Source: a virus
Lineage: Duplodnaviria; Heunggongvirae; Uroviricota; Caudoviricetes
Virus record (IMG/VR): IMGVR_UViG_2909246061_000003
Coordinates: 1 to 8,684 of that record
Length of the DNA stretch: 8,684 nucleotides
Reading direction: 5' to 3' (one strand)
Positions 1 through 8,684 of this stretch are shown one piece after another. Below the pieces are notes generated by a model. The model saw nothing but the letters and a program-made list of their open reading frames with translations. It was not told where the DNA came from and made no database searches. Position 1 is the stretch's first letter. Every line of letters starts with the position of its first letter. The translations under genes and the position numbers were made by a program.

Positions 1-192
1 TCAGGAGCATTTCTGATTAACACCACCGTTAAGAATCCACCCCTCAACAGCTTCACGAAGGTATGATTTGGGGTGGGTTCTGACTGGCTTCGGAAATCCG
101 TGCCGTTTGGTATAGTTCCAGATTGTCTGACGTGATGAAACACCGAGCTTGTTCATCACTTCTTTCTCAGGAATCAGGCTGGTATCGGTCAT
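1..192 (-). CDS. AlpA/Xis-family small winged-helix DNA-binding protein (putative prophage excisionase)
   Basis: Complete 63-aa ORF, ATG at 192-190 and stop at 3-1. The pattern KEV-x3-LGVS-x2-TIW-x5-GFPKPV followed by W-I is typical of HTH_17/AlpA-excisionase proteins. It lies at the distal end of the leftward early operon, where lambdoid xis genes sit. An int gene would lie left of the window. Confidence 0.7.
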   Translation of the reverse strand: MTDTSLIPEKEVMNKLGVSSRQTIWNYTKRHGFPKPVRTHPKSYLREAVEGWILNGGVNQKCS

Positions 193-204
193 CTTAATTC
201 TCCA

Positions 205-233
205 GGCAAAAAGAAACCGCCATCAGGCGGCTT
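205..233 (-). terminator. Rho-independent terminator downstream of the 55-aa ORF
   Basis: On the minus strand: AAGCCGCC-TGAT-GGCGGTTT hairpin (214-233, GC core of 5 bp) followed by CTTTTT (205-213). The stop codon of the 55-aa ORF lies in the loop. Confidence 0.6.
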
Positions 234-390
234 GGTGTTCTTTCAGTTCTTCAATTCGAATATTGGTTACGTCTGCATGCGCTATCTGCGCCCATATCAT
301 CCAGTGGTTATAGCAGTCGTTGATGCCCTCTGCTTCGATAACTCTGTTGAATGGTTCTCCATTCCATTCACCTGTGACTCGGAAGTGCAT
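223..390 (-). CDS. Small prophage protein, 55 aa, unknown function
   Basis: Not in the supplied ORF track because it is under 60 aa. ATG at 390-388, TGA at 225-223. Translation: MHFRVTGEWNGEPFNRVIEAEGINDCYNHWMIWAQIAHADVTNIRIEELKEHQAA. GGAG lies 7 nt upstream of the ATG, and a terminator follows immediately. Confidence 0.55.
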   Translation of the reverse strand: MHFRVTGEWNGEPFNRVIEAEGINDCYNHWMIWAQIAHADVTNIRIEELKEHQAA

Positions 391-402
391 TTATCATCTC
401 CA

Positions 403-459
403 TAAAACAAAACTCGCCGTAGCGAGTTCAGATAAAAGAAAACCCGCACTCGGCGGGTT
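403..459 (-). terminator. Tandem rho-independent terminators (minus strand)
   Basis: Hairpin B: AACCCGC / GCGGGTT (441-447 / 453-459), followed on the minus strand by TTCTTTTAT. Hairpin A: AACTCGC / GCGAGTT (411-417 / 422-428), followed by TTGTTTTA. Neither has a T-run on the plus strand, so both are minus-specific. Confidence 0.6.
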
Positions 460-479
460 CGCATTCGTTCAAATTGCGT

Positions 480-761
480 TTACTTCTTGGCGTTCTGTTC
501 ATCCATATCGATATACCATGGGTTGCTTCCCTTGGGCATGTTTAACGACTGCTCGCGATAGTATCTGATGCGCTCCATGAAATACTCGCGTGAGTGCTCA
601 GGTTGCTCTCATGATACCTGCTCAGTGATAACAGGTATGTTAAGGCGCTCTCTGTACTCCATGCCTGATGCTGCAAGGTCAACGTTTACCTTGTTCTGTT
701 TTTCTTTCGATTTCTCGGCGATGTTATGCCTGACATTGTCAACCCGCCTCCTTCTGAACAT
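480..761 (-). pseudogene. Small early-left ORF interrupted by one in-frame TGA (50 codons + stop + 42 codons)
   Basis: ATG at 761 to TGA at 611-609 gives MFRRRRVDNVRHNIAEKSKEKQNKVNVDLAASGMEYRERLNIPVITEQVS. The same frame continues to TAA at 482-480 as EQPEHSREYFMERIRYYREQSLNMPKGSNPWYIDMDEQNAKK. The distal part has only an internal ATG (578) with no Shine-Dalgarno. The 5' end overlaps the upstream 80-aa ORF by 23 nt. Confidence 0.4.
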
Positions 762-981
762 AACGGTTATAAATCAGTCCCTGAGGGCCATAAGGAAGCG
801 GGATGTGCAACTCCTCTGGTTCAGAAACTATCCATTCTCCGGCCATCTCCGCTGGAGAGGTAATGATAAGTTGTTTGCTAATAAAAGGACCACTCCTCTC
901 AACAACAAGCTTACCATCTTCATTAATAAAAGCTTGGATGTCAGGTGTGCTTCCACACTTGGTGATGCAGCGTTTGAACAT
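739..981 (-). CDS. Hypothetical prophage protein, 80 aa
   Basis: Track ORF 739..1023, trimmed to ATG 981 (MFKRCITKCGSTPDIQ...). That ATG is preceded by a GGGGGGA purine tract 7 nt upstream. The longer version would begin inside the putative promoter. I recognise no family. Confidence 0.5.
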   Translation of the reverse strand: MFKRCITKCGSTPDIQAFINEDGKLVVERSGPFISKQLIITSPAEMAGEWIVSEPEELHIPLPYGPQGLIYNRYVQKEAG

Positions 982-1011
982 TTTGTGTCCCCCCATTTTA
1001 TGTACGGGGTA

Positions 1012-1041
1012 ATTATAACACATTGAAATATAGTAATATTT
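1012..1041 (-). promoter_or_regulatory. Candidate extended -10 promoter with an upstream AT palindrome, driving the 80-aa ORF
   Basis: The minus strand reads TGTTATAAT (TGn + TATAAT; plus coordinates 1012-1020) about 30 nt upstream of ATG 981. The palindrome AAATAT-AGTA-ATATTT (1026-1041) occupies the -35/spacer region. I found no good -35 hexamer. Confidence 0.35.
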
Positions 1042-1107
1042 GACGTAGATTTCTTTTGATCTATAAGCGATTTTTTAATGCTTTTAAGTTATAAATACTT
1101 GTTTTCA

Positions 1108-1524
1108 TCACCCATCTTGCTGCGGTGCTACTATTGAAAAGTGCTCACACCCTTTAGCCCAAATAGTTTTGATAGTTGTCCAACTGACTGGAACCTTGAT
1201 TTCGATTCTCCCGCTACAGTCACAAGTTTCGCAATCATCATCACCAAAGCATTCCGGGCAGCTTATAAACGTAGTTTCTGAAAATTCACCGGATAGCACA
1301 CCCTTAGCGCCGTTCTCGGCTGTTAGTCTCTTCGGCACCATGACCCAACCATCCGGAATTACCGGAGAGTTGCCGGGTTCTTTAATGTGCAAGCGAGGCT
1401 CACCATCTTTTGGCTCAGGCCACTGGCGCTCCATGTTGATCTTCAATTTATCTTCCATAGCAGCGGTAATTTCAGCATCGCTGATGCCAGCACGGCGCTG
1501 TGCATCCCACAACAGGAAATGCAT
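1108..1524 (-). pseudogene. Ead/Ea22-like early protein, 5'-truncated fragment
   Basis: The 138-aa ORF begins mid-domain. From memory, ..CMHFLLWDAQRRAGISDAEITAAMEDKLKINMERQWPEP resembles the C-terminal half of the MazG-like DUF550 module of lambdoid Ea22-type proteins. A Cys-rich module follows (CPEC..CETCDC). The frame stays open upstream to 1554 with no further start. Lambda-like nutR sequence begins at about 1565, so the 5' part was deleted. Confidence 0.55.
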
Positions 1525-1566
1525 ACAGTACGGAACTAAACGCGGAAAAGCCGCTTAAGACATTCC

Positions 1567-1598
1567 CGCTCTTACACATCCCAGCCCTGAAAAAGGGC
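1567..1598 (+). promoter_or_regulatory. nutR site (boxA CGCTCTTA + boxB GCCCTGAAAAAGGGC)
   Basis: boxA is at 1567-1574. The boxB hairpin GCCCT-GAAAA-AGGGC is at 1584-1598. Both match lambda nutR as I recall it, and so does the flanking sequence up to the cII start. Confidence 0.8.
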
Positions 1599-1677
1599 AT
1601 CAAATTAAACCACACCTATGGTGTATGCATTTATTTGCATACATTCAATCAATTGTTATCTAAGGAAATACTTACAT
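1599..1677 (+). terminator. tR1-like Rho-dependent terminator region
   Basis: The segment ATCAAATTAAACCACACCTATGGTGTATGCATTTATTTGCATACATTCAATCAATTGTTATCTAAGG matches my recollection of the lambda nutR-cII interval, which carries tR1. A Rho-dependent terminator cannot be proven from sequence alone. Confidence 0.45.
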
Positions 1678-1700
1678 ATGCAACTTACAAGTACTCGCAA
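1668..1700 (-). promoter_or_regulatory. PRE-like CII-dependent promoter
   Basis: The minus strand reads TTGC-GAGTAC-TTGT (plus 1687-1700), then 13 nt, then AAGTAT (plus 1668-1673). The architecture and spacing match lambda PRE (TTGC-N6-TTGC, 13 nt, AAGTAT). The second repeat is TTGT rather than TTGC. Confidence 0.5.
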
Positions 1701-1956
1701 GAAAGCGAATGCAATTACAAGCAACATCCTGAATCGAATTGCTGTACGTGGTCAGCGAAAGGTTGCCGACGCGTTAGGGGTTAATGAATCGCAAATTTCG
1801 CGATGGAAAGACAGCTTCATCCCCAAAATGGGAATGCTTCTGGCTGTTCTTGAATGGGGTGTTGAAGACGAGGAGTTGGCGGAACTGGCTAAGCAAGTAG
1901 CCAGAATGCTGACAAAAGAAAAAGCCCCGAAGAACGGCGAATTCTTCGAGGCCTGA
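1678..1956 (+). CDS. cII: Lambda CII-family transcriptional activator
   Basis: 92 aa from ATG 1678, with AAGGA upstream in the same context as lambda cII. VADALGVNESQISRWKDSFIPKMGMLLAVLEWGV aligns with lambda CII AEAVGVDKSQISRWKRDWIPKFSMLLAVLEWGV. The track start at 1618 is an upstream extension into tR1 and is rejected. Confidence 0.9.
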   Translation: MQLTSTRKKANAITSNILNRIAVRGQRKVADALGVNESQISRWKDSFIPKMGMLLAVLEWGVEDEELAELAKQVARMLTKEKAPKNGEFFEA

Positions 1957-1990
1957 TGTAGAAAGACTGGATCAATCCACAGGAGTAATT

Positions 1991-2152
1991 ATGACAAAAC
2001 GTCGTAAGAAATACCAGGAAAAAGAAGAGATTCGACACCCTGATTCACCTGAGGGATTAGTGGTAGCCGCAGCAAATAACAGGGCGTTCGCAGAACGCCT
2101 TGTTGGTGTTTACAGACTAGCCAAAGCAGGAGTGAAACATGGGCGTCGTTAA
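1991..2152 (+). CDS. Hypothetical basic 53-aa protein between cII and O
   Basis: Not in the track. CAGGAGTAATT-ATG at 1991, TAA at 2150-2152. Translation: MTKRRKKYQEKEEIRHPDSPEGLVVAAANNRAFAERLVGVYRLAKAGVKHGRR. It overlaps the O-like start by 14 nt. Its SD and first codons resemble the lambda O initiation region. Confidence 0.45.
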   Translation: MTKRRKKYQEKEEIRHPDSPEGLVVAAANNRAFAERLVGVYRLAKAGVKHGRR

Positions 2153-2936
2153 GTTAGCTGATTACAGGCCTCAACTGGAGGTCGTGGAGCATCGCGTGGC
2201 AGATACCGAAGATGGTTTCATGCGCATTGCTAACGAGATTACCGACAGTCTGCTGATGGCTGATTTAACCGTCCGGCAGTTGAAGGTGATGCTCGCTATC
2301 ATGCGCAAGACATACGGATTCAATAAGCCGATGGATCGACTCACAAACACGCAGATAGCAGCCATGACAGGTATTCATCACACTCATGTTTGCGCTGCCA
2401 AGCGCCAGCTTATCGAGCGTAAATTCCTCATTGCTGATGGCGTGAAAATCGGAGTGAACAAGGTGGTTTCTCAGTGGATTAGCCAGGACAGCTTAACATT
2501 AGCTAAAACAGCTAATAAAACATTAGCCAAGTCGGCTAATGGGTATAAGCCAAGTCAGCTAAACACAAAAGACAATATACAAAAGACAATAAATACAAAT
2601 ACCCCCTTACCCCCTAACGGGGGCGGCGATGGGCAGGTTAAACCTGAACGTCGCAAGGCAGAACGAATCGACTACGAATCCTTCCTGAACGCCTACAACA
2701 CCGAAGTCGGTGACAGACTGCCACACGCTGTTGCGGTCAACGAGAAACGCAAACGCCGCCTGAAGAAAATCATCCCGCAACTGAAAACGCCAAACGTGGA
2801 CGGTTTCAGAGCGTATGTCAGGGCGTTTGTGCATCAGGCCAAGCCGTTTTACTTCGGAGACAACGACACGGGCTGGACGGCCGATTTTGATTACCTGCTG
2901 AGGGAAGACTCGTTAACGGGAGTTCGGGAAGCGTAG
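2139..2936 (+). CDS. Lambda O-family replication initiator, with non-lambda C-terminal domain
   Basis: 265 aa, with AGGAG upstream of ATG 2139. The N-terminal domain aligns along its length with lambda O (RQLKVMLAIMRKTYGFNKPMDRLTNTQI vs RQFKVLLAILRKTYGWNKPMDRITDSQL). Iterons are embedded in the gene. The C-terminal part (..FYFGDNDTGWTADFDYLLRED..) is unlike lambda O. The last codons and the stop lie in sequence that looks like the lambda Q 5' region, so the 3' end is probably junction-derived. Confidence 0.85.
   Translation: MGVVKLADYRPQLEVVEHRVADTEDGFMRIANEITDSLLMADLTVRQLKVMLAIMRKTYGFNKPMDRLTNTQIAAMTGIHHTHVCAAKRQLIERKFLIADGVKIGVNKVVSQWISQDSLTLAKTANKTLAKSANGYKPSQLNTKDNIQKTINTNTPLPPNGGGDGQVKPERRKAERIDYESFLNAYNTEVGDRLPHAVAVNEKRKRRLKKIIPQLKTPNVDGFRAYVRAFVHQAKPFYFGDNDTGWTADFDYLLREDSLTGVREA
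2479..2600 (+). repeat. ori-lambda-type origin: four palindromic iterons plus an AT-rich tract
   Basis: The iterons are TTAGCCAGGACAGCTTAA (2479-2496), TTAGCTAAAACAGCTAA (2499-2515), TTAGCCAAGTCGGCTAA (2523-2539) and TAAGCCAAGTCAGCTAA (2546-2562). They are spaced 20-24 bp apart. An A-rich tract (2563-2600) follows and contains a 13-bp direct repeat, ACAAAAGACAATA, at 2565-2577 and 2579-2591. The layout inside the O gene is the same as in lambda. Confidence 0.7.
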
Positions 2937-2962
2937 CTAAATTTCATTCGCCAAAAAGCCCG

Positions 2963-3541
2963 ATGATGAGCGACTCACCACGGGCTACGGCTTCTGACTC
3001 TCTTTCCGGTACTGATGTGATGGCTGCTATGGGGATGGCGCAATCACAAGCCGGATTCGGTATGGCTGCATTCTGTGGTAAGCACGAACTCAGCCAGAAC
3101 GACAAACAAAAGGCTATCAACTATCTGATGCAATTTGCACACAAGGTATCGGGGAAATACCGTGGTGTGGCAAAGATCGAAGGAAATACTAAGGCAAAGG
3201 TACTGCAAGTGCTCGCAACATTCGCTTATGCGGATTATTGCCGTAGTGCCGCGACGCCGGGGGCAAGATGCAGAGATTGCCACGGTACAGGCCGTGTGGT
3301 TGATATAGCAAAAACAGAGCAGTGGGGGAGAGTTGTTGAGAAAGAGTGCGGAAGATGCAAAGGTGTCGGCTATTCAAGGATGCCAGCAAGCGCCGCATAT
3401 CGCGCTGTAACGATGCTAATTCCAAACCTCACCCAACCCACCTGGTCACGCACTGTTAAGCCGCTGTATGACGCTCTGGTGGTGCAATGCCACAAAGAAG
3501 AGTCAATCGCAGACAACATTTTGAACGCGGTCACACGTTAG
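2963..3541 (+). CDS. Q: Late-gene antiterminator Q (lambda Q type), missing the first ~15 codons
   Basis: The 192-aa product is near-identical to my recollection of lambda Q residues 16-207 (MMSDSPRATASDSLSGTDVMAAMGMAQSQAGFGMAAFCGKHELSQNDKQ...CRDCHGTGR...CGRCKGVGY...NILNAVTR). The Q frame upstream reads ..SVAKFHSPKSP, as in lambda, but has no start codon back to the stop at 2888-2890. ATG 2963 has no SD. Confidence 0.85.
   Translation: MMSDSPRATASDSLSGTDVMAAMGMAQSQAGFGMAAFCGKHELSQNDKQKAINYLMQFAHKVSGKYRGVAKIEGNTKAKVLQVLATFAYADYCRSAATPGARCRDCHGTGRVVDIAKTEQWGRVVEKECGRCKGVGYSRMPASAAYRAVTMLIPNLTQPTWSRTVKPLYDALVVQCHKEESIADNILNAVTR
3186..3218 (-). promoter_or_regulatory. PaQ-like CII-dependent antisense promoter inside Q
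   Basis: The minus strand reads TTGC-GAGCAC-TTGC (plus 3205-3218), then 13 nt, then TAGTAT (plus 3186-3191). This is the CII tetrad-repeat architecture, located where lambda PaQ is known to sit. Confidence 0.55.
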
Positions 3542-3583
3542 CAGCATGATTGCCACGGATGGCAACATATTAACGGCATAATA

Positions 3584-3625
3584 TTGACTTTTTGAATAAA
3601 GTTGGGTAAATTTGACATCAACGAT
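3584..3625 (+). promoter_or_regulatory. Late promoter PR' with Q-binding/qut region and sigma-dependent pause element
   Basis: TTGACT (3584-3589), a 17-nt spacer TTTTGAATAAAGTTGGG, TAAATT (3607-3612), then the -10-like AACGAT at 3620-3625. This nearly matches lambda PR'/qut as I recall it. Confidence 0.8.
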
Positions 3626-3647
3626 GGATAAATGCACTCGTTAAATA

Positions 3648-3677
3648 AAGCCCTGAGTTAATAGCTCTGGGCTTTTT
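3648..3677 (+). terminator. Rho-independent terminator ~30-60 nt downstream of the PR' start (tR'-like, short leader RNA)
   Basis: AAAGCCCTGAG / CTCTGGGCTTT stem (one T:T mismatch) with loop TTAATAG, followed by the T5 run at 3673-3677. It would give a transcript of about 58 nt from about 3620. Confidence 0.65.
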
Positions 3678-3957
3678 GCGTTTTAAGCACGGCCTTTCTG
3701 AAAGCACATCAAACCAAATACCAGACAGACAATACCCTCACCTTATAGGGACACTTGCTTCAACAGGAGGGACGGTTAGGACCGCCATCCTATATGGGAC
3801 GACCGCCAATAGAACCACGGCCACGGTAATAGAACTCTTCAGAGATGGCACAGTCGCTGCCGGGCATACTTTTACGCTGAGAGATATTTCTTTTGGAGAC
3901 AGCAGGGCTCTAGGGGCTGATTTTGGAGGCTCCTTCGGGAATCTGTATAAGTTCTAA
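3649..3957 (+). pseudogene. Start-less open frame, possible 3' remnant of a late (tail fibre/spike?) gene
   Basis: The frame is open from 3649 to TAA 3955-3957. It contains no ATG at all, and the only start is a TTG inside the terminator. The peptide is Gly/Thr-rich (..GTLASTGGTVRTAILYGTTANRTTATVIELFRDGTVAAGHTFTLRD..). It converges on gtrC, as tail genes do in gtr-carrying phages. The functional assignment is a guess. Confidence 0.3.
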
Positions 3958-3958
3958 T

Positions 3959-3976
3959 CGGCCGCATCAGCGGCCG
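3959..3976. terminator. GC-rich hairpin between convergent units
   Basis: CGGCCGC-ATCA-GCGGCCG, a 7-bp stem. It lies 1 nt after the plus-frame stop and 7 nt beyond the gtrC stop. There is a weak T-rich run on the plus side (TATCTCTTT) and none on the minus side. Confidence 0.45.
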
Positions 3977-3983
3977 TATCTCT

Positions 3984-5585
3984 TTACAGATAAGCGACGA
4001 AATAGCCGTCAATTTTCTTTATTTTAAGTTTGTCGCCATAGATGGATAGGGGCTTCTTGAGCCATGTATCGTCTGTGGCGACATATATCTCATTATTCCT
4101 TAGCGTACCCTTAGCCTTAATTTCGGCTATATATCTTTTGTTATTATCTATCGCTGCTTTGTCTGCTCTAGCAAAATACCCAAAATTAAGTTTCATTTTT
4201 TCTGAAGAAGCAAATTCAGCAAATGGGAGCCAATGTCTTAAGCTGAACTCATCGTAATCAGTGGTTATGATAGTGTCCTTCCCTTTGGAGATGACTTCCC
4301 ACTCTTTACTCAACATTTGAGAGCTGTATGGCTTACCAGTATATATCTCTCGAACGGCTTTGAAAAAGTTGCTTTCATCCGCCACTGATATTAATAGAAT
4401 AGGGAGCAAGACATAAGCAGAACTTTTCGAGGTTTTTGCTAAGTATGCCAAAACAATCAACATCAAGATCATCGTCACCGGCCAGAAGAACCGACCAGAA
4501 GAGCGAAAAACGCCACCAACCTTCATGAGAAAGTCATTCATTGGAATTTCAATGAGATTAAATCCATAAAAGTTAATTCGATAAGTTATAGAAACGGCAG
4601 CCAGAACTAAACAGAAGTACAATACAGGAGATTTTATAATTCTCCTGAAATCTATGGACTTTCTTAAAGAGGAGTCTATCAGCATAAACAAAAATAGCGT
4701 GATGATGCCTAATCCTAGATAATTTATACCCTCAAAGTTAGCCTGTTGACTCCCATGACTCAAGATAAGATGTGAGTATCTCTGGTCTCCTGGGTTGAAC
4801 CAGCCGGCAAGATCCATGTTAAGGAATCCGAATCCAGGGTATGGGTCAGAGCCTTTAATAACAAAGTATCCGGTAGCATACATTGCGAGAAATATTAACA
4901 CAGAGTAACACGCGAAAAAGAATGCCGATCTTTTTAAAGATAAACGGTTTGTGTTCAGTTTGTTTAAAATGTCAAATGCAAAAATTAAATACACCATTAT
5001 CAGCAAATATGCATGAATGGTGACTGAGAGAACTAAAATAGCAGCCCATCTTTTAAAGCAAAAAGACCTATTGATATAAAGGTAAAATCCAAAAAGAATT
5101 AGCCACTGAGCGCCTAATGCAAAGTGACCACCGGCACGATTTAAGAATATTGGTGCAATGCAGAAGAAGCATGAACCTATTGCAGAGAATATCTCATCCT
5201 TTGTTAACTTACGAAGAACCAAATACGCAGAAAACGTCATAAGCACAAAGCAAAGATACATCCAAAGCCCGTGATATTGAAATCTGGCGGGGAGAAAGTC
5301 GCTAAAAGGCTTGAATATGAAGGCCATAATTGGGATTGAGTCGGTGTAAACGATAGACCCACCTACACCCATCCCATAGTTATAATTTAGGCCAAGGGGC
5401 CACTGCAACAACGGAGTATTTCGGAAGAAATTCCATCCTGACCAGCTTTGACCAGGATCACCTATCATAAGCCATCCAACTCTTTTGAAGTCCAGCACAT
5501 TCACACCAACATACATAGCAAACATTGATGTCGTGAATATAAACATAAATAAGGACGCTAAAATCCTTTTTTGTGCCTTAGTCAT
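3984..5585 (-). CDS. GtrC-type serotype-specific O-antigen glycosyltransferase (polytopic membrane protein)
   Basis: 533 aa, the third gene of a gtrA-gtrB-X operon, overlapping gtrB by 8 nt. It has many hydrophobic segments, loop motifs such as [14 protein letters not shown] and [10 protein letters not shown], and a hydrophilic C-terminal domain of about 130 aa. The DNA is strongly AT-rich. Acceptor and linkage specificity cannot be read from the sequence. Confidence 0.8.
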
Positions 5586-6501
5586 TGTGTTTATTCCTTA
5601 AGATGTAACGAGGCCTAGCCTTGACTTCAATATATATTCTTCCGATATATTCACCAAGAACGCCAATGCCGATAAGTTGAATCCCGCCCAAGAACAGGAT
5701 TGAAACAAGGAGTGAAGGATATCCTCTCACGGCATTTCCAAATGCAATAGTATCGATGATCATCCAGGCTCCGTAGATAAATGCAAGCCCAGCGACTAGT
5801 AATCCAATATAAGTCCACATACGTAGAGGGAATGTAGAAAAGCTAGTAATCCCTTCTAGAGCTAAATTCCAAAGCTTCCAGCCATTAAACTTTGTGCAAC
5901 CAGCGACTCGCTCAGCTCTGGCGTATTCTACTACATCTGTTTTCCCGCCAACCCAAGACAAAACGCCCTTCATGAACAAGTTTCTTTCTGGCATTAGTTT
6001 GATATTTTCTACCACTTCTCGTGACATTAAACGGAAGTCACCGACGTTCTCTTCAATTTTGGGATTGCTGATTTTATTGTGTAGCTTATAGAACCACTCA
6101 GCTGATTTTCGCTTTAAACGACCGTCAGTAGACCTGTCTGTACGTTTGGCCAGAACCATATCCGCCCCAGCCTGCCACTTCTCAATTAGGTGGGGGATTA
6201 CTTCAATTGGGTCCTGCAGATCTACATCAATCGGAATGACCGCGTCGCCTGTAGCTTGGTCAAGGCCAGCAAACAAAGCCGGTTCCTTTCCGAAGTTACG
6301 CGTGAAGGAGAGAGGAACTACGAGTGGGTCAGCAATGGCAAGCGCGTTAATAATTGATTCTGTAGCGTCTTTGCTACCGTCGTTAATGAAGACTATTTCG
6401 ACTTCATGCTGCTGAAGCCCTTCAAATTCCCGCACGGTTTTATAGAAGATTGGAATTGCTTCCTCTTCATTAAACACAGGAACGACCAGAGAAATTTTCA
6501 T
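5578..6501 (-). CDS. gtrB: Bactoprenol (undecaprenyl-phosphate) glucosyltransferase GtrB, GT2 family
   Basis: 307 aa. [17 protein letters not shown]...INDGSKD...PIDVDLQDP, plus two C-terminal TM segments, is the classic GtrB/GT2 signature. There is an ATGA overlap with gtrA (6498-6501). Confidence 0.95.
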
Positions 6502-6860
6502 TTCACATCCCTAAAGACAATGAACTTTGAATAAATAAACCCGCACACCAGACTGATGGCGGAGAACAGAATTAAGGTGATGATTGGTGCCAGACCAGAT
6601 TTATCCGCCGCCCAACCCACAGCTGCGCTAAGCGTCCCCATAAAGCCGACGTAAAGCATGTATCGCATGGTTGTTGTGGATGACTTAAACGTGAATCTGG
6701 CATTTGCGAAGAAGCTAAATGACACAGCCACAACGAACCCGGCAAAGTTGCCAAGGGCCTGTCCTGTATGGAATGCATAGATGCAAATTGCGAACACTAC
6801 CCAGTGAATGAGCGTGTTAATGACACCTATCGATGTGTACTTGGCGAATAACTTTAACAT
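6498..6860 (-). CDS. gtrA: GtrA flippase for bactoprenol-linked glucose
   Basis: 120 aa from ATG 6860. [23 protein letters not shown]...[12 protein letters not shown]...YSKFIVFRD matches phage GtrA proteins, which are about 120 aa. The track's GTG 6923 start adds 21 non-homologous residues and is rejected. Confidence 0.9.
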
Positions 6861-6936
6861 TATAGAAATCAGTGAATTCGGAAAGGTCTGAAGTGTAGCA
6901 CCACAAACGCTATTGATCGACACCGCCGATCAGTAC

Positions 6937-6950
6937 TACTGTATTAATAT
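6937..6950. promoter_or_regulatory. Left half of a LexA (SOS) box split by the IS
   Basis: TACTGT + ATTAATAT abuts the IS left end. Together with 8275-8280 it reconstructs TACTGTATTAATATACAGTA (CTGT-N8-ACAG). Confidence 0.7.
6943..6950. repeat. Target-site duplication, left copy (ATTAATAT)
   Basis: An identical 8-mer occurs at 8267-8274, directly flanking the IS inverted repeats. An 8-bp duplication is the ISL3-family hallmark. Confidence 0.85.
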
Positions 6951-8266
6951 GGGTCTTCCCTTGTTGTGGTGGCTGAAGGCATGATAATGGTGTATTTAAT
7001 CGCCAGAGGTCACCGCCATGGACGAAAAGTCCCTCTACGCTCATATTCTCAACCTGTCCGATCCGTGGCAGGTAAAGTCCCTTTCTCTCGATGAAAATGC
7101 CGGTTCTGTTACTGTCACTATTGAGATCGCTGAAAACACCCGGCTAGCCTGTCCGGCCTGCGGTAAATCCTGTTCTGTTCACGATCACCGTCATCGTAAA
7201 TGGCGCCATCTTGATACCTGCCAGTTCACCACTATTGTTGAAGCCGATGTTCCACGAATTATGTGTCCGGAGCATGGCTGTCAGACGTTGCCTGTTCCGT
7301 GGGCTGGCCCCGGAAGCCGGTATACGTTGCTGTTCGAATTGTTCGTTCTCTCATGGCTGAAAATCAGCACCGTTGATGCTGTCAGGAAGCAACTTAAGCT
7401 CAGCTGGAATGCGGTTGACGGCATTATGACCCGGGCAGTTAAGCGAGGTCTTGCCCGGATAAAAAAGCCATTATCCGCCCGTCATATGAATGTGGATGAG
7501 GTCGCCTTTAAAAAAGGACATCGTTACATAACGGTGATCTCCGATCGCGATGGTCGGGCGCTGGCCTTAACGGATGATCGCGGCACAGAGAGTCTTGCCG
7601 GCTATCTTCGCACACTCACTGATGGGCAGTTGCTGGCTATCAAAACGCTCTCAATGGACATGAACGCGGGCTATATAAGAGCAGCGCGCATCCACTTACC
7701 CAGCGCGGTTGAGAAAATCGCCTTTGACCGCTTCCATGTGGCGAAGCAACTGGGCGAGGTAGTTGATAAAACCCGTCAGAATGAACATCCGCACCTCCCT
7801 GTTGAAAGCCGACGCCAGGCAAAAGGAACCCGCTTCCTGTGGCAGTACAGTGATAAGTGGATGACTGAATCCCGGCAGGAAAAGCTGATGTGGCTGCGTG
7901 CACAGATGAAGCTGACGAGCCAGTGCTGGGCGCTGAAAGAGCTGGCAAAGGATATCTGGAACAGGCCATGGAGCGAGGAAAGGCGGAGTGACTGGCAGAG
8001 ATGGCTGGCGCTGGCGGCTAACAGTGACGTTCCCATGATGAAAAATGCTGCGAAAACGATAGGAAAAAGGCTGTACGGGATCCTGAATGCGATGCGACAC
8101 AGTGTCTCAAACGGAAATGCGGAGGCACTTAACAGCAAGATAAGGTTGCTGAGAATAAAAGCCAGGGGATACCGAAACCGGGAGCGCTTTAAACTGGGAG
8201 TGATGTTCCACTACGGTAAGCTGAATATGGAGTTCTGAGCCTTCCCACCATGATCGGGGAAGACCC
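6951..8266 (+). mobile_element. ISL3-family insertion sequence, 1316 bp, apparently intact
   Basis: Imperfect terminal inverted repeats of about 28-30 bp. IRL is GGGTCTTCCCTTGTTGTGGTGGCTGAAGGC (6951-6980). The reverse complement of IRR is GGGTCTTCCCCGATCATGGTGGGAAGGC (8266-8239). There is a single transposase ORF and an 8-bp direct-repeat flank. Confidence 0.9.
7018..8238 (+). CDS. ISL3-family DDE transposase
   Basis: 406 aa. It has an N-terminal zinc-finger region (CPACGK...CPEHGC), a DDE core (..MDMNAGY.., ..FDRFHV.., ..SNGNAEALNSKIRLLRIKARGYRN) and the length typical of ISL3 transposases. AGAGG lies upstream of the ATG. Confidence 0.95.
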   Translation: MDEKSLYAHILNLSDPWQVKSLSLDENAGSVTVTIEIAENTRLACPACGKSCSVHDHRHRKWRHLDTCQFTTIVEADVPRIMCPEHGCQTLPVPWAGPGSRYTLLFELFVLSWLKISTVDAVRKQLKLSWNAVDGIMTRAVKRGLARIKKPLSARHMNVDEVAFKKGHRYITVISDRDGRALALTDDRGTESLAGYLRTLTDGQLLAIKTLSMDMNAGYIRAARIHLPSAVEKIAFDRFHVAKQLGEVVDKTRQNEHPHLPVESRRQAKGTRFLWQYSDKWMTESRQEKLMWLRAQMKLTSQCWALKELAKDIWNRPWSEERRSDWQRWLALAANSDVPMMKNAAKTIGKRLYGILNAMRHSVSNGNAEALNSKIRLLRIKARGYRNRERFKLGVMFHYGKLNMEF

Positions 8267-8274
8267 ATTAATAT
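8267..8274. repeat. Target-site duplication, right copy (ATTAATAT)
   Basis: See the left copy at 6943-6950. Confidence 0.85.
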
Positions 8275-8280
8275 ACAGTA
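8267..8280. promoter_or_regulatory. Right half of the split LexA (SOS) box
   Basis: ATTAATAT + ACAGTA, ending 17 nt upstream of the umuD-like ATG. Confidence 0.7.
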
Positions 8281-8297
8281 ACTATCGGAGGTGAGTT

Positions 8298-8684
8298 ATG
8301 GGATTCCCGAGTCCGGCTCAAGACTATGTTGAAGAGCGCGTATTGCTCGACAAGCGCATCATAAGCAGACCAGCGGCCACGTATTTCATGAGAGCGGGTG
8401 CAACGCATCACCGCGAAGGCATCCTGAATGGTGCTCTTCTGGTAGTGGATGCATCGCTATCACCATGTGACGGCTCGTTGCTGGTTTGCAGAATGGAAGG
8501 TGAGCTGAGGATTAAGCGATATCGCAAATCACCAAAGCCTCACCTGGAGGATTTGCAGACGGGAAGGCGTGAGGAGATACCGGCACACGATGACGGCACG
8601 AGTCCGGATGCGATATTTGGTGTGATCACCTACATCATAAACGATGCACGCTCTGGCGAGTTTGATGATTGTCTGATTATGTGA
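8298..8684 (+). CDS. umuD: UmuD'-like S24-family protein (Pol V accessory subunit homologue lacking the N-terminal arm)
   Basis: 128 aa, with SD GGAGG at 8287-8291 and an in-frame TGA at 8292-8294 that excludes a longer N-terminus. M-GFPSPAQDYVEERV.. aligns with E. coli UmuD from Gly25 (GFPSPAADYVEQRI..). The alignment continues through ATYF, LLVVD, ELRIKRY (Lys97 equivalent kept) and FGVI. The GDSM motif is replaced by ATHH. Confidence 0.85.
   Translation: MGFPSPAQDYVEERVLLDKRIISRPAATYFMRAGATHHREGILNGALLVVDASLSPCDGSLLVCRMEGELRIKRYRKSPKPHLEDLQTGRREEIPAHDDGTSPDAIFGVITYIINDARSGEFDDCLIM

Follow-up and report, generated by a model that had tools for sequence, protein, structure and literature searches.

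A putative O-antigen glucosylation cassette with a DUF6311-family third gene in an Escherichia coli prophage remnant

The gtr cassette and its prophage

The window analysed here, i.e. the whole stretch of 8,684 nucleotides, covers the remnant of a prophage inserted at the Escherichia coli sbcB/dacD site. According to the ORF list, three intact overlapping genes occupy its minus strand at 3984-6860: gtrA (6498..6860), encoding a small GtrA-family membrane protein of 120 aa; gtrB (5578..6501), encoding a 307-aa GT2 enzyme assigned as a bactoprenol (undecaprenyl-phosphate) glucosyltransferase; and a third gene in the position of 'gtrC' (3984..5585), whose 533-aa product is a DUF6311-family membrane glycosyltransferase of predicted GT-C fold, with a predicted role in glucose transfer to O-antigen. 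The start of gtrB is contained in the end of gtrA (ATGA, 4 nt), and gtrB in turn overlaps the third gene by 8 nt (ATGACTAA). Both the ORFs and the overlaps were read directly from the sequence, in agreement with the first-pass annotation, which had described three full-length genes coupled by overlaps of 4 and 8 nt and a third gene more AT-rich than the flanking phage DNA. This AT-richness is real, since the GC content of the third gene is 38.8 % (gtrB, 44.0 %; gtrA, 46.0 %) as against 46.9 % in the phage DNA at 1-3743, 52.1 % in the tailspike remnant and 52.2 % in humD.

The first two genes were assigned using Pfam and PHROG profiles, together with RefSeq annotation for gtrA. GtrA matched Pfam GtrA_DPMS_TM (PF04138; E 1.7e-14) and the PHROG family 'GtrA-like O-antigen conversion' (E 1.6e-66), the latter over all 120 residues. 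This ATG-started form corresponds to RefSeq WP_072778261, annotated as a GtrA family protein. A GTG-started form of 141 aa (to 6923), which is the longest ORF, was rejected as every homologue and annotation has the 120-aa ATG form; the longer form would also traverse the predicted promoter. GtrA is thought to flip undecaprenyl-phosphate-glucose through the membrane. GtrB matched Pfam Glycos_transf_2 (E 2.7e-30) and PHROG GtrB (E 1.7e-180), and is 86.5-93.4 % identical to the GtrB proteins of phages BUCT554, SfIV, SfII, SfV, SfI, epsilon34 and P22. Both proteins had initially been described as strongly conserved. Given the identity of GtrB to its counterparts in seroconverting phages, the sugar donor is almost certainly undecaprenyl-phosphate-glucose, glucose being the predicted sugar.

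The parent element is a lambdoid/P22-type mosaic prophage, of which the lysis, head and tail genes are gone. In the window, nothing remains between the Q antiterminator gene and the final 71 codons of the tailspike gene, and 3.6 kb of early genes are also missing when compared with the closest relative, strain PSS-10; the prophage is indeed, apart from the cassette, as dead as first supposed. The right edge of the late-gene deletion is marked by the 3' remnant of the tailspike gene (3744..3957, plus strand), where 100 % identity to strain 1506 starts (position 3744) and whose encoded C-terminus is identical to that strain's tailspike (750 aa) over residues 680-750. Strain 1506 has an apparently complete prophage, in which a complete tailspike gene is followed by the cassette, then by humD and dacD. 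The tailspike remnant and the third gene converge, and their stop codons flank a GC-rich hairpin (3959..3976; CGGCCGC-ATCA-GCGGCCG), a candidate terminator for which the evidence is weak, as the number of terminator-like sites in the region is no higher than expected from shuffled sequence. No RNA family was found in the window using Rfam.

The same gene order (gtrA, gtrB, third gene) and the same overlapping arrangement are known from the gtrABC clusters of the Shigella flexneri phages SfI, SfII, SfIV, SfV and SfX and of Salmonella phage P22. In these phages the cluster occupies the same spot, i.e. the prophage end, convergent with tailspike or tail-fibre genes, and the third gene likewise encodes an integral membrane protein; third genes show little similarity from one cassette to another. 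With a GtrA that fits its PHROG family over its full length and a GtrB 86-93 % identical to those of these phages, the region is, judging from its sequence, an ordinary and intact three-gene gtr cassette of phage origin and functional appearance.

The regulatory region upstream of gtrA

The predicted gtr promoter (6885..6931, minus strand) was located by its homology to the P22 gtr regulatory region, of which it matches the proximal part. Its elements are a pair of GATC sequences at 6928-6931 and 6915-6918, whose starts are 13 bp apart, and a -10 hexamer TACACT at 6892-6897, with a predicted transcription start near 6885. As a simple sigma-70 consensus scan did not report it, the prediction draws on this homology only. 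In P22, the gtr promoter was mapped experimentally, with GATC3 at -46 and GATC4 at -33, and the phase-variable switch has four GATC sequences, arranged as two pairs with a 13-bp spacing, which overlap with three OxyR half-sites upstream of the promoter (PMC2909390). Alignment with P22 showed that conservation is confined to the proximal pair (GATC3/4 equivalent) and the promoter core, whereas the position of the distal GATC pair and the OxyR(A) site was taken in the ancestral sequence by the LexA box of humD. A complete P22-type Dam/OxyR phase-variable promoter was not found in the window by this alignment.

The divergent neighbour of gtrA is humD, a umuD-like S24 peptidase gene (8298..8684, plus strand; NCBIfam HumD, E 6.6e-62). 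Its LexA box is unbroken in PSS-10 (TACTGTATTAATATACAGTA) and is split in the window, with halves at 6937-6950 and 8267-8280, by a copy of ISKox3 (ISL3 family; 6951..8266, plus strand, 1316 bp). The insertion is flanked by an 8-bp target duplication (ATTAATAT) at 6943-6950 and 8267-8274; it contains the transposase domains and terminal inverted repeats, is 100 % identical to other ISKox3 copies and is missing from PSS-10, 1506 and TUM12357. Its near end lies at about -66, some 65 bp before the predicted start of gtr transcription. With the distal half of the P22-type switch missing and an IS this close upstream, expression of the gtr genes is uncertain. As a weaker possibility, the ancestral gtr promoter may have shared its control region with the SOS (LexA) operator, and ISKox3 may have cut the promoter off from upstream regulation in this strain.

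The third gene and the DUF6311 family

The third protein matched Pfam DUF6311 (PF19830) with an E-value of 5.9e-64 and 217 bits, the gathering cut-off being 27. A second domain, DUF6311_C (PF25853), is given by precomputed annotation on an identical protein (P0001) and on all relatives; it was unmatched in our local Pfam scan, for which the Pfam copy used possibly lacked the PF25853 model. Hydropathy, DSSP on the predicted model and the alignment delimited a membrane module (4377..5585, minus strand; residues 1 to about 403) with about 11 transmembrane helices. Helix 8-29 is followed by a long first loop (residues 30-104) that would lie on the periplasmic side according to the positive-inside rule. 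The final strongly hydrophobic segment stops near residue 387 and is followed by a short helix (389-403), then by a soluble alpha/beta domain, predicted to be periplasmic (3987..4376, minus strand; residues about 404-533). The soluble C-terminal domain of about 130 aa already recognised in the first-pass annotation is therefore the one named DUF6311_C in Pfam. In an alignment of 73 sequences, D43, D82 and K92 in the first loop and H154, R361, R365 and D403 elsewhere are invariant, and these residues may have a catalytic role.

With 533 aa, the protein is longer than GtrV (417 aa), GtrIV (437 aa), YfdI (443 aa), GtrII and P22 GtrC (486 aa each) and GtrI (506 aa), and is exceeded by epsilon34 GtrC (551 aa), so that it is longer than most GtrC types, as first described. 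The label of 'divergent GtrC' had to be given up, the third gene being a member of a separate catalogued family (DUF6311/DUF6311_C) with no detectable relation to the described GtrC types. Using hhalign, no profile similarity was found to GtrI, GtrII/P22 GtrC, GtrIV, GtrV, epsilon34 GtrC or YfdI: probabilities were below 2 % for GtrI, GtrII/P22 GtrC, GtrIV and GtrV (1.8 % for P22 GtrC). Glucos_trans_II (PF14264) and DUF6056 (PF19528) were both absent from the protein in the Pfam scan. Near-identity to a characterised serotype-specific transferase, named beforehand as the finding that would overturn the proposal, was not encountered in these comparisons. Additionally, tblastn with the third protein detected no relatives in 50,697 phage records, no PHROG or NCBIfam family was matched, and Foldseek against viral predicted structures gave nothing at E <= 0.001. 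Comparison with PDB chains yielded chance matches alone (E 0.78 with the single sequence, 0.2 with the 73-sequence profile). A literature search on 'DUF6311' found the family mentioned in no paper.

A comparable case is the GtrC of Salmonella phage epsilon34 and the STM0557-type GtrC of S. Typhimurium (DUF6056), also a long third gtr gene near a tailspike gene and also a member of a DUF-named family. It belongs, however, to a different Pfam family, and hhalign against the DUF6311 profile gave a probability of 0.2 %. The epsilon34 record notes a likeness to the Salmonella LT2 inner membrane protein NP_459550, which we take to be STM0557, i.e. GtrC family III of Salmonella. The equine seroconverting coliphage Hf4s was considered because one carrier of the DUF6311 gene came from a horse, and was set aside, its GtrC being described as epsilon34-like.

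The predicted fold of the third protein is that of GT-C enzymes, and on this model it is probably a GT-C-fold glycosyltransferase. Solved members of the class (Pmt1/2/4, PglB/STT3, ArnT, AftA, AftD and ALG enzymes) likewise combine a membrane module of many helices, its first extracytoplasmic loop being long, with a small C-terminal extracytoplasmic domain, at 6-11 % sequence identity. Their donors are lipid-phosphate-linked sugars, whereas their acceptors differ (proteins, lipid A, arabinogalactan and N-glycan precursors). In Gram-positive bacteria, the GT-C protein YfhO works with the GtrB-like CsbB and the GtrA-like GtcA on other sugars and acceptors. As in other GT-C enzymes, conserved acidic residues (D43, D82) follow the first membrane helix, where the proposed catalytic Asp of these enzymes is located (PMC11127046). 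A polyprenyl-phosphate donor would fit the context, i.e. the adjoining gtrB, the GtrB-like neighbours found across the family and the GtrA-DUF6311 fusions. The original description of gtrA and gtrB accompanied by an acceptor-specific third membrane glycosyltransferase is upheld. ORF12 of Citrobacter youngae O1, which we compared by its published description only and whose sugars and acceptors differ, follows the same logic, in which a GtrA-like protein and a GT-C transferase work with the enzyme that makes the polyprenyl-phosphate sugar. ORF12 is the founding member of CAZy GT136; it has 11 membrane helices with a helical periplasmic domain after the first, and requires conserved Asp, His and Arg residues for activity (PMC11127046).

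DUF6311 is a large family of membrane glycosyltransferases, catalogued in Pfam and uncharacterised, with 4343 cluster representatives. The third gene of the window has a relative at 84 % (P0004). Among 77 DUF6311 loci taken from diverse species, 39 have a GtrB-like gene no more than 4 kb away, and GtrA-DUF6311 fusion proteins adjoin a GT2 gene. Within Enterobacteriaceae, DUF6311 genes are a recurrent third-gene class of prophage gtr cassettes: the third cassette gene beside a tailspike gene is of this family in a P22-like prophage of E. coli (L003), in Lelliottia (L099) and in Enterobacter (L101), and on one E. coli contig (L098) a DUF6311 gtr cassette lies beside an integrase gene as a cassette-only remnant.

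Acceptor, selection and alternative readings

O88-type wzx/wzy genes were present in 29 of 5426 complete E. coli genomes. All 4 complete E. coli genomes with the third gene are among those 29 and carry an O88-type O-antigen cluster, an association that amounts to about two independent acquisitions, as three of the four have a common insertion site and may be one lineage. The remaining carrier has its cassette elsewhere in the chromosome, and its gtrA and gtrB alleles differ. Strains NCTC9088 (classic O88) and 582 (with the O88 variant of PSS-10) are O88 strains devoid of the cassette. The four complete genomes with the gene make the O88-type O-antigen the most probable acceptor.

The following mechanism can be proposed. 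On the cytoplasmic face, GtrB would move glucose from UDP-glucose to undecaprenyl phosphate, and GtrA would assist the passage of undecaprenyl-phosphate-glucose to the periplasmic face, where the DUF6311 protein would add the lipid-linked glucose as a side-branch to a specific sugar of the O-antigen repeat unit. Its active site would probably be a groove between the first periplasmic loop (D43, D82) and the upper membrane helices (H154, R361, R365). The likely effect would be lysogenic conversion, in which neither the parent phage nor other O88-specific phages could adsorb through their tailspikes and O-antigenicity would change. The intactness of the genes, their families, the predicted fold, the genomic setting and the O88 association come from the data, whereas glucose as the sugar, O-antigen as the acceptor, the catalytic residues, expression and any gain in fitness are inferences. 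We think it likely that what the prophage left at sbcB/dacD is a functional three-component O-antigen glucosylation cassette. More tentatively, the DUF6311 protein could be the first recognisable member of a new GT-C family to act as a serotype-converting GtrC, which would create an unrecognised glucosylated sub-type of E. coli O88 and would be kept in at least four independently decayed prophages by blocking O88-specific phages; we hold this wider proposal to be somewhat less likely than not.

Selection on the cassette had originally been argued from its survival in a prophage otherwise deleted. The window alone cannot carry this argument, and its evidence could also describe a neutral relic, i.e. 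a cassette that stayed intact through recent decay by a few large deletions, is unexpressed or useless and is under no selection. Its nucleotide sequence is 100 % identical in the window, PSS-10, 1506 and TUM12357, which leaves no time for decay by point mutations; other small prophage genes (cII, Q and a xis-like gene) are likewise intact ORFs; and its position at the prophage end, beside attR, is spared by internal deletions through geometry. The absence of the distal half of the P22-type switch and the upstream IS point the same way. Selection nevertheless becomes more plausible when other genomes are considered. The gene was kept under at least four different deletion patterns (window/PSS-10, TUM12357, A30 and E. 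coli L098, where int plus gtrABC alone are left), the A30 and L098 cassettes being at the argW/yfdC site; dN/dS values of 0.11 and 0.08 indicate long-term purifying selection on the third gene; and the host association is strictly with O88-type strains. Moreover, neither the inserted IS nor the edge of the deletion reaches the promoter core or the coding sequence, and phage remnants that keep their gtr operon are well recognised in Salmonella (PMC3688519). The same pattern is found in E. coli K-12, where CPS-53 is a prophage remnant with int plus gtrABC (yfdG-yfdH-yfdI) at the same argW/yfdC site as the A30 and L098 cassettes, although YfdI (443 aa) has no Pfam family match and no similarity to DUF6311. 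Overall, we regard a neutral relic as unlikely.

In another reading, the DUF6311 enzyme might serve a different acceptor (enterobacterial common antigen, LPS core, capsule or protein) or transfer some sugar that is not glucose. Its family, of very large size, is spread over many phyla, in polysaccharide loci devoid of phage genes and often as tandem paralogues or with extra domains; many of its genes in other phyla lie outside gtr cassettes, so that donor and acceptor vary within it, and the GT-C class as a whole serves many acceptors. The gene studied here, however, lies within a canonical phage gtr cassette beside a tailspike gene, next to a gtrB whose product is 86-93 % identical to GtrB proteins of Shigella and Salmonella seroconverting phages described as bactoprenol glucosyltransferases, and it occurs with one O-antigen type only, despite differing gtrA and gtrB alleles and chromosomal site; such a different substrate is accordingly quite improbable. 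Finally, an O-antigen acyltransferase, as in Salmonella GtrC family II and BTP1, is hardly to be expected: some Salmonella 'gtrC' genes are described as implicated in O-antigen modification other than glucosylation (PMC4413052, PMC9558356), but no acyltransferase-3 domain was found in the third protein with Pfam or NCBIfam, its predicted fold is GT-C, and gtrB is full-length here whereas in operons of family II it is internally deleted (PMC3688519).

Glucosylation of the O88-type O-antigen by the cassette, if true, predicts an O88 variant that is missed by in-silico serotyping based on wzx/wzy; in some O-antigens, a side branch has been ascribed to gtr genes elsewhere on the chromosome (PMC7685785). 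As the gtr mechanism itself is textbook, the gain is incremental, and it lies in making such cassettes recognisable in genomes through DUF6311 as a recurrent third-gene class. The third protein also offers a tractable entry into a family that is very large (more than 4000 sequence clusters) and uncharacterised, on which biochemistry might define a new glycosyltransferase family, as was done for GT136 (PMC11127046).

The cassette and the family of its third gene

The cassette is made of three complete ORFs spanning 3984-6860 on the minus strand, i.e. gtrA (6498-6860, 120 aa), gtrB (5578-6501, 307 aa) and the third gene (3984-5585, 533 aa). As read from the sequence, gtrA and gtrB overlap by 4 nt (ATGA) and gtrB and the third gene by 8 nt (ATGACTAA). 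GC content is 38.8 % in the third gene, 44.0 % in gtrB and 46.0 % in gtrA, versus 46.9 % in the phage DNA on the left and about 52 % in the tailspike remnant and in humD, the umuD-like gene divergent from gtrA. Every factual element of the first-pass annotation was confirmed, including the overlapping full-length genes, the AT-richness of the third gene and the soluble C-terminal domain, and its reading in outline, a dead prophage that keeps a gtr cassette intact, is correct. The mechanism of the cassette is the textbook three-component one.

The same annotation took the third gene for a divergent GtrC, which did not hold, as it belongs to a family of its own. Its product matches Pfam DUF6311 (E 5.9e-64), the C-terminal domain is catalogued as DUF6311_C, and an identical protein is already present in RefSeq (WP_072778257) under the sole name of ‘DUF6311 domain-containing protein’. 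Seven reference third genes were scanned against Pfam and compared with a 73-sequence DUF6311 profile using hhalign: GtrI (506 aa), GtrII (486 aa), GtrIV (437 aa), GtrV (417 aa), P22 GtrC (486 aa), epsilon34 GtrC (551 aa) and K-12 YfdI (443 aa). Some fall into other Pfam families (Glucos_trans_II or DUF6056), GtrI and GtrIV gave sub-threshold Pfam matches only and GtrV and YfdI none; hhalign probability was below 2 % for all seven. By these Pfam and profile comparisons, the third gene is not a described GtrC that has diverged.

No relative of the third protein was found among 50,697 phage records, including the 141 genomes of this collection that carry a GtrB homologue (0/141). PHROGs holds no family for it, PDB chains gave no sequence match, and no mention of DUF6311 was found in the literature searched for that term. 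The third gene is newly placed in the uncharacterised DUF6311 family, with a predicted GT-C fold. The AlphaFold2 model, built from the 73-sequence alignment, has a mean pLDDT of 91.8 and a pTM of 0.92, and sequence identity to solved GT-C enzymes is about 10 %. About 11 membrane helices are predicted from hydropathy, the arrangement of the helices and the positive-inside rule. Beyond the last strongly hydrophobic segment, which ends near residue 387, come a short helix and an alpha/beta domain some 130 aa long. The N-terminus would be cytoplasmic, and the long first loop (residues 30-104) and the C-terminal domain periplasmic. Across the alignment, D43, D82 and K92 of the first loop are invariant, as are H154, D403 and, ahead of helix 10, R361, R365 and W368. 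The proposed catalytic base of solved GT-C enzymes is an Asp just past the first helix, and Asp, His and Arg residues are essential in ORF12, a recently characterised three-component GT-C enzyme (PMC11127046); these lie at places comparable to the DUF6311 invariant residues, the likeness being positional.

Donor sugar and genomic contexts of DUF6311

GtrA matches Pfam GtrA_DPMS_TM and, over its full length, the PHROG ‘GtrA-like O-antigen conversion’. The GT2 enzyme GtrB shares 86.5-93.4 % identity with GtrB of SfIV, SfII, SfV, SfI, epsilon34, P22 and Enterobacter phage BUCT554, and GtrB proteins from such phages are described as bactoprenol glucosyltransferases (PMC7685785). Given this closeness, the donor made by the cassette would be undecaprenyl-phosphate-glucose.

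DUF6311 is a large family, with 4343 cluster representatives (E <= 1e-3). The cluster that holds the window's protein is isolated, at no more than 39 % identity to its closest neighbour. Closer relatives (73-86 % identity) occur in E. coli, Lelliottia and Huaxiibacter. Another E. coli has a 552-aa relative (33 % identity) flanked by int-gtrA-gtrB on one side and a P22-type tailspike on the other; in Lelliottia the relative adjoins a tailspike, and in Enterobacter hormaechei a 679-aa relative has a tailspike on one side and, on the other, a umuDC-like module with gtrAB. The gtrA-gtrB-DUF6311 order also occurs in Huaxiibacter, Pantoea, Lonsdalea and Erwinia genomes. DUF6311 is a recurrent and hitherto unrecognised third-gene class of enterobacterial prophages.

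At non-enterobacterial DUF6311 loci, a GtrB-like gene lies within 4 kb in 39 of 77, and GtrA-DUF6311 fusion proteins exist beside a GT2 gene, which supports the use of a lipid-phosphate-sugar donor by the family at large. Its many tandem paralogues show that neither the sugar nor the acceptor is the same in all members. Tandem or nearby paralogues (2-3) are frequent in Pseudomonas, Polynucleobacter, Burkholderiaceae and Acidobacteria (loci L005, L019, L047, L065, L068 and others), in polysaccharide loci without phage genes; many of these proteins are extended at the C-terminus to about 700 aa, and DUF7024 is present in some. On contig JAZBLX010000071 (L018), from a Bacteroidota MAG, a DUF6311 gene stands beside gtrA and gtrB very like the E. 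coli proteins (phmmer E 1e-41 and 2e-155), which could reflect horizontal transfer or a binning error.

Association with O88-type hosts

The third gene was found in four of 5426 complete E. coli genomes (PSS-10, 1506, TUM12357 and A30), and a sensitive blastn search of complete E. coli genomes returned no further carrier. All four possess an O88-family wzx/wzy cluster, compared with 29/5426 genomes overall. The probability of drawing four carriers from this set by chance (about 7e-10) overstates independence, because PSS-10, 1506 and TUM12357 have a common O-cluster variant and insertion site. A30, with a classic O88 cluster and the cassette at argW, is an independent case, and with two independent hits the probability is about 3e-5. 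The window's DUF6311 member is thus newly tied to O88-type hosts, and the acceptor would be the O88 repeat unit. As the O88 reference strain NCTC9088 is without the third gene, the published O88 structure probably lacks the predicted modification.

In the variant cluster, 1506 and TUM12357 are 100 % identical to PSS-10; it also has two acyltransferase genes and an ISAs1 remnant upstream of rfbB (locus L096); strain 582 has this cluster without the third gene.

Between window positions 3984-6860 and A30 (L095 20095-22971), nucleotide identity is 96.4 % for gtrC, 91.3 % for gtrB and 74.7 % for gtrA. This indicates that gtrA and gtrB have been exchanged by recombination around a conserved third gene, which is the part that follows the O88 host. 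The usual order of conservation is reversed here, the ‘variable’ third gene being the best conserved. The cassette-adjoining tailspikes of 1506 and A30 show homology along their entire length (74 % identity).

Prophage decay, possible selection and predicted expression

The window matches the PSS-10 chromosome at 100 % identity in three collinear blocks, and lies in a degraded prophage between sbcB and dacD. In 1506 the cassette forms the end of an apparently complete prophage, whereas PSS-10 and the window have lost the late region from just downstream of Q up to the last 71 tailspike codons, which bears out the dead prophage. Compared with PSS-10, the window lacks a further 3.6 kb of early genes and carries an added IS. 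TUM12357 has another internal deletion (ERF gene to baseplate fragment), the A30 remnant at argW retains only tail-fibre genes, tailspike, gtrCBA, humD and int, and an E. coli contig with an 84 % relative, also at argW, only int and gtrABC; at least four decay routes therefore keep the cassette. The first-pass argument for selection on the cassette stands only as compatible with this retention and with third-gene dN/dS values of 0.11 (versus A30) and 0.08 (versus Huaxiibacter). It falls short of proof: copies with 100 % identity are too recent to have gathered point mutations, internal deletions spare prophage-end genes, and retention of gtr operons in phage remnants is a known pattern (PMC3688519), as likewise in K-12 CPS-53.

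The early deletion (junction 1524-1528, about 5 bp overlap; absent stretch, PSS-10 locus L001 13530-17119) removed Ea22-like, Gp157-like, recT and other genes and cuts a DUF550/dATP-dGTP pyrophosphohydrolase-like ORF (1108-1524). The late deletion brings the stretch 3542-3743, downstream of the Q antiterminator gene (2963-3541), next to the tailspike 3' remnant, so that any transcription begun downstream of Q would now be directed at the 3' end of the convergent third gene, separated from it only by a hairpin (3959-3976).

ISKox3 (6951-8266, 1316 bp, 100 % identical to other copies) has split a near-perfect LexA (SOS) box ahead of humD, TACTGTATTAATATACAGTA, exactly at its centre into halves at 6937-6950 and 8267-8280; the spacer of the box corresponds to the 8-bp target duplication, ATTAATAT. 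Consequently humD (8298-8684) is severed from the sequence upstream of it and has probably escaped SOS control.

The 90 bp preceding gtrA give a close alignment to the proximal P22 gtr regulatory region, with a common GATC3/GATC4 pair, 13-bp spacing and TGnTACACT -10 element. Placed from the mapped P22 start, for which GATC4 is at -33 (PMC2909390), the gtr start is predicted near 6885, with ISKox3 at about -66 (~65 bp upstream). Phase variation of the P22 type depends on a distal GATC pair and the OxyR(A) site; both are absent here, the ancestral sequence having the humD LexA box and ribosome-binding site in their place. In P22 deletion constructs the core and proximal site alone form a constitutively active promoter (PMC2909390), which makes gtr expression in the window plausible.

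Follow-up and report, generated by a model that had tools for sequence, protein, structure and literature searches.

An ISKox3 insertion at the predicted LexA operator of a prophage humD gene and the target preference of its ISL3 lineage

In a prophage fragment of 8,684 nucleotides (hereafter the window, meaning the whole stretch of DNA that was analysed), a copy of the ISL3-family element ISKox3 separates the two halves of the predicted LexA operator that precedes humD, a phage gene for a UmuD' homologue. Comparison with uninterrupted alleles and with other copies of the element leads us to conclude that this is very probably a recent ISKox3 insertion into the humD operator, the position of which was set by the element's own preference for TACTGT-N8-ACAGTA. 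Nearly all insertions of ISKox3 and its relatives fall in the middle of what, judged by their sequence, are LexA binding sites.

The insertion and its uninterrupted alleles

The gene content of the window is that of a prophage segment of lambdoid or P22-like type, with cII, a replication O gene, antiterminator Q and a gtr-type O-antigen modification operon of three genes on the minus strand, running from a DUF6311 protein gene to gtrA. gtrA shares its upstream region with humD, and that region now borders the IS at its left end. The features referred to below are as follows, with positions counted in the window.

1618-1956: cII
2139-2936: replication O gene
2963-3541: antiterminator Q
3984-5585, minus strand: DUF6311 protein gene
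5578-6501, minus strand: family-2 glycosyltransferase gene
6498-6860, minus strand: gtrA (Pfam GtrA_DPMS_TM; start as annotated in L001), divergent from humD
6913-6922, plus strand: putative -35 of the humD promoter, TTGATC (6913-6918) or TCGACA (6917-6922)
6937-6942, no strand: left half of the split, predicted LexA operator, TACTGT; contiguous with the right half in empty-site alleles
6943-6950, no strand: left 8-bp target-site duplication ATTAATAT, which is the operator spacer; single copy in empty-site genomes
6951-8266, plus strand: ISKox3 (ISL3 family), 1316 bp; boundaries fixed by the empty site
6951-6972, plus strand: left terminal inverted repeat GGGTCTTCCCTTGTTGTGGTGG; matches the right repeat at 17 of 22 positions, the first 10 being identical
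7018-8238, plus strand: ISL3 transposase gene, 406 aa, assigned by Pfam domains
8245-8266, minus strand: right terminal inverted repeat
8267-8274, no strand: right copy of the target-site duplication ATTAATAT
8275-8280, no strand: right half of the split, predicted LexA operator, ACAGTA
8287-8291, plus strand: humD ribosome-binding site GGAGG, read from the sequence, 6 nt before the ATG
8292-8294: in-frame TGA just upstream of humD
8298-8684, plus strand: humD, phage UmuD' homologue, 128 aa (NCBIfam NF051876), the last gene of the window

The transposase matches the Pfam domains DDE_Tnp_ISL3 (PF01610, E = 5.9e-56), HTH_Tnp_ISL3 (PF13542) and Zn_ribbon_ISL3 (PF14690), and has the ISL3-type DDE catalytic domain together with an N-terminal zinc ribbon and a helix-turn-helix that mark members of this family. 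Over 1316 bp, annotated ISKox3 copies on plasmids of Klebsiella, Salmonella and E. coli show 100% identity to the element. Its terminal inverted repeats start GGGTCTTCCC, and, as is typical of ISL3 elements, it is bordered by an 8-bp duplication, the octamer ATTAATAT being present twice with the IS and once in the empty site. An earlier note on this DNA, made from the letters alone, had called an ISL3 element with an 8-bp duplication, and both calls are confirmed by the domains, the repeats, the identity to ISKox3 and the single octamer in empty-site genomes. The range that it gave, 6937-8297, is right for the half-sites and the leader, which lie within it, and too long for the IS itself, which ends at 8266.

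When the IS and one of the two octamers are taken out, the rejoined sequence reads TACTGTATTAATATACAGTA. It agrees with TACTG(TA)5CAGTA at 18 of 20 positions and has the CTGT-N8-ACAG palindrome with AT-rich spacer by which gammaproteobacterial SOS boxes are recognised; 17 nt separate its end from the ATG at 8298. This rebuilt arrangement exists in nature: the 861-bp junction is present at 100% identity in three E. coli chromosomes, and positions 3744-6950 and 8267-8684 of the window are 100% identical to E. coli TUM12357, which lacks the IS. Given the perfect duplication and the identical empty-site genomes, we consider the insertion real, precise and recent. When complete E. coli genomes were searched for the IS-bearing allele itself, none was found, only empty sites and other insertions.

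A contiguous CTGT-N8-(A/G)CAG is kept at the same place, 17 nt before humD, in E. coli, in an Enterobacter phage and in Salmonella phage BTP1, as expected of an operator, and the record of phage P1 annotates the equivalent box upstream of its humD as a LexA binding site. Both the restored LexA-type box and the 17-nt distance to the ATG that the earlier note had proposed are therefore found in real chromosomes as well as in the rebuilt site. The note had also named relatives without a contiguous motif as one outcome that would speak against it, and the empty alleles of relatives turned out to retain the motif. From its sequence and conserved position, the site in the window is the predicted LexA operator of humD.

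Target sites of ISKox3 and its relatives

Used as a query, the left junction unexpectedly aligned to other ISKox3 copies over roughly 30 nt of their flanking sequence as well. Our flank set comprises every stretch with an ISKox3 left end in species-representative genomes, metagenomes and viral contigs, after removal of redundancy. Among its 89 left flanks, CTGT stands at -12 to -9, with exactly 8 nt between it and the element, in 72, and CTG in 81; as an offset control, CTGT at any other offset was counted in at most two left flanks (binomial P ~1e-159). On the other side, ACAG occupies +9 to +12 in 43 of 55 right flanks, and the consensus target reads TACTGT|ATATATAT|ACAGTA, the 8-bp duplication being the spacer. 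For each of the 32 distinct copies whose duplication is perfect, the rebuilt site has the form CTGx-N8-ACAx, with a mean match of 17.1/20 to the ideal LexA box, so the 18/20 of the window is typical of rebuilt ISKox3 sites, most of which lie outside long ORFs. The half-site is absent in roughly 10-20% of flanks, mostly from a rearranged Symbiopectobacterium genome. The central hit, which had been presented as a remarkable single event, is rather the rule for ISKox3 and its relatives.

These counts bear on two simpler readings of the humD insertion. According to the first, an ISL3 element with a general taste for AT-rich 8-mers landed by chance in the middle of an SOS box. ISL3 elements do generally duplicate AT-rich 8-mers, and one lineage at 49% (P0090) has such duplications without CTGT/ACAG, yet the exact register of CTGT in the 72 flanks refutes this reading, as do at least three independent insertions into the humD operator itself, and we give it virtually no credence. 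The second takes CTGT and ACAG to be part of the element, that is, the outer portion of longer inverted repeats with nothing duplicated. The flanks do extend the inverted repeat to 36 nt with 75% complementarity, but empty sites carry TACTGT-N8-ACAGTA once without any IS, the 8-mer varies between copies and is duplicated, and in the metagenomic copy L073 the flanking half boxes are those of the published E. coli dinD and umuD LexA boxes (PMC3009722, Table 4). This reading, too, is refuted and can practically be set aside.

The repeated use of the humD operator is seen in E. coli MY203L1 (L003), where ISKox3 occupies the operator of humD in a related prophage, in the opposite orientation and with the duplication ATGCATAT, and in two further independent hits (L115 and L119). 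IncX3 blaNDM-5 plasmids carry the arrangement AGCTGT|ATGCATAT|IS|ATGCATAT|ACAGTA before a small ORF and an S24/umuD gene. When genes starting 0-200 nt outward from the insertion point were counted as neighbours, homologues of UmuD/HumD adjoined 18 flanks and DinI-like proteins 6, and NCBIfam equivalog models identified RecA, SulA, UvrA, SSB, Cho, YdjM, DinB and DinD in single or double cases. In the insect symbiont Candidatus Symbiopectobacterium, which has more than 20 copies, ISKox3 is found at the recA, uvrA, ssb, cho, ydjM and sulA operators.

The same target is used by ISCfr12 (90.6% protein identity) and by ISEc53 (89.9%), which lies upstream of a dinI-like-umuD operon, and also by a 65% relative in Providencia, by ISSoEn4 of Sodalis pierantonius (71%; beside uvrD) and by a 73% relative in Yersinia, of which 4/4 chromosomal copies are on target, one of them 38 nt before dinI. 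Since two lineages at 44-46% identity with different terminal repeats share it as well, the target preference, as read from these insertion sites, reaches down to about 45% transposase identity. P0090, the 49% lineage from GC-rich hosts, behaves differently, its 8-bp duplications having no CTGT/ACAG next to them. This contrast makes the preference a property of one ISL3 lineage and indicates that the pattern is not made by the method; recurrence in a fixed register far above chance, with an offset control and a negative-control lineage, is what characterises a target-specific IS. The idea that P0090 hunts another LexA motif was rejected, given that its flanks have no consistent motif. For L160 (P0106) the ends of the element were sought and proved not to be definable. 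All hosts seen share the same LexA motif.

Under selection in K. pneumoniae, ISKox3 has been recovered inside the capsule genes wza, wzc, wzy and wzi, with the reported repeats ATTTGTAA, ATACATAT and TTATAATT (PMC12057282; PMC11836320). These insertions suggest that ISKox3 can also settle at places other than operators and that its specificity may not be absolute. They also bring in survivorship: insertion might be nearly random, with only those copies persisting that fell into dispensable SOS operators. Natural copies are indeed filtered by selection, which may inflate the share found in intergenic operators, and it is laboratory selections that yield the intragenic insertions. However, a base-exact register with a duplication that always equals the spacer is beyond the reach of selection, the avoidance of other neutral intergenic DNA would be left unexplained, and the pattern also holds in the IS-expanded symbionts Symbiopectobacterium and Sodalis. 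As a full account of the pattern, survivorship is therefore very improbable in our view.

Recognition of the target

A preference that belongs to the element itself would operate as follows. Transposases of the ISKox3 lineage would select the 20-bp palindrome TACTGT-N8(AT-rich)-ACAGTA and make staggered cuts at both borders between half-site and spacer, and repair would then duplicate the 8-bp spacer and leave one half-site on each side of the IS. The geometry of the cuts at the half-site/spacer borders is shown directly by the insertion sites, while the mode of recognition is inferred. As the target palindrome coincides with the gammaproteobacterial LexA box, the element lands in SOS operators on chromosomes, plasmids and prophages alike.

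Our analysis leans somewhat towards a symmetric transposase complex that reads the DNA directly. Transposases that read a symmetric target consensus directly have a precedent in the hot spots of IS30. The principal competitor is guidance by LexA, in which the transposase would be recruited by operator-bound LexA, or by a DNA shape that LexA induces, and would insert between the bound half-sites. Such guidance is suggested by a target that equals the LexA operator over all 12 conserved positions plus the AT-rich spacer, by the use of real SOS operators, and by the preference for boxes nearest to the consensus, which are the tightest LexA binders. The last point can be put in numbers, A at position 15 being found in 32/32 ISKox3 sites and in 10/16 published E. 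coli boxes (p = 0.0007), but a preference for consensus-like boxes fits direct reading and tight LexA binding equally. Against guidance, BLASTP of the transposase versus LexA, run with an approximate LexA query, gave nothing significant, and there is no known interaction between the two proteins; LexA binding would also be unexpected in the capsule genes in which insertions have been reported, and the direct alternative has the precedent just mentioned. Taken together, we regard guidance by LexA as the less likely of these two modes, with perhaps one chance in a few of being right.

A bolder version would make the ISKox3 lineage a dedicated 'SOS-box hunter', with targeting tied to LexA either through recruitment by the bound repressor or through operators freed by LexA cleavage. 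We hold this version, similarly, to be possible rather than probable. If it were true, it would tie insertion to the response to DNA damage, with one SOS regulon member (recA, sulA, umuDC, dinB, or SOS genes of prophages and plasmids) rewired at every jump.

Consequences for humD and for SOS genes

The protein encoded downstream of the insertion scores 207 bits against the NCBIfam HumD model NF051876 (cut-off 120), its residues 1-128 lying on profile positions 1-129, and is 69.8% identical to P1 HumD and 82.8% identical to N15 gp26. In alignment it lacks the N-terminal arm of UmuD and begins at the Gly after the UmuD cleavage site; together with the in-frame stop just upstream, this start suggests that the window HumD is a ready-made UmuD'. 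Substitution for UmuD' in SOS mutagenesis is stated in the annotation of P1 HumD only. The likeness to P1 extends to the UmuD'-like N-terminus of both proteins and to the distance from LexA site to ATG, which is 19 nt for P1 humD (as annotated) and 17 nt in the window. Unlike its P1 counterpart, the window humD lies next to the gtr operon for O-antigen modification, where a P22-like prophage ends, and has its operator split by an IS; at the position of the Ser nucleophile of P1 HumD, UmuD and LexA, its protein has Thr. We regard humD as a moron (accessory gene) of the P22-like prophage.

As a result of the insertion, the two half-sites now lie 1.3 kb apart, and no LexA box was found inside the IS or recreated at either junction when these were searched. 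A LexA dimer should no longer bind the split operator, and with no new box in place, loss of LexA repression is likely. That humD has been uncoupled from LexA is a reasonable and likely inference from the sequence.

The promoter appears to have been displaced as well. Candidate hexamers for humD (-35 TTGATC or TCGACA; -10 TACTGT or TATTAA) are all found left of the IS, within sequence conserved across alleles, which probably puts the entire promoter 1.3 kb from its gene. The block TTGATCGA(C/T)ACC(G/T)CCGATC, in which the -35 candidates lie, is conserved in all empty-site alleles. A strict consensus promoter scan found no convincing sigma-70 site in the junctions or the empty site, the conserved block scoring below threshold, and we accordingly word the promoter assignment and its transcriptional consequence as probable. 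A consensus scan of 6800-8450 found no intrinsic terminator, and hence none in the IS or in the gap between the transposase stop and humD, and the transposase ORF and humD both lie on the plus strand; these two points of the earlier note hold up, and read-through expression of humD is possible. The probable humD promoter would now fire into the IS, and humD would be transcribed only by read-through across the element, from the displaced promoter together with the transposase promoter. The expected outcome would be weak humD expression for which SOS induction is no longer required. Among the copies beside umuD/humD genes, 9 point towards the gene and 9 point away from it, an even split that gives no hint of selection for read-through.

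HumD is only the UmuD' subunit of Pol V, which also needs UmuC and activated RecA, both under SOS control. Because HumD alone cannot make active Pol V, the phenotypic effect in undamaged cells is probably small, and the earlier note gave the insertion too much weight for mutagenesis.

The IncX3 blaNDM plasmids with the 'ISKox3-umuD-IS26' context carry the same element (98-100% identical) and show the same kind of central hit; in the window, by comparison, the target belongs to an intact humD of a chromosomal prophage. Reports of the ISKox3-umuD context on IncX3 plasmids are common and give the gene order only (PMC7566911). Insertion sequences that land in promoters can silence or activate genes, one example being an ISL3 element in the vanA promoter that a preprint mentions. 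In that case, too, an ISL3-family element parts a gene from its promoter or operator, but vanA-type cases are sporadic and picked by selection, whereas the position of ISKox3 follows its own target preference.

Elements with defined targets are known from several groups, among them IS30 (24-bp palindromic hot spots), IS1397 and ISKpn1 (REP/BIME palindromes), IS5075 and IS4321 (ends of Tn21-type transposons) and the 'res hunters' Tn5053 and Tn402. ISKox3 resembles these in its choice of a defined, recurrent sequence, which in such elements is often palindromic, and in its fixed register of insertion. It differs in what it targets, namely the operators under one global stress regulator, so that every ISKox3 insertion would rewire an SOS gene. 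To our knowledge the ISL3 family has had no earlier repute for such site-specific targeting. In the searchable literature, to which ISfinder and subscription journals do not belong, we found no paper that links ISKox3, ISL3, ISEc53 or ISCfr12 to targeting of LexA or SOS boxes, and LexA is named in none of the 87 papers there in which ISKox3 occurs. Element, gene and box had each been described before; what is new is a site-specific IS that targets the operators of a global stress regulator, of which an earlier description may exist.

In practical terms, the lineage is a source of a natural DDE transposase whose target spans 20 bp, and SOS operators become findable from IS flanks alone. The target preference explains why 'ISKox3-umuD' is so constant a context on IncX3 NDM plasmids, and copies at the operators of SOS genes also occur in IS-expanded insect symbionts. 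ISKox3 rides on globally spread IncX3 blaNDM plasmids. If LexA operators are preferred targets, each acquisition of such a plasmid would bring in an element able to derepress or silence SOS genes, with error-prone polymerases, recA, sulA and the SOS-controlled switches of prophages and plasmids at stake. This would open a direct route from the spread of a plasmid to altered mutagenesis, persistence and prophage induction in its hosts.

Flanks and distribution of ISKox3 copies

About half of the full IS copies are flanked by 8-mers that differ between the two sides, yet a LexA half box is present on both. These copies comprise L073, L046-L062, L103, L121 and most of the Symbiopectobacterium loci (L004-L036), and in L073 a single IS lies between a dinD half box and an umuD half box. 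The combination of unlike 8-mers and retained half boxes suggests either that copies residing at separate SOS operators have recombined or that the assemblies are chimeric.

Near-identical copies of ISKox3 were also found in an Arthrobacter assembly (L018) and in a Chloroflexota MAG (L022), and an ISL3 transposase with 88% identity was found in Vagococcus (P0021). The left flank of L018 is that of enterobacterial IncX3 plasmids, and these three occurrences in unrelated phyla most likely represent contaminating contigs.

The IS left end and the passenger gene of ISEc53

Within ISKox3, sequence at the left end (window positions 6966-6974) is predicted to pair with the transposase ribosome-binding region (7008-7016; z = -1.9) when a transcript runs into the element from outside. 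IS10 and IS50 are guarded against activation by read-in transcription, and by analogy the left-end pairing could possibly act as such a guard for the ISKox3 transposase.

The related element ISEc53 is 1885 bp long (565-2449 in both L131 and L132, from IncF/IncHI1B plasmids) and its transposase gene is separated from the left end by a passenger ORF of the ClbS/DfsB family. Genes of this type confer protection from DNA damage; here one is carried by an element that targets SOS boxes.

The prophage, HumD and the gtrA-humD intergenic region

The prophage is mosaic or defective. In window 2963-3984 the gtr operon follows almost directly after antiterminator Q, lysis and structural genes being absent from the interval, and identity to the empty-site strain, E. 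coli TUM12357, starts only at 3744. One further ORF lies upstream of cII, on the strand opposite to it:

1108-1524, minus strand, ORF with a dATP/dGTP pyrophosphohydrolase domain (domain match)

In alignment, HumD (8298-8684) has Thr at the position of UmuD Ser60, where the serine nucleophile is found in UmuD, LexA and P1 HumD; it retains the catalytic dyad lysine.

The gtrA-humD intergenic region contains two GATC sites:

6915-6918, GATC site
6928-6931, GATC site

Both (window 6913-6931) lie inside a block that is conserved across alleles. The gtr operons of P22-like phages undergo phase variation via Dam and OxyR. Approximately 90 nt separate the IS from the annotated start of gtrA (6860), and the insertion may have disturbed gtr regulation as well.

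Follow-up and report, generated by a model that had tools for sequence, protein, structure and literature searches.

The last gene of the 8,684-nt stretch of viral DNA analysed here (hereafter the window) encodes a UmuD-like protein that starts at the point where UmuD is cut during its activation, and an insertion sequence (IS) lies immediately upstream of it. The locus raises the question of whether this gene supplies a ready-made UmuD′ that has escaped the SOS response and, if so, how the escape came about. Three features define the start of the gene:

8298-8684, plus strand: humD-like gene for a 128-aa UmuD′-type protein of the HumD family, with an ATG start and a TGA stop that is the last codon of the window.
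8287-8291, plus strand: Shine-Dalgarno sequence GGAGG, spaced 6 nt from the humD ATG.
8292-8294, plus strand: in-frame TGA two codons 5′ of the humD ATG, which bars an N-terminal extension.

The deduced protein opens with M-GFPSPA, which corresponds to C24-GFPSPA of UmuD and places its start at the equivalent of UmuD Gly25. The 24-residue N-terminal arm of E. coli UmuD and the Cys/Ala-Gly cleavage site (Cys-Gly in E. coli) are absent. An earlier note on this DNA had located the start at the UmuD′ position behind a good Shine-Dalgarno sequence, and had argued that the short form was not an artefact of the IS. All of this held up: M-GFPSP begins the protein at the same point in 116 of 120 cluster representatives (the best 120 of 607 relatives), and the upstream in-frame TGA is found at the same place in IS-free alleles, which are 100% identical to the window from position 8267 onward. 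The TGA in those alleles also rules out that they contain an upstream N-terminal coding exon.

The protein matched Pfam Peptidase_S24 (E=1.2e-7) and UmuD′ chains (E=9e-17); the ORF is therefore no chance ORF. Against the NCBIfam equivalog NF051876 (HumD family translesion DNA polymerase), it scored 207.2 bits (cut-off 120, E=6.6e-62), and the match covered protein residues 1-128 and profile positions 1-129 of 129. On the canonical UmuD model (NF007621/PRK10276), it scored 80.7 bits, below the cut-off of 110, whereas three genuine UmuDs showed the opposite pattern (PRK10276, 142-156 bits; HumD model, 80-94 bits). By tblastn, the protein had 83% identity with N15 gp26 and 70% with P1 HumD (129 aa), and its identity to the homologues of phiKO2 (gp23), HK639 (gp28) and HK140 (gp028) was 63-72%. 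A protein search returned 607 relatives, the best 120 of which were almost all 126-130 aa long, and the NCBI or UniRef name of many of them is HumD family. A gene 100% identical to humD occurs in three complete E. coli chromosomes, where its product is WP_072778263.1 ([quoted passage not shown]). When humD was compared with the genes of N15, HK639 and HK140, dN/dS was 0.06-0.19, and the HumD family is therefore under purifying selection. We conclude that the ORF is a full-length member of the HumD family and lies outside the canonical, autoproteolytic UmuD family. The gene was already known: pre-cleaved UmuD′ analogues have been on record since 1999, the family has a curated model and the exact protein is in RefSeq.

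The only HumD-family feature absent from the window allele is the LexA box, and this is a property of the allele rather than of the protein. The genes of P1, N15, phiKO2, HK639, HK140 and BTP1 have a CTGT-N8-ACAG box upstream, as does the IS-free allele, and the records of P1 and phiKO2 annotate it as a LexA site. The box of the IS-free allele reads TACTGTATTAATATACAGTA, agrees with the LexA consensus at 18 of 20 positions and ends 19 bp 5′ of the humD ATG; it belongs to a 113-bp gtrA-humD intergenic region and is common to the gtr operon and humD. In its normal state humD would be SOS-regulated through this box. The window is arranged differently:

6951-8266, plus strand: ISKox3 (ISL3 family), 1316 bp, with the ends GGGTCTTCCC...GGGAAGACCC, in the same direction as humD.
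7018-8238, plus strand: ISKox3 transposase gene, 406 aa, with the Pfam domains Zn_ribbon_ISL3, HTH_Tnp_ISL3 and DDE_Tnp_ISL3.
6937-6950, no strand: left half of the split LexA box, consisting of TA-CTGT (CTGT at 6939-6942) and the left duplication copy ATTAATAT (6943-6950).
8267-8278, no strand: right duplication copy ATTAATAT (8267-8274) and the right LexA half-site ACAG (8275-8278).

The element is 100% identical to RefSeq copies annotated as ISKox3, including copies in E. coli, and it has the DDE transposase domains, the terminal inverted repeats and the 8-bp duplication (ATTAATAT) of the ISL3 family. Its flanks read ...TACTGT-ATTAATAT on the left and ATTAATAT-ACAGTA... on the right; the 8-bp target duplication is exactly the spacer of the box. 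Positions 1974-6950 and 8267-8684 of the window matched IS-free E. coli contigs at 100%, and the two blocks overlapped by 8 bp. There is not one CTGT-N8-ACAG in the whole window, and the box is restored at neither IS junction. Because ISKox3 duplicated the spacer inside the box, LexA binding would be lost; the destruction of the box, which had been proposed from the window sequence, was confirmed by comparison with the intact IS-free allele. Since humD is 100% identical to the IS-free alleles, the insertion must be recent. Searches of complete E. coli genomes, plasmids and phages did not recover the exact IS-bearing allele; the best matches started at query base 28, the IS boundary.

We analyzed where other copies of ISKox3 had inserted. 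Four other 100%-identical copies all lay inside CTGT-N8-ACAG, with the N8 as the duplication; they lay upstream of dinD, beside a umuD-like gene called “DNA polymerase V”, and on two plasmids. A left-end 20-mer scan of one genome per species yielded 46 ISKox3 stretches, and CTGT occupied positions −12 to −9 in 25 of the 42 left junctions with a flank. A right-end 20-mer scan of metagenomes gave at least 120 further stretches. After removal of duplicate flanks, the 152 distinct junctions were counted as follows:

Left flanks with CTGT at −12 to −9: 48/66 (background 0.49% per position; P<1e-95).
Right flanks with ACAG at +9 to +12: 69/86 (background 0.49% per position; P<1e-95).
CTGT-N8-ACAG rebuilt by complete copies flanked by a perfect 8-bp duplication: 14/14 (background 1.5e-5 per position).

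Box half-sites were present at about 75-80% of the 152 distinct junctions, and the position counts gave A-CTGT-ATATATAT-ACAG-TA, which is the LexA consensus. We rejected the possibility that CTGT-N8 is part of the IS itself, because the N8 differs among copies and the empty site is contiguous. Canonical SOS genes start just beyond such junctions: cho, recA, sulA, ydjM, several of the umuD/mucA type, and ssb, whose box is a CCAG variant. In a prophage on one metagenome contig, the gtr region of which is 79% identical to that of the window, ISKox3 occupied the orthologous gtrA-side box in the opposite orientation, and this insertion is therefore independent of the one in the window. A minority of copies lay in unrelated sites, for example in Ca. 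Symbiopectobacterium, where ISKox3 has expanded and its flanks have often recombined.

These results show that ISKox3-type elements prefer the middle of the gamma-proteobacterial LexA operator (tA-CTGT-N8-ACAG-Ta) as their target, and this preference best explains why the humD box was split. The transposase may read the sequence itself, or it may be guided by bound LexA. From the sites collected here, we propose that the affected genes comprise recA, sulA, cho, ydjM, ssb/uvrA, dinD, umuD/mucA-type genes and humD. Symmetric targets are familiar from other elements: IS10 has a symmetric hot-spot consensus, and IS1397 and ISKpn1 use REP/BIME palindromes. ISKox3 resembles these elements in aiming at the centre of a symmetric motif, A-CTGT-(AT-rich N8)-ACAG-T, of which it duplicates the middle 8 bp. 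It differs in that this motif serves a global repressor, LexA, as its operator; each insertion would therefore rewire an SOS gene. A literature search for ISKox3 or ISL3 elements together with LexA or SOS-box targeting found nothing relevant, although ISfinder/TnPedia or subscription journals may hold such a report. A published account mentions AT-rich 8-bp repeats at insertions selected in capsule genes (PMC12057282), and maps of IncX3 plasmids in 24 papers show ISKox3 and umuD as neighbours. We consider it an even bet that SOS-box homing by ISKox3-type elements is both real and so far undescribed.

How the insertion affects humD depends on what is left to transcribe the gene. Within the 113-bp gtrA-humD spacer, even the best promoter candidate is weak:

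6913-6942, plus strand: candidate native humD promoter TTGATC-18 nt-TACTGT, picked by eye, below the threshold of the promoter scan and overlapping the left half-box.

This candidate is now to the left of ISKox3, operator-less and pointing into the IS. Neither the right IS junction nor the final 100 bp of ISKox3 showed a promoter-like site, and a hybrid promoter at the right junction was dismissed after both the scan and inspection by eye. The transposase gene, in the same orientation as humD, ends 60 nt 5′ of the humD ATG, and a scan of 6800-8684 predicted no terminator-like site. Since the candidate promoter lies left of the IS without its operator and the IS is codirectional with humD, weak LexA-independent transcription by read-through appears to be the most likely outcome, somewhat likelier than silencing. 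The candidate is sub-threshold and no hybrid promoter was found, and the gene may therefore be silent.

On this basis, we propose that ISKox3, on entering the box spacer, deprived humD of its operator, and that the gene would now be transcribed by read-through from the stranded native promoter and/or the transposase promoter. HumD would be synthesised in the “cleaved” form from the outset; as a dimer bound to host UmuC, it would replace UmuD′ in DNA polymerase V (Pol V), bypassing the RecA*-mediated self-cleavage of UmuD. The operator would have been hit through the target preference of ISKox3, without selection for humD derepression, and its loss seems best explained as a by-product of a LexA-box-homing IS rather than as a design feature. 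To this account as a whole, that is, a HumD-family UmuD′ mimic with a LexA box split by ISKox3 and probable read-through expression, we assign a probability of about 0.78. It is narrower than the proposal in the earlier note that both SOS safeguards, transcriptional and proteolytic, are gone. That proposal fails on two counts: the IS probably cuts off the native promoter as well, which makes silencing possible, and host umuC is itself under LexA control, while assembly of the active Pol V Mut (UmuD′2C-RecA-ATP) needs RecA*.

The alternative that survives best, which we nevertheless regard as rather unlikely, is that ISKox3 severed the promoter, that no HumD is made and that the gene, decaying in a defective prophage, is intact only because the insertion is recent. 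The position of the candidate −35 and −10 boxes to the left of ISKox3, together with the absence of a promoter-like site at the right junction and in the end of the IS, is what such silencing predicts. Against it stand the codirectional transposase gene with no predicted terminator before humD, the operator-less native promoter candidate that aims at humD, the intact Shine-Dalgarno sequence, and the count of zero mutations in humD relative to IS-free alleles. The prophage setting also bears on this alternative, through the following features:

3984-6860, minus strand: O-antigen-modification operon, divergent from humD, of GtrA-like, GtrB-like and GtrC-like genes.
6498-6860, minus strand: GtrA-like gene.
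5578-6501, minus strand: GT2 GtrB-like gene.
3984-5585, minus strand: DUF6311 GtrC-like gene.
1618-3541, plus strand: lambdoid early-gene remnant (CII, replication protein O and antiterminator Q).

An index of assemblies lists exactly this protein in 494 blocks. In all 10 of the contexts listed from these 494 blocks, the divergent GtrA / GT2 / DUF6311 operon lies 5′ of the gene, and host dacD begins 344 bp 3′ of it, followed by sbmC and yeeA; dacD is also the neighbour in RefSeq loci. The lysis and morphogenesis genes are missing from the carrier prophage. A CII/O/Q remnant without these genes identifies the carrier as a defective lambdoid/P22-like prophage, of which humD is the last gene. The Salmonella BTP1 orthologue is a pseudogene with a stop and a frameshift, and fragments of humD genes are found at the ends of the Stx, Sf101 and mEp234 phage genomes. 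The lost prophage genes, the BTP1 pseudogene and the fragments all speak for decay, and the defective state of the carrier and the BTP1 pseudogene indicate that the gene is dispensable. We nevertheless favour read-through expression of a UmuD′ mimic over a silenced relic.

Such a mimic needs a polymerase to act on. The earlier note had suggested that the terminal ATGTGA might be a stop/start overlap with a umuC-like gene beyond position 8684. This was ruled out: in a locus with the identical gene, the GTG frame that follows ATGTGA runs for 12 codons to a TAA, and the next gene is dacD. No Y-family polymerase gene was present in the loci carrying the identical gene (the listed contexts and the RefSeq loci). 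An adjacent umuC was likewise absent in P1, N15, phiKO2, HK639 and HK140, where the neighbours of the humD-type gene are phd-doc in P1, a terminator followed by par genes in N15 and phiKO2, the integrase in HK639 and attP in HK140. The window gene is thus an orphan like P1 humD, and it would have to use host UmuC.

P1 HumD is the member of the family to which the window protein is most naturally compared, and the earlier note had named it as the precedent for a UmuD′ analogue that needs no cleavage. P1 HumD, the only member for which this is known, reportedly dimerises, binds UmuC and RecA filaments, and takes the place of UmuD′ in umuC-dependent mutagenesis, which it restores. The window protein shares with it, besides 70% identity, the M-GFPSP start and the conserved C-terminal tail, and the two genes are both carried as orphans, without umuC, by temperate phages, with a LexA box just 5′ of the native allele. 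They differ in that P1 is a plasmid prophage, whereas the window gene sits in a chromosomal defective lambdoid prophage and has its LexA box split by ISKox3. In N15, phiKO2, HK639 and HK140, the gene ends a tail-fibre/accessory region near an att or par locus and has a LexA box upstream; these operators are free of an IS, unlike that of the window allele. An UmuD′ analogue of the P1 HumD type is well supported by the family membership, by the identity and by the structural comparison described next. For the nucleophile, P1 HumD is no precedent, as set out below.

An AlphaFold model of the window HumD, built on a 42-sequence alignment of database proteins only, had a mean pLDDT of 70, with 85-89 in the core and low values in the first 25 and last 10 residues. 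Its best PDB matches were the UmuD′ chains 1ay9, 8gmt and 1umu (E ~2e-5, TMt 0.66-0.72), ahead of LexA C-domains, and the model thus predicts a UmuD′-like S24 beta fold. Consistent with this, the window protein can be aligned throughout with the E. coli UmuD′ core GFPSPA...ATYF...GDLL/GALL...GE(F/L)x(V/I)K, and it shares with UmuD/UmuD′ (1UMU, 1AY9, 8GMT) the S24 fold and the Lys97 equivalent. It differs from E. coli UmuD, in addition to the missing arm and cleavage site, by a one-residue deletion before the nucleophile motif, by Thr at the position of Ser60, by a 12-residue conserved C-terminal extension, by a location outside any umuC operon and by its score under the cut-off of the UmuD model.

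The substitution at Ser60 required a decision between two registers. The earlier note had read the G-D-S-M motif as replaced by A-T-H-H, with the Ser nucleophile missing and the Lys97 equivalent kept in IKRY. The Lys is K73, in the motif RIKRY, in every alignment made. In a pairwise HMMER alignment, a one-residue gap was placed after HH, so that UmuD S60 corresponded to H37. A profile of 46 family members aligned with UmuD′ chains placed the gap before the motif (“mra.gathyreG” over “vkAsGDSMIDGG”), and a MAFFT alignment with P1 HumD agreed, matching G-D-S-M with G34-A35-T36-H37. We rejected His37 in favour of Thr36, because the family profile and MAFFT both shift the gap upstream, because with Thr36 the D-S of P1 HumD falls on the D-S of UmuD, and because the spacing to G-x-x-x-G-x-LL then becomes gap-free. 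The earlier reading was therefore right that there is no Ser, as both alignments to UmuD and HumD confirm, and its register was one residue off: Thr36 lies at Ser60 and retains a hydroxyl. The Ser60-Lys97 dyad of canonical UmuD is incomplete, with the Lys present and the Ser absent.

Among the 120 cluster representatives (the best 120 of 607), the equivalent of position 36 was Thr in 100, Ser in 17 and Ala in 3, and Lys was kept at position 73 in 116. The Ser-to-Thr change is accordingly a trait of the HumD family, found in about 83% of these members, rather than a peculiarity of the window gene; N15 gp26 and the phiKO2, HK639 and HK140 proteins also have Thr, and the HK639 homologue has Met at the Lys97 equivalent, unlike K73 of the window protein. 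P1 HumD keeps Ser at the nucleophile position (ADSHH, against GATHH in the window protein) and thus belongs to the Ser minority. Its homology to the window protein stands as a precedent, and the loss of Ser does not; the fact that the experimentally tested member is of the Ser type, whereas the window protein is of the Thr type, counts against the mimic reading. Engineered UmuD′ reportedly supports mutagenesis without need of Ser60, and a loss of catalysis would thus be expected to be neutral for a UmuD′ mimic. That catalysis is unneeded in the UmuD′ role fits the replacement of Ser by Thr in most of the family.

The protein also has a C-terminal tail (residues 115-128) that UmuD does not have; the family tail is given as NDARSGEFDDCPVM. 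The tail is among the most conserved parts of the HumD family, and it is predicted to be disordered (pLDDT 36 in the AlphaFold model). Its end reads ...CLIM in the window protein, whereas 105 of 108 relatives have a Pro third from the end (...CPVM) and P1 HumD ends in CPVI; the CLIM end could be of consequence should the tail serve as an interaction motif. The tail brings up a further reading of the protein, in which HumD, rather than just providing UmuD′ activity, would form mixed dimers with host UmuD/UmuD′ or act as a competitor for UmuC, RecA* or the beta clamp, thereby tuning or damping both Pol V and the UmuD2C checkpoint to the prophage's advantage. This reading draws on the conserved family features that are foreign to UmuD (the one-residue deletion, a longer acidic loop and the disordered tail) and on the finding that all family members examined are orphans without a polymerase of their own. 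It is nonetheless improbable, as P1 HumD is said to act positively by restoring mutagenesis. Least probable by far is that HumD still works as a protease, with the Thr/Ser36-Lys73 pair cleaving in trans a substrate such as host UmuD, LexA or a phage repressor: a hydroxyl at position 36 in 117 of 120 and Lys73 in 116 of 120 (best 120 of 607) are retained despite the absence of an N-terminal substrate arm, but positions 36 and 73 are conserved no more than the family average (mean column identity 79%), a few members have Ala at 36 or Met or Thr at 73, the pair may serve fold stability, as the Ser-Lys pair of UmuD′ forms a hydrogen bond, and none of the S24 peptidases characterised so far is known to use Thr as its nucleophile. 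We retain the view that the window HumD is probably a UmuD′ mimic.

For the HumD family, two points are worth recording: the replacement of the Ser by Thr while the Lys is kept, and a very conserved disordered tail that is foreign to UmuD. What is possibly new at this locus is the SOS-box homing of ISKox3, and the loss of the operator matters more than the humD gene itself. Each hop of ISKox3 would uncouple one SOS gene from LexA, and the window humD would be one such event. ISKox3 occurs widely, both on conjugative plasmids that carry resistance (IncX3 blaNDM and others) and in the chromosomes of E. coli and Klebsiella. If the homing is true, transposition changes the SOS wiring of DNA-repair, mutagenesis or cell-division genes, and the LexA box would offer the IS a safe, conserved landing pad on almost any plasmid or phage with an SOS-regulated gene. 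The spread of an IS, the SOS response and mutagenesis would then be linked in clinically relevant bacteria, in a way that is directly testable.

LexA (SOS) boxes are the preferred insertion site of ISKox3-type elements. We surveyed target sites at the ISKox3 copy in the window (6951-8266, with junctions 6939-6950 and 8267-8278) and at comparison loci L020-L189. All complete ISKox3-type copies with a perfect target duplication (14/14) rebuilt CTGT-N8-ACAG, and the duplication was identical to the N8 spacer. Among the distinct flanks, 48 of 66 on the left and 69 of 86 on the right had their half-site at the exact offset; the background is 0.49% in each case. The genes adjoining these insertions included recA, sulA, cho, ydjM, ssb, dinD, umuD-type genes and humD. 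A literature search on ISKox3 or ISL3 elements and LexA/SOS-box targeting returned no earlier description.

More than 20 ISKox3-like copies (L025-L068) were present in the genome of the insect symbiont Candidatus Symbiopectobacterium endolongispinus. In many of them the left and right flanks were mismatched, yet CTGT or ACAG half-sites were still present, which suggests that the copies first entered SOS boxes, the recA, sulA, cho and ydjM boxes among them, and that IS-mediated rearrangement came afterwards.

The prophage in the window is a short remnant (1-3957) that lacks lysis, head and tail genes. An HTH regulator adjoins its integrase end (window 1-223 matches 550-772 of L003, the comparison locus carrying the IS-free allele); next to it come a dATP/dGTP pyrophosphohydrolase-like ORF, which is truncated, and the genes for CII, O and Q, with the gtr operon directly after them. 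Between this operon and humD lies a divergent region:

Window 6861-6950: gtr-humD divergent region
L003 8919-9031: gtr-humD divergent region, IS-free

In the IS-free allele this region, common to humD and the O-antigen-modification operon gtrA-gtrB-DUF6311, is 113 bp long and contains the LexA box, which is separated from the start of gtrA by about 77 bp; the left half-site stays on the gtr side after ISKox3 insertion. Given the position of the box between the two transcription units, the gtr operon could be SOS-influenced too.

The order gtr-LexA box-humD was also observed in BTP1-type P22-like Salmonella phages. These phages carry humD as a pseudogene: its reading frame is interrupted by a stop near codon 29 (AAT*FMR) and by a frameshift further on; it is not annotated in BTP1 and is annotated as two short CDSs in vB_ST415_1NRH.

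L002 (Salmonella phage BTP1) 4020-4410: humD pseudogene
L001 4023-4382: humD pseudogene

Family alignments A1 and A2 revealed a C-terminal extension, NDARSGEFDDCPVM, that is common to HumD proteins and missing from UmuD:

Window 8640-8681, plus strand: HumD C-terminal extension, residues 115-128

Among 108 full-length relatives its R, E and second D are invariant and its F and first D nearly so, and a structure model predicts it to be disordered. The SSB C-terminal tail is DFDDDIPF, and by our own comparison of the sequences the HumD tail, EFDD-x-P-hydrophobic, appears to resemble it loosely. The window allele ends in CLIM; Pro is third from the end in 105/108 relatives.

Several lambdoid phages (mEp234, E212, Sf101 and Stx1/Stx2 phages) retain no more of a humD-like gene than a 3′ fragment, which spans residues ~45-124 or ~73-124 and lies at the end of the genome record or close to it, and in HK140 the 3′ end of the humD-like gene is overlapped by the annotated attP. 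The C-terminus of HumD may therefore be rewritten or cut short when a phage integrates or excises at such an attP-overlapping site.
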